From a bacterium (GTDB taxonomy: Bacteria > Zhuqueibacterota > Zhuqueibacteria > Residuimicrobiales > Krinioviventaceae), in the NCBI GenBank assembly GCA_963675755.2, contig CAXXMD010000002.1, positions 544,001-608,000 of the forward strand: a stretch of 64,000 bases of DNA, in the 5' to 3' direction. The translations under genes were made by a program, and so were the position numbers. Every line of letters starts with the position of its first letter. The stretch's first letter is position 1. Of the stretch, positions 1-64,000 are shown piece after piece. The notes beneath the pieces were generated by a model. It had not been told where the DNA came from and did not search any database. It was given only the letters and a program-made list of their open reading frames with translations.

Positions 1-1
1 T

Positions 2-349
<348 letters not shown>

Positions 350-370
350 ACACATTAAAAGGAGTTTAAT

Positions 371-721
371 ATGTTGTCAACAATGTTATATGTTTTTGCC
401 ATGGCAGGCGGTACAGCACCACAATCAGGCGAAGCAGCAAATCCAATAGGTATGTTTTTGCCCATCATTTTGATCTTTGCGATCATGTACTTGTTGATAT
501 TCCGTCCGCAAGCTAAAAAACAAAAAGAACATCAGAAAATGTTGAACACGCTTGACAAAGGTGTTGAAGTTGTTACTGCCGGTGGTATTTATGGAACAGT
601 AATGGGTTTAAAAAAGAATGACACTGTAGTCATTTTAAAAATTGCTGACAATGTGAAAATTGATATTTCCAAATCTTCAATTTCTCAGATTATAGTACCC
701 GAAGACGCACACAAGAAATAG
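371..721 (+). CDS. yajC: Preprotein translocase subunit YajC
   Basis: TM helix then RPQAKKQKEHQKML, VVTAGGIYG; AAGGAG RBS; follows tgt. Confidence 0.93.
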   Translation: MLSTMLYVFAMAGGTAPQSGEAANPIGMFLPIILIFAIMYLLIFRPQAKKQKEHQKMLNTLDKGVEVVTAGGIYGTVMGLKKNDTVVILKIADNVKIDISKSSISQIIVPEDAHKK

Positions 722-734
722 TTGGCATACTGTT

Positions 735-1664
735 ATGAAAATTGTTTTTATGGGAACACCAGAATTTGCTGTTCCCTGTTTTAATACTTTATTAAAGCAC
801 CATGATATTGTTGGTGTTGTCACTGTTCCGGATAAACCCGCAGGAAGAGGGCGGAAGCTAAAAGCTTCAGCAATCAAACAGGCTGCTTTAGATGCTGGCA
901 TCCCCATTGCTCAACCTGAGGATTTAAAATCCGTTGATTTTATTGATCAGTTGAAAGAGTGGAACGCAGATCTTTATGCTGTTGTGGCATTCAGAATTTT
1001 ACCTGAAATTGTTTTTACCATTCCACCAAAAGGAACAGTGAATTTACATGCTTCACTTTTACCTCAATTGCGAGGAGCGGCTCCAATCAACTGGGCTTTA
1101 ATCAATGGTGACAAAAAATCCGGTGTTACTACTTTTTTTATTGAAAGAAAAGTAGATACCGGAAATATTTTATTACAGCAAAGTGTAGAGTTGACTCCTT
1201 ATACTTCAGCCGGTGAATTGCATGACCTGTTATCAGAAACAGGTGCTCAGGTACTACTGGAAACCTGTAATGGTATTGAAGACAATACACTAAAAGCTCA
1301 ACCTCAGAATGGTGAGGTTACTCTGGCTCCCAAGATCACCAAAGAATTGTGCAATATCGATTGGAACCAGTCTGCCAAAGATATCCATAACCTGATACGC
1401 GGATTGTCTCCTTTTCCAGGCGCTTTTTCTTATCTTGATGGTAAACAAGTAAAAATCATAAAAACTGAATTTTCCGATGAAATCAAAGAGCCAAGTGTAC
1501 CCGGAAAAATTTCTCAAATCGGAAAGTCTGAAATACAGGTTGAAACTTTGAAAGGTACTTTGATAATCAAAGAACTCAAACCTGAAGGCAAACGTTCAAT
1601 GTCAGTTGAAGAGTATTTACGCGGTAATTCTCTGGAATCTGGTAAAATATTTGGTGAACATTAA
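735..1664 (+). CDS. fmt: Methionyl-tRNA formyltransferase
   Basis: MKIVFMGTPEFA start; NLHASLLPQLRGAAPINWAL motif. Confidence 0.97.
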   Translation: MKIVFMGTPEFAVPCFNTLLKHHDIVGVVTVPDKPAGRGRKLKASAIKQAALDAGIPIAQPEDLKSVDFIDQLKEWNADLYAVVAFRILPEIVFTIPPKGTVNLHASLLPQLRGAAPINWALINGDKKSGVTTFFIERKVDTGNILLQQSVELTPYTSAGELHDLLSETGAQVLLETCNGIEDNTLKAQPQNGEVTLAPKITKELCNIDWNQSAKDIHNLIRGLSPFPGAFSYLDGKQVKIIKTEFSDEIKEPSVPGKISQIGKSEIQVETLKGTLIIKELKPEGKRSMSVEEYLRGNSLESGKIFGEH

Positions 1665-1668
1665 TCTT

Positions 1669-3003
1669 ATGGGTTCATCAATAAAAAGCACTGCAAGATA
1701 TTGGGCCTTTCAAGCAATTGCACGAATAGAAGGTGACAATGCTTATACGGATTTGGTATTATCATCACTATTAGACAAGAGCAGGAAATTTACTAAAGAA
1801 CAGGCTGCAATTAATGAAATTGTCAAAGGTGTTATAACGTGGAAGCTTTTACTTGACTGGATTGCAAAATCATTTTTAAATAAACCTGAATCTATTCCGC
1901 AAGAGATTATCTGGCTTTTGTGGTTAGGTATTTACCAGATAAAGTTTTTAAATACACCTGATTTTGCCGCTGTCAATGAAACCGTAGAGCTGGCAAAAGC
2001 TTTGAGATTACCCAAATGGACTCGATTAATTAATGCTGTATTGAGGAATACCATACGTAATGCGGACTCTGTACAGCTACCGGATAAAGACAAAGAACCT
2101 GTCAAATTTTTATCTGTTTCCCAATCCCATCCGGAATGGTTAATTGAACATTGGTTAGATGAATTTGGATTTAAAAAGACAGAATCTTTGTGCAAGGCAA
2201 ATAACAAAGTTCCCAATGTTTCAATTAGAATTAACCCGATAAAAACAACGGGTGAACATGTTGAACGATTGTTTCAGGAAAATCAATTCAACTATAAAAA
2301 ATCAAAACTGCCCGGTTTTTACCGCATATCTCAAATGGATAGTGCTGTTTTTCGCCGGATGATTAATGATGGATTAATTACAGTTCAGGATGAAAGTGCA
2401 GGCCTGGTTTCATTACTTGTTGATCCACAACCGCAAGAATTAATATTTGATCTTTGTGCTGCTCCGGGTGGAAAGACAACACATCTTGCTGAATTATGTA
2501 AAGATGCTGCTGTTATAATTGCTGGTGATTTAAATTCAGCACGTACAGGATTGGTCAGGAAAACAGCGCAACGGTTGGGATTGAATTCTATCAATACCAT
2601 GACTTCTGATGCTTTACATTTTCCAGCAAAAGAAGCTGATTGTGTACTTGTAGACGCTCCTTGTTCCGGTTTGGGAGTTTTACGAAAAAAGCCGGATTTA
2701 CGATGGAACAAATCAAATGCAGATATTTCATCGTTAAATACTATACAGAAAAATATTTTGCACCATGCTGCACAACTGGTAAAAAATGGTGGAACTCTGG
2801 TTTACAGTACGTGTACAATTGAAAAAAGAGAAAATGAAAATATAATATTTGATTTTCTTGAAAAAAATCCCAATTTTAGTTTACAAAATTTAGAAACAAA
2901 TACATTATTGAATCGTTTTTTAACAAAAGAAAAAATGATACGTACCTGGCCTGATCAAGATAATATGGATGGTAGTTTTTCCGTTAAACTGATAAAAAAT
3001 TAA
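1669..3003 (+). CDS. rsmB: 16S rRNA m5C967 methyltransferase (Sun/RsmB) with N-terminal NusB-like domain
   Basis: DLCAAPGGKT, VDAPCSGLG and LVYSTCT motifs; start moved to ATG 1669 just after fmt (the ORF-track start at 1606 overlaps fmt). Confidence 0.93.
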   Translation: MGSSIKSTARYWAFQAIARIEGDNAYTDLVLSSLLDKSRKFTKEQAAINEIVKGVITWKLLLDWIAKSFLNKPESIPQEIIWLLWLGIYQIKFLNTPDFAAVNETVELAKALRLPKWTRLINAVLRNTIRNADSVQLPDKDKEPVKFLSVSQSHPEWLIEHWLDEFGFKKTESLCKANNKVPNVSIRINPIKTTGEHVERLFQENQFNYKKSKLPGFYRISQMDSAVFRRMINDGLITVQDESAGLVSLLVDPQPQELIFDLCAAPGGKTTHLAELCKDAAVIIAGDLNSARTGLVRKTAQRLGLNSINTMTSDALHFPAKEADCVLVDAPCSGLGVLRKKPDLRWNKSNADISSLNTIQKNILHHAAQLVKNGGTLVYSTCTIEKRENENIIFDFLEKNPNFSLQNLETNTLLNRFLTKEKMIRTWPDQDNMDGSFSVKLIKN

Positions 3004-3015
3004 AGGAATTTAATT

Positions 3016-3792
3016 TTGAAAAAGATAAACTGGAAATCTTTTTTTCAATGGTTTCTATTTAGCATTACAACAATTTTAATTTTTTTGCTTTTTTATTTCA
3101 TTTTTGATAAAATTGTAATGCCTTTATATACCAGACATTCACAACAAGTTGTTGTACCTGATATTACGAATAAAAGCATGCGTGTTTCTGAAAAATTGTT
3201 AAAAGATTCCAAATTGAATCTTGTGGTACATGAAGAAAAGTTTGATAGTAATTATCCTCCGGGATTTGTACTTTTTCAAAATCCAGCTCCCGGTTCAAAG
3301 GTTAAAAAGGGAAGACGTATATATTTAACTGTTGGCAAAGGTCAACAAATTATTGAAATGCCTCAATTAATTGGAAATTCCGAGCGTGATGCTAAATTTA
3401 TACTTTCTCAAAATAAACTGGTATTGAAAAATATTAAATATAAAAATGATAATGAATACCTTGTTGGTGTTACCTGTAATCAGTCTGTATCTCCTGGTGA
3501 AATGATTGCCGTTGGTGAAGAAATTAACATTACAGTTAGTCTTGGTAGAGATCCTAACCGGGTAATTGTACCCGAAGTTGTTGGGAAATCACTTAAAGAT
3601 GCTATTTATAGTTTAAAATCAGCAGGTCTTTTTATAACTGAATATGAATATCAAAGTACCGATAAAGTTTTGCCCAACACAGTTTTAGGACAATCTCTTT
3701 CTCCCGGTACGCAGGTAACCAAAAATGATTCAATCCGTCTTGTTCTCAGTAAACTTCCCGGAAATGTGGATGAGGAGAAATTGCAATGGTAA
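3016..3792 (+). CDS. Membrane-anchored protein with three PASTA domains and no kinase domain
   Basis: N-terminal TM helix; three repeats of the VPDITNKS / MPQLIGNS / VPEVVGKS ... Q.P.PG type; TTG start. Confidence 0.88.
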   Translation: MKKINWKSFFQWFLFSITTILIFLLFYFIFDKIVMPLYTRHSQQVVVPDITNKSMRVSEKLLKDSKLNLVVHEEKFDSNYPPGFVLFQNPAPGSKVKKGRRIYLTVGKGQQIIEMPQLIGNSERDAKFILSQNKLVLKNIKYKNDNEYLVGVTCNQSVSPGEMIAVGEEINITVSLGRDPNRVIVPEVVGKSLKDAIYSLKSAGLFITEYEYQSTDKVLPNTVLGQSLSPGTQVTKNDSIRLVLSKLPGNVDEEKLQW

Positions 3793-4436
3793 AAATAGCC
3801 CCGTCAGTTCTTAGTGCAGATTTTGCATATATGTCAGACCAGATACAGGATGCAGAAAAGGGTGGAGCCGATTGGATACATCTGGATATTATGGATGGCC
3901 ACTTTGTGCCCAATATAACCTTTGGTCCATTTATCATTAAAAGTTTAAGAAAACTTACCAATTTGACTTTTGATGCACATCTGATGATAGAAAATGCAGA
4001 TTTATATCTTGAAGATTTTAAAAATGCTGGTGTTGATCAGCTTACAGTCCATTATGAGGCATGCCCGCATTTGTGGAGCACAATCGATAAAATCCATTCA
4101 CTTGGTTTAAAAGCAGGAGTTACTCTGAATCCTGCAACCCCAGTTTCGCTTATTGAACCCGTTTTACATAAAGTAGAGTTGGTACTGGTTATGACAGTAG
4201 AACCAGGTTTTGGTGGACAAAAGTTTATACCTGAAATGTTGGAAAAAATTCAACATTTATATCAATTCAAAGTAATGAACGGTTTAGACTATCATATACA
4301 GGTAGACGGCGGAATTGATAAGGAAACCGCACCTCTTGTTGTAAATGCCGGTGCAGACGTTTTGGTTGCAGGAAGTGCTATTTTCAACAATAAAGATATA
4401 AAAGCTGCCATAGATAACTTAAAAGCCGTTTTGTAG
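3786..4436 (+). CDS. rpe: Ribulose-phosphate 3-epimerase
   Basis: IAPSVLSADF, HLDIMDGHFVPNITFG, MTVEPGFGGQKF, VDGGI motifs. Confidence 0.97.
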   Translation: MVKIAPSVLSADFAYMSDQIQDAEKGGADWIHLDIMDGHFVPNITFGPFIIKSLRKLTNLTFDAHLMIENADLYLEDFKNAGVDQLTVHYEACPHLWSTIDKIHSLGLKAGVTLNPATPVSLIEPVLHKVELVLVMTVEPGFGGQKFIPEMLEKIQHLYQFKVMNGLDYHIQVDGGIDKETAPLVVNAGADVLVAGSAIFNNKDIKAAIDNLKAVL

Positions 4437-4475
4437 ATATAAATAGAAATTTTTTTCGAATAAATTAAATTTCTC

Positions 4476-4504
4476 TTGACACTCTCCCTTTTGGTTTATA
4501 TATT
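4476..4504 (+). promoter_or_regulatory. Sigma70-type promoter of the cold-shock protein gene
   Basis: TTGACA (4476-4481), 17 bp spacer, TATATT (4499-4504). Confidence 0.7.
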
Positions 4505-4562
4505 ATTATGTCAATATAATTTTTATTTTTATTAAAATTTTTGCCAAAAGCAGGAGGGAAAA

Positions 4563-4763
4563 ATGCCAATAGGCAAAGTTAAATGGTTCAATGACAGTAA
4601 GGGTTTTGGCTTTATAGAGCAAGAAAATGGTGATGATGTTTTTGTTCATTATTCAGTGATAGATATGGATGGCTTTAAAACATTATCCGAAGGTCTTGAT
4701 GTAGAGTTTGATGTTCGGAATAGTGATAAAGGACTGCAGGCAACACGTGTTACTAAAGCTTAA
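4563..4763 (+). CDS. Cold-shock protein (CspA family)
   Basis: [15 protein letters not shown] (RNP1) and DVFVHYS (RNP2); GGAGGG RBS. Confidence 0.97.
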
Positions 4764-4784
4764 ATTACCCATAATTTATTGACG

Positions 4785-4817
4785 AGCCCCGCATTTTTTT
4801 ATGCGGGGTTTTTTTTT
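4785..4817 (+). terminator. Intrinsic terminator after csp
   Basis: AGCCCCGCAT / ATGCGGGGTT stem followed by a T run. Confidence 0.85.
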
Positions 4818-4874
4818 GTTAAAAAAATATTTATTTGGATTATTTAAAATTATTTTAATACATTGTACTATTAG

Positions 4875-5342
4875 ATGGATGAAAATACAAGGCTGGTAAT
4901 GAAACAGGTATTTACAAAAAAAGATATAGATAAAATTGCACACGTGCTGGATGTTGAACCCAAGCATAAGGGCAATAATTATCGGTTTGTTCTTGTTAAT
5001 CCCGATACGATGCAGCAATTGTCTTTTGAAATTTATCCTGATATTCCCATTGGAAACAAAACCGGAAATCTGGTCTGTGTTTATGCTCCATTTGCACATT
5101 TGCAGCTTCATTTTTGTACTGGTTATGTAGTAAGCGAAATGCTTGGTGAGGTAACTTTTATTGGCGAAAGTGGAGATAAATTGTCTGGTTTGATCATTGA
5201 AAAGGGTGCAGGTTGTTCAATGCATTCCAATGTTGATAAGGAGATCTTATCCGGAGATTTTACCACATTAGGGCCCGAAATCATGTTATCTGGTATTGCT
5301 CTGTCTTTAGCTGAAGATATTTTGCCTGATACTAAAGAATAG
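4875..5342 (+). CDS. Hypothetical protein, first gene of the xerD-birA-coaX run
   Basis: 155-aa ORF with globular-like composition, ending 6 bp before xerD; no family recognised. Confidence 0.75.
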   Translation: MDENTRLVMKQVFTKKDIDKIAHVLDVEPKHKGNNYRFVLVNPDTMQQLSFEIYPDIPIGNKTGNLVCVYAPFAHLQLHFCTGYVVSEMLGEVTFIGESGDKLSGLIIEKGAGCSMHSNVDKEILSGDFTTLGPEIMLSGIALSLAEDILPDTKE

Positions 5343-5348
5343 TTGTAG

Positions 5349-6257
5349 ATGGATTTACATGATCACCTCAAGGGGTTTATTGATTATTTAAGAATTGAAC
5401 GCCAGGTTTCTTTAAATACCGTTGAAGCTTATGAACGTGATTTAAAAAGATATATTGACCATCTTTTTCATCTTGAATTGTTACCTCAGGAACCCATAAC
5501 ACCAGACCATATAGAATCCTATTTGGAAATGCTGCACGAGATGCATCTTGCATCTACATCCATATCCAGAAATTTATCTGCTGTCAGATCATTTCACCAG
5601 TTTTTGCTTGGTGAAGGGATCTTTACTAAAGACCCAACCGAAAATATGAACATTCCCAAACCCTGGATGAAATTACCCGAGGTTTTGGATGTTCAAGACA
5701 TAGAGGTTTTACTGGAACAGCCAGATGTTTCAACGGGTAAAGGTATTCGTGATCGGGCAATTATAGAGTACATGTATGCTACAGGTGTGCGTGTAACGGA
5801 ATTGGTCAACTTGAAAATGCAGGATATTTTATGGGATGATGAATTTGTCCGTGTGTTGGGTAAAGGAAACAAAGTAAGGTATATCCCGGTAAGTCAATCT
5901 GCTCTGAAATGGATTCAACAATACTATAAAACACATCGCGTTAGACTTGCTTCGTTTGGTTTATCTGGTGATCGTGTGTTTCTCAATAAATCCGGTAAAA
6001 AATTGAGCAGACAATCCATTTGGAAAATGTTAAAAGCTTATGCCTTGCAAGGAGGCATTGAAAAGTTTATCAGTCCTCATTCATTACGTCATTCATTTGC
6101 AACACATCTATTGGAAGGTGGTGCAGATTTAAGAGCTGTACAGGAAATGTTGGGGCATGCCAGTATTACAACAACGCAAATATATACACATCTTGACAGA
6201 GAGATGTTAAAGGAAGTCATTAATACGTTTCATCCTATACAGAACAAAAATCTTTGA
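5349..6257 (+). CDS. xerD: Site-specific tyrosine recombinase XerD
   Basis: TGVRVTE, GKGNK and HSLRHSFATHLLEGGADLRAVQEMLGHASITTTQIYTH catalytic motifs. Confidence 0.9.
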   Translation: MDLHDHLKGFIDYLRIERQVSLNTVEAYERDLKRYIDHLFHLELLPQEPITPDHIESYLEMLHEMHLASTSISRNLSAVRSFHQFLLGEGIFTKDPTENMNIPKPWMKLPEVLDVQDIEVLLEQPDVSTGKGIRDRAIIEYMYATGVRVTELVNLKMQDILWDDEFVRVLGKGNKVRYIPVSQSALKWIQQYYKTHRVRLASFGLSGDRVFLNKSGKKLSRQSIWKMLKAYALQGGIEKFISPHSLRHSFATHLLEGGADLRAVQEMLGHASITTTQIYTHLDREMLKEVINTFHPIQNKNL

Positions 6258-7006
6258 ATCTCATGCAACAAAATTATATTGGAAATAATGTAATACTTTT
6301 AAATACTGTGGATTCCACCAATGCTTATCTGCGGCGAAATTCTGATTTACCCTGTGGTACTGTGGTTTCAACTGAATACCAGACAAAGGGTAAAGGCAGA
6401 GGGGGCAAAATATGGATTTCGGAACGTAACAATGGGTTGCTTTTTTCTTTTAAATTTAATCCTAATATCCTGGCCAAAGATTCAGTATACCTGATGTATT
6501 TAACATCTGTTGTTTTGTCAAAATATTTAAATGAAAAATATAATATTTCGACAGGTATAAAGTGGCCCAATGATATCTATATTGAAAATAAAAAGTTAGC
6601 CGGTATATTATTAGAAGCAAAATCCGGAAGAAAAAGTATTAAATATGTGGTTATAGGTATTGGTGTAAATATATCTGAAAATCAGGATAAAAAACATCTG
6701 CCTGATAATTATTGTTTTCTTGATAATTATATTACACAAACGTTTGATAAATTGGAATTTCTATTTGGCTTTATTGACTATTTCAATATTTATTATTATT
6801 CTGTGATTAAGAATGAAAATTTTTTCAAAGTTGTTTCTGATTGGAATAAACACTGCATTCATATCGATAAGGTGATAGAGATCACTACACATTCTCAAAA
6901 AAACAAGTATATATTTAAACGGTTGGATGAATCGGGTGCCATTCTGGTAGAGTCTGATAATGGTCAAAAACTGTTGACAAACGTAGAGGAAATTATATGC
7001 TGTTAG
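6254..7006 (+). CDS. birA: Biotin--[acetyl-CoA carboxylase] ligase (no HTH domain)
   Basis: VDSTN, QTKGKGRGG, IKWPND, KKLAGILLE motifs. Confidence 0.92.
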   Translation: MNLMQQNYIGNNVILLNTVDSTNAYLRRNSDLPCGTVVSTEYQTKGKGRGGKIWISERNNGLLFSFKFNPNILAKDSVYLMYLTSVVLSKYLNEKYNISTGIKWPNDIYIENKKLAGILLEAKSGRKSIKYVVIGIGVNISENQDKKHLPDNYCFLDNYITQTFDKLEFLFGFIDYFNIYYYSVIKNENFFKVVSDWNKHCIHIDKVIEITTHSQKNKYIFKRLDESGAILVESDNGQKLLTNVEEIICC

Positions 7007-7761
7007 CTATTGATATTGGTAATACACAAATTGCTGCCGGACTTTTTAAAAAAGATAATCTTGTAGCTCATTGGAGACTTGCCAGTTCAATAAATCGAAC
7101 AGAAGACGAAACCTGGATAACTATGAAAGCTATTGCTGACTCGCTTGGTTTTGATATAATGAAATCCACAGGTGTGGCAGTATCTTCGGTGGTTCCAACC
7201 ATGACTGCTACTTTTGATAAATTATCAAAAAAATACCTGAATCTAGACCCGTTAATAGTCAGCCATCAGACTTTACATAATATAATTCTGAATTATGAAA
7301 ATCCTGCAAATGTTGGCGCTGATCGAATATGCAATGCAGAAGCCGGCTATGAAAAGTATAAAACTTCTTTGATTATAGTAGATCTAGGAACAGCAACAAC
7401 TTTTGATGTTATTGATTCAAAAGGCACTTATTTGGGTGGAGTTATCGCTCCGGGAATAGAGTCATCTTCTTCGATACTGCATGAAAAAGCTGCCCGTTTA
7501 CCCAAAGTTGAGCTGGATTTCCCTGATTCCGTTATCGGCCGCTCCACTGAAGCCAGTATGCAATCTGGTATTATGTATGGTGCGGTTGAAATGGTTAAGG
7601 GTTTTGTAAACAAGATTAATCTGGAGCTGGGTCATTCTCATACTTTATTGATAACAGGAGGGCTTGGTAAATTTATAATGAGTAAACTTGATGATGAATA
7701 TATACTTGAACCTTTTTTAACGCTTGAAGGGTTAAAGATTCTTTTTCAAAATAGAAAATAA
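6997..7761 (+). CDS. coaX: Type III pantothenate kinase
   Basis: LAIDIGNT, VGADR, IVDLGTATT, GGVIAPG motifs. Confidence 0.95.
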   Translation: MLLAIDIGNTQIAAGLFKKDNLVAHWRLASSINRTEDETWITMKAIADSLGFDIMKSTGVAVSSVVPTMTATFDKLSKKYLNLDPLIVSHQTLHNIILNYENPANVGADRICNAEAGYEKYKTSLIIVDLGTATTFDVIDSKGTYLGGVIAPGIESSSSILHEKAARLPKVELDFPDSVIGRSTEASMQSGIMYGAVEMVKGFVNKINLELGHSHTLLITGGLGKFIMSKLDDEYILEPFLTLEGLKILFQNRK

Positions 7762-7857
7762 CGCTTTTTTTATATAGAAAATATTTTATATTATTAATTG
7801 TATCAAATCTGGGGTAGATTTGGTCCTATTTACTATTGTGATGATAGGGATGATGAA

Positions 7858-9762
7858 ATGGAACATAAAGAACAGATACTAGTTGTTGAAGATGATCAGG
7901 TTCTTGCGGATTTACTATGGCGTAATTTGCGGAAACTACAATATGTTGTAACTGATGTTGTTTTATCTGGTGAAGAAGCATTAAAAAAAGCAGAGTCTAA
8001 ACGCCCTGACTTGGTACTTATGGATATACGTCTGGGTGGTCAAATGACAGGTATTGAGACTGCTGATTTAATGCGTACCCGGTTTAACCTCCCAGTAGTA
8101 TATGTAACAGCCTACTCTGATAAAGAAACTCTAGATAAAGTTAAAAAAACTGAACCCTATGGTTATATTTTAAAGCCTTTTGATTCCAAAGATTTACAAA
8201 TTGCCATTGAAATGGCATTGTATAAACATAAAATTGAAAAAAGACTTCGCGAAAGAGAAATCTGGTTCTCTACCACTTTAAAGAGTATTGGTGATGCAGT
8301 AATCAGTACTGACAATAATGGCAATATAACTTTTATGAATCCGATTGCTCAAAAACTCACGGGCTGGTCTTTAAAAGAAGCACGTGGAGTTTATATTGAT
8401 GATGTTTTCAATATTATTAGCAGTGTTGGAAGGCATCAACTTGCAAGTCCTGTTCAGGCGGTTATTGCACGTAATAGCATCATTAATTATTCTGTACCCA
8501 AGATACTTTTAAGTAAAGATGGTACAGAAATTAGCATTGATGATTCCTGGGCACCTATTCATAATGATGATAATAATCAATTGAGTGGTATTGTTCTCGT
8601 TTTTCGTGATATTACAGAACGAAAGAAACTTGAAGAAGATGTGCAAAAGAACCAAAAAATAGAATCCATTGGTTTATTAGCCGGTGGTATTGCACATGAT
8701 TTTAATAACCGATTGTCTGTAATTCTGGGTAATGCTCAGCTTGCCAAACTCAACTATGACAAAGGTAAAGATATCAGCAAATACCTGGACAATATTGAAA
8801 AAAGTACAGACCAGGCAACAACATTGACACAACAATTGCTCACCTTTTCCAAGGGTGGAGAGCCGGTTAAAAAAGTTAGTGATATTAAAGATCTTATCCG
8901 TGAAACCGCAAACTTGTCACTTAGTGGATCAAACGAAAAATGTGTTTTTGATATTGTCTATAACCTTTATCCTGTGAATGTAGACAAGGGACAAATAAGC
9001 CAGGTAATAAATAATATTGTATTGAATGCAGATCAAGCCATGCCCAATGGTGGTATTATTTATATTAATGCAAAAAATATTACCTTGAATGATCATGAAG
9101 TTCAAACTTTGAGTCCTGGGAAATACATAAAAATAGAGATTGTTGATAGCGGCTCCGGAATGGATGACGAGACCATTCACAAAATTTTTGATCCCTATTT
9201 TACAACAAAGCAAAAAGGCAGTGGTTTAGGATTATCTGTTGCTTATTCTATTGTAAGAAAACATGGCGGCGCTATTTTGGTAGATTCTGTCAAAGATTCT
9301 GGATCTACTTTTTCTGTTTTCCTCCCGGCGGTTGAAGAAAAGATCAAGGAAGAAGAAAAAGAAAAAGAACGTGCTTTTAAAGGAGCAGGCAAAGTTTTAG
9401 TTATGGATGATGAAGAACTTGTACTGCAAATGGTTGGAGATATTCTCAAAGGCGTTGGTTATGAAATAGAATTGGCAACAGATGGTATTGCAGCTATTGA
9501 GCATTACCAGGGTGCCTTAAAAGCTGGAAGTCCTTTTGATGTTGTACTCTTGGATCTCACTGTACCTGGTGGAATGGGCGGTAAGGAGACTGTTCAAAAA
9601 CTTATTGAGATCGATCCCAACGTGAAAGCCGTTGTTTCAAGTGGTTATTCTAATGATCCTATTATGGCAAATTTTAAACAATATGGTATAGCAGGGGTTA
9701 TAGCAAAACCGTATAGAATTATGGAATTATGTAAGACGTTGAAAGCTGTTGTGGAAGATTAA
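7858..9762 (+). CDS. Hybrid sensor histidine kinase/response regulator (REC-PAS-HisKA-HATPase-REC)
   Basis: ILVVEDD...DLVLMD; PAS; LAGGIAHDFNN H-box; FTTK.KGSGLGL; C-terminal VLVMDDE; start moved to ATG 7858. Confidence 0.93.
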   Translation: MEHKEQILVVEDDQVLADLLWRNLRKLQYVVTDVVLSGEEALKKAESKRPDLVLMDIRLGGQMTGIETADLMRTRFNLPVVYVTAYSDKETLDKVKKTEPYGYILKPFDSKDLQIAIEMALYKHKIEKRLREREIWFSTTLKSIGDAVISTDNNGNITFMNPIAQKLTGWSLKEARGVYIDDVFNIISSVGRHQLASPVQAVIARNSIINYSVPKILLSKDGTEISIDDSWAPIHNDDNNQLSGIVLVFRDITERKKLEEDVQKNQKIESIGLLAGGIAHDFNNRLSVILGNAQLAKLNYDKGKDISKYLDNIEKSTDQATTLTQQLLTFSKGGEPVKKVSDIKDLIRETANLSLSGSNEKCVFDIVYNLYPVNVDKGQISQVINNIVLNADQAMPNGGIIYINAKNITLNDHEVQTLSPGKYIKIEIVDSGSGMDDETIHKIFDPYFTTKQKGSGLGLSVAYSIVRKHGGAILVDSVKDSGSTFSVFLPAVEEKIKEEEKEKERAFKGAGKVLVMDDEELVLQMVGDILKGVGYEIELATDGIAAIEHYQGALKAGSPFDVVLLDLTVPGGMGGKETVQKLIEIDPNVKAVVSSGYSNDPIMANFKQYGIAGVIAKPYRIMELCKTLKAVVED

Positions 9763-9783
9763 GCTGGAATTGAAGATATAAAC

Positions 9784-9820
9784 AAAAAAGGCTGATCAAT
9801 TATTTGATCAGCCTTTTTTT
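9784..9820. terminator. Bidirectional intrinsic terminator between convergent genes
   Basis: AAAAAAGGCTGATCAA-ttat-TTGATCAGCCTTTTTTT inverted repeat with A and T tails. Confidence 0.88.
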
Positions 9821-9824
9821 ATAA

Positions 9825-10055
9825 TTAAACCGAAACGACTTCTTTAATTTCCGGAATATTTTTAATTATTTCTCTTTCAATGCCCATCTTTAATGTCATT
9901 TGGGCCATAGGACATGTACCGCAAGCACCTTGCAATTTAACTTTGACTATGCCGTCAGATACTTCAACCAACTCTACATTTCCACCGTCAGCCATCAATG
10001 CGGGCCTGATTGTATCAATCACTTGTTCAACTTTATCAAAAAGCTGTTCACTCAT
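9825..10055 (-). CDS. NifU C-terminal (Nfu-type) Fe-S carrier protein
   Basis: IRPALMADGGNVEL...LQGACGTCP motif. Confidence 0.93.
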   Translation of the reverse strand: MSEQLFDKVEQVIDTIRPALMADGGNVELVEVSDGIVKVKLQGACGTCPMAQMTLKMGIEREIIKNIPEIKEVVSV

Positions 10056-10067
10056 TTTAATTATCCT

Positions 10068-10913
10068 CTAGTTTGTTTCTGTGTTTGTTTCTTCTGCCGG
10101 TACCAATGCCTCGTCTCGTATTACATATGATTTTGCCGGGCATTTTTTAACGGCATTATATAATTCTTCACTGTTAATATCTTTAATGACAGGTATATTT
10201 CCGTTCATTTCAATTGCCTGAGAGGGAGTAACTTTGGGTGTTGTACAAATTTTACAACCAAAACAGCCCACTTTACAGACAGATTTTACAGCTTTCAGCT
10301 TATCTTGAGAGATACATCCCAAATAAACATTTTGTTTTCTGGGTATCAGTGCCATTATACCTCTAGGACAGGTAGAAACACAGATTCCACAAGCTGTACA
10401 TTTTTCTTCATCAACAACGGGTAAACCGTTAGCATCCATGTGCATTGCATCAAAAGGACAAGCCTTAACACATGAACCTAATCCAAGACAGCCATACTTG
10501 CAAGCTTTTTGACCACCGCCAACAAGTACTGCAGCGTTACAATCGTCAATTCCATCATAAATAAATTTTTCTTCAGCCAGTTCTTTGCTGCCCTGGCATT
10601 GTACAACCGCAACTTTGGGATCTTCAAGCTCAACCGCCAGACCCAGAATGTCTGAAATTTTTTCTGCAACAGCTTGTCCACCAGGTGTACATTTGTTGGG
10701 AGGTACAGCTCCGCTTGCAACTGCTTCTGCATAAGCATTACATCCGGGTTGGCCGCATGCACCACAATTTGCACCAGGAAGTGTTTCAATAATTAAACTA
10801 ACTTTGGGATCCACTTCAACTGCGAATTTTTTTGAAGCGAAAGCAAGTCCGGCACCAAATAAAAAACCTAATCCAGCTAACGCAATAATAGAAGAAATAA
10901 ATAGGGGGTCCAT
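10068..10913 (-). CDS. rnfB: Rnf complex subunit B (polyferredoxin)
   Basis: N-terminal TM; LPGANCGACGQPGC; CKYGCLGLGSCVKACP and CTACGICVSTCP clusters. Confidence 0.9.
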   Translation of the reverse strand: MDPLFISSIIALAGLGFLFGAGLAFASKKFAVEVDPKVSLIIETLPGANCGACGQPGCNAYAEAVASGAVPPNKCTPGGQAVAEKISDILGLAVELEDPKVAVVQCQGSKELAEEKFIYDGIDDCNAAVLVGGGQKACKYGCLGLGSCVKACPFDAMHMDANGLPVVDEEKCTACGICVSTCPRGIMALIPRKQNVYLGCISQDKLKAVKSVCKVGCFGCKICTTPKVTPSQAIEMNGNIPVIKDINSEELYNAVKKCPAKSYVIRDEALVPAEETNTETN

Positions 10914-10953
10914 CTCGTCACCATATGCTATTTAATATTTCCTAAACCTTGTA

Positions 10954-10982
10954 AATATACATATTCACAAATTGAATTGCAA
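10954..10982 (-). promoter_or_regulatory. Sigma70-type promoter of rnfB-nfu
   Basis: On the minus strand: TTGCAA, 17 bp spacer, TATATT. Confidence 0.55.
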
Positions 10983-11075
10983 GTTTTTAAATGATTTTAA
11001 AAATGGAATATTAAGTATTGAATTTCACCTTTTTTTTTTATATTAATAAAAAAAGGATGAATTAAAAAATATTGA

Positions 11076-11465
11076 ATGGTAATGCGTAAACAAATTCTTG
11101 TTGTTGATGATGAAAAGGAAATCCGAGAGATTCTTGAGATAACCTTCAAGGATGCGGGATTTTTTGTAACCGCTGTGGGCACAGGCGAAGAAGCAATTGA
11201 AATCTTTAAAAGGGATGAGTATCTGGTTGTGTTTCTGGATGTACGCCTGCCCGGGTTATCTGGTTTTGATATATGTCAGGAAATGAAAAAATTAAAACCA
11301 CATGCTTATATTGTTGCTATGACAGGGTATACAGATCTGTTTGATCAAAAAAAATGTCTTGAAGCCGGTTTTGATTATTATTTTCCAAAACCCTTTCGAT
11401 TTAAACATTTAATGGAATTGGCCCGAAATGCGCTTGAACGTGTTGAGTGGTGGAAAAAGTATTAA
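11076..11465 (+). CDS. Single-domain response regulator (CheY-like)
   Basis: ILVVDDE, VFLDVRLPG, AMTG, PKPF. Confidence 0.92.
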   Translation: MVMRKQILVVDDEKEIREILEITFKDAGFFVTAVGTGEEAIEIFKRDEYLVVFLDVRLPGLSGFDICQEMKKLKPHAYIVAMTGYTDLFDQKKCLEAGFDYYFPKPFRFKHLMELARNALERVEWWKKY

Positions 11466-11496
11466 TTGCAGATCATATTGAAGAGTAGAATACTGA

Positions 11497-12918
11497 ATGA
11501 TTACGTTACATAATAAATATGCAATCCTCATTGGAGTTCCTGCTTATTCTGACAGCATTAAACCCCTTTCTTATGCATTTAATGATGCTTATCGAATGTC
11601 TGCTGTGTTGAAAGAAGGGGGGTATTCCTTTAAAAAAGTCTTTTTGCTTTCGGCTCAAGATAAAGGTTCTGAACATATTTATGCTTCACCAACCCGTGAA
11701 AATATACTTTCAGTTGTTAAGCGCGTTGCTGAACTGGCACAGGAAGGTGATTCTATTTTATTCTATTTTTCCGGTCACGCAGTTGATATTTTAGGTAGAC
11801 CTTATTTAATTGCTTCTGATACGCAACTTGATTATTTACTGAGTTCAGCAATCTCTCTTTCAGAAATTTATGATCTATTAAAAAATTCAAAATGTGATCA
11901 GGTTTTTAGAATTTTTGATGTATGCCGTACCCACTTTGCCCAGGGGCGTACTTTAATTTCAAAAATGACTGAAAATAATCTTGCCGGCTTTACCGAGAAC
12001 TATCCGGGACATGCTACTTTTATATCGTGTTCACCGGGTGAATATGCACATGAATCAATTATACACAAGCAGGGTGTTTTTAGTTATTATCTAAATAATG
12101 CATTGAGTGGATTAGTTGAAAAAGAAGGCAATATTTTTTGGGACCTTGTGGCGGATTATGTTAAAATTAATGTTAATGATTGGTGCAGAGATAACGGGCA
12201 GCAACAAACGCCTATTGTAAGATCTTCTTTTAATCACCCCGTAGTAGTATGTCTGGCACCGTACAAGGAGAAACGTCAGTTTACTCCTAAAATTGAAATT
12301 GAAAAAGCTGCTCCCAACGAAATAGATCCTCAGGTTGATAAGAATGATACCATGATGGTTAATTCACAAAATGTAAATGCGTTATATCATAAAAATCAAA
12401 TAAAACCTGTTGTGAAAACCAAAAAACTGGTAACAGAAAATACATTCGAGAATGCACTAAAGGTGTTACTAGATTCTACGGATGGTTTTATTAAAGATTT
12501 TTCAAATCCAGCCATTTCTGTTTTTCGAACGGAACCCGTCAATCTTTCGATCATGTCTTATTTTGTAAATACGGAATTTCAAAAGTTTCTGGAATTGAAT
12601 AATCCGGATTTTAATATAGAGCAGAGTAAGGCATTACAAATTTTCTTTAAAAATACAATGTCAAATGTACCCCATACTTCATTATATATAAATTTGGTTA
12701 AATTTCCCCAATATTATTGGGTTTGGTATTGCCTACCATTTGAGACATTGAGGAGTGAGGGGGATTTTGTGCCCGCAAATCCTTTAAAGATTGATTATTT
12801 TTCATTACGTGAACCGCAAATATATGATCCTGTAAAAATTGGAAAAATTATTAGTGATATTTTCCGTGATTGTACGGAAACCATTATACAATGGATAAAA
12901 GAATTAAATATTAAATAA
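11497..12918 (+). CDS. Caspase-family (peptidase C14) protein with an unrecognised C-terminal domain
   Basis: YAILIGV...L.YA.NDA; FYFSGH (catalytic His); FDVCR (catalytic Cys); SCSPGEYAHE...GVFSYYL; QQTP. Confidence 0.85.
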   Translation: MITLHNKYAILIGVPAYSDSIKPLSYAFNDAYRMSAVLKEGGYSFKKVFLLSAQDKGSEHIYASPTRENILSVVKRVAELAQEGDSILFYFSGHAVDILGRPYLIASDTQLDYLLSSAISLSEIYDLLKNSKCDQVFRIFDVCRTHFAQGRTLISKMTENNLAGFTENYPGHATFISCSPGEYAHESIIHKQGVFSYYLNNALSGLVEKEGNIFWDLVADYVKINVNDWCRDNGQQQTPIVRSSFNHPVVVCLAPYKEKRQFTPKIEIEKAAPNEIDPQVDKNDTMMVNSQNVNALYHKNQIKPVVKTKKLVTENTFENALKVLLDSTDGFIKDFSNPAISVFRTEPVNLSIMSYFVNTEFQKFLELNNPDFNIEQSKALQIFFKNTMSNVPHTSLYINLVKFPQYYWVWYCLPFETLRSEGDFVPANPLKIDYFSLREPQIYDPVKIGKIISDIFRDCTETIIQWIKELNIK

Positions 12919-13053
12919 TTCGGGGAATTTTCCAAATTCAATCATGCCAAAAATGTAATTTAAGTTTACTATTGTAAAAAAAACTTGCACTAAACAAAAA
13001 ATTTTATTAAGTTTATTAGCTTTTGTGGTTCTGAAATCGTTTTTGGATAATAA

Positions 13054-14379
13054 ATGTTTAATGAAATTTCTGAAAAATTTGATGGCGTAATACGCAAGCT
13101 GAAAGGGCATGGTAAACTTTCGGAAAAGAATATTTCCGAAACCATGCGTGAGGTGCGTCGTGTATTGCTTGAAGCAGATGTGAATTATAAAGTTGCCAAG
13201 CAATTTATTGCAGATGTTCAGGAACGAGCCATTGGGCAGGAGGTAGTAAAAAGTATTACCCCGGGTCAACAAGTTGTTAAAATAATTCATGACGAGTTGA
13301 CAAAACTGATGGGAAGTAAAAACTCTCAGATTCAGTTTTCAAATAGAATTCCCGGTGTAGTAATGTTAGTCGGTTTGCAGGGATCTGGTAAAACTACATT
13401 TGCAGGCAAGTTAGGCATGCATTTACGATCTAAAAGTCGCAATCCTATGCTTGTTGCTGCTGATATTTACCGACCTGCCGCTATTCAACAGTTAAAAGTT
13501 GTTGGAAAAGCAACCAATAATACTACCTATTCTGAAGAAAGTAAAGACGCTGTAGCAATTTGTAAGAATGCTGTAGAGTTTGCTCGCAAGAATATTAAAG
13601 ATACTGTCATTATTGATACCGCAGGCCGTCTTCATATAGATGACGAAATGATGACAGAGCTTTTAAATATTAAAAATGCAGTTAATCCGGATGAGATCCT
13701 GTTCGTTGCAGATGGGATGACTGGTCAGGATGCTGTAAATACCGCAAAAACCTTTTTAGAAAAATTGGATTTTGACGGTGTTGTATTAACCAAAATGGAT
13801 GGTGACTCACGAGGTGGTGCGGCATTATCCATTCGGGCTGTTACTGGTAAACCAATAAAGTTCACCAGTATCGGTGAAAAATTTGATCAGCTTGAAGTTT
13901 TCTATCCCGACAGAATGGCTTCCCGTATTTTGGGAATGGGTGATATTGTTACTCTGGTAGAAAAAGCACAAGATGCTGTTGATGAAGAAAAGGCTTTAAA
14001 ACTTGAACGTAAATTGCGCAGGCAAGAGTTCACCCTCGAAGACTTTAAAGACCAGCTTCAGCAGATCAAAAAGATGGGACCCTTGCAAGATATTTTGGCA
14101 ATGATTCCCGGAATGCAAAATAAAGCTTTAAGCCAGGTCCAGGTTGACGATCGAGCTTTGGTCAAGGTTGAGGCTATTATTAATTCCATGACGCGTGATG
14201 AACGAAGACGTCCAACCGTTATGAATGGAAGTAGACGTAAACGTGTTGCACTTGGCAGCGGAACATCTGTTCAAGATGTTAATCGTGTGCTGAAGCAATT
14301 CGAAACCATGCAAAAAATGATGAAAATGATGAATAAAAAGGGCGGCAAGATGAACATGGGCATGCCGTTTGGATTTTAA
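13054..14379 (+). CDS. ffh: Signal recognition particle protein
   Basis: GLQGSGKTT, DTAGR, TKMDGDSRGGAALS; Met-rich M domain. Confidence 0.98.
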   Translation: MFNEISEKFDGVIRKLKGHGKLSEKNISETMREVRRVLLEADVNYKVAKQFIADVQERAIGQEVVKSITPGQQVVKIIHDELTKLMGSKNSQIQFSNRIPGVVMLVGLQGSGKTTFAGKLGMHLRSKSRNPMLVAADIYRPAAIQQLKVVGKATNNTTYSEESKDAVAICKNAVEFARKNIKDTVIIDTAGRLHIDDEMMTELLNIKNAVNPDEILFVADGMTGQDAVNTAKTFLEKLDFDGVVLTKMDGDSRGGAALSIRAVTGKPIKFTSIGEKFDQLEVFYPDRMASRILGMGDIVTLVEKAQDAVDEEKALKLERKLRRQEFTLEDFKDQLQQIKKMGPLQDILAMIPGMQNKALSQVQVDDRALVKVEAIINSMTRDERRRPTVMNGSRRKRVALGSGTSVQDVNRVLKQFETMQKMMKMMNKKGGKMNMGMPFGF

Positions 14380-14396
14380 AATGGAGGTACTACAGC

Positions 14397-14927
14397 TTGT
14401 CAGTTAAATTACGTTTAACCCGGATGGGTAGAAAAAAATTGCCTTATTATCGAATCGTGGCAATTGATTCCCGCAAACGTCGTGATGGTGAATACCTTGA
14501 TAAAATAGGTCATTATAATCCTGTAAGCGATCCGGTTGAAATTGTAATAGATAAAGAAAAAGCAATATCCTGGCTTGAAAAAGGTGCAATTCCTTCAGAT
14601 ACTGTTAAAAGTTTTATGAGCCGTAAAGGTATTTTGCTTGAATGGGACCTGAAAAAACAAGGTCTTGATGCCGATGCAATTGAAAAAGAATTGGCAAAAT
14701 GGCGTCAACAACAGGAAGACCGTACCAAACGTAAAGAAGCTATGGCAGCTATGAAGCAGCGTGAAGTTGAAAATGAAGTTGCTAAAAAAGAAGCAGAAGA
14801 GAAAGCTCAGGCAGAAGCTGATGCCGCTGCTGCAGCAGCAGAAGCTGAAGCAGAAGAAGTAGCTGAAGAAGCACCTGCTGAAGAACCTGAAGCTGATGCT
14901 GAATCTGAAGATAAAGTTGAAGAATAG
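14397..14927 (+). CDS. rpsP: 30S ribosomal protein S16 with a long Ala/Glu-rich C-terminal extension
   Basis: VKLRLTRMGRKKLPYYRIVAIDSR; TTG start after GGAGG RBS. Confidence 0.97.
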   Translation: MSVKLRLTRMGRKKLPYYRIVAIDSRKRRDGEYLDKIGHYNPVSDPVEIVIDKEKAISWLEKGAIPSDTVKSFMSRKGILLEWDLKKQGLDADAIEKELAKWRQQQEDRTKRKEAMAAMKQREVENEVAKKEAEEKAQAEADAAAAAAEAEAEEVAEEAPAEEPEADAESEDKVEE

Positions 14928-14948
14928 TAGCAGGTAGGATTTATTCTT

Positions 14949-15488
14949 TTGGATCAGTCAGTTTCTAAATCAGATTTGCCGGAATATGTTGTCATTGGCC
15001 GAGTTACAAAACCTCATGGTATACGTGGTGCTGTTAAAGTAGAGCCAATTACTGATGATCCTGAAAGATTCAAGCTATTAGAATCTGTTTATCTTGCCAA
15101 ATCAGATACTGAAAGAGAAATTTATCAGATATCTGGTATTCAGTATGGTAATAAACAGTTGATCATTTCTTTTGATAATATAGAGTCAAGAAATGATGCT
15201 GAAACTTTACGAGGTCTTTTCATAGAGATTCCGCGATCAGAGTGCTTGCCATTAGATGAAGGCTCCTATTATTATTTTGAATTAATAGGATATACTGTTA
15301 AAACAGATTCAGGCGAGGTTGTTGGTACACTAGATGATGTGTATGAATATCCAGCTAGTGATATGTTTGTGATCCATAAAGATGATAAAGAAATTCTGAT
15401 TCCTGTTATTGATGAATTTATTGATAATGTTGATAATTCAGCCGGTGTGATTACAATAAAACCGGTTGAAGGTTTATTAGAACAATAG
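14949..15488 (+). CDS. rimM: Ribosome maturation factor RimM
   Basis: IGRVTKPHGIRG; PRC-barrel with EILIPVI; lies between rpsP and trmD. Confidence 0.95.
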   Translation: MDQSVSKSDLPEYVVIGRVTKPHGIRGAVKVEPITDDPERFKLLESVYLAKSDTEREIYQISGIQYGNKQLIISFDNIESRNDAETLRGLFIEIPRSECLPLDEGSYYYFELIGYTVKTDSGEVVGTLDDVYEYPASDMFVIHKDDKEILIPVIDEFIDNVDNSAGVITIKPVEGLLEQ

Positions 15489-15494
15489 AGTGCT

Positions 15495-16187
15495 TTGGAA
15501 ATACATGTAATTACAGGCTTGCCCAAAATTTTAACGGGCCCACTTACGGAGAGTATAATAGAAAAAGCACAGTCTAAGGGACTGTTGCACCTTTATATTC
15601 ACAATATCAGAGATTATGCTGAAGATAAATACAAGCAGATTGATGATTATCCTTATGGTGGTGGAGCTGGAATGATTTTGAAACCAGAGCCCTTGTTCAA
15701 ATGTTTCAAAGATATCCAGGAACGTTTTGATCTTTTAGATACTCCGGTCACTTTGATGACACCAGCTGGCGATACTTTTAATCAAAGTAAAGCTGTAGAA
15801 TTTTCTTTACGTGATAAGATGGTTTTTCTTTGCGGCCATTATAAAGGTATTGATCAGCGGGTAATAGATACTTTTGTTACTGAACAAGTGTCAATTGGTG
15901 ATTATGTGCTTACTGGTGGTGAACTTGCCGCCATGTGTATAATTGATGCCGTTACCCGGTTGCTGCCGGGTGTAATAGGCGATTTTGATTCAGCAGATAC
16001 TGATTCTTTTCAAACCGGATTGCTTGATCATCCTCATTATACACGGCCTTCTGAATATGAAGGTCAAAAAGTACCGGAAGTGTTACTTTCAGGCAATCAT
16101 AAACTTATTGATGCCTGGAAACAGGAAAAGTCACTAAATGTGACAAAGGAAAAACGTCCAGATCTATACAATAAATATGTTAATTAA
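15495..16187 (+). CDS. trmD: tRNA (guanine37-N1)-methyltransferase
   Basis: DDYPYGGGAGM, CGHYKGID, SIGDYVLTGGE, VPEVLLSGNH. Confidence 0.97.
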   Translation: MEIHVITGLPKILTGPLTESIIEKAQSKGLLHLYIHNIRDYAEDKYKQIDDYPYGGGAGMILKPEPLFKCFKDIQERFDLLDTPVTLMTPAGDTFNQSKAVEFSLRDKMVFLCGHYKGIDQRVIDTFVTEQVSIGDYVLTGGELAAMCIIDAVTRLLPGVIGDFDSADTDSFQTGLLDHPHYTRPSEYEGQKVPEVLLSGNHKLIDAWKQEKSLNVTKEKRPDLYNKYVN

Positions 16188-16226
16188 AAGTGAAATATAT
16201 AACCCTCTTTGTAAAGGAGGCTTGAA

Positions 16227-16574
16227 ATGAACAAATTGGATGCGGTATCCGCTTCTCAAACAAAATCTGATATTCCTGTATTCAAAGCCGGTGATACAGT
16301 AAATGTACACGTTAAGGTTATTGAAGGGGATAAAGAAAGAATCCAGGTTTTTCAGGGTGTAGTGATCAATCGCAAAGGTTCAGGTGTAAATGAAATGTTT
16401 ACCGTTCGTAAAATTTCAAATGGTGTAGGCGTTGAACGTATTTTCCCACTCCATTCACCCAATATTGCTAAAATCGAAACCTTGAGAATTGGTAAAGTTA
16501 GAAGAGCCAAATTGTACTATCTTCGTAGTTTGCGTGGTAAAGCTGCCAGAATTGAAGAAAAGCGTGCAAATTAG
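16227..16574 (+). CDS. rplS: 50S ribosomal protein L19
   Basis: [39 protein letters not shown]. Confidence 0.98.
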
Positions 16575-16597
16575 GTTTTAAAAAAAAAGTTTTAAAT

Positions 16598-16635
16598 AAA
16601 AAAACCGGTATTAATACTGAATATCGGTTTTTTTT
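16598..16635 (+). terminator. Intrinsic terminator of the ffh-rplS operon
   Basis: AAAAAAACCGGTATT / AATATCGGTTTTTTT hairpin with T tail. Confidence 0.75.
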
Positions 16636-16726
16636 ATTGCACTTGATGAATATTATTCATATTTATCAATATAATAAAACAACGTTTAAATCTCTAAGCA
16701 TTAAACACAATTCAAGGAGAAACACC

Positions 16727-18400
16727 ATGGATTTCCCTGAAAAGCGAACTCTTCAAGAGATTTTCAAAAACACTATCAACTTGTATTCCAATGAAATTGC
16801 TATGGGTTTTGTGGATGAAGAATCCATAACCTATAAAAATTTTGGAAACCAGGCTTCCAGAATGGCCAAATCATTACTTGCATTAGGCGTAAGAAAGGGA
16901 GACAGGGTTGCCATTCTAAGTGAGAATTCTCCTCGTTGGGGCATTTCCTATTTTGCAATAGCTGCTTTGGCAGGAGCAGTAGTAGTACCTGTTTTACCGG
17001 ATTTTCATAAAAATGAAGTTCATCATATTATTAGAAATTCTGGTGCCAAAGTTTTAGTGCTTTCTAGTAAACTTGCTCATAAAGTTGTCGATACGGATTT
17101 CAAAACACTTGAAAACGTAATCGCCATTGATGATAAAAAACTTGGTCTCAAGGGATACAAGATCAATACTTTTACAGAATTGCAAGATACTTCCACTTTA
17201 AAGTCGGATAAATATAATCTGGATGACATTGAAATTAACGAAGACGATCTTTTAGAAATCCTCTATACTTCTGGCACAACAGGGCACTCTAAAGGTGTAA
17301 TGTTGACCCATCGTGGAATTATATCAAATGCTTATTCTGCTAGAATGGTAATTGATATCCGTACAAATGATAGATTATTATCTATTTTACCCATTTCTCA
17401 TTCATATGAATGTACTTGTGGTTTTATTGCACCATTTTCTGCCGGTAGTAAAATGTATTACATTAAAGGTTTACCTACAGCGCAAACCCTTCTTCCAGCG
17501 GTTGCTAAAATCAAACCTACTATACTTTTATCCGTACCCTTGATTATGGACAAGATTTATAAAAAGAAGGTCTTGTCCGAAATCAAATCTAAACCCGTTG
17601 CAAATCGTTTGTATCAAATACCCGCTATGCGCAAGGTGATTAACAAAGTTGCCGGTAAGAAATTATACAAAGCATTTGGTGGACAATTGCGTTTTATGGT
17701 TTTTGGAGGTGCTGCTACTCCTATTGATGTAGAAAACTTTTTAACAGAAGGTGGTTTCCCTTATATTTGTGGTTATGGATTAACTGAAACTGCCCCATTA
17801 TTAACAGTGAATCCTCCTGGAAAAGGCGTTATTGGTTCTGCCGGAATAATCGTTCCAGAAGTAGAGCTTAATATTTACGATCCTGATCCCAATACTGGTA
17901 TTGGTGAGATAACGGCCAAAGGTCCCAATATTATGAAGGGATATTACAGAAATGAAGAAGCCACTAAAAACACTTTTACAGAAGATGGCTGGTTGATAAC
18001 CGGTGACAAGGGTATTATTGATGACAAGGGTTACCTGTTTATCAAAGGTCGTTCAAAAAATCTGATTGTTGGCCCAAGCGGTGAAAATATTTATCCGGAA
18101 GAAATTGAATTTCATATGTCAGAAAATACTTATGTTTTAGAAGCCCTGGTATATGAAAAAGAAGGCAAGGTAGTGGCAAAAGCATATCTTGATTTTGATG
18201 CTATTGATAAAGATCATAATTATTATGAAATGAATGAAAAAGATGCCGCAGATTTGTTGAAAAATATTTTGGAGACAATTCGAAAGGATGTTAATACCAA
18301 AGTTGCATCTTATAGCAGGATTCACAATATAGTTGAACAACGAGAAGAATTTGAAAAGACACCAACAAAAAAGATAAAACGATATTTATACACGAATTAA
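16727..18400 (+). CDS. Long-chain-fatty-acid--CoA ligase (AMP-binding family)
   Basis: YTSGTTGHSKGV, GYGLTET, TGDKG..GRSKN; start moved to ATG 16727 after AAGGAG. Confidence 0.9.
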   Translation: MDFPEKRTLQEIFKNTINLYSNEIAMGFVDEESITYKNFGNQASRMAKSLLALGVRKGDRVAILSENSPRWGISYFAIAALAGAVVVPVLPDFHKNEVHHIIRNSGAKVLVLSSKLAHKVVDTDFKTLENVIAIDDKKLGLKGYKINTFTELQDTSTLKSDKYNLDDIEINEDDLLEILYTSGTTGHSKGVMLTHRGIISNAYSARMVIDIRTNDRLLSILPISHSYECTCGFIAPFSAGSKMYYIKGLPTAQTLLPAVAKIKPTILLSVPLIMDKIYKKKVLSEIKSKPVANRLYQIPAMRKVINKVAGKKLYKAFGGQLRFMVFGGAATPIDVENFLTEGGFPYICGYGLTETAPLLTVNPPGKGVIGSAGIIVPEVELNIYDPDPNTGIGEITAKGPNIMKGYYRNEEATKNTFTEDGWLITGDKGIIDDKGYLFIKGRSKNLIVGPSGENIYPEEIEFHMSENTYVLEALVYEKEGKVVAKAYLDFDAIDKDHNYYEMNEKDAADLLKNILETIRKDVNTKVASYSRIHNIVEQREEFEKTPTKKIKRYLYTN

Positions 18401-18436
18401 AAAAAAAGCCGTTGAAAATTTCAACGGCTTTTTTTT
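18400..18436. terminator. Bidirectional intrinsic terminator
   Basis: AAAAAAAAGCCGTTGAAA / TTTCAACGGCTTTTTTTT inverted repeat between convergent genes. Confidence 0.88.
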
Positions 18437-18443
18437 AATGTAT

Positions 18444-18881
18444 TTAACGATTTTGTACGAGAACTCTTTCTCCGTCCTCAAATACAACACTCATTTTCGA
18501 ATTATTTACAATTTCTTTGACAACACCTAGTCCAAATTTTGCATGGTTAATTGCATCATGTTCTGTAAAGGATTTCGTCATCTCGTATTCTTCGGGATTA
18601 TCGGTATCAACCTTGTTACATAGACGGGTCCATTTTCTCTGTTCGGGAGTTTTGGAAGCGGCTTTGGTAGCAGTTTTTTTAGTAGTACTGCTTTTCTTTG
18701 TTGTTGTTTTTGTTTCAAGGTCAGGTGAACGATATCGATGAGAACTGTTACAACTTTTACAAAGGGCTTTATAAGGTTTGTCGCTTTTGATTACTTCGAT
18801 GACATGTACTGTGGCATCTTTACATTTTCCGCACATTGCTTCAATTTCTTGTCCCACAGCATATGACTTGGATTCGGACAT
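18444..18881 (-). CDS. Hypothetical protein: CxxC/CxxC zinc ribbon, Lys/Thr linker and PcrA/UvrD-type Tudor-like C-terminus
   Basis: CGKC...CKSC; TTTKKSSTTKKTATK linker; INHAKFGLGVV...VVFEDGERVL. Confidence 0.8.
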   Translation of the reverse strand: MSESKSYAVGQEIEAMCGKCKDATVHVIEVIKSDKPYKALCKSCNSSHRYRSPDLETKTTTKKSSTTKKTATKAASKTPEQRKWTRLCNKVDTDNPEEYEMTKSFTEHDAINHAKFGLGVVKEIVNNSKMSVVFEDGERVLVQNR

Positions 18882-19021
18882 AACTTTTTCCTTTGATTTG
18901 TTATGATATCTATTTTATTTCTCGCAGACTCAATTATAAATGTAAAAAAAATATTTGAATAAAGCAAGGAATGTTTTAACTTATAAAGTTTCAATCGTTT
19001 ATATATTAATTAGGATCAATT

Positions 19022-19474
19022 ATGTCTCTACTGCTACAGTCTATTGGTATTAGTCTTGTTCTTGCTGTTTTCATTTCCGAATTAACCGGGTTATCAGCAG
19101 CCGGATTAATTGTCCCTGGATACTTTGCTTATTATTGGGGAGATCCTGTTCATTTGCTTTTGATCGTATTTGCTACGATTTATACTTGGCTTACCGAACG
19201 ATTTGTTTCCCGGTTTACTATAATGTTTGGTAAACGTGTTTTTGCTTTAACTTTATTATCAAGCTTTGTGTTTATGTATTTAATGGAAAATATCCTTTAT
19301 AATATAGGTTTCCAAATTACCCATATGGGTGATGCTATTGGATATTTTATTCCTGCTTTAATTGTTATATATATTGGTGCTAATGGATTTTTGAATACAT
19401 TTCTATCCTTAGCTTTACTTACATTACTAGTACGAATAATAATGATAGTCTTAATATCTTTGAATTTTATTTAA
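19022..19474 (+). CDS. pgsC: Poly-gamma-glutamate biosynthesis PgsC/CapC-family membrane protein
   Basis: ELTGLSAAGLIVPGYFA, FGKRVF and IGYFIPALI motifs; about 5 TM helices. Confidence 0.75.
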   Translation: MSLLLQSIGISLVLAVFISELTGLSAAGLIVPGYFAYYWGDPVHLLLIVFATIYTWLTERFVSRFTIMFGKRVFALTLLSSFVFMYLMENILYNIGFQITHMGDAIGYFIPALIVIYIGANGFLNTFLSLALLTLLVRIIMIVLISLNFI

Positions 19475-19476
19475 AT

Positions 19477-20106
19477 TTATCTTTTTAACAACTTGAATGC
19501 AATATTGGGACCAAGTTGTTCTTTGTATGCTAAACTTATCCATAACATTGCAAGAGCTTCTAAATTTCTTGCTGCATCAATCTCACCGGCATCAATAACT
19601 TCAAAACCCAATTCAATCGCTAATAATTTTACTGTCTTTTTAGCGTTTTTATCGTTGCCACAGATAAACATGGTCGCTTGTTCAATACCAAACATGGCAT
19701 CCATCATATTTCCGGAACCTGTTGAGTTGAATGCTTTGACAACATTTGCTTGGGGAACTCTGTCAGCAATAATTTCTGCAGCAGATTTACAATTTTCAAA
19801 TTCGATTAAAGTGAGATCTGAATTTAAAGGATTTGTACAGTCCACAATAGTCTTTTTATCAAGCTTTCCAAGTTTTTCTATTGTGTTCAAGGTAGATGAC
19901 CAGGGTGTAGCTAGAACAATTACCTCTGATTGTGATGCGGCTTTATCAATGTCTACTGCTATACTATTGTTACATTCTTTTAATAAAGAGAGTACCTTGG
20001 GGGATTTTGGATTCCTTGAACCAAATGTAATTTCATGGTTCATTGCAGACCAGCGTTTTCCCAGTGCTGTTCCTACTGCTCCGGTGCCAATAATGGAAAT
20101 TTTCAT
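19477..20106 (-). CDS. NADP-binding oxidoreductase, F420-dependent NADP reductase-like family
   Basis: IIGTGAVG Rossmann motif, GSR, VLATP, VDCTNPL, VVKAFN, DAG. Confidence 0.85.
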   Translation of the reverse strand: MKISIIGTGAVGTALGKRWSAMNHEITFGSRNPKSPKVLSLLKECNNSIAVDIDKAASQSEVIVLATPWSSTLNTIEKLGKLDKKTIVDCTNPLNSDLTLIEFENCKSAAEIIADRVPQANVVKAFNSTGSGNMMDAMFGIEQATMFICGNDKNAKKTVKLLAIELGFEVIDAGEIDAARNLEALAMLWISLAYKEQLGPNIAFKLLKR

Positions 20107-20179
20107 AGAACCTCCTGATTATTGTTTTGTATTATCTAAACAACTAATCAAGAGTATTTATTTTATATAATTGGTTTAA

Positions 20180-21703
20180 TTATTTTTTAATAGGAAAGGT
20201 TAATATTATCTCGGTTCCCTGATCTGGTTTGCTATTAACATTAATATTGCCATTATGTTCACAAACAATTTTATAACATATCGATAGTCCAAGTCCTGTA
20301 CCAATACCTGAACTCTTTGTTGTAAAACCAGGTTCAAAAATATGTTCCAGGTCGTCTTTGGAGATACCTCTGCCTGTATCTTTGAACGTTATAATAACAT
20401 TTTTTTGATCTGAATTTGTAGATACTGTGATGGCGCCAGAAGATATAATTGCTTCCTTTGCATTTAACATGATGTTCCAAAAGACTTGATTCAGTTTAGC
20501 AGGGGAGCATAGAATTTTTGGTACCTTGTTGAATTTTGTGATAATTTCTATGTTTTTATCCAGACCGCTTTTCACTAATCGAATTGTATCTTCCAGACCT
20601 TCATGTACATCAAATAATTGTGTTTCTGCTTCATCAAGATTTGCAAAGTTACGCATTGCTTTAACAATTTCTGTAATCCTTCTTGTACCATCTTCGGTCA
20701 CACGATTGGCTTCGCGTAATACTTTAAAGTAATTATCTACACGATTATCATTTTCATTATTGTAATTTTCTTTAATAAGAGATTCCAGTTTATCCGTTGC
20801 ACTTTTAACGGATTGCTGCATACTTTTTACAGCGCCAATGGGATTATTGATTTCGTGAGCAATACCAGCTGCAAGTTGACCCACTGAAGCCATTGTTTTA
20901 GATTCCACCAGTAAGGATTGTGTGTTTTCAAGCTCTGTGGTTCTTTCTTTAACCTTGGTTTCCAGATTTTCATTTAATTCTTCAACCATTCCAAATTGAT
21001 ATCGGAGTATAGCGACATAAAAAATAACTACACCGATGGGAAAAGCGAAAAATACATATATTTGCCAATTAATTCTAAAAAGGGGGAGTATGTAGATTAA
21101 TGAAATTACCGAACCATATATGATTCGAAATGCAATTATATTTAAAAAGAGATATTCTCTAAAAATTTTATCTTTGGTTTTTCTAAAAGCGGTATTGAGT
21201 GAAAATAATATTTTCCCTAAACCTGTAACCAGTATAAACAAAAACAATATAGAGATGGGACCAAATTTTATTTGAAATTTGGTAGCATTGATGCGTTCGA
21301 TATTGTTTATAAATAAATGGGTTTCTTTAAGAATATAAAGTGTAATTGACCATAAGATCAAACCCAATAAAAAGTAAAACCATACAGGTATATTTTTACC
21401 AAATAATTTTACAACTTTGAATTGTCCTTTACCAGTTAATATATTGGAATACATGATAGCAAATATGATGGAAAATATTGCAAACAGGGGGACAATTCTT
21501 AAATGCTCTTCAGAGATTGTCATTTCTTTGCGTGTTGCAAGAAAAGTAAACAAGGTAGCCATACCAAGGAGCAAGCTGAAAATTGAAAGCATTTTCCATT
21601 GTGATCCTCCTTTTCCCGAAAAATATGAAACAATAGAAAGAGAAAAGAGAAACACCATGCTGATAAGTGGAGGGATAGAATATACACTAATTGTTGTTGG
21701 CAT
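20180..21703 (-). CDS. Membrane sensor histidine kinase with a 7TM-type N-terminus
   Basis: About 7 hydrophobic helices; GQLAAGIAHEINNP; FTTKSSGIGTGLGL. Confidence 0.92.
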   Translation of the reverse strand: MPTTISVYSIPPLISMVFLFSLSIVSYFSGKGGSQWKMLSIFSLLLGMATLFTFLATRKEMTISEEHLRIVPLFAIFSIIFAIMYSNILTGKGQFKVVKLFGKNIPVWFYFLLGLILWSITLYILKETHLFINNIERINATKFQIKFGPISILFLFILVTGLGKILFSLNTAFRKTKDKIFREYLFLNIIAFRIIYGSVISLIYILPLFRINWQIYVFFAFPIGVVIFYVAILRYQFGMVEELNENLETKVKERTTELENTQSLLVESKTMASVGQLAAGIAHEINNPIGAVKSMQQSVKSATDKLESLIKENYNNENDNRVDNYFKVLREANRVTEDGTRRITEIVKAMRNFANLDEAETQLFDVHEGLEDTIRLVKSGLDKNIEIITKFNKVPKILCSPAKLNQVFWNIMLNAKEAIISSGAITVSTNSDQKNVIITFKDTGRGISKDDLEHIFEPGFTTKSSGIGTGLGLSICYKIVCEHNGNINVNSKPDQGTEIILTFPIKK

Positions 21704-21729
21704 AATTTACCTTTGATATTAATTTAATA

Positions 21730-22455
21730 TCAATTTTTAATATATTCTTCCGGATTATTTAAAAACTTTTTATATACCTGGTAATAGCTTGTTTCTTTGT
21801 AATTGATTTTACTGGCACCTGGTGTATCAAAAGAATAAATATCAGCTCCTGGGCAAGCAAGTAACAAGGGAGAATGCGATACAATTACCATTTGAACATT
21901 ATCACTTTTAATTATTTTTTGCAACAGTTTAATGAATAATATCTGACTTGAAGGGGAAAGCGCTGTTTCCGGTTCATCAAGAAAATAAATTCCTCTTTTT
22001 TCATATCTGGCGCTGAAATAAGACAAAATAGATTGTCCATGAGATTGAGTCATTAATGATTTGCCACCAAAATAATCCAATACTCCAGAATCCATTGAGC
22101 TCCATTCATCAACAATTTGACTAAAATTATGGAAATGTTGAGATGAAAAAAAGGATCCTTGTACTACACCATTGTTCCAGGGCATGTCAATATATTGATA
22201 AAGCATTTCCTCATAAGGATTATTATCTATCCTTGATCTTTCAATACCTTTCCAGATATATATTCCGGCTCTTTTTGCCATACTTTTTAGAATTGTACTT
22301 TTCCCTGAGCCATTTTCTCCAACAAAAAATGTAACATTAGATTTAAAAGGAACAGTAATCCGTTCTTTGAATAAATTAATGTTAAAAGGATAACAGTCTT
22401 CTTTAGGAAAGTTTGTAGGATCTACTGTAATACTTTTTATATGCATTTTTCTCAT
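21730..22455 (-). CDS. Stand-alone ABC/AAA-type ATPase (COG3910-like)
   Basis: Walker A GENGSGKST, SHGQS signature, FLDEPETALSP Walker B, SHSP. Confidence 0.88.
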   Translation of the reverse strand: MRKMHIKSITVDPTNFPKEDCYPFNINLFKERITVPFKSNVTFFVGENGSGKSTILKSMAKRAGIYIWKGIERSRIDNNPYEEMLYQYIDMPWNNGVVQGSFFSSQHFHNFSQIVDEWSSMDSGVLDYFGGKSLMTQSHGQSILSYFSARYEKRGIYFLDEPETALSPSSQILFIKLLQKIIKSDNVQMVIVSHSPLLLACPGADIYSFDTPGASKINYKETSYYQVYKKFLNNPEEYIKN

Positions 22456-22532
22456 TCTTGAATTATTATAATTTTAACAATATAAGTAAATTTACCCTAA
22501 AATAAAAAAAGTAATTTTATTTTGGAACTTTT

Positions 22533-22576
22533 TACGAAGAGCTTCGTATTAAATATTAACTACGAAATAATTCGTA
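22533..22576. promoter_or_regulatory. Two palindromic operators TACGAA-N4-TTCGTA, probably bound by the adjacent BlaI-family repressor
   Basis: TACGAAgagcTTCGTA (22533-22548) and TACGAAataaTTCGTA (22561-22576), immediately before the repressor RBS. Confidence 0.75.
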
Positions 22577-22593
22577 TTAATTTGGGAGAAATT

Positions 22594-22977
22594 ATGAGTG
22601 AATACAAACCAACAGATTCTGAATTAGAGATTTTAAAATTATTATGGGAAAAAAGTCCACGAACTGTCCGGGAGATTAATGATCTCCTAAATCAGGAAAA
22701 AAAAGTGGGGTATACAACTACATTAAAAATAATGCAGATCATGCATCAAAAAGGTTTTCTTACACGTATAAAGCAGGGTAAAGTCCATTATTATACAGTA
22801 TCTATTGAACAGCAAAAAACACGTCAGGATTTATTGGACAAATTGGTGAAAACTGCATTTGATGGTTCGTCATTTAAATTGGTTATGCAGGCATTGGGTA
22901 GTGGAACCCGTTCTCAAAATGAACTCAATAAAATTCGTCAATACCTTGATCAGCTCGAAGGAGAGAATCATGATTAA
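22594..22977 (+). CDS. BlaI/MecI/CopY family transcriptional repressor
   Basis: PTDSELEILKLLW...TVREI...GYTTTLKIMQIM.QKGFL; start moved to ATG 22594 after GGGAG. Confidence 0.93.
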   Translation: MSEYKPTDSELEILKLLWEKSPRTVREINDLLNQEKKVGYTTTLKIMQIMHQKGFLTRIKQGKVHYYTVSIEQQKTRQDLLDKLVKTAFDGSSFKLVMQALGSGTRSQNELNKIRQYLDQLEGENHD

Positions 22978-24844
22978 CTTGACTATTTTTTCTACACCCA
23001 TTGCTTATGCAATTGGTTGGACCTTAATGAATTCTATTTGGCAAGGTATAATAATTGGATTTTTAGCTGGCGTTTTTATGATATTTATCAAAAATGAACG
23101 TCCTGAAATGAAATATAATATAGCAGTTTCAGCCCTGTTTTTCATGTTTGTTACATCAGTTATAACTTTTTTTATTTCATATCATGATATTCATCGTGCT
23201 TTTCATGCATTATCACATACAAATCATGTTCAAGTTTTGAATACTGGTCACAATCTGGTTTCCAATACACCTGATGTCTTTTCATCTTTATTAATGAATG
23301 TTCAACCCTTTTTGCCATTCATTACATTGGCATGGTTGTTCGGGGTGGTCATTTATCTTATCCTTATAACACAAGATTTGATCACAGTTCATTATCTAAA
23401 ATCACGAAATTTAATAAATGTGAGTCCTGAATTATTTAAGGTATTTCAATCTGTTGCAAAACAAATGAATATCTTGAAGAATTTTAATGTATTTGAATCG
23501 TCAAAAGTACGTGTGCCCATGGTTATTGGTTTTTTGAAACCTGTAATATTGCTCCCTGTTGGTGTATTTACCGGATTCTCATCTAAACAAATTGAATCTA
23601 TTATTGCACATGAACTTGCACATATATTAAGAAATGATTATTTGATGAATATTGTCATTTCTTTTATTAAACCTCTGTTTTTCTATCATCCGGTTTATTG
23701 GTGGTTTGCATCAATAATTGAACAGGAGAGAGAAAAGTGCTGTGACGACAAGGCAATTGCTGTTGTTTCTGATTCTCTTTGTTACGCGCGTTCTCTTGAA
23801 AAATTATATGAATTTAATTTGTCATCTCCTTCAATGGCAATGGCTGCAATGAAAAATAACAATCAAATATTTAAACGGATAAAACGAATTACAAATCCTG
23901 TTGTCATGGAAAGTAACAGGCTTGGTGAGATGTTACTGCTTGCTTTGTTTATAATTGGATTGTGTATATTTTCAGCAAATGCTCAATCAGAAATTGATAA
24001 TAACGTTACAGATAATGTACAAAGTGAGGAAAGTCCGGATTTGGTTTTGCAAAATCAACCGGATGAAATGATTCTAGTAGAGAAAGATGATGATCCAAAT
24101 GATATTATAATGGAGCCGAGTGTTACCAATAACTCTAAATCTGATTCTTTAACCCACAGTAAATATAATTTTCATTCAGATTTTAATGATTCATTGTTGG
24201 ATGATTTTAATATTCAACTATCTAACATTGATGTGAAATTTGATTCAATTAAATTTGACAGCATAATAAATAATTTTCAAGTAAATTTTAATCATTTAAA
24301 ATTTGACAGCTTGATTGAAAATTTAGATGTTAGACTAGAAGATTTGAATATAGACATGGACTCTTTATCATTCATATCTGACAGTCTTTTATTAAATGTA
24401 AAAGTTAAAATGGATTCTTTTAATTTTAATTTTGATATGTCAGATTTAAAAATTGATTCTTTGATGAATAATTTCAAGTTTGACTTTGATTCAATAGATA
24501 CAGTGTCTATTAACAATTCAATACGTGCATTCAGGACAAAAATTAATACAATTGATTTTGATCAATTAAATAAAGATATAAAACTCATGCAGCAGCATTT
24601 AGATTCTGTAATGGTAAATAATAAAGATTATGAGGCACAGTTATCAATTGTTCAGGACCAATTTAACGACCCTGATTTTATGAAGCAAATTGAAAATGCA
24701 ATTGAAAATGATTTGAAAAATGTAAAAATAAACACTCGGGAATTACAGGAGAAAATAAAAAAACTGAATGAAGAAAAAATTAAAGAAATGAACCAGGCAT
24801 TAAAGGAATTAAATCCCCCTATTGAAAACCAAAATAATGACTAA
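22970..24844 (+). CDS. BlaR1-like M56 metallopeptidase sensor with an atypical repetitive extracytoplasmic C-terminus
   Basis: GWTLMNSIWQG, VPMVIGFLKPVILLP, HELAH zinc motif, REKCCD; ATG overlaps the end of blaI; no penicillin-binding domain. Confidence 0.9.
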   Translation: MINLTIFSTPIAYAIGWTLMNSIWQGIIIGFLAGVFMIFIKNERPEMKYNIAVSALFFMFVTSVITFFISYHDIHRAFHALSHTNHVQVLNTGHNLVSNTPDVFSSLLMNVQPFLPFITLAWLFGVVIYLILITQDLITVHYLKSRNLINVSPELFKVFQSVAKQMNILKNFNVFESSKVRVPMVIGFLKPVILLPVGVFTGFSSKQIESIIAHELAHILRNDYLMNIVISFIKPLFFYHPVYWWFASIIEQEREKCCDDKAIAVVSDSLCYARSLEKLYEFNLSSPSMAMAAMKNNNQIFKRIKRITNPVVMESNRLGEMLLLALFIIGLCIFSANAQSEIDNNVTDNVQSEESPDLVLQNQPDEMILVEKDDDPNDIIMEPSVTNNSKSDSLTHSKYNFHSDFNDSLLDDFNIQLSNIDVKFDSIKFDSIINNFQVNFNHLKFDSLIENLDVRLEDLNIDMDSLSFISDSLLLNVKVKMDSFNFNFDMSDLKIDSLMNNFKFDFDSIDTVSINNSIRAFRTKINTIDFDQLNKDIKLMQQHLDSVMVNNKDYEAQLSIVQDQFNDPDFMKQIENAIENDLKNVKINTRELQEKIKKLNEEKIKEMNQALKELNPPIENQNND

Positions 24845-24856
24845 AAATTGTAATAC

Positions 24857-25243
24857 TTATGCGACCGGCTCTTCATCTGTGATTAGTGTTTTATCAAAGT
24901 AGCTCATGGATTCTTCCTGTAAAAGGACCCAAAAAGTATAAACACCCAGTATGGTACCTAAAGGAATATTGAACAGATTGAATGCTGCGAGAATCATAAC
25001 AAGAATACGGGCCCAGTTTTTTCCTTTGTACAATGCGTAACCACCAATGATTCCAGGAATGGAAAAAATAAAAATAATTGTGGATAATGTTGTACCAACA
25101 GCACTTGTAATGAACAGTGCCTGATCATCACCTGATAAAATGCCACCACCTGTAATAATAACAAATACAACGAGTGCAGCTAAAACACCCATAATACTAA
25201 AAGCAATGTACAAAATACTTAATAGATGAATATGTTTTTCCAT
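24857..25243 (-). CDS. Small integral membrane protein
   Basis: 3-4 TM helices; WARIL...FNIPLGTILGVYTFWVL; GGAGG RBS. Confidence 0.8.
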   Translation of the reverse strand: MEKHIHLLSILYIAFSIMGVLAALVVFVIITGGGILSGDDQALFITSAVGTTLSTIIFIFSIPGIIGGYALYKGKNWARILVMILAAFNLFNIPLGTILGVYTFWVLLQEESMSYFDKTLITDEEPVA

Positions 25244-25307
25244 TTAACCCTCCGAAATTAAATTTGATTTAAAATAACAAATTACAATTTGCAATCAAAT
25301 ATAAAAT

Positions 25308-25345
25308 AAAAAAAAATGCCAAATCAAAGCAGATTTGGCATTTTT
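25308..25345 (-). terminator. Intrinsic terminator of metE
   Basis: AAAAATGCCAAATC / GATTTGGCATTTTT hairpin; long A run on + is the T tail on -. Confidence 0.8.
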
Positions 25346-25360
25346 AAAAGTAATATTTAT

Positions 25361-27667
25361 TTATTTCCGAAGTCGCTTAGCTGCTTCTACCATATTTGAA
25401 AGGGCAGGCATAACTTCTTCCCATCTTCGGGTTTTTAATCCACAATCGGGATTAACCCAAATATGTTCTTTGGGAATATAATTTTGTGCTTTAACAAGCA
25501 GGTCTTCCATTTCATCCACATTTGGAATTCTTGGAGAATGGATATCATATACACCCGGACCAATTTCGTTTGGATATTTGAAATCAACAAATGCATCCAG
25601 CAGATCCATTTTGGAGCGTGATGATTCGATTGATATAACATCTGCATCCAAAGCTGCAATGGATTCAATCATATCGTTAAATTCACTGTAACACATGTGC
25701 GTGTGAATTTGTGTTTCATCTTGAACTCCTGAAGCAGAGAGTTTAAAATTGTCTACTGCCCATTCAAGATATTCCGGCCAATCTGATTGTCGCAAAGGCA
25801 ACCCTTCTCGTATAGCAGGTTCATCAATTTGAATAACTTTAATTCCTGCTTTTTCAAGGTCTACAACTTCATCTCTTAAGGCAAGAGCGATTTGTTTAGT
25901 GGTTTCACTTCTAGGCTGATCATCTCTTACAAAACTCCATTGAAGAATTGTAACAGGACCTGTTAACATACCTTTAACTGGTTTGTCAGTCAAAGATTGA
26001 GAATATTCAGTCCACTCAACAGTCATAGGTGCCGGTCTGGATACATCACCAAAGATAATGGGGGGCTTGACATAGCGACTGCCAAAGCTTTGTACCCATC
26101 CGAATTGTGAAAATACAAATCCATCCAGTTGTTCACCAAAATATTCAACCATATCATTACGTTCAAATTCACCATGGACCAGTACATCAATATCCAGGTC
26201 TTCTTGTTTCTTTATGGTGTCTTGAATTTCAGTTTTAATAAATTCATCATATTCTTTTTGGGTAATTTCATTTTTGCGAAGTTGCGCTCGCATTTTTCTG
26301 ATTTCCGGAGTTTGCGGAAATGATCCAATAGTGGTTGTTGGAAATGCTGGCAAGTTTAAGCTGGATTGCTGTATCTGACGACGTTTCTCGAATTCAGAAG
26401 AGCGTTCAAGATCCGCTTTGGATACTTTAGCGCAGCGTTCCTTTACTGCTTTGTTGTGAATACGCGTACTGCTGTTTCTAGAGTCGTTAGCAGCTTTGTT
26501 CAATTTCAATTTTTCCTGAACATTTTCTCCGGATGTTGCTTTTGCGAGTGTTACAATTTCATCAAGTTTTTCAGTGGCAAAAGACATCCAGTTTAATAAT
26601 TCTGCATCTAACTTGCTTTCATTAGCAATAGTAACAGGAGAATGAATCATGGAGCAGGAGGGAGCAACCATTATATTATCAACTCCCAAAGCTGATTTTG
26701 CTTTTTCCAGAACAGATAAAGAAGTATTGTAATTATTTTTCCAAATGTTTCTACCATTCACAATACCAATGGATAAAATTTTGTTTTCAGGAAATGATTC
26801 AATTACAGTATCAATTTCTTTCTTGCCTCTAACTGCATCTACATGAAGAGCAGAAACAGGTAATGATAAAAATACTGCAAGATTTTCTCTTATTTCACCA
26901 AAATAGTTGGCTACCATTAACTTTAATTTATTGACTGAACCTGCAAGTACTTTATAAGTTTTGGTTAAAGCTTCAAGTTCTTCTTTAGTGAGGTCTAGTG
27001 AAAAAATGGGTTCATCAATTTGTACCCATTCAGCACCCATTTCTTCAAGTTTTTGTAAAATCTGAATATAAACAGGCAACATTTTATCTAACAGAGAATA
27101 TCTATTAAAAGTAGCAGCATCATCACCAAATACTTTTCCCATCTTTAAATAAGTAACAGGTCCTACAAGAACGGGTTTGGTTTTAATTCCTTCAGATAAG
27201 GCTTCCTGAAATTCATCGAAAATTTTTGTAGAAGCAAGTTTAAAATCCATATTGGATGTTAATTCAGGAACAATATAGTGGTAATTGGTATCAAACCATT
27301 TTGTCATTTCACTGGCATATGTTGCTTTGTCATTGCTTGTCCCAATTTTTGATAATCCTCTGGCAATGGTAAACATAAGATCAAGATCAATATTGTTTTG
27401 GTCCCAATTAAAGCGGGAAGGGATTGCACCCAAAGTGCATGTCATATCCAATACCTGATCATAAAAACTAAAATCATTTGATGGGATGAGGTTAATGCCT
27501 GCTTTTTTTTGTGTATTCCAGTTTAATTTTCTTAATGAAGAAGCGGTTTCTAATAATTCATTTGAATCAATTTTATTAGACCAATATGCTTCAGTGGCTT
27601 TTTTGAGTTCGCGTTTTGCACCTATTCTTGGGAAGCCAAGATTATTGGTCAATACAGAATTAGACAT
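25361..27667 (-). CDS. metE: Cobalamin-independent methionine synthase
   Basis: NLGFPRIG, EMTKWFDTNYHY, HTHMCYSEF, WVNPDCGLKTR; start moved to MSNSVL at 27667. Confidence 0.97.
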   Translation of the reverse strand: MSNSVLTNNLGFPRIGAKRELKKATEAYWSNKIDSNELLETASSLRKLNWNTQKKAGINLIPSNDFSFYDQVLDMTCTLGAIPSRFNWDQNNIDLDLMFTIARGLSKIGTSNDKATYASEMTKWFDTNYHYIVPELTSNMDFKLASTKIFDEFQEALSEGIKTKPVLVGPVTYLKMGKVFGDDAATFNRYSLLDKMLPVYIQILQKLEEMGAEWVQIDEPIFSLDLTKEELEALTKTYKVLAGSVNKLKLMVANYFGEIRENLAVFLSLPVSALHVDAVRGKKEIDTVIESFPENKILSIGIVNGRNIWKNNYNTSLSVLEKAKSALGVDNIMVAPSCSMIHSPVTIANESKLDAELLNWMSFATEKLDEIVTLAKATSGENVQEKLKLNKAANDSRNSSTRIHNKAVKERCAKVSKADLERSSEFEKRRQIQQSSLNLPAFPTTTIGSFPQTPEIRKMRAQLRKNEITQKEYDEFIKTEIQDTIKKQEDLDIDVLVHGEFERNDMVEYFGEQLDGFVFSQFGWVQSFGSRYVKPPIIFGDVSRPAPMTVEWTEYSQSLTDKPVKGMLTGPVTILQWSFVRDDQPRSETTKQIALALRDEVVDLEKAGIKVIQIDEPAIREGLPLRQSDWPEYLEWAVDNFKLSASGVQDETQIHTHMCYSEFNDMIESIAALDADVISIESSRSKMDLLDAFVDFKYPNEIGPGVYDIHSPRIPNVDEMEDLLVKAQNYIPKEHIWVNPDCGLKTRRWEEVMPALSNMVEAAKRLRK

Positions 27668-27749
27668 GTTGGCCCTTTCATATTTGAGCATAGTAGTTAA
27701 ATTGTTTACACAAATAACTAAAAAACAGTTGTGAATATTTCACAATAAT

Positions 27750-28319
27750 TTATTTTTTCTTTAAAATTGCACGCCAACCGGTGCGGGGGACGTTTGAAGG
27801 ATTGTACACTTTACTAATAGATCCAGCATGTTCTATTACGTAAAATGCTTCAGGAGTATGTTTTTCTATAATCGGGATGATTCTTTTTAAATTTTTACGT
27901 TCACACGCAATAAACAATATAAGCACATTTCCTTTTGCACCTTCGCCGTCAACGGTTGTAACCGGAAAACCTTCTTGGCGGATTTCAGACGCTAAAAGCT
28001 CACCATGCTGTGAGGTTATAATACGCATAACAATTTGACCCATAGCAAGTCTTTTTTCAATCAATATACCTACTACATTACCTGTTGAAAATCCAAATGC
28101 ATAAAACAGCGCAATGATTGGATAATTCATTACCTTATCCAGTACTGTAGAAAGAACAAGTAACCACATACTGATTTCAAAAAAACCTAATACAAAAGCT
28201 ATCTTGGTTTTGCCCCTGATTATTGATATCGTTCTTAGAGTACCAATACTAACATCTATGATTCGAGCACAAAAAACAAGAATACCTGTTAATAATATGC
28301 TCAAGTTTATAAATTCCAT
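27750..28319 (-). CDS. UPF0316/DUF2179-type membrane protein
   Basis: ARIIDVSIGTLR, GFFE, YAFGFSTGNVVG; C-terminal PII-like segment GFPVT.VDGEG. Confidence 0.85.
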   Translation of the reverse strand: MEFINLSILLTGILVFCARIIDVSIGTLRTISIIRGKTKIAFVLGFFEISMWLLVLSTVLDKVMNYPIIALFYAFGFSTGNVVGILIEKRLAMGQIVMRIITSQHGELLASEIRQEGFPVTTVDGEGAKGNVLILFIACERKNLKRIIPIIEKHTPEAFYVIEHAGSISKVYNPSNVPRTGWRAILKKK

Positions 28320-28331
28320 AAAAGATAATCT

Positions 28332-29012
28332 TTAATTCAAAAATTCAAAAATACTGTTAACAAATTGAAGGTTACTGTCAATAATTTTTTCTCTGTTTTT
28401 GTCAGGAGATTGATTGTTTAACTCCATAGCATCATACAAACTTTCTCGAGCAGATTTTAACAAATCCAGTTCAGAATTAATTTTGTCTTTTGTTTCCTGA
28501 ACATACAATACTTTTTCATCCCCATAGGGCATGATTTCAAGGTCTTTCATTCTACTTGCATAATCAGTTCTCTTTTTGAACTCGTTAATTGAATAAAAGC
28601 CAATATTATTATATTGCCAGGATGCAATATCTGGTCTGTTTAATTTTTGAGCAATACTTGCAGCTTTGTTTAAAGATATTAATAAACTATCAAAATCACC
28701 ATTTTCTTTATATTGGGTGATTTCATCACGTGCCTGATTGTATGCAGACCAAAGGTCAGCTTCTGATGTAACCTGAGAGTATTCTACAGGTTTGATCTTG
28801 GGCAGCTTTTCAACAATTTGCTCTGATGATGTTTCAGCTGTATCTGTTTTACTGGTATTATCATCATTTTTTACTGCATTTGAATTATCAGAATTTTCAT
28901 TACTGCTATGATAAGTCTCTGGTTCAATCTCCTGAAATTCACTTTTGTTTTCATTATTTTTCTGACAACTCAGAAATATAAAAACAATTAAAACCACCCC
29001 AATTTTTTTCAT
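28332..29012 (-). CDS. Hypothetical lipoprotein with a helical-repeat-like C-terminus
   Basis: Lipobox FLSC after MKK plus hydrophobic stretch; low-complexity linker; WQYNNIG. Confidence 0.75.
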   Translation of the reverse strand: MKKIGVVLIVFIFLSCQKNNENKSEFQEIEPETYHSSNENSDNSNAVKNDDNTSKTDTAETSSEQIVEKLPKIKPVEYSQVTSEADLWSAYNQARDEITQYKENGDFDSLLISLNKAASIAQKLNRPDIASWQYNNIGFYSINEFKKRTDYASRMKDLEIMPYGDEKVLYVQETKDKINSELDLLKSARESLYDAMELNNQSPDKNREKIIDSNLQFVNSIFEFLN

Positions 29013-29095
29013 GAAAGCCTCTGATTTTTACGATATGTGAATTTGTGTAATAAAATTGACATATTAAAAGAGGCGAGCTATTTTTTTCTGAAAAA

Positions 29096-29521
29096 TTAAA
29101 GATTCGCTTCAGAAATAGCTTTGGCCTTTATTAATGCATCATTATAATTTTCAACAATGTGGATTTTAATTCCCTGTCTTTCTGCCGTATCCATATAATC
29201 CTTCATTGCTTCTTTAGTTATTGCACTTGTAGGGGGGATTACGATCAAATCTTTGGCCCCATAATGTACGGCACGTGTAAAATAAAATGTATCAATCCAT
29301 TCCAGATCATCTGCTCTTATAGTATTCTTGGCTTCGCTTGTATCCATAATAACACATGGAGGTTTAAATTGTTGTAATATTTTAGCCATTGCTCTGTAAC
29401 AAGGTTCTAGATCCTCAATGGCGATCATTGTATACCATTTTGCAATTAAACAGTTAATTTCATCATTATATTCGACATTAACAATATTTTCTTTCGAAGA
29501 ATTATATACAACTTGACTCAT
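29096..29521 (-). CDS. Hypothetical protein, possibly SpoIIAA/STAS-like fold
   Basis: 141-aa ORF with AAGGA RBS; VIMDTS...DLEWI...AVHYGAKDLIVI pattern. Confidence 0.65.
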   Translation of the reverse strand: MSQVVYNSSKENIVNVEYNDEINCLIAKWYTMIAIEDLEPCYRAMAKILQQFKPPCVIMDTSEAKNTIRADDLEWIDTFYFTRAVHYGAKDLIVIPPTSAITKEAMKDYMDTAERQGIKIHIVENYNDALIKAKAISEANL

Positions 29522-29595
29522 TTCCTTACCTTTTCTTAATTAAATACTATATTACTAATTTTCTTTTTCTTTATCAAGTAAAAATATGTAAACAA

Positions 29596-30156
29596 TTATA
29601 ACCCAATTTCTGAGGATACTGTTTGCATTGCTAATATAACATCCTCTATGAGTGTATTAATTTCAATTTCCATCATTGCAGCTCCTTTTTCTATGATTTC
29701 ACGATTTGCACCTGCAGCAAAGGATTTTTGCTTCCATTTCTTTTTAACGGATTTTACCGTAACATCCATAACGCTTTTTGAAGGACGTACCAGAGCAACT
29801 GCCGCTATTAATCCGGTTAATTCATCTACGGTATAAAGTGTTTTTTCCAATTCAGTTTCAGGTTTTACATCGGTGCAAATTTCCCAACCATGAGATAAAA
29901 CTGCTCTAATATATTCTGGCGGCCAGTTATGTTCCTCAAGAATTTCTTTGGATTTTTGACAATGGAGTTCCGGATATTTTTCATAATCCAGATCATGTAC
30001 AAGTCCAATTATACCCCATTTGTCTTCATCTTGATTGAATTTTTTTGCAAAGTATCTCATTGTTGCTTCAACTGCAAGTGCATGATTAATTAGTGCAATG
30101 TTACTATTGTGTTCTTTTAGTAAATTCAAGGCATTTGTACGGTCAGGTATCATCAT
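29596..30156 (-). CDS. HD-domain phosphohydrolase
   Basis: NHALAVEA, GLVHDLD, SHG, DELTG, FAAGANR. Confidence 0.88.
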   Translation of the reverse strand: MMIPDRTNALNLLKEHNSNIALINHALAVEATMRYFAKKFNQDEDKWGIIGLVHDLDYEKYPELHCQKSKEILEEHNWPPEYIRAVLSHGWEICTDVKPETELEKTLYTVDELTGLIAAVALVRPSKSVMDVTVKSVKKKWKQKSFAAGANREIIEKGAAMMEIEINTLIEDVILAMQTVSSEIGL

Positions 30157-30277
30157 TTACTCCGTGTCTTTATTATATAGATGAACAGTAAATAAACAAG
30201 ATTCAAAAATATTGAAATATTGACAGGATTAATTAAGATATATTTTTTTGAAAAGCAATTAAAAATTCAAGAATTGA

Positions 30278-30778
30278 TCAGAGATTCTTTTGATTTTTAG
30301 GAAAGTCAAAAAGCTTAAATTTTCCACTCGATTCGGTAATATCCTGCCAAAATAACGATTCAAATGTTACATAAAATATGCCACAAGTTGGGATATTATC
30401 AACACGATGTTTTGTTAAAAAATAAGCAAGTGAAGTTATATCAGGATTGTGCCCTACAAGATAAACCGTATTGTATTTTTCATCCAGGCTTGTAATTTGT
30501 TTAAACATTGCATGGATACCATTTAAATACAATTCCTTGCAAAGCGAGATTTTTTTCTTGGGGTAATCAGTTTGTTTTGCAATTTTTTTTGCTGTCTTGT
30601 GTGCTCTAACAGCAGGGCTTGAAATAATAAAATCGGGTAGAACGCCCATCTCCTTTAAACGTTTGCCCATAAGCGGTGCATCATGTTTTCCGCGATTGTT
30701 TAAAGGACGTTGTAAATCTGTCAAGTTGGGATGATCCCAACTTGACTTGGCATGTCTTATCAATACAAGATGTTTCAT
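30278..30778 (-). CDS. sixA: Phosphohistidine phosphatase, SixA family
   Basis: LIRHAKSSW, D.RPLN.RG, SSPAVRA, VGHNP. Confidence 0.88.
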   Translation of the reverse strand: MKHLVLIRHAKSSWDHPNLTDLQRPLNNRGKHDAPLMGKRLKEMGVLPDFIISSPAVRAHKTAKKIAKQTDYPKKKISLCKELYLNGIHAMFKQITSLDEKYNTVYLVGHNPDITSLAYFLTKHRVDNIPTCGIFYVTFESLFWQDITESSGKFKLFDFPKNQKNL

Positions 30779-30824
30779 GAGCGTTCTTTACCCGATGTGA
30801 TATCTAGTATTCAAATTTGTTTTA

Positions 30825-31379
30825 TCATTTAGGTACTGGGTGAGCTATTGTTTGCATAGCTGCTGCAAAATCCATTTCTTTATATGTTGGACTTTCAGAA
30901 TTATGACATTTTTTACAAGTTTCTGCAGTTGGTTCTATAGCTCCTACTGCTGCAAAATCTTGTGTTCCTTCATACATGGCTTTCATAACTTTTAAAGATT
31001 TATAAAGTGAACCAGGACCATGACATGCTTCACAACTAATACCTTCTTCCATAGTCAAGGATGCTTCTTTTACAGATGCTGGTTCTTCATAAGCAGTAAC
31101 ATGGCATTTCAAGCATTTGGGTGATTCTTGAGGATTACCTTCAACACCGACTTTTTTTGCTGCTGCTTTTGCTTCTTCTGTTGCAAGTACTTCATAAGCT
31201 TTTGAATGCGGACCTTCCATCCAAACTTTTTGTTGGTTACCGCGTTTTGCACTTTTATGGCAAACGTTACATTTTTTTTCACCAATGTATTTTGCCTGGT
31301 CTTTTTGTGCTGATACATGTGTTGTCAAGAGAGTGAGGGCAAACACAGCACCTAAAACAACAATTATCGCCTTTTTCAT
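30825..31379 (-). CDS. Periplasmic tetraheme cytochrome c, c554-like
   Basis: Sec signal peptide; four CxxCH motifs (CNVCH, CLKCH, CEACH, CKKCH); YIG...W..GPHSKAY, CHGPGS. Confidence 0.9.
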   Translation of the reverse strand: MKKAIIVVLGAVFALTLLTTHVSAQKDQAKYIGEKKCNVCHKSAKRGNQQKVWMEGPHSKAYEVLATEEAKAAAKKVGVEGNPQESPKCLKCHVTAYEEPASVKEASLTMEEGISCEACHGPGSLYKSLKVMKAMYEGTQDFAAVGAIEPTAETCKKCHNSESPTYKEMDFAAAMQTIAHPVPK

Positions 31380-31752
31380 AATAATTTTCCTTTCCTATTG
31401 TTAACCAACTGATAAATGTTAAGGAATAATAATGCAATAATCAAATAGTTTTGTAGAATTTTTCACAGGTTGCTTGAAAAAAGTGCATAATCTGCTTGAT
31501 TTTATATTGATCTATGATTATCATTCTTTAGATACACTGCATTTTTTATATAAATCTTAAAAGTTGTGAAATGTTTATCAGAATTTTCTAAAATAGTTTT
31601 ATTGAAAAAATAATTCATAATCAATTCATATTTGGAGGATACCTTTGTTACATTACAATTACAATATTCATTGGACATAATCATTACCGGATATGTATTG
31701 ATTCATAATTGACATTTGAATTAAATTAATTATTATAAATGAGGCTGCTGAA

Positions 31753-33558
31753 TTGTATAAGAAAATAATATTTATTCTGGTCGGCATTTCTTTGGTCTTT
31801 ATTGGTTGTTCAAGCGATAAAGTACCAACGCCATCAACATCGCATCCTGAAACATGGACCGAAGTTGGCAATGCAGATTTTCACGGCACCAAAGTTCTAA
31901 CTTCAGGACTTGTTTCATGTAAATCGTGCCATGGAAATGATTTTATGGGTGGTGAATCCAAAGTTTCATGTTACAGTTGTCATGAATCTTATCCGCATAC
32001 CGATGTCTGGAATGCATTAGGATCAGATAATAATCATGGAGCCTATATTGTTGATAATGATTGGGATCTTGATGACTGTAGCAGATGTCATGGTATGGAT
32101 TATGAAGGTGGGAAAAGCGATATTTCTTGTTATTCCTGTCATGATTCTTATCCACACTTTCCAACATGGACACTGTCAGAGTCTGAACTGTTTCATGGCA
32201 AGTATTTAAAAGCTCATGATTATGCTGTTGGTAATTGCCAGAGTTGCCATGGACAGGACTATAGTGGCGGTACAAGTGAAACCTCTTGTTATCAATGTCA
32301 TGCAAATTATCCACATATGGATACCTGGATGGGTACAACGGATGCAAGTCATGGCTCATTTATTCTTGCAGATGAAAACAATATTCAATCTTGTGAATCT
32401 TGTCATGGTTCTGATTACGGTGGTGGTACCAGTGATGTTTCCTGTTATACTTGTCACCAAACATATCCACACTTTGCATCGTGGAATGAACCAGAATCTG
32501 AACAGTTTCATGGAAAATATGTAGAGTCTGCAAATTGGAATGTTGAATCATGTGAATCCTGCCATGGTGATGATTATTCTGGTGGAACGTCTAATGTTTC
32601 CTGTTATACATGTCATCAATCATTTCCACACAACGATAGCTGGCTTACAGCAACTGAAGATGGACATGGTGCATTTTTGAAAAACGTTAATTGGGCTGTC
32701 GAAAGTTGTACAACTTGTCATGGTGAAGATTTGGCTGGCGGAAGCAGTGATATTTCCTGTTACACTTGTCATGAAAACTATCCACATGATTCCGAGTGGA
32801 TGAATATGGCTTCAAATGATTCTCACGGCAGTTATGTTAAAGCTCAGGAATGGGACACAGAATCGTGTCAAACATGTCATGGTGAAGATTTGGCCGGTGG
32901 AACCAGTGACGTATCCTGTTATACCTGCCATGAATCATACCCGCATGCTGATACATGGTTGACTGCAACAGAAGAAGGACACGGCGCATTTGTTAAAGCT
33001 CTGGAATGGGATCTTGAAAGTTGTGCTGATTGTCATGGTGAGGATTATAAAGGCGGTAGTAGTGAGGTTTCCTGTTATACCTGTCACGAATCTTATCCGC
33101 ATCCTGAGAACCATGAATGGGTTGGTGGAACAGACGTCTCTCATGGAAAATATATAAAAACCCAGTATTGGGATCTGTCATCCTGCCAGTTGTGTCATGG
33201 TGAAGATTATGCCGGTGGCACTACCAATACGAGTTGTACTACCTGTCACTCTGGCGAACAAGGTCCTGAATCTTGTAATGTTTGTCATGGAAGTGGTTTT
33301 AATGCCGCACCTCCACAGGATTTAGCGGATCATTCTGAAACTACTTATTTAGGCGTAGGTGCACACCAAACACATATGGCAGTTTCTCCTTATTGTGAAT
33401 TGTGTCACCATCAACCTGAATCCTTTGATGATCCATTGCACCTTGACGGAAATCTTCCTGCAGAAGTTAATGAAAATCTGCAATGGAACCGTGAAACCGC
33501 AACCTGTGCAAATGTTTATTGCCACTCGGATGAAAATAGAGATTATACCTGGAATTGA
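31753..33558 (+). CDS. Multiheme cytochrome c lipoprotein (20 CxxCH plus 1 CxxxxCH)
   Basis: Lipobox VFIGC; 20 CxxCH motifs counted by eye plus terminal CANVYCH; TTG start. Confidence 0.93.
   Translation: MYKKIIFILVGISLVFIGCSSDKVPTPSTSHPETWTEVGNADFHGTKVLTSGLVSCKSCHGNDFMGGESKVSCYSCHESYPHTDVWNALGSDNNHGAYIVDNDWDLDDCSRCHGMDYEGGKSDISCYSCHDSYPHFPTWTLSESELFHGKYLKAHDYAVGNCQSCHGQDYSGGTSETSCYQCHANYPHMDTWMGTTDASHGSFILADENNIQSCESCHGSDYGGGTSDVSCYTCHQTYPHFASWNEPESEQFHGKYVESANWNVESCESCHGDDYSGGTSNVSCYTCHQSFPHNDSWLTATEDGHGAFLKNVNWAVESCTTCHGEDLAGGSSDISCYTCHENYPHDSEWMNMASNDSHGSYVKAQEWDTESCQTCHGEDLAGGTSDVSCYTCHESYPHADTWLTATEEGHGAFVKALEWDLESCADCHGEDYKGGSSEVSCYTCHESYPHPENHEWVGGTDVSHGKYIKTQYWDLSSCQLCHGEDYAGGTTNTSCTTCHSGEQGPESCNVCHGSGFNAAPPQDLADHSETTYLGVGAHQTHMAVSPYCELCHHQPESFDDPLHLDGNLPAEVNENLQWNRETATCANVYCHSDENRDYTWN
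31843..33249 (+). repeat. Nine tandem coding repeats of about 156-159 bp, each a di-heme module
   Basis: Consensus H-x3-W-x7/8-HG-x~12-CxxCHG-x-D-x2-GG-x-S-x2-S-CYxCH-x2-YP; DNA motifs such as TCCTGTTATAC and TGTCATGG recur. Confidence 0.92.
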
Positions 33559-33562
33559 TTTT

Positions 33563-33599
33563 GAATAGGGGAAATGCCTTTAAAGGCGTTTCCCCATTC
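33563..33599. terminator. Hairpin between convergent genes, overlapping the GNAT stop codon
   Basis: GGGGAAATGCCTTT / AAAGGCGTTTCCCC near-perfect inverted repeat; T tails are weak. Confidence 0.55.
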
Positions 33600-34005
33600 C
33601 TATAACATCATCGTCTTTATACCCCAAATGTGAATAAAATGCAATAACATTTTTATTGGTATTTCTTACCTGTAAGTTTATTTTAGGACACCCCATAGAT
33701 TTTAGCAATTCTTCTGCTGCTTGCATTAAAGCTTTACCTATACCTTTTCTTTGCAAAGAAGGGGACACCGCAAGATAGTTAATCCAACCTCTATGGCCTT
33801 CATATCCAACCATTACTGATCCAACCAAAGTATTATTTGTTTCTGCTACAAGCAATCCTTGTGGATGATATGTAATTTTCATGTCAATATCTTTATCCGG
33901 ATCATTCCATGGTACAACCAGATCACAGTCCCGCCACAATTCTACAAGATCTTTTCTGTCATTTTCTTCAAAGACTCTGATTTTAAATTTGTTATTTTTC
34001 TTCAC
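33580..34005 (-). CDS. GNAT family acetyltransferase (YpeA-like)
   Basis: PWNDPDKDI, VMVGYEGHRGWINYLAV, QRKGIG, GCPKINLQVR; GTG start. Confidence 0.92.
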   Translation of the reverse strand: MKKNNKFKIRVFEENDRKDLVELWRDCDLVVPWNDPDKDIDMKITYHPQGLLVAETNNTLVGSVMVGYEGHRGWINYLAVSPSLQRKGIGKALMQAAEELLKSMGCPKINLQVRNTNKNVIAFYSHLGYKDDDVIGMGKRL

Positions 34006-34024
34006 TATATAATCCTTTAGAAAT

Positions 34025-34060
34025 AAAAAAACCGTATAATAATTAGCTATTATACGGTTT
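34025..34060 (-). terminator. Intrinsic terminator of tal
   Basis: AAACCGTATAATA / TATTATACGGTTT stem with A run on the + side. Confidence 0.75.
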
Positions 34061-34082
34061 GAAAATCAATATTTAATTTGGG

Positions 34083-35048
34083 TTAACAGTTGACGATTTT
34101 ATTTTTAATATAATTTTCAAGTTGCAAAGTATCTTTGGTAAAATTACGAATACCTTCGGCAAGCTTTTCTGTTCCCATAGCATCCTCATTGTGCATCCAT
34201 CTGAATATTTTTTCATCAATTTCAATTATAGGCTCACCGTTTCTTGCTGCTGTTTCCTTGTTGAGTTTATGATGAACAAGTTCGGCTTTGTTTTTCAATT
34301 CTTCAAGCAGGTTAGGGGATATGGTTAAAAGATCACAACCCACAAGTTCTATAATTTCATCAGTATTTCTAAAACTTGCTCCCATGACCTGTGTTTTGAA
34401 ACCATTCTTTTTATAATAATTATAAATACGGGTTACAGATTCAACGCCAGGATCTTTATGCGGTTCGAAATGTTCGATTCCAGTGGACTTTTTGTACCAG
34501 TCCAGAATTCTACCAACGAATGGAGAAATTAGAGTAACATTGGCTTGAGCACAAGCAACTGCCTGGGCAAAACTGAATAATAATGTCATATTACATTTTA
34601 TATCTTCTTTTTCCAGTACTTTTGCGGCTTCTATACCTTCCCAGGTTGATGCAATTTTAATTAAAATACGATCGCGATCAATACCAACATCCTTGTACAT
34701 TTCAATAATTTCACGGGCTTTATCTATGGTTGCTGCTGTATCAAATGATAATCGGGAATCCACTTCAGTTGATATTCTTCCTGGAATAATATCAAGTATT
34801 TCCTTACCAAAATTAACTGCTAGTTTGTCCAGTGTGAGCTCTAGTTTATCTGATTCGGATTGGGCATTATTATTTCCGAAACAAATAGCATCATTAACAA
34901 GATGTTGATACTCTTCACGTTGTGCCGCTTTGTATAGCAGGGAAGGATTGGTTGTGGCATCTGTTGGCTGGTATTTTTGAATCTCCTGAATTTCCCCTGT
35001 ATCTGCAACGACTATTGTATACTGCTTTAGCTGTTCCAATTGATTCAT
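34083..35048 (-). CDS. tal: Transaldolase (TalA/TalB long type)
   Basis: [42 protein letters not shown]. Confidence 0.97.
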
Positions 35049-35176
35049 ATGTCACCTCATTATTTATCTTTCACAATAAATAACATGCCAGACAAGTTTA
35101 ATATTTCATTGCATTGTTAAATGTAGAGTTTAATGGGTTGTTTTGGAATAATTAATATAAAAAAAGAATGAATTTT

Positions 35177-35206
35177 AAATGTGGCTGATTTCCAGCCACA
35201 TTTTTT
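35177..35206. terminator. Hairpin terminator at the end of the HDOD gene
   Basis: AAATGTGGCTG-atttc-CAGCCACATTT inverted repeat. Confidence 0.7.
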
Positions 35207-36449
35207 ATACCGCACTGGTTATTTCATTTAAATCAAATTTAATTTCTTCACTAATTGTTTTAATCTTTTCTACCGGGATTTCGATATAACTGAATTCTGT
35301 ATAATCAATTTCATTAATATCTTCCTGAGCCGCAATGCGGTTTACCAAATCATTCGTAAAACGAGAGACGAGTAGAATGTCATTATTTTTTGATAAATCA
35401 GATGCAAAGCTGTGATGTAAAAGAGCAACTTCAATACTGATAGGAGGCAGATTCCACAAGTTGAGCAAAAAGGCGCCCACTTCTGTGTGTGTATTGCCTG
35501 CAAGGCCCATATCCAATTCACAATCATAAAAACTCATATAGGGATGTTGTTTTTGGTGTTCAATGATTTGTTCGAATCTGTCAGGGAAATATTGGAGCAA
35601 TATGATTTTACCAATATCGTGTGTAATACCAACAGAATTGTATTTTGAATTAATGGGTTTCATGAATTTTAATTTATAGAATAATTGAATGTATTTGTTC
35701 ACTATAGAAGAGTGATCAATAATATTTTGAAAATATTGTTGTTGTACCGAGTTTAATGGCTTTTGTGTGGAAAGTGTAACAGCAAGCACAATGTTTTTTA
35801 CAGCATTTAATCCCATTGTCATAATTGCATGTTCAATTGAGGCCGTAGGCTCTCCTAGGCGTCTGTAAAACGCACTATTGGCAATGTGTAAAATTTTGGT
35901 TGTTACAGAAACATCCTGTTTAATAATATCTGCAAATTCGTCAAATGAAGCTTCTCTGTGGAATGCACTCATGAAATATTGATATAACATTGGCAGACTG
36001 GGTAATCTGTCAAGACTGTTCATCAAATCAAGAATTTTATCGTTTTTAAATGAACGATGAAATTTAAGCATTCGAATAATTTCATCCCGCAGTTCTGTTG
36101 TATCCCACGGTTTAGGAAAATAGGTTGATACCAATCCATTGGTCAAGGCCTGAAGTGCTGTGGATTCGTCAACATAGCCACTGAGGAAAACACGTATAAT
36201 GGAAGGCCATTTCTTTTTAACCAATTCAAGAAATTCCATACCATCCATTTCCGGCATCCGAATGTCACTAATTACCATATCAATTTGTTCGGATTCTATG
36301 ATTTCAATACCTTCTTTAGCGCTTGAAGCTGTTACAATGTCAAAATCATTTTGAAATAGAGTGTCTCGAATGACATTTAAAACACTAGCTTCATCATCTA
36401 CAAAAAGTACCTTGCCCATATTTGCTGCATTAACGTCAAAAGTGGTCAT
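35205..36449 (-). CDS. Response regulator with HDOD output domain
   Basis: VLFVDDE/VISDIRMP receiver; LPSLP, ILHIANSAFY, THDIGK, HTEVGAFLL.LWNLP. Confidence 0.92.
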   Translation of the reverse strand: MTTFDVNAANMGKVLFVDDEASVLNVIRDTLFQNDFDIVTASSAKEGIEIIESEQIDMVISDIRMPEMDGMEFLELVKKKWPSIIRVFLSGYVDESTALQALTNGLVSTYFPKPWDTTELRDEIIRMLKFHRSFKNDKILDLMNSLDRLPSLPMLYQYFMSAFHREASFDEFADIIKQDVSVTTKILHIANSAFYRRLGEPTASIEHAIMTMGLNAVKNIVLAVTLSTQKPLNSVQQQYFQNIIDHSSIVNKYIQLFYKLKFMKPINSKYNSVGITHDIGKIILLQYFPDRFEQIIEHQKQHPYMSFYDCELDMGLAGNTHTEVGAFLLNLWNLPPISIEVALLHHSFASDLSKNNDILLVSRFTNDLVNRIAAQEDINEIDYTEFSYIEIPVEKIKTISEEIKFDLNEITSAV

Positions 36450-36537
36450 AATTGCTCCATTTTCCCTTTTAATACCCCTTAAAATTTTTCCCTTATTTAA
36501 AAATAAGATATTCGGAAATCAATGTAAAGATTTTTTT

Positions 36538-37149
36538 TTATAGTTCAAGTAAGAAAAGAGTAGCAATAATTATACTCAAATCAGCTATAAAGTGAGAAAA
36601 AATTGGAATTATTAAGCCATTAAATTTTATTTTACATAATCTCCACATCCAGGCTGTAACAGATAATATGATAAAGCTAAAAATAATCCATTCAATTTTA
36701 ATAAATTGATACAAAACAATTGTGTGATATGCTGCAAACAAACAATCTGTTAATACAGGTTTTTTTGAATTTGAAAATAAAATATTTCTCCAAAAAAATT
36801 CTTCAAGAAAAGGGGTGGTCAATGTATAATAAATACTGAATATATAAAAAGAAAAACTGCTCAAACCTAGTGTTTCCAATATAGATAACATTGACACACC
36901 ATTTGAAACTATTGGCCATAAAATATAGATTGATATCCCTGAAGTTAATCCTGCTATTGAAAAGATAAACAAGTATGCAGGATTAAATCCTTTAAATAAA
37001 ATTTGAAAATTTCTTTCAGATGATAAAATGATTGTTAATAGAACTATGGCATGATAACCAAGTATTGCTGCCCATGCATTTTTTAAAAAGATAATGCCAA
37101 TTACCATTATTAAAATTGGTATACTACCAATTAAATATTTGATGTTCAT
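36538..37149 (-). CDS. CPBP (CAAX/Abi) family intramembrane metalloprotease
   Basis: Multi-TM; LEEFFWR, FAAYH and SHFIAD motifs. Confidence 0.82.
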   Translation of the reverse strand: MNIKYLIGSIPILIMVIGIIFLKNAWAAILGYHAIVLLTIILSSERNFQILFKGFNPAYLFIFSIAGLTSGISIYILWPIVSNGVSMLSILETLGLSSFSFYIFSIYYTLTTPFLEEFFWRNILFSNSKKPVLTDCLFAAYHTIVLYQFIKIEWIIFSFIILSVTAWMWRLCKIKFNGLIIPIFSHFIADLSIIIATLFLLEL

Positions 37150-37175
37150 TAAAATACCCCTTTTAAAACAGGTAA

Positions 37176-37937
37176 TTATTTCTTTGTAGTTTGCATATTT
37201 ACCCCTTTAAGCACTTTATCCGAATAACCCCAGCCATATTCAGATGGAAGATCAACAAGAATGAAACTTGATTTCTTGATCGCCTTGATGAGCAATTGAT
37301 TTTCAAGGTCAATTCTTGCCTGATCATTGGTTTTTATTACTAAATCATTTACGTTAAACATGCCGGAAATATTATATATAAATATTCTTCTTTTATCATA
37401 TAGATCATAAAACAGAGTTTTATCGGGTTCAAGGTCGCATCGATATATGGTAGCATCTGCATGTATGTGTACGGCTTCATCAAAACCCTGGCCTGAAGCA
37501 ATAGGGTAAATATTATTTAGCCAATTTCTGGACTTTGATTTTTTGATAACTGTTGACGGTTCAAGGTTATGTTTGTTAGGGTAAATCCAGATTTGAAAAT
37601 ATTGTACCGGTTTTTCAGAAAAATTGATTTCAGAATGACGTACACCTGTACCTGCGCTGAGGCAATGAACGTGATTGGTTGAAATTAAGGTTTTGTTGTT
37701 CAAATTGTCATGGTGGGTTATTTCACCCTTGTGAACCAATGTAACAATTTCCATGTTTTCATGGGGATGTGTTGGAAAACCACATTGGGGTAGAATATGA
37801 TCATGGTTAAAGATTCGCAAATCACCAAACTGTAGATTGTCCGGATCATAGTAACTTGAAAATGAAAACAGCCACCAAGATTTTAACCAACCCAAATTTG
37901 TATAATGACGTTCGTCAGCTCTAATTATTCGTATCAT
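37176..37937 (-). CDS. Pirin family protein (YhhW-like cupin)
   Basis: FSFSSYYDP, GFPTHPHENMEIVT, SAGTGVRHSE, FQIWI. Confidence 0.92.
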   Translation of the reverse strand: MIRIIRADERHYTNLGWLKSWWLFSFSSYYDPDNLQFGDLRIFNHDHILPQCGFPTHPHENMEIVTLVHKGEITHHDNLNNKTLISTNHVHCLSAGTGVRHSEINFSEKPVQYFQIWIYPNKHNLEPSTVIKKSKSRNWLNNIYPIASGQGFDEAVHIHADATIYRCDLEPDKTLFYDLYDKRRIFIYNISGMFNVNDLVIKTNDQARIDLENQLLIKAIKKSSFILVDLPSEYGWGYSDKVLKGVNMQTTKK

Positions 37938-37939
37938 AA

Positions 37940-39358
37940 CTATTCATATCTTATTGGCCAGGATTCAGAATCAGTATGGGCGTGTTTTATATTCATTTGA
38001 ATTTTTTCAAGAATATCCGTATGAACATTTGCGATATTTCTGGTTTCGCTCAAATCAGTATTCAGGTCAAATAATTCAATAGGAGCATTAGGACCATTCT
38101 GGACTGCTTTCCAATTTTCCATTCGCAGTGCAAATCTGGTTGGCTTGTTCCAATGGAATTCCCAAAACAGGTACTCGTGTTTTTGTTGTCTTTCGGGTTT
38201 ATCTAAAAGTGTTGGTAGAAATGAAATTCCATCAATATTTTCAGGAATCTCAGTTCCAGCAAGTTCAGCGCAAGTAGGAAGGAGATCCCAAAATGCAGAT
38301 ATATGATCACTTTTTGAACCAGGTTTGATTTTCCCCGGCCATTTAGCAATAAAAGGAACCCGTATTCCACCCTCATAAACATCACGTTTTATGCCTCGTA
38401 AGGGGCCATTGCTATCATTGAAATCTGGATCATTTAAACCTTCTTTATGTGGACCATTGTCACTTGAAAACATAATTATTGTATTTTCAGCTATGCCAAG
38501 GTTTTCCAATTGTTTAACAATTTTTCCAATATCACTATCCATTCTGGAAATCATGGAAGCATGACCTTTTTGAGCAGCCGGCCAGTTTTTATCTTTGTAA
38601 ATCCCATAATCAGGAACTTCCATTCCATGTTCTGCTTCAACAAGGTTCCATTGATTATTTGCATGGGGAATGGTATAAGCAAGGTACAGGAAAAAGGGAT
38701 TATTTTTATTGGTATCAATAAAGGCTTGAGCCTCTTTTGTAAATAAGTCATGAGAATAAGTGGATTTGTTCGTAGATGCGCTTCCAATACCTTTCGAGTA
38801 TCCTGTTTCAGACATTACTACGTTATTGTCCAGTTTAACCTTTTCATGATTACGCCAGAGCCAATCTGTATAATAGTTATGTGCACGGGTTTGGTTTAAA
38901 TATCCGAAAAAATAATCAAATCCTTTTTTGTTCGGTTCCCCGGTGGTTCCTGTTTCACCCAAACCCCATTTACCTACTAGAGCTGTTGAATAACCTTCTT
39001 TTTTCAACAATTCAGCTACTGTCAGATCGTAGGGTTCTATTGCGATGAGGGCATTTCCACGAATCCTGGCGTGTCCAGTATGTTTACCAGTCATGAGGCA
39101 GCATCGTGAAGGTGCGCAAACTGTGCTTCCTGCATAATGATCAGTAAATAAAATACCGTCTTGTGCCAATTTATCGATATTGGGAGTTTGAATTTCTTTT
39201 TGGCCGTAACATCCCAGATCACCATAACCCAAATCATCCGCTAAAATATAAATGATATTGGGTTTTGAGTTTTGAGTTGTGCAATTAAAAATAGGGAAAG
39301 ATAAAGAGGCAGTAGCCGCACCGAGTACATGTTTAAGGAATTCTCTACGTTGCAGCAA
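37940..39358 (-). CDS. Tat-exported formylglycine-dependent arylsulfatase (S1)
   Basis: RREFLK Tat signal; ADDLGYGD; CAPSR; GKWGLG; SSDNG; YEGGIRVP. Confidence 0.95.
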   Translation of the reverse strand: MLQRREFLKHVLGAATASLSFPIFNCTTQNSKPNIIYILADDLGYGDLGCYGQKEIQTPNIDKLAQDGILFTDHYAGSTVCAPSRCCLMTGKHTGHARIRGNALIAIEPYDLTVAELLKKEGYSTALVGKWGLGETGTTGEPNKKGFDYFFGYLNQTRAHNYYTDWLWRNHEKVKLDNNVVMSETGYSKGIGSASTNKSTYSHDLFTKEAQAFIDTNKNNPFFLYLAYTIPHANNQWNLVEAEHGMEVPDYGIYKDKNWPAAQKGHASMISRMDSDIGKIVKQLENLGIAENTIIMFSSDNGPHKEGLNDPDFNDSNGPLRGIKRDVYEGGIRVPFIAKWPGKIKPGSKSDHISAFWDLLPTCAELAGTEIPENIDGISFLPTLLDKPERQQKHEYLFWEFHWNKPTRFALRMENWKAVQNGPNAPIELFDLNTDLSETRNIANVHTDILEKIQMNIKHAHTDSESWPIRYE

Positions 39359-39379
39359 AACTATTCCTTTCCGAAAGCT

Positions 39380-40228
39380 TTATTTGTCTTTCAATTTATC
39401 GAATACTGAATTAATATTATCATCTAATGTGGCAATTTTTTCTTTAAAAAACAAACCTAAATAAATTGGATCTTTGTTCTCAGCATATTGTAAAGCTTTT
39501 GATCTATCTGTTACATCATAATCATCCGGAAATTTGCCTACTACCTGGTTCCAGCTTTTATAAGTAATAAGTTTATTAAATTCTACACAGGGGGATAAGT
39601 CATGAATAAAAGAAAAGCCCGGGTGTTGAATTGCTTCCTTGACAATTTGAGAAACCAATGCCCGTTCACGACTAAAAACACGAGCTACAAAGGTTGCGCC
39701 ATATGATAACGCCAATGTTGTGGGATTTAATGGGCGCGCAATATTACCGTAAGGGGTAGTTCCACTAATCATTCCCATTGGAGACGTTGGTGAAACCTGT
39801 CCTTTGGTTAATCCGTAAATGCTATTATCAAGAAGGATATATGTGATGTTGAGGTTGTTTCTTGCTGCATGCGGAAAATGACCGCCACCAATACCTACAC
39901 CGTCACCATCACCACCAACCACAACAACTGACAGTTCCGGATTAGCAATTTTGATTCCTGTAGCAATAGGAATTGCTCGACCATGCAGCCCATGAAAACC
40001 AAATCCGTTTACAAAAAAGGGAAAGCGACCGGAACAGCCAATACCTGAAACAACAACAAAATTTTTAGGAGGTATTTTGAGCTCATTGGCAGCTTCGTAG
40101 AGCCCATTTAATGCGGTAAAATGTCCACATCCGGGACACCATGTAGGCAAGTTACCACGCCATTTACTTTTATTTTCAATTTTAACCCGGTCTAATGCAT
40201 CAAGTACGGACCTTTTATTTAATGTCAT
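39380..40228 (-). CDS. 2-oxoacid:ferredoxin oxidoreductase beta subunit
   Basis: WCPGCG, SGIGCSG, GGDGDG...DNSIYGLTKGQ TPP-binding motif. Confidence 0.95.
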   Translation of the reverse strand: MTLNKRSVLDALDRVKIENKSKWRGNLPTWCPGCGHFTALNGLYEAANELKIPPKNFVVVSGIGCSGRFPFFVNGFGFHGLHGRAIPIATGIKIANPELSVVVVGGDGDGVGIGGGHFPHAARNNLNITYILLDNSIYGLTKGQVSPTSPMGMISGTTPYGNIARPLNPTTLALSYGATFVARVFSRERALVSQIVKEAIQHPGFSFIHDLSPCVEFNKLITYKSWNQVVGKFPDDYDVTDRSKALQYAENKDPIYLGLFFKEKIATLDDNINSVFDKLKDK

Positions 40229-41969
40229 TTTGTACCTCTAGAATCTTTTCTGCAACTTTTGCCGGACTTACCGGATCTACAGAGGGGATATGTACCTCTA
40301 CAGGTTTAATATTATATGACGATTTGAGCAATGCGGCATATTGACCTTGATAATTCATTTCAAATACCAAGATTTTCTTACAACTGTTGAAAAACTCGTT
40401 AAAAGCATTTTCATCTTGTGGAAATATCATAATACTTTTTAAAAGTTTAGATTTTGCACCTTTTTGACGGGCAATCTCCATGCCTTCCAGAATTGCACCA
40501 ATGGTTGAGCCCCAGCTGGCAATACCTATTGTTGCATCCTCATCTCCAATGATCTCCACAGGGGGCAGGTCTTTAACCATTGTTTTAAATTTTCGGAATC
40601 GCTTTGCTGTCATATCTTTATGAACAACAGACTCAAAGTTAGGATTTCCCTTTAAATTGTGTTCCAACCCTGTTACTGTATAAAACGCACCTTCTTCACC
40701 CGGAACCAGCCATGGGGAAATACCGTCTTGCGTCATTTCATATCTATTATAATTTCTCAACTGTTCAGCAGTTGGTTTTACACGTGTTGAACGGTTACGA
40801 TTGACATTGAGTTCCAGACTTTCGGTTTCGACCCGTTGTCCTAAAAAGAGATCACTCAGAAAGATAACGGGGGTTTGATATTTTTCAGCCAAATCAAATG
40901 CGGTTTGTACACCCGTATAACAATCTTTAATATCAGTAGGGGCCATTACTACACGCGGCGAATCTCCGGAACCACCATAAAGTGCAATATTCAGGTCACC
41001 TTGTTCAAGTTTTGTTGGTAATCCTGTTGCCGGACCACCGCGTTGTACATTGATGATTATTGAAGGGATTTCTGCCATTACGGACAGATTTAGCAGCTCG
41101 CTCATTAATGATAAACCGGGGCCAGATGTAGCTGTCATGGAACGTGTCCCTGTATACCAGGCACCTAACACTGCACCTGCGGCAGCGATTTCATCTTCAA
41201 CCTGAATTGTCCAGCCGCCAAGTTTGGGTAACTCTGTTGCACAGATTTCCATAATTTTGGTAGCAGGTGTAATAGGATAGCCGGCAAAAAACTGGAGTCC
41301 GCAATCCATTGCTCCTCTTGCTAATGCTTCATTACCACTAATCATGGTCAATGGCTTTGCATCCGTTTGAATAGGAAATTCATGATCCAGTGGGAATTCT
41401 TTTTGGCAATATTCATAACCCAATTCAAAAGCTTTCAGGTTAGTTGTAACAACCTTTTCGCCTTTGCGGTTAAATATTTTTTTTATGTAATTTTTAAAAA
41501 TATCCTGAGGGAGTCCATATAGATAGCAAAATGCGCCAATTGCTACAATATTACGCCCCTTGTTTGTATTGGTCGCCTGGTTTGAAAGTTTTTTTAATGG
41601 TACACCATATCCCTGCATATTGGGTTTTATATGAGATGCCAGGCTTTCATCTTCCGGTATGTCAGATGTTTGACTGCTGTCATAAATAATACTGCCACCG
41701 GGAACCATGTCATCAATCTCATCAATGGATTCAAGTGATGCCAGTCCCACTAAAATGTCAATTCCGTCTCCCATGCTGTAAACTTTGGAGTTAGAGAACC
41801 GTACAGTGGATGTAGATTTGCCAAGCCCTCTAATTTCTGCACTATAGATATCATTTACCATTACATGCAGGCCAATACCTGCACAAGAGTTGGCAACAAT
41901 CCGGCTGGCAGACACTATACCATCACCGGCAATACCACAAAATCTAATAGATAATTCTTTATGTTCCAT
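40215..41969 (-). CDS. 2-oxoacid:ferredoxin oxidoreductase alpha subunit (gamma-alpha fusion)
   Basis: GIAGDG, YSAEIRG, FAGYPITP, QVEDE, TATSGPG, QRGGPATG. Confidence 0.95.
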   Translation of the reverse strand: MEHKELSIRFCGIAGDGIVSASRIVANSCAGIGLHVMVNDIYSAEIRGLGKSTSTVRFSNSKVYSMGDGIDILVGLASLESIDEIDDMVPGGSIIYDSSQTSDIPEDESLASHIKPNMQGYGVPLKKLSNQATNTNKGRNIVAIGAFCYLYGLPQDIFKNYIKKIFNRKGEKVVTTNLKAFELGYEYCQKEFPLDHEFPIQTDAKPLTMISGNEALARGAMDCGLQFFAGYPITPATKIMEICATELPKLGGWTIQVEDEIAAAGAVLGAWYTGTRSMTATSGPGLSLMSELLNLSVMAEIPSIIINVQRGGPATGLPTKLEQGDLNIALYGGSGDSPRVVMAPTDIKDCYTGVQTAFDLAEKYQTPVIFLSDLFLGQRVETESLELNVNRNRSTRVKPTAEQLRNYNRYEMTQDGISPWLVPGEEGAFYTVTGLEHNLKGNPNFESVVHKDMTAKRFRKFKTMVKDLPPVEIIGDEDATIGIASWGSTIGAILEGMEIARQKGAKSKLLKSIMIFPQDENAFNEFFNSCKKILVFEMNYQGQYAALLKSSYNIKPVEVHIPSVDPVSPAKVAEKILEVQNDIK

Positions 41970-41984
41970 ACTCTACCGTTTCGT

Positions 41985-42986
41985 TTATTCCCACCAGCGG
42001 GCTTTTAAGGGTTTACCCATTAATTTGAATGATAGTGTTTCATGTATCTGATACTCAACTTTATGTCCGGCAATATTTTTACCGGCTATTTCTCCTTGTT
42101 CCTGGGCGTTTGGCCAACCGAAGTTGATCCAATAGTTTTTCAATACAGGATGATATATTTCTGTACAATCACCTGCAGCATAGATATCTTTAACCGAAGT
42201 TTGCAGGTGTGTATCCACCAATATGCCTTTTTTCTGATATACTTTATCCGCCTGGCAAAAATCTATATTGGGTTTTCTGTCATCCCAGGCGAAAATGATA
42301 TCCGTGTCAATTTTTTTGTTTTTCAAAGTCAGTACGCGATATTTGTCGGTTTTCTTTTCTACATAAACAGGTTTGTCATTGATTATAATTTCAATGCCCT
42401 TGTTTTGAATGAACTCATGTATATAATCTGCAAATTCAGATTGCAGCAATGGAAAGAGTACCTGATCACGACGAGTAATGTAGGTAATTTTTTTACCCAG
42501 GTTATACATTCCAGCTAAAAGATCAAGATTACTCAGATTCTCACCATAAATAACACAATGTTCAATACTGTTTAAATTGCGTTTCAAAAGTTGAATATCC
42601 TGCAATGTATAATAGGATTTGATGAATTGCGAAAATGGATTGAGCAGGGGACCCAGGTGCTGACGTCCACCAGTAGCTATGAGTAATTTGTCGAACGATA
42701 AAACTTCATTGTGAAAAAGTTTAATTTGTTTATTTTCCGGATCAACTGCTTTTACGGATTCACCTTTGCGAAATTTAATTCCCAATTCTTTGATTTCTTC
42801 CAGATTCAGGTAATACAGTTGTGAATCATCAAGTTGATCGCAAAGATATTCGGTGAGAAGGTAGCGGTTATAGGGAAGGTAGGGTTCCTTTCCAATGACC
42901 GTAACATCAATTTGTGGGTCCGTCTTTCTTATTGTTGAGGCAGCTGTCATACCGGCTATTCCAGCACCGATGATGATCACTTTCAT
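41985..42986 (-). CDS. FAD-dependent oxidoreductase (NirB/rubredoxin-reductase-like) with a degenerate NAD(P)H-binding motif
   Basis: IIGAGIAG, EPYLPYNR, LLIATG, TSVKDIYAAGD; second Rossmann loop reads IYGENLSN. Confidence 0.85.
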   Translation of the reverse strand: MKVIIIGAGIAGMTAASTIRKTDPQIDVTVIGKEPYLPYNRYLLTEYLCDQLDDSQLYYLNLEEIKELGIKFRKGESVKAVDPENKQIKLFHNEVLSFDKLLIATGGRQHLGPLLNPFSQFIKSYYTLQDIQLLKRNLNSIEHCVIYGENLSNLDLLAGMYNLGKKITYITRRDQVLFPLLQSEFADYIHEFIQNKGIEIIINDKPVYVEKKTDKYRVLTLKNKKIDTDIIFAWDDRKPNIDFCQADKVYQKKGILVDTHLQTSVKDIYAAGDCTEIYHPVLKNYWINFGWPNAQEQGEIAGKNIAGHKVEYQIHETLSFKLMGKPLKARWWE

Positions 42987-43013
42987 AACAATTCTCCAAA
43001 TAGCGGGAATGAA

Positions 43014-44687
43014 TTATTTTTCTTTTTCTACAGTTGTTAAAGAATACTTTGATATGGATATACAATCAACAGGGCAGGCGCGTACACAATTCCCGCACCG
43101 TATACATTTGTCATTATCAATTACAATTGCCTGTACCTGGCCCCAGTTTTCAGCTTTCACCGGTGTCATATTACCATCATCCGTTACGATAATATCTTTG
43201 GCCATTTTAATACAATCAACAGGCATAACATCAATACATGCCAGGCAATAGATACAGCGGTCAATATCAATCTGAAAGTTATAGTGACAGAGATAACACC
43301 GCTTTGCTTCTTTTAGAGATTTTTCTTCACTAAAGCCTGTATCTACTTCTTTTTCTTTTATTGATCTTTCAGAAATTGGAATTTTATCCATAGGCTGCAA
43401 TGGAATAAAATCATATTCGCGAATTCTACCAGTTTCGTTAATTGGTTCAATAGTTACAATGTCTTCATACCCATCCAAACCAGCAAGATCTTTGTGAACT
43501 TCTTGGGCAGATTTACGTCCATCAGCACATGCCTGGATTACCGTTGAAGCACCATTTCTAAAATCACCTGCTGTGTAAATTCCTTTTGTTTCCAGTTGTA
43601 GATCCTTGACAAGGTGTTTTTCTTCTTCCTGGCCGATTGCAAAAATTACGGTATCTGCAGGGATAACAAAATCCGAATCGGGTATTTGAGTTAGCTGATT
43701 ATTTGCCCCTTTGGCATTTCGTTTAAATTTAACACCCGTAACCTGGCCGTTTTCAGACTCGATAGCAACAGGGGTGACAAGAAAAGCAAAATCAATACCT
43801 TCTGCTTCCATGTCTTCAATTTCGTGCTCACCTACAGTCATTTCATTCCGGGTAAAAAGAAATGAGAGTGTAATATTTTTAGCACCCATACGGTAAGCCA
43901 TGCGTGTACAATCCACAGATGTAAAGCCGCCACCAACTACAATTACATTTTTCATTTTATGATCAAAAGTATTCGTGTTGGCGCCCATCATAAAATCGAG
44001 CCCCCATGTTACACCTGTTTTGTCTAAACCGGAAATATCCAGGCGTTTAGGTGCCATACATCCACCGGCCATTATCACGGCGTCATATTTTGAATTTAAT
44101 TTTTCTAACTGGTCATAATTTTCTATTCGTATATTGGTTTTCAAGGTAACACCCAAATCCAAAATGGATTTTAAATCCTGGTTTACAATATCATTCGGCA
44201 ACCTGAAACGGGGAATACCATAACGCAACATTCCACCTGCTTCAGAATATTGCTCAAGTATAGTTACCTTGTAACCTCTAATTGCCAGATCATTAGCCGC
44301 AGTTAATCCTGATGGACCGGATCCAATTATGCATACAGTTTTACCATTAGGTTTAATACTTTTCTTAAATTCTTTAAAACCAAAATCGGCCGCTGATCTT
44401 TTTAAGAAACAGATAGCAACAGGATCTCCTAAACCATCCCATCCATGTCTGCACGCACTTTCGCAAGGGCGATGACAGATTCTACCTAAAATAGAGGGTA
44501 ATACATTATCTTTACGGTTAATTAAATAGGCAGTTTTATAATCTCCATCGGATATGGCTTTAATATACCCAGGAATATCCGTCATAATAGGACAAGCAGA
44601 TTTGCATGGTATATTCACATCAATCCACTTACGGTCCAATAAATCCGTTGATTTGATAATTCCGTCCCCATGAGATAGAAGTGCCAT
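43014..44687 (-). CDS. GltD/NfnB/DsrL-like FAD-[4Fe-4S] oxidoreductase with a C-terminal ferredoxin domain
   Basis: PCKSACP, GRICHRPCESAC, IGSGPSG, GGMLRYGIP, VGGGFT, EAKRCYLC, CIYCLAC, CIRCGNCVRACP; start moved to ATG 44687 after GGGAG. Confidence 0.9.
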   Translation of the reverse strand: MALLSHGDGIIKSTDLLDRKWIDVNIPCKSACPIMTDIPGYIKAISDGDYKTAYLINRKDNVLPSILGRICHRPCESACRHGWDGLGDPVAICFLKRSAADFGFKEFKKSIKPNGKTVCIIGSGPSGLTAANDLAIRGYKVTILEQYSEAGGMLRYGIPRFRLPNDIVNQDLKSILDLGVTLKTNIRIENYDQLEKLNSKYDAVIMAGGCMAPKRLDISGLDKTGVTWGLDFMMGANTNTFDHKMKNVIVVGGGFTSVDCTRMAYRMGAKNITLSFLFTRNEMTVGEHEIEDMEAEGIDFAFLVTPVAIESENGQVTGVKFKRNAKGANNQLTQIPDSDFVIPADTVIFAIGQEEEKHLVKDLQLETKGIYTAGDFRNGASTVIQACADGRKSAQEVHKDLAGLDGYEDIVTIEPINETGRIREYDFIPLQPMDKIPISERSIKEKEVDTGFSEEKSLKEAKRCYLCHYNFQIDIDRCIYCLACIDVMPVDCIKMAKDIIVTDDGNMTPVKAENWGQVQAIVIDNDKCIRCGNCVRACPVDCISISKYSLTTVEKEK

Positions 44688-44874
44688 CATCGAACTCCCA
44701 TTAATAAATGATGGATTTTTTAAAAAGATAATGATTGCTGTTACTCGAAACAAGTATTTTATCGTTATTATTTTGATTTTATTGTGATTTATTGAATTTT
44801 TTAATCAAGATGTTGTTGAATTTAATTTTTTTTAATACTTTGTTTTTATTGATATTTAATAGGAAAATAGAAAA

Positions 44875-45540
44875 TTGTTCGGAAATAGCAGAAACATAAA
44901 TTCAAATCAAACTGAAATACATTGTGATTTGATAAAATACTTGGAAAGATACAGGAAGAATCCGTTTCGACGTCAGATTTCAAATCAGGTATTGGAAAGT
45001 TTTTTAATGCTCGATGAGCAAGTAAAAAAACATAATATGCCAATCATACTGGATTCAGGCTGTGGAGTAGGAGAGAGCACATTCCGTATAGCTGAAAAAA
45101 ATCCAAATTGTTTGGTTGTGGGAGTAGACAAATCAATACATCGTCTTAATAAAAATTTATCGAATCAAGTTAAACATAATAATGTTATTTTTTATCGTAC
45201 AAATTTAATTGATTTTTGGCCTCTTGTTAATAAATACATGTGGCCGGTTCAAAAACATTATTTGCTTTATCCTAATCCTTGGCCGTTAAAAAAAGATGTT
45301 AAAAAAAGATTTCATGCACATCCCATTTTTATGGAATTGATTGAAATTTCTAATGTTATAGAATTACGTAGTAATTGGAGAATTTATCTTGAAGAATTTT
45401 CACTTGCTTTTGAACATGTTGCGGGGTGCAAAAGTAAAGTGGAAATTTATAATCCTGAATCAGCTTTAACACCATTTGAGCGCAAGTATCAATCAAGCGG
45501 GCATATATTATTTAGATTGTTGATTCAAAATGAGGGATAA
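44875..45540 (+). CDS. TrmB-like SAM-dependent methyltransferase
   Basis: ILDSGCGVGEST, GVDKS, YLLYPNPWP, LTPFERKY. Confidence 0.8.
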   Translation: MFGNSRNINSNQTEIHCDLIKYLERYRKNPFRRQISNQVLESFLMLDEQVKKHNMPIILDSGCGVGESTFRIAEKNPNCLVVGVDKSIHRLNKNLSNQVKHNNVIFYRTNLIDFWPLVNKYMWPVQKHYLLYPNPWPLKKDVKKRFHAHPIFMELIEISNVIELRSNWRIYLEEFSLAFEHVAGCKSKVEIYNPESALTPFERKYQSSGHILFRLLIQNEG

Positions 45541-46650
45541 ATGACAGATCAATCTGTAGCAATCCAGAAACAATTTAAAATATTAATAATTCATCAAGAT
45601 CCTTCCGGATTTGAAATTTTTAGTGAACAATTTCAAAATCCACGTTTCCATTATGAATCCTGTTTAACAACTGACTTTGATACCAGGACAATTGTATATT
45701 CAAATTATGACAGCTTTGTTTTTATCAATAACAATAATATTCACATGCTGCTTCCACTATGTGAACAAATAAGAAACCATCCCGAGTTGTTGTTTCACCC
45801 TATCTTGTTTGTTAATAGTTGTAAAAATGAAAAAGATACCATTGCGGCTTTTCAAGCGGGCAGTTCAGATGTTGTTAATGTACCTTGTAATCCTAATGAG
45901 TTTTTTATAAGATTTGAAAAACAATTTACTAATTACCAGACTATACTACAATTACATGAAATAAATAATACCAAAGACAAGTTCTTATCCATTATATCTC
46001 ATGACTTGCGAAGCCCATTTACAATCCTTTTAAATTTTTCCAAAATATTATATAACAAGTTTGATAGTTTTGATCATCAATTACAAAAAGAATACATTAG
46101 TGCCATAAATGATTCTGCTGAACATACATATACAATTTTAGAAAATTTATTACGATGGTCTAAAGCCAATTCCGGGGAAATAAGATTTAGTCCTACTCGT
46201 ATTAATCTAACTTCTGTTATTTATGAAAGTATTTTATTACTAGCTAATGAAGCCGGTAATAAAAACTTGAATATCTATTTTAACAATCAGGTAGAACATT
46301 TGATAACCGCTGATCGAAATATGTTGAGTGTTGTTTTTAATAATTTAATTAACAATGCAATAAAATATTCTTATCCTGCTGGAAAGATTATCATCAATAT
46401 TGAAAAGATCAATTCTGATTATCAAATTAAAATTTCAGACAAAGGTACCGGTATTGAAAGTCAAAGATTGAATCATTTATTTAAAATTGGTGATTTGATT
46501 AAAACACCAGGTACTAATAATGAACATGGGGCTGGGTTGGGATTACTCATCATTAAGGAATTTATTGACAAACACCAGGGAAAAATTATCGTGAGGAGTG
46601 TTAAAGATGGTGGATCCACTTTTGTTGTAACACTTCCAGGTGAGGCATAA
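45541..46650 (+). CDS. Histidine kinase with a degenerate N-terminal receiver domain
   Basis: SIISHDLRSP, NLINNAIKY, D.GTG, GAGLGL; N-terminus is REC-like but lacks the canonical acidic residues. Confidence 0.88.
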   Translation: MTDQSVAIQKQFKILIIHQDPSGFEIFSEQFQNPRFHYESCLTTDFDTRTIVYSNYDSFVFINNNNIHMLLPLCEQIRNHPELLFHPILFVNSCKNEKDTIAAFQAGSSDVVNVPCNPNEFFIRFEKQFTNYQTILQLHEINNTKDKFLSIISHDLRSPFTILLNFSKILYNKFDSFDHQLQKEYISAINDSAEHTYTILENLLRWSKANSGEIRFSPTRINLTSVIYESILLLANEAGNKNLNIYFNNQVEHLITADRNMLSVVFNNLINNAIKYSYPAGKIIINIEKINSDYQIKISDKGTGIESQRLNHLFKIGDLIKTPGTNNEHGAGLGLLIIKEFIDKHQGKIIVRSVKDGGSTFVVTLPGEA

Positions 46651-46794
46651 AGTATACAATATTGTTAATGTTTTCGGCTATTTTTGGTATTTTTTCTTTA
46701 AAATTGTTTACTTTAGGCAACAATTTTTCCAATCTCTGGTTTTTGTGTTTATTATTCACCTCATAAAAAACAATGATTTAAACTGTATTTTTTT

Positions 46795-46811
46795 TTGGTA
46801 TAATGTTTGCT
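46795..46811 (+). promoter_or_regulatory. Candidate sigma54 (-24/-12) promoter of the M23 peptidase gene
   Basis: TTGGTATAATGTTTGCT has exact GG-N10-GC spacing; the embedded TATAAT could instead be a sigma70 -10. Confidence 0.4.
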
Positions 46812-46865
46812 GATCTTGTAGTGGATTTGTTAAAGAATCAATTTACAACATGTGGAACTTTAATT

Positions 46866-47795
46866 ATGGATATGCAAAACAGTTGTTTGAAAATGATGTA
46901 TTTCTCATTTGGAAAATCGAGTGTAAAGCAGATTAATTTCGACAGAAAAAAAGTGATTTTTGTATCGCTTGTTTTTATTATGACCTTGACAATATTAATC
47001 TCTGTTTCACTCAAAATGTTCACTGGCTTTTATCAGAACTGGAGAATTGCTCATTTGAGAAAAGCCAATAATGAGCTTGAACATCAAATATATAATCTAG
47101 AACAAAAGCTGGTACAACTTGATAATAAAGTTGTTTCACTGGAACGTCAGGATGACGATTTGAGAGTATTTGTAGACATTCCTACAATTAATCCTGATAT
47201 CCGAAGATTAGGAACAGGTGGTCAATCTCCGGCTGTCATTACTGGCTATAGTTCTGTTAATGAATCTTTACTAGGTTTTGCTCAAAATGTTGATCAGCAA
47301 TTATTTAACCTGTCACATCGACTGGATCTTTTGATTGACAGTAGAGATGAAATTGTAGTAAAATATAATGAAAATTCAAGTCAATTACGCCAAACCCCTT
47401 CAATTCATCCTGTTCGAAGAGGAAGGATAAGTGACAGTTTTGGTTATAGAATTGATCCTTTTACGGGACAACGCAAACACCACAATGGTGTAGATATTTC
47501 AGCTCCCCGCGGTACAGATATTTATTCTACAGCGGATGGAATTGTAGTTGAAGCTGTTACTAAATATACTCCCAACCAGTTACGTGGTAAATATGTTATC
47601 ATCGATCATGGTTTTGGTTTTAAAACCAAATACGCACATCTTTCAAAAGTACTGGTCAAACCTGGTCAAAAAATTGCCAGATATACAGTCATTGGCAAAG
47701 TTGGAGATACCGGACGCGCAACGGGTCCACATCTCCATTATGAAGTGATCAAAGAAGACAGACAAGTAAATCCTATATATTATTTTATGGATTGA
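46866..47795 (+). CDS. M23 family metallopeptidase (TM + coiled coil + LytM domain)
   Basis: FGYRIDPFTG, HNGVD, YAHL, TGPHLHYEV; start uncertain (46803-46896). Confidence 0.92.
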   Translation: MDMQNSCLKMMYFSFGKSSVKQINFDRKKVIFVSLVFIMTLTILISVSLKMFTGFYQNWRIAHLRKANNELEHQIYNLEQKLVQLDNKVVSLERQDDDLRVFVDIPTINPDIRRLGTGGQSPAVITGYSSVNESLLGFAQNVDQQLFNLSHRLDLLIDSRDEIVVKYNENSSQLRQTPSIHPVRRGRISDSFGYRIDPFTGQRKHHNGVDISAPRGTDIYSTADGIVVEAVTKYTPNQLRGKYVIIDHGFGFKTKYAHLSKVLVKPGQKIARYTVIGKVGDTGRATGPHLHYEVIKEDRQVNPIYYFMD

Positions 47796-47890
47796 GCGAT
47801 TAAATTTTGACAAATTTTTATTTGTTTTGTTTTTAAAACAAATTTATTATATTTTTGATAAATACTACTCTTACAAAAATATGATAGACT

Positions 47891-50110
47891 ATGCGCTCAT
47901 TAACAAGATTTGTTCTGATTGCCCTTTGTTTTTCTACTATTTCTTCTGCACAAATTAATCCTGTTCAACTTGAACCGGCACTAGTTTTCAACTCTGATCG
48001 TTCTACAACTTTTACAAGAACGATTTACTCTTTGGGATCTCGGTTCTCATCTACAGATTCTATTTTTGCTTTACAAAAAATCCAAAAATTTAATATAACC
48101 AAGGTTGATTCTGTTAATAACCACGAGTTACAAATTGATTTTATTATTGAACCTGGATTTACAGAATTTGGCAAGCATAAATTTCTAGTTTTAGATTCTT
48201 TACAGCAGAAGAAATTAGATTTTACTTTGGATATAAGGTATGCAAATCCTCCATTTGTAGAATCAATTATAATACGCCAGAATAAAAAAGTAATGAATGA
48301 CACAATTCGCTTGTCAGATACGGATTATACTCTGGCTACTCTCACCATTAGAGGAACAGGTTTGTTCGACAATACCATTGTAGAGTTTGACGATCCTGCA
48401 ATTCAGGTTTTAAATACACCGGGGTGGAGAAGAAGTATTGCTCCAAATCTTTTGCAAGTGGGCCTTGAAATTAAATCCGGTAATATTAACGTTGGTTATA
48501 AACAATTTCGAATTAAAAATGATTTTGCCATGGAAGGATTTGGCAAGATTTTTATTAAAAGCAATAGAGCTCCTGTAATATACGGTACGGTCCCTGATAT
48601 TATCGCTGATGGTCAGGATCATCGTATACAAATCCGTGGTGATTATTTTCAATCAGGATTAACGGTATCATTGCTGCCTCAAGATGGTATTGCAAGAGTA
48701 CAAAATCGTTCAGCAAGTGATGTTGAATTGTTGATTAACATTCCTGTTTTAGAAAATTCAAAAAGTTATAAACTTGTTATCCAGAATCCTGATGGATTAT
48801 CTGATACTACAGGATATTTTACTGCAAAAACACCTCCGTTAAATAAAGCTTATGCCCGTTCATTAAATAATCAACCTGTATTTCTAGATAAAGAAACACG
48901 AATTGTATTTACGGTTCAAACCTATGCCAACAAACGATTAAACAAGCAAACCGCATATGAGATCAATATTGATGGTGTAAAATTTCCGGTTAATTCAGTA
49001 ATCAATGACAGTACTTGTGAAGCTGTTATAAAATTATCTCAAAAATCGCCATACACATTATTGAATCAACATGTTTTTACAATTAGTCCCGTAGACGCGG
49101 CACCCAAATGGAAAGGCCTGTTATTCAGCAAACCCGCACCAGATCTTACTTATATGTCTCCCGAAAATGTACTGCATCCCCAGGATACACTAAGTTTTGT
49201 GTTCAAAGGACAAAATTTAGATGATATAATCATGTATATTACCGATCCTGAAATCACTTTTAAAATTCAGGAAAATAGAGGGGATTTGATTCGAGTAACT
49301 GCTATAGCCGGACGTCATTTAAAAAATGGTACGTATCCTGTAAAAATTCGAAAAAATGATGTAACTTTTGAGTTCCCTGAGCATCAAATAATTATACAGC
49401 AGTGGCAGCCATTTACTGAATACGCCTCAATACATACTACCAGTTTGAAAAGTTTGCCATCTGATTCTTTGTGGAAAGAAAAACAGAGGGCCCGGATCAT
49501 TGAAAAAACAGACAAGTTACGAATGGATTTCTATTTGCAAAACTTGTCAAAAGAAGCTGGTACACAAAAAGTTTTTATTAATGCGGTTCTGATCGATTCT
49601 TCTAATGCTGTTCGAGCTGAGACGCGCTTTTTTAAAGCGTTGAGTTATGAAAATAAAACTTTTTCCTGGAATTGGCGTTTACATGAAAAAATTAAATCTG
49701 GTGATCGTATAGAGATTTCTATCAGCAATACTGGTGGTCAAAACAAAAAGACTGAGGTGTTTTTTGTAAAGCCACACTGGTCAGAATCTTTCAAGGGATC
49801 AACCTCATTTATAATTTTCAAAGCTCCAATGAATGGTGGTAATGCTACTGCGGAAATCTTAAGAACGGTTGCAATTGGTCTTTCGTATCAGCCATTTGAA
49901 AATAAAGACTTTTTGGAGTTTGATTCATCGATTTTAATAGGAAACGCAACATCGAGCGATAGTGATCTTGATGTGGATTTGGGTCTGGGTTTGAGTGTTA
50001 TTCTCTGGAACCATATTCAACTGGGATTTGGTTCAAACTTGACAAACGGACCCTTTTCAGAAATGTTTGCTTTTATGGGTACACGCATAAAAATACCTGT
50101 TCCCTGGTAA
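47891..50110 (+). CDS. Large exported beta-rich protein (Ig/IPT-like domains, possible C-terminal beta-barrel)
   Basis: Sec signal ending SSA-Q; LTIRGTGL, IQIRGDYF and FVFKGQNL repeats; alternating hydrophobic strands ending in W. Confidence 0.7.
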   Translation: MRSLTRFVLIALCFSTISSAQINPVQLEPALVFNSDRSTTFTRTIYSLGSRFSSTDSIFALQKIQKFNITKVDSVNNHELQIDFIIEPGFTEFGKHKFLVLDSLQQKKLDFTLDIRYANPPFVESIIIRQNKKVMNDTIRLSDTDYTLATLTIRGTGLFDNTIVEFDDPAIQVLNTPGWRRSIAPNLLQVGLEIKSGNINVGYKQFRIKNDFAMEGFGKIFIKSNRAPVIYGTVPDIIADGQDHRIQIRGDYFQSGLTVSLLPQDGIARVQNRSASDVELLINIPVLENSKSYKLVIQNPDGLSDTTGYFTAKTPPLNKAYARSLNNQPVFLDKETRIVFTVQTYANKRLNKQTAYEINIDGVKFPVNSVINDSTCEAVIKLSQKSPYTLLNQHVFTISPVDAAPKWKGLLFSKPAPDLTYMSPENVLHPQDTLSFVFKGQNLDDIIMYITDPEITFKIQENRGDLIRVTAIAGRHLKNGTYPVKIRKNDVTFEFPEHQIIIQQWQPFTEYASIHTTSLKSLPSDSLWKEKQRARIIEKTDKLRMDFYLQNLSKEAGTQKVFINAVLIDSSNAVRAETRFFKALSYENKTFSWNWRLHEKIKSGDRIEISISNTGGQNKKTEVFFVKPHWSESFKGSTSFIIFKAPMNGGNATAEILRTVAIGLSYQPFENKDFLEFDSSILIGNATSSDSDLDVDLGLGLSVILWNHIQLGFGSNLTNGPFSEMFAFMGTRIKIPVPW

Positions 50111-50130
50111 TTGTTAATGGAGATTTTAGA

Positions 50131-50370
50131 ATGAATTGTGATGATATTTTAAATCGAATTTGTGATGACTTGTCAGAAGATATTAACTCTCAGGTTTGCA
50201 AAGATATTAAAAATCATTTAGAGTCGTGTGAAAATTGCAGTGCACAGATTAATTCAATGAAAAATGCAGTAAATTTATACAAATGCCTTGAAGAAAAAAA
50301 GGTACCAATTGTTGTGCATGAACGACTTTTGAAAATGTTGAATTTAGAGAATTTACCACCTGCTAAATAA
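50131..50370 (+). CDS. Small zinc-finger (zf-HC2) anti-sigma-like protein
   Basis: MNC...HLESCENC (HxxxCxxC); GGAG RBS. Confidence 0.8.
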   Translation: MNCDDILNRICDDLSEDINSQVCKDIKNHLESCENCSAQINSMKNAVNLYKCLEEKKVPIVVHERLLKMLNLENLPPAK

Positions 50371-50371
50371 C

Positions 50372-51316
50372 CTATATATTTAGCAGTATTGTTATTAATG
50401 ATATGATTAATAACAATACTAAAATTGCAAATCCTCTTCCCCTGAATAATCTATTAATAATTCTATTCCTGGTATTGTTAACTGCTTTTCGCAATGGCAG
50501 CCAGAAATTTCTGTCCATAAATAGAAAAAAGGATTTTATTAATTCCTGCCCTGTATAAATCCATTGTTGTAAAAAATATTGTTGAGTATCCTGACTTTTT
50601 TGGTATTGCTGTTTAATCTCTGCTGGCATTACTTTTTGCTCTTCAACTTGCAAATTTAGCTCCAACTGATCCGGATCTAATCTGTAATAGGGGATATACA
50701 TTTTTTTTGTTGCTTTGCCCTTTTCATAGACAGAACCCGGTTTTATCCCTTTGTGGAATTTACCTTTTGCGTAAATTAATGAAATAATATCATTTAAATA
50801 AGCCGTCATGGTGGGATTGTGTTTATCAATCATTTCATTAATGAAATGTTGTTGTTGATTAAGTTGATCGATTAAAACATTTTTCTCTTTACTAAATGTA
50901 TCAAATATCCTAACAAGTTTGTTAATTGCTTTAAATAATTGATCATCAAAATCTGTAAATGAACCATCTTGTAAAAGAAAGGGGATTGATTTGAGTTCAA
51001 TATTAAAATTATAGTTTGTTGATTTATTATCATTGGTATCAAATACTTTTGAATTAATTATAAAAGATAATTTTAAACCAATATGCTCTTCAAAAGTATT
51101 AATATTTAAGCTTGTGTTTAAAAATCGTATGCTTTTATTTGCCAAATCACTATTGGTAGAATTAATATGCTGTTGAATTTTTGATGAAAGCATATAATCC
51201 TGCTTGAAATCTATTTTTATATTTTTATTGGGAAAATCATCCAGTGGTTTTTTATGTTTTCCAATGGATTTTAATTGTTCGTATTGCTCAATTTTGAATC
51301 GATTCACCTTGCTCAT
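50372..51316 (-). CDS. Hypothetical protein with a C-terminal membrane anchor
   Basis: Long ORF; likely start MSKVNRF after ACAGGA; ends GFAILVLLLIISLITILLNI. Confidence 0.65.
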   Translation of the reverse strand: MSKVNRFKIEQYEQLKSIGKHKKPLDDFPNKNIKIDFKQDYMLSSKIQQHINSTNSDLANKSIRFLNTSLNINTFEEHIGLKLSFIINSKVFDTNDNKSTNYNFNIELKSIPFLLQDGSFTDFDDQLFKAINKLVRIFDTFSKEKNVLIDQLNQQQHFINEMIDKHNPTMTAYLNDIISLIYAKGKFHKGIKPGSVYEKGKATKKMYIPYYRLDPDQLELNLQVEEQKVMPAEIKQQYQKSQDTQQYFLQQWIYTGQELIKSFFLFMDRNFWLPLRKAVNNTRNRIINRLFRGRGFAILVLLLIISLITILLNI

Positions 51317-51454
51317 AGATTTTCCTGTTAAAAAATTATAAAAAGAAGTAAAATATAGATCATTTATCATTGCAAATTTCATCCCAAATACGTATAATTC
51401 TAAATAAAAAAACATGTATTTTCAATTCCAATCAAGTTAGATTTGGGTGATGAA

Positions 51455-52624
51455 ATGGCGGATAATGAATTCAAGATTGTAGAATTTTCCAATCAAACCA
51501 AAAATGATAGACAATTATTGAAACAGTTTGTTGATTTTCATTGGTCACATTATGAAAATGATCCTCAATATGTACCTTTATTGGATTATGAATATTTGGG
51601 TTTTCGTTTAATTGGCATGACAGGTTTTTTTGAACCCCGCAATTTATTTTTTAAACATGCGGAAATGCGTTTTTTCCTGGCTCAACGAAACGGAGAAACT
51701 GTTGGCCGATGTAACGCTTTTGTGAATCATAGCTATAATGAACATTGGAATGAAAAGACAGGATTTTGGGGACAATTTGAATCAATTGATGATCTTGATG
51801 TTGCACGTGCATTAACAGATGCTGCTGCAAACTGGCTCGCAAAGCAGGGAATGGATACGATGCGAGGACCTCAAAATCTACCCATTAATGAAGCTACTCC
51901 TGGTTTGTTAACTGAGGGCTTTGACACCAGACCTGTGATTTATTATCAATATAATAAACCTTATTATCAAAGTTTAATAGAGCAGCTTGACTTTAAACCC
52001 GCAAAGAAATTTTTATCATGGGAAGCACCAGTAAATCAGGGTGAAAAACCAAAGCTTGAACGCGTTACTGAAAAGATAATGAAACGTTTTGATATTAAAG
52101 TTGAAACCTGGGATCAACGTCCGTTTAAAACCCGTCGTCAAGAGATGTTTGAAATTTATAATGACGCATGGAGTGATAATTATAATTTTGTACCTTTTAC
52201 GCAGGAAGAGTTTTTTTCCATAGTTAGTGATATGATGCTGGTAATGGATAAAAAATTATTTTTATTTATTTATGTAAATGATGAACCCGCAGCATTTTTT
52301 GGTGGCGTGCCTAATATTAATGAAGTTATAAAACCCATTCGCGAAATTAAAAGATGGGAATTGATACGTGCTATCAAGATGTTATTAACCAAACAAAGTG
52401 TTAAAGGATTTAGATTAGGGTATTTGGGAGTAAAAAAGAAATTCAGAAGAATGGGGCTCGATGGTTTGATGTTGTGGAAACAACACGCATATTCCAAACA
52501 AGCTGGCTATGAATATTCTGATTTAGGTTGGGTTTTGGAGGATAATGTAATGGTACATCGATTGATCGATTTAATTATTGCAAAACCTTCAAAAGTTTAT
52601 ACGATTTATGAAAAGCAAATTTGA
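51455..52624 (+). CDS. Tandem-GNAT fold protein (YghO-like)
   Basis: FFLA...VGRC.A, GFWGQFES.DD, MRGP, YNKPYY, LGVKKKFRRMGL, GWVLEDN. Confidence 0.8.
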   Translation: MADNEFKIVEFSNQTKNDRQLLKQFVDFHWSHYENDPQYVPLLDYEYLGFRLIGMTGFFEPRNLFFKHAEMRFFLAQRNGETVGRCNAFVNHSYNEHWNEKTGFWGQFESIDDLDVARALTDAAANWLAKQGMDTMRGPQNLPINEATPGLLTEGFDTRPVIYYQYNKPYYQSLIEQLDFKPAKKFLSWEAPVNQGEKPKLERVTEKIMKRFDIKVETWDQRPFKTRRQEMFEIYNDAWSDNYNFVPFTQEEFFSIVSDMMLVMDKKLFLFIYVNDEPAAFFGGVPNINEVIKPIREIKRWELIRAIKMLLTKQSVKGFRLGYLGVKKKFRRMGLDGLMLWKQHAYSKQAGYEYSDLGWVLEDNVMVHRLIDLIIAKPSKVYTIYEKQI

Positions 52625-52644
52625 AAAATAGTATAGGAGTTGAT

Positions 52645-53598
52645 ATGTCTCAAGTGAATCGTCGTGATTTTATTAAAAAAAGTAGTATTGTTGCTGGAAC
52701 TGCAGCAATGGGAGGATTGATTCAAGCTTGTTCCAAATCTGAAAAACCTGTTGCAAGTTGGAATGGTTTTAAACATGCAATGTGTAACGAAAGTATGCAG
52801 GATTTGAGTTGGTCTGAACAGTGTAGTATTGTTGCAAATGCCGGATACCAGGGAATTGAGATTGCTCCATTTACCTTGGTTCAAAATGGAGTAAGCGATA
52901 TTGATGAAAACGGTCGCAAAGAAATGAAAAAAGTGATGAATGATTTGGGATTAGAATGTGCTGGTTTGCATTGGTTATTGGCTCCACCTCCCAAAGGATT
53001 GCATTTTACAACTCCCGATGCTAAACTTCGTGCAAAAACTGTAGATTATTTAAATCAGTTGATTGATTTTTGTGGCGATTTAGGCGGTACAGCTATGATT
53101 TTTGGTTCGCCAAAGCAACGTAACACTCTGGGAATTTCTATAGACGAAGCTAAAAAATATTTTACTGAAAATTTAGCTTCTGTTGCTGATCATGCTCAGG
53201 CACGTGGTGTTAAGATTTTGATTGAACCACTGGATACAAGCCAAACAGATGTTATCAATGTAACTGCAGAAGCTGTTGAAATTATCAACAAAATCAATCA
53301 TCCAGCAATTCAAACCATGTTTGATTTTCATAATACTCCTAATGAAACAGAACCGTTTGATGTAATTGTTGAAAAAAATTATCAATACATAAAACATGTT
53401 CATGTTCAGGAAATGGATGGTAAATATCTGGGTACTGGTGATTCGGTTGATACATTTGTCAAAGCATTCCAGGTACTGAAAAACAAAAATTATGACAAGT
53501 GGGTGTCACTGGAAGTTTTTGATTTTACACCAGGCGGAAAAACTATAGCCGAAAGCTCTATTAAGGTTTTGAAAGAGATAGAATCTAAACTTGTATAA
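52645..53598 (+). CDS. Tat-exported sugar phosphate isomerase/epimerase (D-tagatose/psicose 3-epimerase-like TIM barrel)
   Basis: NRRDFIK Tat signal, IQAC possible lipobox; metal ligands IEPL, FDFH, HVH, SLE; start moved to ATG 52645 after AGGAG. Confidence 0.88.
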   Translation: MSQVNRRDFIKKSSIVAGTAAMGGLIQACSKSEKPVASWNGFKHAMCNESMQDLSWSEQCSIVANAGYQGIEIAPFTLVQNGVSDIDENGRKEMKKVMNDLGLECAGLHWLLAPPPKGLHFTTPDAKLRAKTVDYLNQLIDFCGDLGGTAMIFGSPKQRNTLGISIDEAKKYFTENLASVADHAQARGVKILIEPLDTSQTDVINVTAEAVEIINKINHPAIQTMFDFHNTPNETEPFDVIVEKNYQYIKHVHVQEMDGKYLGTGDSVDTFVKAFQVLKNKNYDKWVSLEVFDFTPGGKTIAESSIKVLKEIESKLV

Positions 53599-53604
53599 GT
53601 TGTA

Positions 53605-53637
53605 ATAAAAGGCGTTGATATCATCAACGCCTTTTAT
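53605..53637 (+). terminator. Intrinsic terminator upstream of the topoisomerase IB gene
   Basis: ATAAAAGGCGTTGAT-atc-ATCAACGCCTTTTAT perfect 15-bp inverted repeat. Confidence 0.82.
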
Positions 53638-53729
53638 AATTTAAAAAAAATGTTGCATAATTCATAAAAAATGATTTATTCATTCATGTTTTCACTACAT
53701 GAATTTATTCGAAAGGAAATAAGCAGGTT

Positions 53730-55478
53730 TTGTTAACTAAACTTATCCATAATGGAATTATCGTTCCGGATCCCCCAAAATATCATGGTGTAACCTTAAA
53801 AGTCAAAGATCAACAAATTAAACTTTCCCCAAAACAGGAAGAAATGGCCTATGCCTGGGCAAAAAAACAAGGTACACCTTATGTAGAAGATCTTGTATTT
53901 GTTAAGAATTTTCTCAAGGATTTTAGCCTTGCCCTTGGTTTTAAAAAAGCCCTTAAACTTGATGAAATAGATTTCACTCCCGTTTATAAGATTGTTGATA
54001 AAGAACGTGCCGCTCGTGAAGCCATGAGCAAGGAAGATAAAAAACTCCTTGCAGCGAAACGCAAAGAGATTCGTGAAGAGTTGAAAGAGAAATATGGTTT
54101 TGCTTCAACTGGCGATGAGAGAATAGAACTTGCGAATTATTTAACAGAACCCAGTGGTATTTTTATGGGTAGGGGTAAACATCCATTACGTGGACGTTGG
54201 AAAGAAGGTGCCTCCCAAAAAGATGTTACCTTGAATCTTAGCCCCGATGCACCTGTGCCTCCCGGAGATTGGAAGGAAATTGTTTGGCAACCTGACTCTT
54301 TATGGGTTGCAAGATGGGATGACAAGTTGTCAGGTAAATTAAAATATATCTGGCTGCACGATACTGCTCCTATCAAGCAGGCACGTGAAGCAAAGAAATT
54401 TGATAAAGCACTCGAATTAAATTCAAGAATTGAAAAAGTTAGAAAATCAATTGAAAAAGATTTGCAAAGTGAAGAGTTCAAAATCCGCAAAGTTGCTACC
54501 GCATGTTTTTTGATTGACGCGTTATGTCTTCGTGTTGGTGATGAAAAGGATCCTGAAGAAGCGGATACCGTTGGTGCAACCACATTACGTCCCGAACATA
54601 TAAAATTTCTCAAAGATGGCCGTGTAGAATTTAGATTCTTGGGAAAGGACTCTGTACTTTGGGATAAAAAGATAGAACTACCGGATTTTGTTAAAGATAA
54701 TTTAACAGAGTTGTCTGAAAAAGCAAGGCCCTCAACCAACAGCTTTGGTAAAGTAAAACATGAAGCTTATAATAAACCACAATTATTTCCTGACATTACC
54801 AGCCGTAATGTTAATGCGTATTTATCGCATCATATGAAAGGTTTAACTGCCAAGGTTTTTCGTACTCACCATGCTACCAATGTTGTAAAAACTTCATTAG
54901 AAAATTCCAATGTAGTTAAAACTGATCCTGAATATGTTAAATGGGAAGCAACTGTAAACGCAAACCTTGAAGCTGCAATTTTATGTAATCATACAAAGCA
55001 GCCACCCAAAAATTGGGCAGAGCGTAAAGTAAAATTTAGAGAACGCGAAAAAAGTGCCAAGGAAAGAATTGAAAATATAAAAACTTTGCTCAAAACGCTC
55101 AAGCAAGAAGTTAAAGATCTTAAAGTAGAATATAAAGAAAAGAAAGAGGCTGCACCTAATAAAGCCCAACGAAAAAAGATAAAAGAACGATACGATAAAA
55201 AAATTCAGGCTAAAAAGAGTAGACTGGAAGCTACCATTCAACGTGAAGAAAAAGCACAAATTGCATTAGGTAAATTACGTGCACAAAAAGCTATTGCTTC
55301 TCAAAACAGAACCTGGAACTTGGGTACAAGCCAAAAATCATATATTGATCCTAGAGTATTTCACGAATGGGGAAAATCAGTTAATTACGATGTTATAGAT
55401 AAATACTATTCAGCAACACTTAAACGCAAGTTTATGTGGGTCAAAGAGCAGGATAATGATGAAAATGAAACTGCTTGA
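53730..55478 (+). CDS. DNA topoisomerase IB, long archaeal/eukaryotic type
   Basis: LIHNGI.VP N-terminal domain, EPSGIFMGRGKHP, LRVGDEKD, FLGKDS, AKVFRT, AILCNH, coiled-coil linker, LGTSQKSYIDPR. Confidence 0.95.
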   Translation: MLTKLIHNGIIVPDPPKYHGVTLKVKDQQIKLSPKQEEMAYAWAKKQGTPYVEDLVFVKNFLKDFSLALGFKKALKLDEIDFTPVYKIVDKERAAREAMSKEDKKLLAAKRKEIREELKEKYGFASTGDERIELANYLTEPSGIFMGRGKHPLRGRWKEGASQKDVTLNLSPDAPVPPGDWKEIVWQPDSLWVARWDDKLSGKLKYIWLHDTAPIKQAREAKKFDKALELNSRIEKVRKSIEKDLQSEEFKIRKVATACFLIDALCLRVGDEKDPEEADTVGATTLRPEHIKFLKDGRVEFRFLGKDSVLWDKKIELPDFVKDNLTELSEKARPSTNSFGKVKHEAYNKPQLFPDITSRNVNAYLSHHMKGLTAKVFRTHHATNVVKTSLENSNVVKTDPEYVKWEATVNANLEAAILCNHTKQPPKNWAERKVKFREREKSAKERIENIKTLLKTLKQEVKDLKVEYKEKKEAAPNKAQRKKIKERYDKKIQAKKSRLEATIQREEKAQIALGKLRAQKAIASQNRTWNLGTSQKSYIDPRVFHEWGKSVNYDVIDKYYSATLKRKFMWVKEQDNDENETA

Positions 55479-55574
55479 TTAATTAATAATTTTATTGTAA
55501 TTTTTTACATCTTTAAATTTATCCATGTAAACTTTTGGAGCAATTAAGATTCATCATTTTAACTTAACCTATGG

Positions 55575-56291
55575 ATGGAATCCATGCCTGATGAAAGAGT
55601 TTTACGTTTATTAAAATTTGTTCCTCTTTTTTCCAAATTGAGTGAAGCAGAATTAATACAAATTTCAGATCAATGTGTAAAAAAAGAGTGTCAAAAAGAC
55701 CAGGTTCTATTTGTTGAAGAAGAATCCGGTCAGACATTATTTATTATTCTCAAAGGAACAGTAAAGATTACCCGTACAAGTGATGAAGGCAAAGAGGTAA
55801 TTTTAACAATTTTAAAATCAGGCGATTTTTTTGGTGAATTGTCTTTACTTGACGGTAAAGGTCGTTCAGCCACCGTAATTGCAATGGCAGAGACGGAACT
55901 CTTGTTGCTTCGAAGAAGCGAATTTTTATTAATTATTGAAAAATTTCCCCACATTGCTTCTGAATTGCTCAAAGTGCTTGCTGACAGAATAAGAAAATGT
56001 GATGTTCAGATTGAAAATCTCACACTTCAAGATGCTGTAGGTAGAGTAGGGGCTACATTAATTCACGTAGCAGAACAGACAGGCTACAAGCGTGGTAAAA
56101 GTATGGTAATTCCTAAACTACCTGTTCAGCAAGACCTGGCAAATATGGCAGGCACTGCTCGGGAAACCATTTCAAGAGTTATGGCTCTTTTCGAACAAGA
56201 AGAACTGTTTGTGAGAGAAGGAGGCCACCGTGTAGTTTTTCCGGATTTTGAAAGGTTTAAATCCGATTATTGGTCTGCAAGTAAAGATTGA
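55575..56291 (+). CDS. Crp/Fnr family transcriptional regulator with an intact cNMP-binding cassette
   Basis: VPLFSKL, FFGELSLLDGKGRSAT, HTH QQDLANMAGTARETISR. Confidence 0.93.
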   Translation: MESMPDERVLRLLKFVPLFSKLSEAELIQISDQCVKKECQKDQVLFVEEESGQTLFIILKGTVKITRTSDEGKEVILTILKSGDFFGELSLLDGKGRSATVIAMAETELLLLRRSEFLLIIEKFPHIASELLKVLADRIRKCDVQIENLTLQDAVGRVGATLIHVAEQTGYKRGKSMVIPKLPVQQDLANMAGTARETISRVMALFEQEELFVREGGHRVVFPDFERFKSDYWSASKD

Positions 56292-56300
56292 TTATTTGTA

Positions 56301-56810
56301 ATGCAAAATTTAGAAATTAAAGCAAAATTCTCTGATCTTAAATATGCTGAACAAATAGCAATACAAATACATGCTGTCAAAAAGTGGACAAGAAAACAAA
56401 AAGATATTTATTTTATTACACCTAAAGATAAATTAAAGCTCAGAATAGTTGATGATGCTGTATGTGATTTGATTTATTATAACAGACCTGAAAATAAAAA
56501 AGCAGAAATTAGTAATTATAAAATATATAAAACACAAAAACCACAAGAGCTGCTTGAAATCCTGACTGATATTTTTTCAATTGATATTATTGTCGAAAAA
56601 ACAAGAACATTATATCTTTATGAAAATGTTCGTATCCATCTTGATTCTGTTAATCAACTTGGTTCTTTTATTGAATTTGAAGCTGTTTTAGATGATAAAA
56701 ATGATTTAAATGTTTCTGTTGATCATTTGGATTTTTTAAGTAAAAAATTTAACATTAGTGATAATCAATTAGTAGATACTGGTTATTTTGAATTATTAAA
56801 AAACAAATAA
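56301..56810 (+). CDS. CYTH-domain protein (class IV adenylate cyclase CyaB-like)
   Basis: NLEIKAK, QKDIYF, KLKLR, VEKTRTLY, RIHLD.V.QLGSFIEFE. Confidence 0.87.
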   Translation: MQNLEIKAKFSDLKYAEQIAIQIHAVKKWTRKQKDIYFITPKDKLKLRIVDDAVCDLIYYNRPENKKAEISNYKIYKTQKPQELLEILTDIFSIDIIVEKTRTLYLYENVRIHLDSVNQLGSFIEFEAVLDDKNDLNVSVDHLDFLSKKFNISDNQLVDTGYFELLKNK

Positions 56811-56825
56811 TATTTTGGAGCGAGT

Positions 56826-57773
56826 GTGTACGGTAATTTAAAGGTATTTTCTGGTAACAGTAATCCTCAATTAGCAAAAGATATTTGTGAAAATATCGGA
56901 ATTGAACTTGGTAAAATCAGAATTCACAAATTCAGTAATGAAAATATTAAAGTGAAAATTGAAGAAAACGTTAGGAATGATGACGTATATGTATTGCAGA
57001 GTGCATCAAAGCCTTTAAACGAACACTTTATGGAATTGTTGATCATTCTTGATGCATTAAAATATGCTTCTGCCAGAAGAATCACAGTTGTAACTCCATA
57101 TTATTTTTATGCACGCTCTGATAAAAAGGATGAGCCCAGAATTTCAATTACTGCCAGATTGGTTGCAGAGTTACTTAAAGCAGCTGGTGCTGATAGAATT
57201 ATTACAATGGAATTGCATGCACCTCAAATTATGGGTTTTTCACGTATACCAATGGATCAGCTTTTGCCAACCCAAATTTTACTGAATCATTACCGTCAAA
57301 AAGATCTTTCAAATGCTGTAATTGCTGCTACTGATGTGGGTGGTGCTAAAGCTGCCAGAAAATTTGCCAGACAACTTGGTCTGCCAATGGTAGTAATGGA
57401 TAAAGAGAGGATAGGGGATAAAGAAAAAGTAATCATTAATAATATTATTGGTGATGCACAAAACAAGGATGTTTTGATTATTGATGATGAGATCCTGTCT
57501 GGTGGTTCAGTGCTCGAAGCAGTCAAGTTTTTAAAAGAACATGGAGCGAACCGTATTTGGGCTGGTTGTACTCACGGTTTTATGACATCAGAAGTTTTAG
57601 ATAAATTTCAGGAATCAGAGGTTGAAGAGTTGGTAACGACCAATACTGTACCCCAACTGCTTTCTGAAAAACATACAAAAGTTAAAGTATTATCTGTTGC
57701 AGAATTATTTGCAAAGGCAATCACTGCAATACATGTTGGAGATTCTGTTGGTGCGTTGTTTAGTGACTCGTGA
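56826..57773 (+). CDS. prs: Ribose-phosphate pyrophosphokinase (divergent)
   Basis: VFSGNSNPQLA, FSNEN, MELLI, YARSDKK, LHAPQI, IDDEILSGGS; GTG start. Confidence 0.92.
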   Translation: MYGNLKVFSGNSNPQLAKDICENIGIELGKIRIHKFSNENIKVKIEENVRNDDVYVLQSASKPLNEHFMELLIILDALKYASARRITVVTPYYFYARSDKKDEPRISITARLVAELLKAAGADRIITMELHAPQIMGFSRIPMDQLLPTQILLNHYRQKDLSNAVIAATDVGGAKAARKFARQLGLPMVVMDKERIGDKEKVIINNIIGDAQNKDVLIIDDEILSGGSVLEAVKFLKEHGANRIWAGCTHGFMTSEVLDKFQESEVEELVTTNTVPQLLSEKHTKVKVLSVAELFAKAITAIHVGDSVGALFSDS

Positions 57774-58411
57774 GAATGTTAATGAATAATAACTATGATA
57801 TTGTATTTTTTGACCTGGGAAATGTACTTGTTAATGTAAATATTGAAATGTTTTTTGCAAACCTTGCAATAATAACCGGTAGTTGCATGATGGATGTGTA
57901 TTCTGTAGCAGATTCACATGCCGATACTATAGAGCAATTTAACAAGGGCTTAATCTCTGCTGACCAATTTTATGAAAAAGTAACATCAAGTTATAATAAC
58001 ATTACTTTTGAACAATTCTCTGATGCATATACTGATATATTTACATTAAATGCACCCATTGTTCCTTTGGTTAATTTATTGCAAAAGTCTGAAAAATTGT
58101 CTATTATAAGCAATACAGATATATTGCATTTTGAATATATCAAAAAGAAATTCAACTTAATCAATGATTTTGAAAATCCAGTTACTTCATACGAGGTTCA
58201 TTCTTTAAAACCAGAGCCTGAAATTTATTTAAATGCAATGAACCAATTTAAAGTACAACCCAATCATTGTATTTTTATTGACGACAAGAAAGAAAATATA
58301 ACTGCTGCCAATGATCTGGGTATGACAGGAATACATTTTACCAATGTAAACAGACTTGTTGACACATTAATTAATTTAGGATTTACAAACTTGAAAACCC
58401 TGGAGGTTTAA
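57770..58411 (+). CDS. HAD-family phosphatase (YihX-like)
   Basis: FFDLGNVL, ISNT, KPEPEIY, FIDD. Confidence 0.9.
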   Translation: MRMLMNNNYDIVFFDLGNVLVNVNIEMFFANLAIITGSCMMDVYSVADSHADTIEQFNKGLISADQFYEKVTSSYNNITFEQFSDAYTDIFTLNAPIVPLVNLLQKSEKLSIISNTDILHFEYIKKKFNLINDFENPVTSYEVHSLKPEPEIYLNAMNQFKVQPNHCIFIDDKKENITAANDLGMTGIHFTNVNRLVDTLINLGFTNLKTLEV

Positions 58412-59638
58412 ATGTCAGTATTGGCAATAAATGGTGGAACACCTGTAAGAACAGATTCATTTCCTGTTTGGCCGGTTTGGGGTGAAGAAGAAATTAATAA
58501 TGTTACCAATGTTATAAAAAGCGGAAAATGGGGTTGTTTAAATGGAACAATCACATCTGAATTTGAAAAAAAATATGCATCCTATATGAATGCCAAACAT
58601 GGAATTTGTGTAAACAGTGGGACTACTGCTTTACAAATAGCACTCAAAGCTGCTGATGTTGATGCAGGATCAGAAGTTATGGTCCCAGCTTATACTTTTA
58701 TTGCAACTGCAACTGCAGTTGTAGAGATGGGTTGTATTCCCATATTTGTTGATATTGATCCTGAAACTTATAATATTGATGTTGATAAAGCTGAACAAGC
58801 TATTACTGATAAAACCGCAGCTATAATGCCCGTCCATTTTGCAGGCTGTCCTGCAGATATGGATAAAGTTATGGCGCTTGCCCAGAAACATAACTTGAAA
58901 GTAATTGAGGATGCAGCACAGGCATGGGGCTCCGAATGGAAAGGTCAACGTGTAGGTGCATTAGGAGATGCAGGTTGTTTCAGTTTCCAATCCTCAAAAA
59001 ATATTAATTCCGGTGAAGGTGGAATAATATTAACTAACGATGATGAAGTTGCTAAAATGGCAAGATCGCATATCAATTGTGGTAGAAGTGAAGATGGTCT
59101 TTGGTATGAGCATTTTTATTTCGGTGGTAATTACCGAATTACCGATCTCCAGTCTGCTGTATTGATGGCACAATTCGAGCGATATGATGAACTCATGGCA
59201 ATTCGTAAAGAAAATTTTCAATATCTCTCAGATGCATTAAAGGATATTGAAGGTATTGAACCTTTAACAATTGATGAACGGGTTACATCAAATTCTTGTC
59301 ATTTGTTTATTTTTAAATATAAAAAAGAGCATTTTAATAACGTATCCAAATCATCTTTTATTGATGCTTTACGTAAAGAAGGAATCTATACAAGCCCTGG
59401 TTATTCATTGCCTTTGTATAAACAACCTGTATTTATGAATAAAGCATTTGGGCCCAGAGGAAAATCAATTGATTTACCAGTTGATTACAACTCTTTTTCA
59501 TGTCCTGAAACAGAAAAAGCCTGTTATGAGGAAGCTATTTGGTTCACTCAAAATATGTTTTTAGGTGATCAAAATGATATGGATGATATTGTTGATGCAA
59601 TATTAAAAATTTCTGAGAATAAATCTGAACTGAGTTGA
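58412..59638 (+). CDS. DegT/DnrJ/EryC1/StrS PLP aminotransferase (RifK/BtrR-like)
   Basis: LAINGGTPVR...WP, NSGTTAL, PVHFAG, IEDAAQA, FSFQSSKNINSGEGG. Confidence 0.92.
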   Translation: MSVLAINGGTPVRTDSFPVWPVWGEEEINNVTNVIKSGKWGCLNGTITSEFEKKYASYMNAKHGICVNSGTTALQIALKAADVDAGSEVMVPAYTFIATATAVVEMGCIPIFVDIDPETYNIDVDKAEQAITDKTAAIMPVHFAGCPADMDKVMALAQKHNLKVIEDAAQAWGSEWKGQRVGALGDAGCFSFQSSKNINSGEGGIILTNDDEVAKMARSHINCGRSEDGLWYEHFYFGGNYRITDLQSAVLMAQFERYDELMAIRKENFQYLSDALKDIEGIEPLTIDERVTSNSCHLFIFKYKKEHFNNVSKSSFIDALRKEGIYTSPGYSLPLYKQPVFMNKAFGPRGKSIDLPVDYNSFSCPETEKACYEEAIWFTQNMFLGDQNDMDDIVDAILKISENKSELS

Positions 59639-59648
59639 GGGGGTATTT

Positions 59649-59954
59649 TTGTTATCGGTTTGCAGGATGTGTGGGCGGCGATCTTTGCGGCCAAAAGACC
59701 TGTTAAGAAATCCGTTTAATGTTACATTCATCTGTACGTATTGTGGAGCAGAATATAAAGTAACAAAAAACTTTATTCACTTTATAATTGTTTTTTTGAT
59801 ATGGATTCTAACATTTGTTGCATTTTTTTTATTAACAGTATTTAATTTTGATGGAATATTAAAGCTGATTTTGAGTTTTATAATATTAATCATTTCATTT
59901 ACCATTTCTGTAATGATTGGGAATTTGGATAAAATTAGTCGTTTACGAAAATAA
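59649..59954 (+). CDS. Small CxxC-x20-CxxC zinc-finger membrane protein
   Basis: CRMC, 20 residues, CTYC, then two TM helices; GAGGGG RBS and TTG start. Confidence 0.7.
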   Translation: MLSVCRMCGRRSLRPKDLLRNPFNVTFICTYCGAEYKVTKNFIHFIIVFLIWILTFVAFFLLTVFNFDGILKLILSFIILIISFTISVMIGNLDKISRLRK

Positions 59955-59962
59955 GTGAGAAT

Positions 59963-60328
59963 ATGTTCAAACTAACTGTTCATTCTACTTTTTCAGCAGC
60001 TCATCGTCTTGTTGATTATTCAGGTGCTTGCCAGAGAATCCATGGTCATAATTGGAAAGTACGGGCAACAATTGAATCTGATCGATTAAATGACCTGGGA
60101 ATGGTAATGGATCTATATGAACTCGAAACTATATTAAATACTACTTTGAAAAAGTTTGATCATTATATTATTAATGATATTGAACCATTTACAGAGATAA
60201 ATCCAACTTCTGAAAACCTTGCTAAATATATATACTATGATATAAAGAAACAATTATCAGAACCTATAAAAATGGTACAGGTTGAACTTTTAGAAACGGA
60301 TGATTTCTCTGTAACTTTTGCCGAATAA
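59963..60328 (+). CDS. queD: 6-carboxy-5,6,7,8-tetrahydropterin synthase
   Basis: FSAAHRL, CQRIHGHNW, GMVMD, FDH, NPTSENLA, ET. Confidence 0.95.
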   Translation: MFKLTVHSTFSAAHRLVDYSGACQRIHGHNWKVRATIESDRLNDLGMVMDLYELETILNTTLKKFDHYIINDIEPFTEINPTSENLAKYIYYDIKKQLSEPIKMVQVELLETDDFSVTFAE

Positions 60329-60349
60329 CCAAAAAAGAATAAATATTTC

Positions 60350-60377
60350 TTGACTATTGTTGTTTAAATGATATATT
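60350..60377 (+). promoter_or_regulatory. Sigma70-type promoter of the aromatic amino acid operon leader
   Basis: TTGACT (60350-60355), 16 bp spacer, TGn-TATATT (60372-60377). Confidence 0.55.
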
Positions 60378-60422
60378 TAAATACTCTATAGCGGAAGAAT
60401 ATAAATTGAGAAAAACCTGAAT

Positions 60423-60491
60423 ATGCGATTTTATTTTGAAAATTATTATTATTTTTTTATCGCCTTTGTAGCGGGAGGGATTAGCGTGTAA
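60423..60491 (+). CDS. Phe/Tyr-rich attenuator leader peptide MRFYFENYYYFFIAFVAGGISV
   Basis: 22-codon ORF read directly from the sequence; 5 Phe and 4 Tyr in the first 15 codons; directly upstream of the aro genes. Confidence 0.85.
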   Translation: MRFYFENYYYFFIAFVAGGISV

Positions 60492-60518
60492 ATGGAATTT
60501 TTTTTCTAGCTAACCCCG

Positions 60519-60552
60519 CCCACTGCTTTCACAAAGTAGTGGGTTTTTTTTT
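60519..60552 (+). terminator. Attenuator terminator
   Basis: CCCACTGCTTT-cac-AAAGTAGTGGG 11-bp stem followed by 9 T, ending 17 bp before the chorismate mutase ATG. Confidence 0.88.
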
Positions 60553-60569
60553 ATATATAAGGATAAGAA

Positions 60570-60827
60570 ATGGAATTGTCAGAACTTCGAAATGAAATAG
60601 ATTTAATTGATGAACAAATTCTGGATTTGCTTTCAAAACGTGCCCATGTTGCTATTGATATTGGTGAATTCAAGAGTCAAAACAATCTGGAAATTTTTAA
60701 TAAAGACCGTGAAGATAAAATTTTTGAAAATCTGATTAATAAAAATAATGGCCCATTAAGCGATAACGCTGTTCGGGCAATATTTGAACAAATCATTGTA
60801 ATCTGCAGAGACTTACAAAAGCTCTGA
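60570..60827 (+). CDS. Monofunctional chorismate mutase (AroQ type)
   Basis: LSELRNEIDLIDEQILDLLSKRA...IGEFK...DRE...IFEQII.ICR.LQ. Confidence 0.92.
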   Translation: MELSELRNEIDLIDEQILDLLSKRAHVAIDIGEFKSQNNLEIFNKDREDKIFENLINKNNGPLSDNAVRAIFEQIIVICRDLQKL

Positions 60828-60853
60828 TAATTATTTATTGAAAGGACAGTATT

Positions 60854-61870
60854 TTGGTAATTGTCATGAAAGATAGTGCGTCAGATGAAATGATTGCAAT
60901 AGTATCTGACAAACTTGTTGAGCTTGGTTTTGACGTTCACAAAGTTGTGGGTGTTAACAAAACCATAATAGGTGCCATAGGTGATAAACGCGGTATTGAT
61001 ATAAGACAATTTGAAATTATGGAAGGTGTTCAGGAAGTTGTTCGCATTACTGAACCTTATAAACTTGCAGGACGTACTTTTCACCAGGAAAATTCAGTTG
61101 TTAAAGTTCAAGACACATCGTTTGGTGGTGATGAAATTCATGTAATTGCCGGACCTTGTTCTATTGAAAGTGAAGATCAATTGTTTACAATTGCTGAACT
61201 GGTAAAAAAAGCCGGAGCTACCGTATTACGTGGTGGAGCATTTAAACCGCGTACATCTCCCTATAGTTTTCAGGGAATGGGTAAAGAGGGTTTACAGTTG
61301 CTGCAAAAAGCTGGAAAAGAATTCAATTTACCCACTGTTTCCGAGATAATGCGTGAAAATCAGGTTGATTTAATGTGTGAATATGTCGATATTCTTCAAG
61401 TGGGTGCTCGGAATATGCAAAACTTTTCACTTTTAAAAGAGCTGGGTAAAACCAAAACACCAATCTTGTTAAAGCGTGGTCTTGCTGCTACAATTGAAGA
61501 ATTTTTAATGGCTGCAGAATATATTATGGCTGGTGGAAATTACAATGTGATATTGTGTGAACGTGGTATTCGTACTTTTGAAAACTATACCCGAAATACT
61601 TTGGATATTTCTGCAATACCGGTTGTCCATAAATTAAGCCATTTACCCATCATTGCTGATCCCAGCCATGGAACAGGAATTCGTGATAAAGTACCTCCAA
61701 TGGCAAGAGCTGCAATTGCTGCCGGTGCAGATGGTTTGACAATTGAAGTACATCATGAACCGGAAAAAGCATTTTCTGATGGTGCTCAGTCATTGTATCC
61801 TAAACAATTTGAACGGTTAATGGAAGAACTTCGAATGATTGCGTGGGCTATAGGTCGTAAAATTAAATAG
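60854..61870 (+). CDS. aroF: DAHP synthase class I-beta with N-terminal regulatory (ACT/ferredoxin-like) domain
   Basis: IAGPCSIE, RGGAFKPRTSPYSFQG, GARNMQN, LCERGIRTFE, DPSHGTG. Confidence 0.96.
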   Translation: MVIVMKDSASDEMIAIVSDKLVELGFDVHKVVGVNKTIIGAIGDKRGIDIRQFEIMEGVQEVVRITEPYKLAGRTFHQENSVVKVQDTSFGGDEIHVIAGPCSIESEDQLFTIAELVKKAGATVLRGGAFKPRTSPYSFQGMGKEGLQLLQKAGKEFNLPTVSEIMRENQVDLMCEYVDILQVGARNMQNFSLLKELGKTKTPILLKRGLAATIEEFLMAAEYIMAGGNYNVILCERGIRTFENYTRNTLDISAIPVVHKLSHLPIIADPSHGTGIRDKVPPMARAAIAAGADGLTIEVHHEPEKAFSDGAQSLYPKQFERLMEELRMIAWAIGRKIK

Positions 61871-61879
61871 GATTAAATA

Positions 61880-62989
61880 ATGGATACCAATAATCGTTTT
61901 AAAACAATTGCGATAGTAGGGGTGGGGCTGATTGGTGGTTCTCTTGGAATGGCCCTGAAGCGAAAAGGATTTAAAGGAACTATCATTGGCATCGATAATC
62001 CTTATACCCTCGAAGATGCTATAAAGAGAAAAGCGGTTGACAAGGTTTACCCCATTGATCAACTTAAAGAGGGTGTAGCCACTGCTGATCTTGTTTTTCT
62101 TTGTACACCTATTGATGAAATAGTAAACCTTATCAAAATTGTTGGTAATTATGTAAAACCCAATACTCTTATTACAGATGTTGGCAGCATCAAGCGAAGC
62201 ATAGTTGAAACCGCCAATTTACATTTACCACGAGAATGCGATTTTATTGGTGGCCATCCCATGGCTGGTTCTGAATTCAGAAGCATTAAAGCCGCTGATC
62301 CATTTTTGTTTGAAAATACAATTTATGTTTTAACTCCAACGCGTCCTATAGATGAATCTACACGTAAAGCTTTTGGAGAGTTGTTGGAATCCATAGGTGC
62401 CAAAGTTTTATTAATGCTGCCCAAGCTGCATGATGAAATTGCTGCTGCTGTTAGTCATTTACCGCAAATGGCTGCTGTAGCTATGATGAATATGGTCGCG
62501 GAAAAGCAAAAAGAAAGTCCGCATTTTATGAAGATGGCTGCGGGTGGTTTTAGAGATATGACTCGTATTGCATCCAGTCCTTATGGTATTTGGGAGCATA
62601 TTCGACAGACAAATTCAGACATGATTATTGAATATATTGATGCATATATAAAAGAATTGGAAAAAGTCAAAAAGATATTATTAACACCGGAATTGGAAAC
62701 ATATTTTGAAAGCTCTGCTAAAAACAGACTCAATATCCCCAGTGATACAAAGGGCTTTTTACGTCCTCATTTTGATATTTCAGTAGCAGTTGAGGACAAG
62801 CCTGGAATGATTGCTATTATAGCAAATACTTTGAATGATGAGAATATCAATATCAAGGATATTGAAGTTTTAAAAATCAGAGAAGATGAAGGTGGAACAA
62901 TACGTTTGGCTTTTACAACTGAAAATGATAGAGAAGCTGCTATCTCTTTGTTAAGAGCCAAGGGACTTGAATGTGGAAAGAGGGATTGA
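61880..62989 (+). CDS. tyrA: Prephenate dehydrogenase with C-terminal ACT domain
   Basis: VGVGLIGGS, DVGSIK, GGHPMAGSE, HD...SHLP, GGFRDMTRIA; ACT segment VEDKPGMIA. Confidence 0.95.
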   Translation: MDTNNRFKTIAIVGVGLIGGSLGMALKRKGFKGTIIGIDNPYTLEDAIKRKAVDKVYPIDQLKEGVATADLVFLCTPIDEIVNLIKIVGNYVKPNTLITDVGSIKRSIVETANLHLPRECDFIGGHPMAGSEFRSIKAADPFLFENTIYVLTPTRPIDESTRKAFGELLESIGAKVLLMLPKLHDEIAAAVSHLPQMAAVAMMNMVAEKQKESPHFMKMAAGGFRDMTRIASSPYGIWEHIRQTNSDMIIEYIDAYIKELEKVKKILLTPELETYFESSAKNRLNIPSDTKGFLRPHFDISVAVEDKPGMIAIIANTLNDENINIKDIEVLKIREDEGGTIRLAFTTENDREAAISLLRAKGLECGKRD

Positions 62990-62990
62990 A

Positions 62991-64000
62991 ATGAATGAAC
63001 GTTTAATTAAACCAGCTGCCAAATTAAATGGCACTCTATTAATGCCCGGCGATAAATCTATTTCTCATCGAGCTTTAATCCTTTCGTCAATTGCCAACGG
63101 TGATTGTAAAATTACCGGTTTATCAGATGCAGTTGACATCCAGAATACAACCAATTGTTTAAAATCTCTTGGTGTTTCCATAGAAGAAAAAGATAATAGT
63201 GTAATTGTTCATGGCAAAGGTATGATGGGAATGTCAGAACCTTCAGCTATTCTTGACGCAGGGAATTCCGGAACTACTATACGTCTATTATCTGGTATAT
63301 TGGCAGCGTTACCTTTTACAACAGAAATAACCGGTGATGAATCACTACAAAAACGCCCAATGCGACGAATTATAGAGCCTCTTGAATTAATGGGAGCACA
63401 AATAGACAGTGCTGATTTTAAAGCACCTTTGAAAATCCGTGGTAATCATTTACGTGCTATTGATTATGCTTCACCAGTCGCCAGTGCTCAGGTTAAATCC
63501 TGTATTTTACTAGCTGGCTTGTATGCACGTGGATTGACCCGGGTTACAGAAACTTCTGAATCACGTAATCATACAGAATTAATGTTACGTGAATTCAATG
63601 CCAATATTCATTTCAACCCTGGAATGGCCGGCGTTCGTGGACCGGCTGAGCTTGAAGCAACGGACATTGATGTACCAGGCGATATATCCGCAGCCGCATT
63701 TTTCCTTGTAGCTGGTTCGCTTTTGAATGGATCTGAAATTGTAATGCCCAACATTGGTATCAACACAACCCGGACCGGTATTCTTGATGCTTTGACAACA
63801 ATGGGTGCAATGATTGATAAATCAGATGAAAACTCTATGAACCATGAAGATCGTGCAACTTTGACTGTTAAATCTACAATGTTGATGCCAACTCATTTAG
63901 GCGGTTCGTTAATCCCCAGAATTATTGATGAAATTCCCATTATTGCTGTAGCGGCTACTCAGGCACCTGGTACCACCATCATAAAAGATGCTGGTGAATT
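62991..64000 (+). CDS. aroA: EPSP synthase, 5' part; runs off the window
   Basis: ATG 62991: MNERLIKP...PGDKSISHRALI, DAGNSGTT.RL, GDESL.KRPM, ASAQVKS, PGDISAAAF, IDEIP. Confidence 0.95.
   Translation, partial: MNERLIKPAAKLNGTLLMPGDKSISHRALILSSIANGDCKITGLSDAVDIQNTTNCLKSLGVSIEEKDNSVIVHGKGMMGMSEPSAILDAGNSGTTIRLLSGILAALPFTTEITGDESLQKRPMRRIIEPLELMGAQIDSADFKAPLKIRGNHLRAIDYASPVASAQVKSCILLAGLYARGLTRVTETSESRNHTELMLREFNANIHFNPGMAGVRGPAELEATDIDVPGDISAAAFFLVAGSLLNGSEIVMPNIGINTTRTGILDALTTMGAMIDKSDENSMNHEDRATLTVKSTMLMPTHLGGSLIPRIIDEIPIIAVAATQAPGTTIIKDAGE

What the first reader, a model, noticed from the sequence alone, without database searches (positions are those of the whole stretch)
53730..55478. Full-length archaeal/eukaryotic-type topoisomerase IB in a bacterial chromosome
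Seen in sequence: a 582-aa protein with the N-terminal LxHNG domain, the GRGxHP loop, the complete catalytic set (R268, K306, R378, H421, Y538 by my count) and a roughly 100-aa Lys/Glu-rich coiled-coil linker before the active Tyr. Established: characterised bacterial TopIB enzymes are short poxvirus-like proteins lacking these parts, whereas this architecture is that of eukaryotic Top1 and thaumarchaeal TopIB. From memory, motifs such as QEEMxYxWAKK, RVGDEKDPxEADTVGATTLR and ANLEAAIxCNH match the thaumarchaeal enzyme. The gene has a terminator upstream, ordinary bacterial neighbours, no obvious compositional shift and no mobility genes. Inference: an old archaea-to-bacteria transfer, or an overlooked bacterial clade of long TopIB.
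Basis: partly seen in the sequence, partly recalled or inferred. Interest (0 to 1): 0.85.

Follow-up and report, generated by a model that had tools for sequence, protein, structure and literature searches.

The report
Eukaryote-type topoisomerase IB in bacteria
A KSB1 bacterium carries an intact, conserved copy of the long DNA-untwisting enzyme known from eukaryotes and some archaea, inherited across a whole bacterial order and most likely acquired long ago from archaea.

Summary
ORF 53730-55478 (+) encodes a 582-aa protein with all three Pfam domains of long-form topoisomerase IB. The catalytic pentad R268/K306/R378/H421/Y538 is intact. A confident model (pLDDT 93.6) superposes on human Top1 (TM 0.80-0.86).

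It is not a chimera. The gene lies about 598 kb into a contig of a 3-contig, 6.5 Mb genome. It is syntenic with a closed chromosome, matches its neighbours in GC3, and has dN/dS 0.04.

The host is a candidate-division KSB1 bacterium. The gene was found in 38 of 42 other genomes of its order and 4 of 4 of one further family, but in 0 of 120 genomes from the rest of the phylum. A sister set sits in genomes labelled Chloroflexota/Anaerolineae.

In a careful ML tree all bacterial copies form one clade (100/100). That clade is nested among archaeal sequences, next to a long-linker group and Bathyarchaeia. An AU test rejects archaeal monophyly (p 7e-5). The best reading is an old archaea-to-bacteria transfer followed by vertical descent.

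The searchable literature still describes bacterial TopIB as short only, although databases already name these proteins "DNA topoisomerase I". The enzyme kind is known; its bacterial home is new.

The parts
53730..55478 (+). Long-form (eukaryote/archaeal-type) topoisomerase IB gene, 582 aa, TTG start
53739..54356 (+). Topoisom_I_N (CAP / DNA-binding) domain, aa 4-209, including LIHNG and GRGKHP
   Evidence: E 1e-49
54369..55085 (+). Topoisom_I catalytic core, aa 214-452, with R268, K306, R378, H421
   Evidence: E 6.4e-60
55014..55304 (+). Lys/Glu-rich antiparallel two-helix linker, aa 429-525 (helices 429-474 and 478-525)
   Evidence: DSSP on the model, block pLDDT 91-98; composition; (His-to-Tyr spacing 117)
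55269..55460 (+). C-terminal domain (Topo_C_assoc), aa 514-577, with the active-site Tyr538 (codon 55341-55343)
   Evidence: E 1.4e-13
53609..53644 (+). Terminator-like hairpin with U-rich tail, just after the upstream gene's stop (53598)
   Evidence: -20.7 kcal/mol, z -8.4, 0 of 200 shuffles fold as well; not flagged by the consensus scan
53633..53661 (+). Weak sigma-70-like promoter candidate (TTTATA, 17-nt spacer, CATAAT; 9 of 12 matches) upstream of the gene
   Evidence: a consensus match only. 13 such sites were found in the region against 7.6 expected

Best explanation
The gene encodes a functional long-form type IB DNA topoisomerase, a swivelase. Shown here: it has the full CAP, catalytic core, coiled-coil linker and C-terminal tyrosine architecture, an intact catalytic pentad, and a predicted closed clamp like human Top1. 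Inferred from the family's established chemistry: the clamp encircles duplex DNA and Tyr538 attacks one strand to form a 3'-phosphotyrosyl intermediate. R268, K306, R378 and H421 stabilise the transition state. The free 5'-OH strand rotates under friction from the clamp and linker, and the nick is then resealed. This relaxes both positive and negative supercoils without ATP or Mg2+. Evolution: an ancestor of one KSB1 order most likely acquired the gene from an archaeon related to a long-linker group and Bathyarchaeia. The gene has since been inherited vertically under strong purifying selection and is fully adapted to the host's composition. Closely related copies in KSB1 family f6 and in Chloroflexota-labelled genomes point to a shared origin, with at least one further bacterium-to-bacterium transfer. 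Likely cellular role (inference): an extra relaxase for positive supercoils ahead of replication and transcription, in bacteria that have gyrase and two type IA enzymes but apparently no Topo IV.
For: Architecture and active site: (the five catalytic residues are invariant in 48 of 48 aligned homologs). Fold: pLDDT 93.6 and pTM 0.86. Foldseek TM 0.80-0.86 to human Top1-DNA complexes, and best E-value 1e-46 to CsTOP1.

Genuine bacterial chromosomal gene: the genome is 6.48 Mb in 3 contigs and 98% complete, with the gene at C2:597.7 kb. LpxC is present in the genome. Eight-gene synteny holds with a closed 6.5 Mb chromosome (L017, 96% identity) and with a KSB1-labelled MAG (L014, 73% identity). 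GC3 matches the neighbours, and dN/dS against L017 is 0.042 (142 synonymous and 32 non-synonymous differences), compared with 0.016-0.018 for the neighbouring Crp and Prs genes.

Distribution in the phylum: 43 of 167 genomes including the window's own. By family: f1 17/18, f2 12/14, f3 1/1, f4 8/8, f5 0/1, f6 4/4, and 0/120 for the other 20 families. The four negatives within the order are 80-92% complete MAGs.

Phylogeny (careful IQ-TREE, 60 rows x 566 columns, support given as ultrafast bootstrap/SH-aLRT): the bacterial clade has 100/100. Bacteria plus the long-linker archaeal group have 100/99. That set plus Bathyarchaeia and allies has 100/100. Nitrososphaerota/Caldarchaeales are separate. 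The eukaryotic outgroup has 100/100, and 4 of its 8 rows carry eukaryotic names. AU test: holding the 28 non-bacterial prokaryotic rows together costs 72.4 lnL, p 7.2e-5. In the FastTree of 151 rows, the rows carrying genome search family codes fall into three separate clades by family: f1 (support 75), f4 (99) and f2 (99). This is as expected for vertical descent.

Other topoisomerases in the genome: two type IA matches, a single GyrA/ParC-family match, and no second TopIB.
Against: No biochemical or expression data exist. No RNA run holding the gene was listed.

The tree is unrooted. If the root lay on the bacterial branch, the bacteria would be sister to everything else. Only the narrow bacterial distribution argues against that.

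The AU groups were defined after the tree was seen. The 'archaeal' set holds 16 unnamed representatives and L065, whose domain of origin I did not establish.

The immediate sister group is poorly characterised: one member is labelled Heimdallarchaeota by its depositor, one comes from an archaeal MAG of unknown phylum, and two are unnamed. Its own monophyly is weak (80/33). The donor lineage is therefore uncertain, and a transfer from bacteria into that group is not excluded.

KSB1 f6 groups with the Chloroflexota-labelled copies (98/93) rather than with the KSB1 order. KSB1 monophyly is borderline (p-AU 0.052), so the number and direction of transfers within bacteria are unresolved.

The Topo IV argument is not specific to this clade. 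A single GyrA-type match is the rule across the phylum: 39 of 43 TopIB-positive genomes and 100 of 124 TopIB-negative genomes have exactly one.
Confidence: 0.82

Rival explanations
1. The long TopIB is an ancient bacterial gene, present in an early bacterial ancestor or in LUCA. It survived only in a few bacterial lineages, and it is not derived from archaea.
For: The tree is unrooted, so a root on the bacterial stem cannot be excluded by topology alone. The bacterial clade is strongly monophyletic (100/100) and spans two differently labelled phyla.
Against: The bacterial distribution is very narrow. It was found in 0 of 120 genomes in the other 20 families of the same phylum, in 10 of 41 genomes among G167 and its relatives, and in 0 of 14 control genomes. 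Branches within the bacterial clade are short compared with archaeal diversity. The clade sits at the tip of a nested series of archaeal groups, and holding the archaeal rows together is rejected (p 7e-5).
Confidence: 0.07
2. The long-linker form arose in bacteria after an earlier acquisition and was later passed from bacteria to the archaeal sister group (the G169 and Heimdall-labelled sequences). That group would then be a recipient, not the donor.
For: The sister group is small and weakly supported as a clade (80/33). It shares the long linker: His-to-Tyr spacing is 123-210, against 59-72 in most archaea. One member (L029) carries a frameshift.
Against: Even so, the combined clade remains nested among other archaeal sequences (Bathyarchaeia and allies, 100/100). 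An archaeal origin further back would still be needed.
Confidence: 0.1
3. The gene is an assembly or binning artefact: an archaeal fragment stitched into a bacterial contig.
For: None was found. The only prompt is that the protein's best solved-structure match is archaeal.
Against: The gene lies about 598 kb into a long contig of a 3-contig genome. The same gene sits in the same eight-gene context in a closed chromosome and in another MAG. Orthologs occur in 42 other genomes of the phylum. GC3 is identical to the neighbours and selection is purifying. The flanking genes are bacterial types (Crp, PRPP synthetase, DegT).
Confidence: 0.01
4. The gene came from a eukaryote, for example a protist host or prey, rather than from an archaeon.
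For: The linker is of eukaryotic length or longer: His-to-Tyr spacing is 117, against 91 in human Top1 (human numbering from the passages seen). The model fits the human closed clamp.
Against: The bacterial clade lies deep inside the prokaryotic half of the tree, separated from the eukaryotic rows by a 100/100 branch about 2 substitutions per site long. Identity to eukaryote-like representatives is 29-37%, against 42-55% to archaeal copies. There is no charged N-terminal extension.
Confidence: 0.02

Closest known systems
Archaeal TOP1 / TopIB of Caldiarchaeum subterraneum (CsTOP1, PDB 6Z01/6Z03) and other Thaumarchaeota (Dahmane 2016, PMC4824112; Takahashi 2022, PMC8748870; passages read)
   Same: Same three-domain architecture with no charged N-terminal extension, and the same catalytic pentad. 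Identity is 42-47%. It gives the best sequence match (E 3.7e-139) and the best Foldseek E-value among solved structures.
   Different: The host is a bacterium. The linker is much longer: His-to-Tyr spacing is 117 residues, against 65-72 in 17 named Nitrososphaerota/Caldarchaeales loci. Dahmane et al. give a 53-aa linker for CsTOP1 and 76 aa for human. Phylogenetically it belongs to a different sub-clade, together with Bathyarchaeia and long-linker archaeal sequences.
Human/eukaryotic nuclear Top1 (e.g. PDB 1A36, 1K4T)
   Same: The predicted closed clamp superposes at TM 0.80-0.86 and rmsd 4.0-4.6 A over about 585 aligned columns. It has the same pentad, a two-helix coiled-coil linker and a C-terminal Tyr domain.
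   Different: Identity is about 30%. It lacks the long charged N-terminal domain. The linker is about 26 residues longer than in human. Camptothecin sensitivity is unknown.
Short poxvirus-like bacterial TopIB (Deinococcus radiodurans, PDB 2F4Q/3M4A) and poxvirus TopIB (PDB 2H7F)
   Same: The catalytic domain is homologous and the chemistry is the same.
   Different: These match only weakly and only over the catalytic core (E 3.8e-4 and 5.3e-4; TMq 0.25-0.31). The short forms are about 310-350 aa, have a different small N-terminal domain, and have no linker. The literature read here describes bacterial TopIB only as this short form.

Membership tests
Long-form type IB topoisomerase (eukaryotic/archaeal TOP1) | Topoisom_I_N (PF02919) CAP / DNA-binding domain | tested here: met
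   E 1e-49, 169 bits against a cut-off of 25, covering profile positions 5-213 of 213
Long-form type IB topoisomerase (eukaryotic/archaeal TOP1) | Topoisom_I (PF01028) catalytic core | tested here: met
   E 6.4e-60, profile positions 3-226 of 228
Long-form type IB topoisomerase (eukaryotic/archaeal TOP1) | C-terminal domain carrying the active-site tyrosine (PF14370) | tested here: met
   E 1.4e-13. Y538 lies in the SYIDPR motif, which aligns to the corresponding tyrosine motif of a human Top1 chain
Long-form type IB topoisomerase (eukaryotic/archaeal TOP1) | Catalytic pentad Arg-Lys-Arg-His-Tyr (human R488, K532, R590, H632, Y723) | tested here: met
   R268, K306, R378, H421 and Y538. They align with the human and CsTOP1 motifs and are invariant in 48 of 48 aligned homologs. 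Human numbering is taken from the passage seen
Long-form type IB topoisomerase (eukaryotic/archaeal TOP1) | Coiled-coil linker between the core and the C-terminal domain | tested here: met
   helices 429-474 and 478-525 at high pLDDT. The linker is longer than in CsTOP1 and human Top1
Long-form type IB topoisomerase (eukaryotic/archaeal TOP1) | Bilobed clamp fold | tested here: met
   TM 0.80-0.86 to human Top1-DNA complexes. This is a predicted model, not an experimental structure
Long-form type IB topoisomerase (eukaryotic/archaeal TOP1) | ATP- and Mg2+-independent relaxation of positive and negative supercoils through a 3'-phosphotyrosyl intermediate | not testable with these tools
   Needs purified protein and a Y538F control
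Short poxvirus-like bacterial TopIB | About 300-350 aa, with a small virus-type N-terminal domain instead of Topoisom_I_N, and no linker | tested here: not met
   The protein is 582 aa with Topoisom_I_N and a linker. Short-form structures match only at E about 4e-4 over the core

The most novel reading that the evidence does not exclude
A distinct long-linker prokaryotic TOP1 lineage has moved between domains among anoxic-sediment organisms: Asgard-labelled and Bathyarchaeia-like archaea, KSB1 and Anaerolineae. In the KSB1 order it has become a fixed housekeeping enzyme that serves as the main relaxase of positive supercoils in bacteria lacking Topo IV. That would be a bacterial chromosome managed in part by a eukaryote-type swivelase, with a linker even longer than the human one that may tune rotation speed or processivity.
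Probability: 0.25. Interest if true: 0.7.

Novelty: new member of a known kind. Interest (0 to 1): 0.58.

Why it matters
Papers that I read in passages state that among prokaryotes the long form occurs only in archaea, and that bacterial and viral TopIB are short. This finding shows a large bacterial clade of full-length enzymes under purifying selection: more than 120 protein clusters at 90% identity. The gene is fixed in one KSB1 order and also present in Chloroflexota-labelled genomes.

This matters in three ways. It adds an inter-domain transfer of a eukaryote-signature DNA enzyme to the debate on where TopIB came from. It weakens topIB as a strict thaumarchaeal hallmark gene. It also offers natural variants with a uniform, extra-long linker for studying controlled rotation and camptothecin sensitivity.

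The enzyme mechanism itself is expected to be conventional.

Tried and rejected
NCBIfam gave no family for the protein.

Rfam and tRNA scans of the window found nothing.

Expression: no RNA holder was listed. Only 2 runs from one study hold the stretch, probably the source sample.

Topo IV hypothesis: I tested whether TopIB presence goes with loss of a second GyrA/ParC paralog. It does not. Across the phylum, 139 of 167 genomes have exactly one PF00521 match, whether or not they have TopIB. Only family f10 shows listed full-length second matches, in 2 genomes. The tool warns that matches are not copy numbers.

The consensus terminator scan did not flag the upstream hairpin. Direct folding did show it.

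In one search my TIM-barrel dN/dS comparison was mis-registered (dS 1.46, dN 1.51) and is discarded. The label 'GNAT' that I gave ORF 51443-52624 in scripts was a guess, and Pfam finds no family there.

crashed. The motif regex failed for 9 sequences and gave a wrong value for P0126 (408). One search, which is alignment-based, supersedes it for 17 sequences.

Kinship of G167-G171 is not reported by the tool. The Chloroflexota assignment therefore rests on the following: depositor labels (three locus titles and one protein name), absence from the 167-genome phylum list, sigma-70 present with TBP not found, and LpxC not found. I did not run a marker-gene phylogeny.

G211 (L065) has a divergent 794-aa TopIB. 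Its flanking genes do not tell bacterial from archaeal.

Rows dropped. In one search, 50 of 200 sequences were excluded as not full-length (L002, L027, L029, L045, L047 and 45 representatives). L029 was later re-added. The 80-row and 60-row sets were chosen by hand after the FastTree was seen. For the careful tree I removed 20 rows: the long-branch unknowns P0138, P0154, P0165, P0180, P0174 and P0146, 4 eukaryote-like rows, 8 redundant bacterial rows, and P0177 and P0150.

Literature. Searches found no report of long TopIB in bacteria. Subscription journals are not covered and supplements are closed. Supplementary trees of PMC4824112 (Fig. S1) and PMC8748870 (Suppl. Fig. 2) could contain such sequences, and I could not see them.

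The phylum scan included the unpublished genome G158, and the same genome set was searched. It contributes 1 of 167 genomes to the GyrA counts and to the TopIB-negative counts.
Full report
OBSERVATION

The window holds an ORF at exactly 53730-55478 (+). It has a TTG start and encodes 582 aa. Pfam finds the three domains that define the long form of type IB topoisomerase:
- Topoisom_I_N: aa 4-209, E 1e-49.
- Topoisom_I: aa 214-452, E 6.4e-60.
- Topo_C_assoc: aa 514-577, E 1.4e-13.

NCBIfam has no model for it.

Against solved structures, the best sequence match is the archaeal CsTOP1 (6z01, E 3.7e-139). Human Top1 chains follow at about 1e-69. The short bacterial (2f4q) and poxviral (2h7f) enzymes reach only about 4e-4, and only over the catalytic core.

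The five catalytic residues align with the active-site motifs of the human and archaeal enzymes. They are invariant in a 48-sequence alignment that goes down to 31% identity.

An AlphaFold2 model built on that alignment is confident (pLDDT 93.6, pTM 0.86). It shows two long helices, 429-474 and 478-525, that form the linker. Foldseek superposes the model on human Top1-DNA complexes at TM 0.80-0.86. CsTOP1 gives the best E-value but a low global TM (0.44). That is expected, because the CsTOP1 crystal is the open conformation, as described in passages of PMC8748870.

IS IT REALLY IN A BACTERIAL CHROMOSOME?

- The window is G000:C2:544001-608000, in a 6.48 Mb genome of 3 contigs that is 98% complete.
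- The upstream gene ends in a strong terminator-like hairpin (-20.7 kcal/mol, z -8.4).
- The neighbours are a xylose-isomerase-like TIM-barrel protein, a Crp-family regulator, a CYTH protein, PRPP synthetase, a HAD hydrolase and a DegT aminotransferase. There are no mobility genes.
- The same eight-gene arrangement surrounds the ortholog in a closed 6.5 Mb chromosome (L017, 96% aa identity) and in a MAG labelled candidate division KSB1 (L014, 73%). It is partly visible in L011.
- GC (0.366) and GC3 (0.257) match the neighbours. dN/dS against L017 is 0.042, compared with 0.016-0.018 for the neighbouring Crp and Prs genes.
- The genome has LpxC, two type IA topoisomerase matches, one GyrA/ParC-family match and no second TopIB.

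A chimera or contaminant is excluded for practical purposes.

DISTRIBUTION

Many close homologs carry the depositor's name 'DNA topoisomerase I [candidate division KSB1 bacterium]'.

Across all 167 genomes held for the window's phylum, PF02919 is found in 43, including the window's own:

| Group | Family | Positive/searched |
|---|---|---|
| Window's order | f1 | 17/18 |
| Window's order | f2 | 12/14 |
| Window's order | f3 | 1/1 |
| Window's order | f4 | 8/8 |
| Window's order | f5 | 0/1 |
| Same class | f6 | 4/4 |
| Rest of phylum | 20 other families | 0/120 |

The four negatives within the order are MAGs that are 80-92% complete. The control set of 14 well-known genomes has none.

The bacterial clade is large. 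The best 120 clusters (at 90% identity) in a 5.8-billion-protein search all have the three domains and at least 57% identity.

Three further loci (L023-L025) come from genomes that are not in the phylum list. These genomes are bacterial: they have 11-25 sigma-70 matches, and TBP was not found. LpxC was not found in them either. Their depositors label them Anaerolineae, Anaerolineales and Anaerolineaceae. A member of the related cluster P0122 is labelled Chloroflexota. Among G167 and 40 of its relatives, 10 of 41 carry the domain, which is a patchy pattern.

PHYLOGENY

From 200 collected sequences I kept 150 full-length ones plus the query. A FastTree of 151 rows x 547 columns puts 76 eukaryote-like representatives on one side and all prokaryotic sequences on the other. 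In it, rows carrying KSB1 family codes fall into three separate clades by family: f1 (support 75), f4 (99) and f2 (99).

A quick IQ-TREE run (80 rows x 567 columns, LG+C20 PMSF) and a careful run (60 x 566) agree. Support in the careful tree, as ultrafast bootstrap/SH-aLRT:

| Grouping | Support |
|---|---|
| All 24 bacterial rows | 100/100 |
| KSB1 order (12 rows) | 98/93 |
| f6 (3 rows) + Chloroflexota-labelled (9 rows) | 98/93 |
| Sister group: P0123, P0125, P0126, L029 | 80/33 |
| Bacteria + sister group | 100/99 |
| That set + Bathyarchaeia (L028, L032) and allies | 100/100 |

In the sister group, P0126 is labelled Heimdallarchaeota by its depositor. L029 comes from an archaeal MAG in which TBP was found and sigma-70 was not.

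Nitrososphaerota and Caldarchaeales form a separate part of the tree. Four of the 8 outgroup rows carry eukaryotic names (Schistocerca, Cyanoptyche, Dictyostelium, Rhizamoeba).

Two AU tests were run:
- Forcing the 28 non-bacterial prokaryotic rows into one clade costs 72.4 lnL and is rejected (p-AU 7.2e-5). Those 28 rows are 10 named archaeal loci, P0126, L065 and 16 unnamed representatives.
- Forcing the KSB1 order and f6 together costs 10.6 lnL (p-AU 0.052), which is undecided.

Caveats: both groups were defined after the tree was seen, the tree is unrooted, and many rows are unnamed.

LINKER

The residue count from the catalytic His to the Tyr, used as a proxy for linker length:

| Group | His-to-Tyr spacing |
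|---|---|
| KSB1-order sequences (24 of 24) | 115-117 |
| f6 (3 of 3) | 116 |
| Chloroflexota-labelled (12 of 12) | 111-117 |
| Archaeal sister group | 123, 167, 210 |
| P0127, P0128 | 154 |
| Bathyarchaeia loci L028, L032 | 59, 67 |
| Named Nitrososphaerota/Caldarchaeales loci (17) | 65-72 |
| Human Top1 (H632, Y723) | 91 |

Dahmane et al. give linkers of 53 aa for CsTOP1 and 76 aa for human (passages). Takahashi et al. note that some Asgard TOP1 enzymes have much longer linkers (passage). The uniform long linker is thus a shared mark of the bacterial clade and its nearest archaeal relatives.

MECHANISM

Shown here: the architecture, the active site, the fold, purifying selection and conservation across an order.

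Inferred from the family's established chemistry: the clamp encircles duplex DNA and Tyr538 forms a 3'-phosphotyrosyl bond. The cut strand swivels under friction from the clamp and the basic linker, and the nick is then resealed. Both positive and negative supercoils are relaxed without ATP or Mg2+.

Suggested role: relief of positive supercoils in a bacterium that has only one GyrA/ParC-type gene. This is not specific to the clade. Exactly one such match is found in 39 of 43 TopIB-positive genomes and in 100 of 124 TopIB-negative genomes of the phylum.

COMPARISON WITH WHAT IS KNOWN, AND NOVELTY

The protein meets every sequence and structure criterion of long-form TOP1 that I could test. It fails the criteria of the short poxvirus-like bacterial family.

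Papers read in abstract or passages say the long form is confined to eukaryotes and archaea, and they describe bacterial and viral TopIB as short (PMC4824112, PMC8748870, PMC8185306). Eight full-text searches found no report of a long bacterial TopIB. Subscription papers and supplementary trees could not be checked. Public databases already name these proteins 'DNA topoisomerase I', so the sequences are not new.

What appears unreported is the recognition of a fixed, vertically inherited bacterial clade of eukaryote-type TopIB with an archaeal origin. I rate it a new member of a known kind, of moderate-to-good interest to people who work on topoisomerases or early evolution.

VERDICT

The main refinement is that the nearest archaeal relatives are a long-linker group and Bathyarchaeia, not Thaumarchaeota.

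Noticed in passing
L065 (G211:C19:88000-98000), ORF 3918-6302 +: A relative of the Chloroflexota-labelled genome G167 carries a divergent 794-aa TopIB with large insertions. Its Topoisom_I_N score is 233 bits, much higher than for the KSB1 type. It groups with the unnamed representative P0137, away from the bacterial clade. This may be a second, independent acquisition or a mis-binned contig. The flanking genes (SMC-like ATPase, M32 peptidase, HD phosphohydrolase, methyltransferase, GH10) do not tell which domain the contig comes from.
   Followed up: partly
L029 6001-8000 (archaeal MAG G169): In the closest named archaeal relative, the C-terminal tyrosine domain is in a different reading frame from the rest of the gene. 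The frame changes near position 7806 of the locus. This is a frameshift or an assembly error in that MAG.
   Followed up: partly
representatives P0127, P0133, P0135, P0136, P0137, P0143, P0151, P0155, P0185: Several prokaryote-side TopIB representatives are 700-940 aa long and match the query in 3 separate stretches, so they carry large internal insertions. These could be inteins or extra domains; I did not examine them.
   Followed up: no
whole phylum: Almost all 167 genomes of the window's phylum show a single GyrA/ParC-family match, which suggests gyrase without Topo IV across the phylum. Only family f10 shows listed full-length second matches, in 2 genomes.
   Followed up: partly
window 56301-56810 +: The CYTH-domain gene next to the Crp-family regulator has a strikingly low GC (0.237) and GC3 (0.106) compared with its neighbours (GC3 about 0.25). 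It is also the least conserved gene of the syntenic block: 83% identity to L017, against 91-98% for the other genes downstream of TopIB.
   Followed up: no
window 47891-50110 +, 50372-51415 -, 51443-52624 +: Three sizeable ORFs upstream (739, 347 and 393 aa) have no Pfam family. All three are conserved in the closest relative L017 at 85-94% identity.
   Followed up: no
L020 / G018: NCBI organism labels are unreliable for this group. A genome that GTDB kinship places in the window's own family is titled 'uncultured Cytophagia bacterium', and other close relatives are titled Calditrichaeota or simply 'bacterium'.
   Followed up: partly
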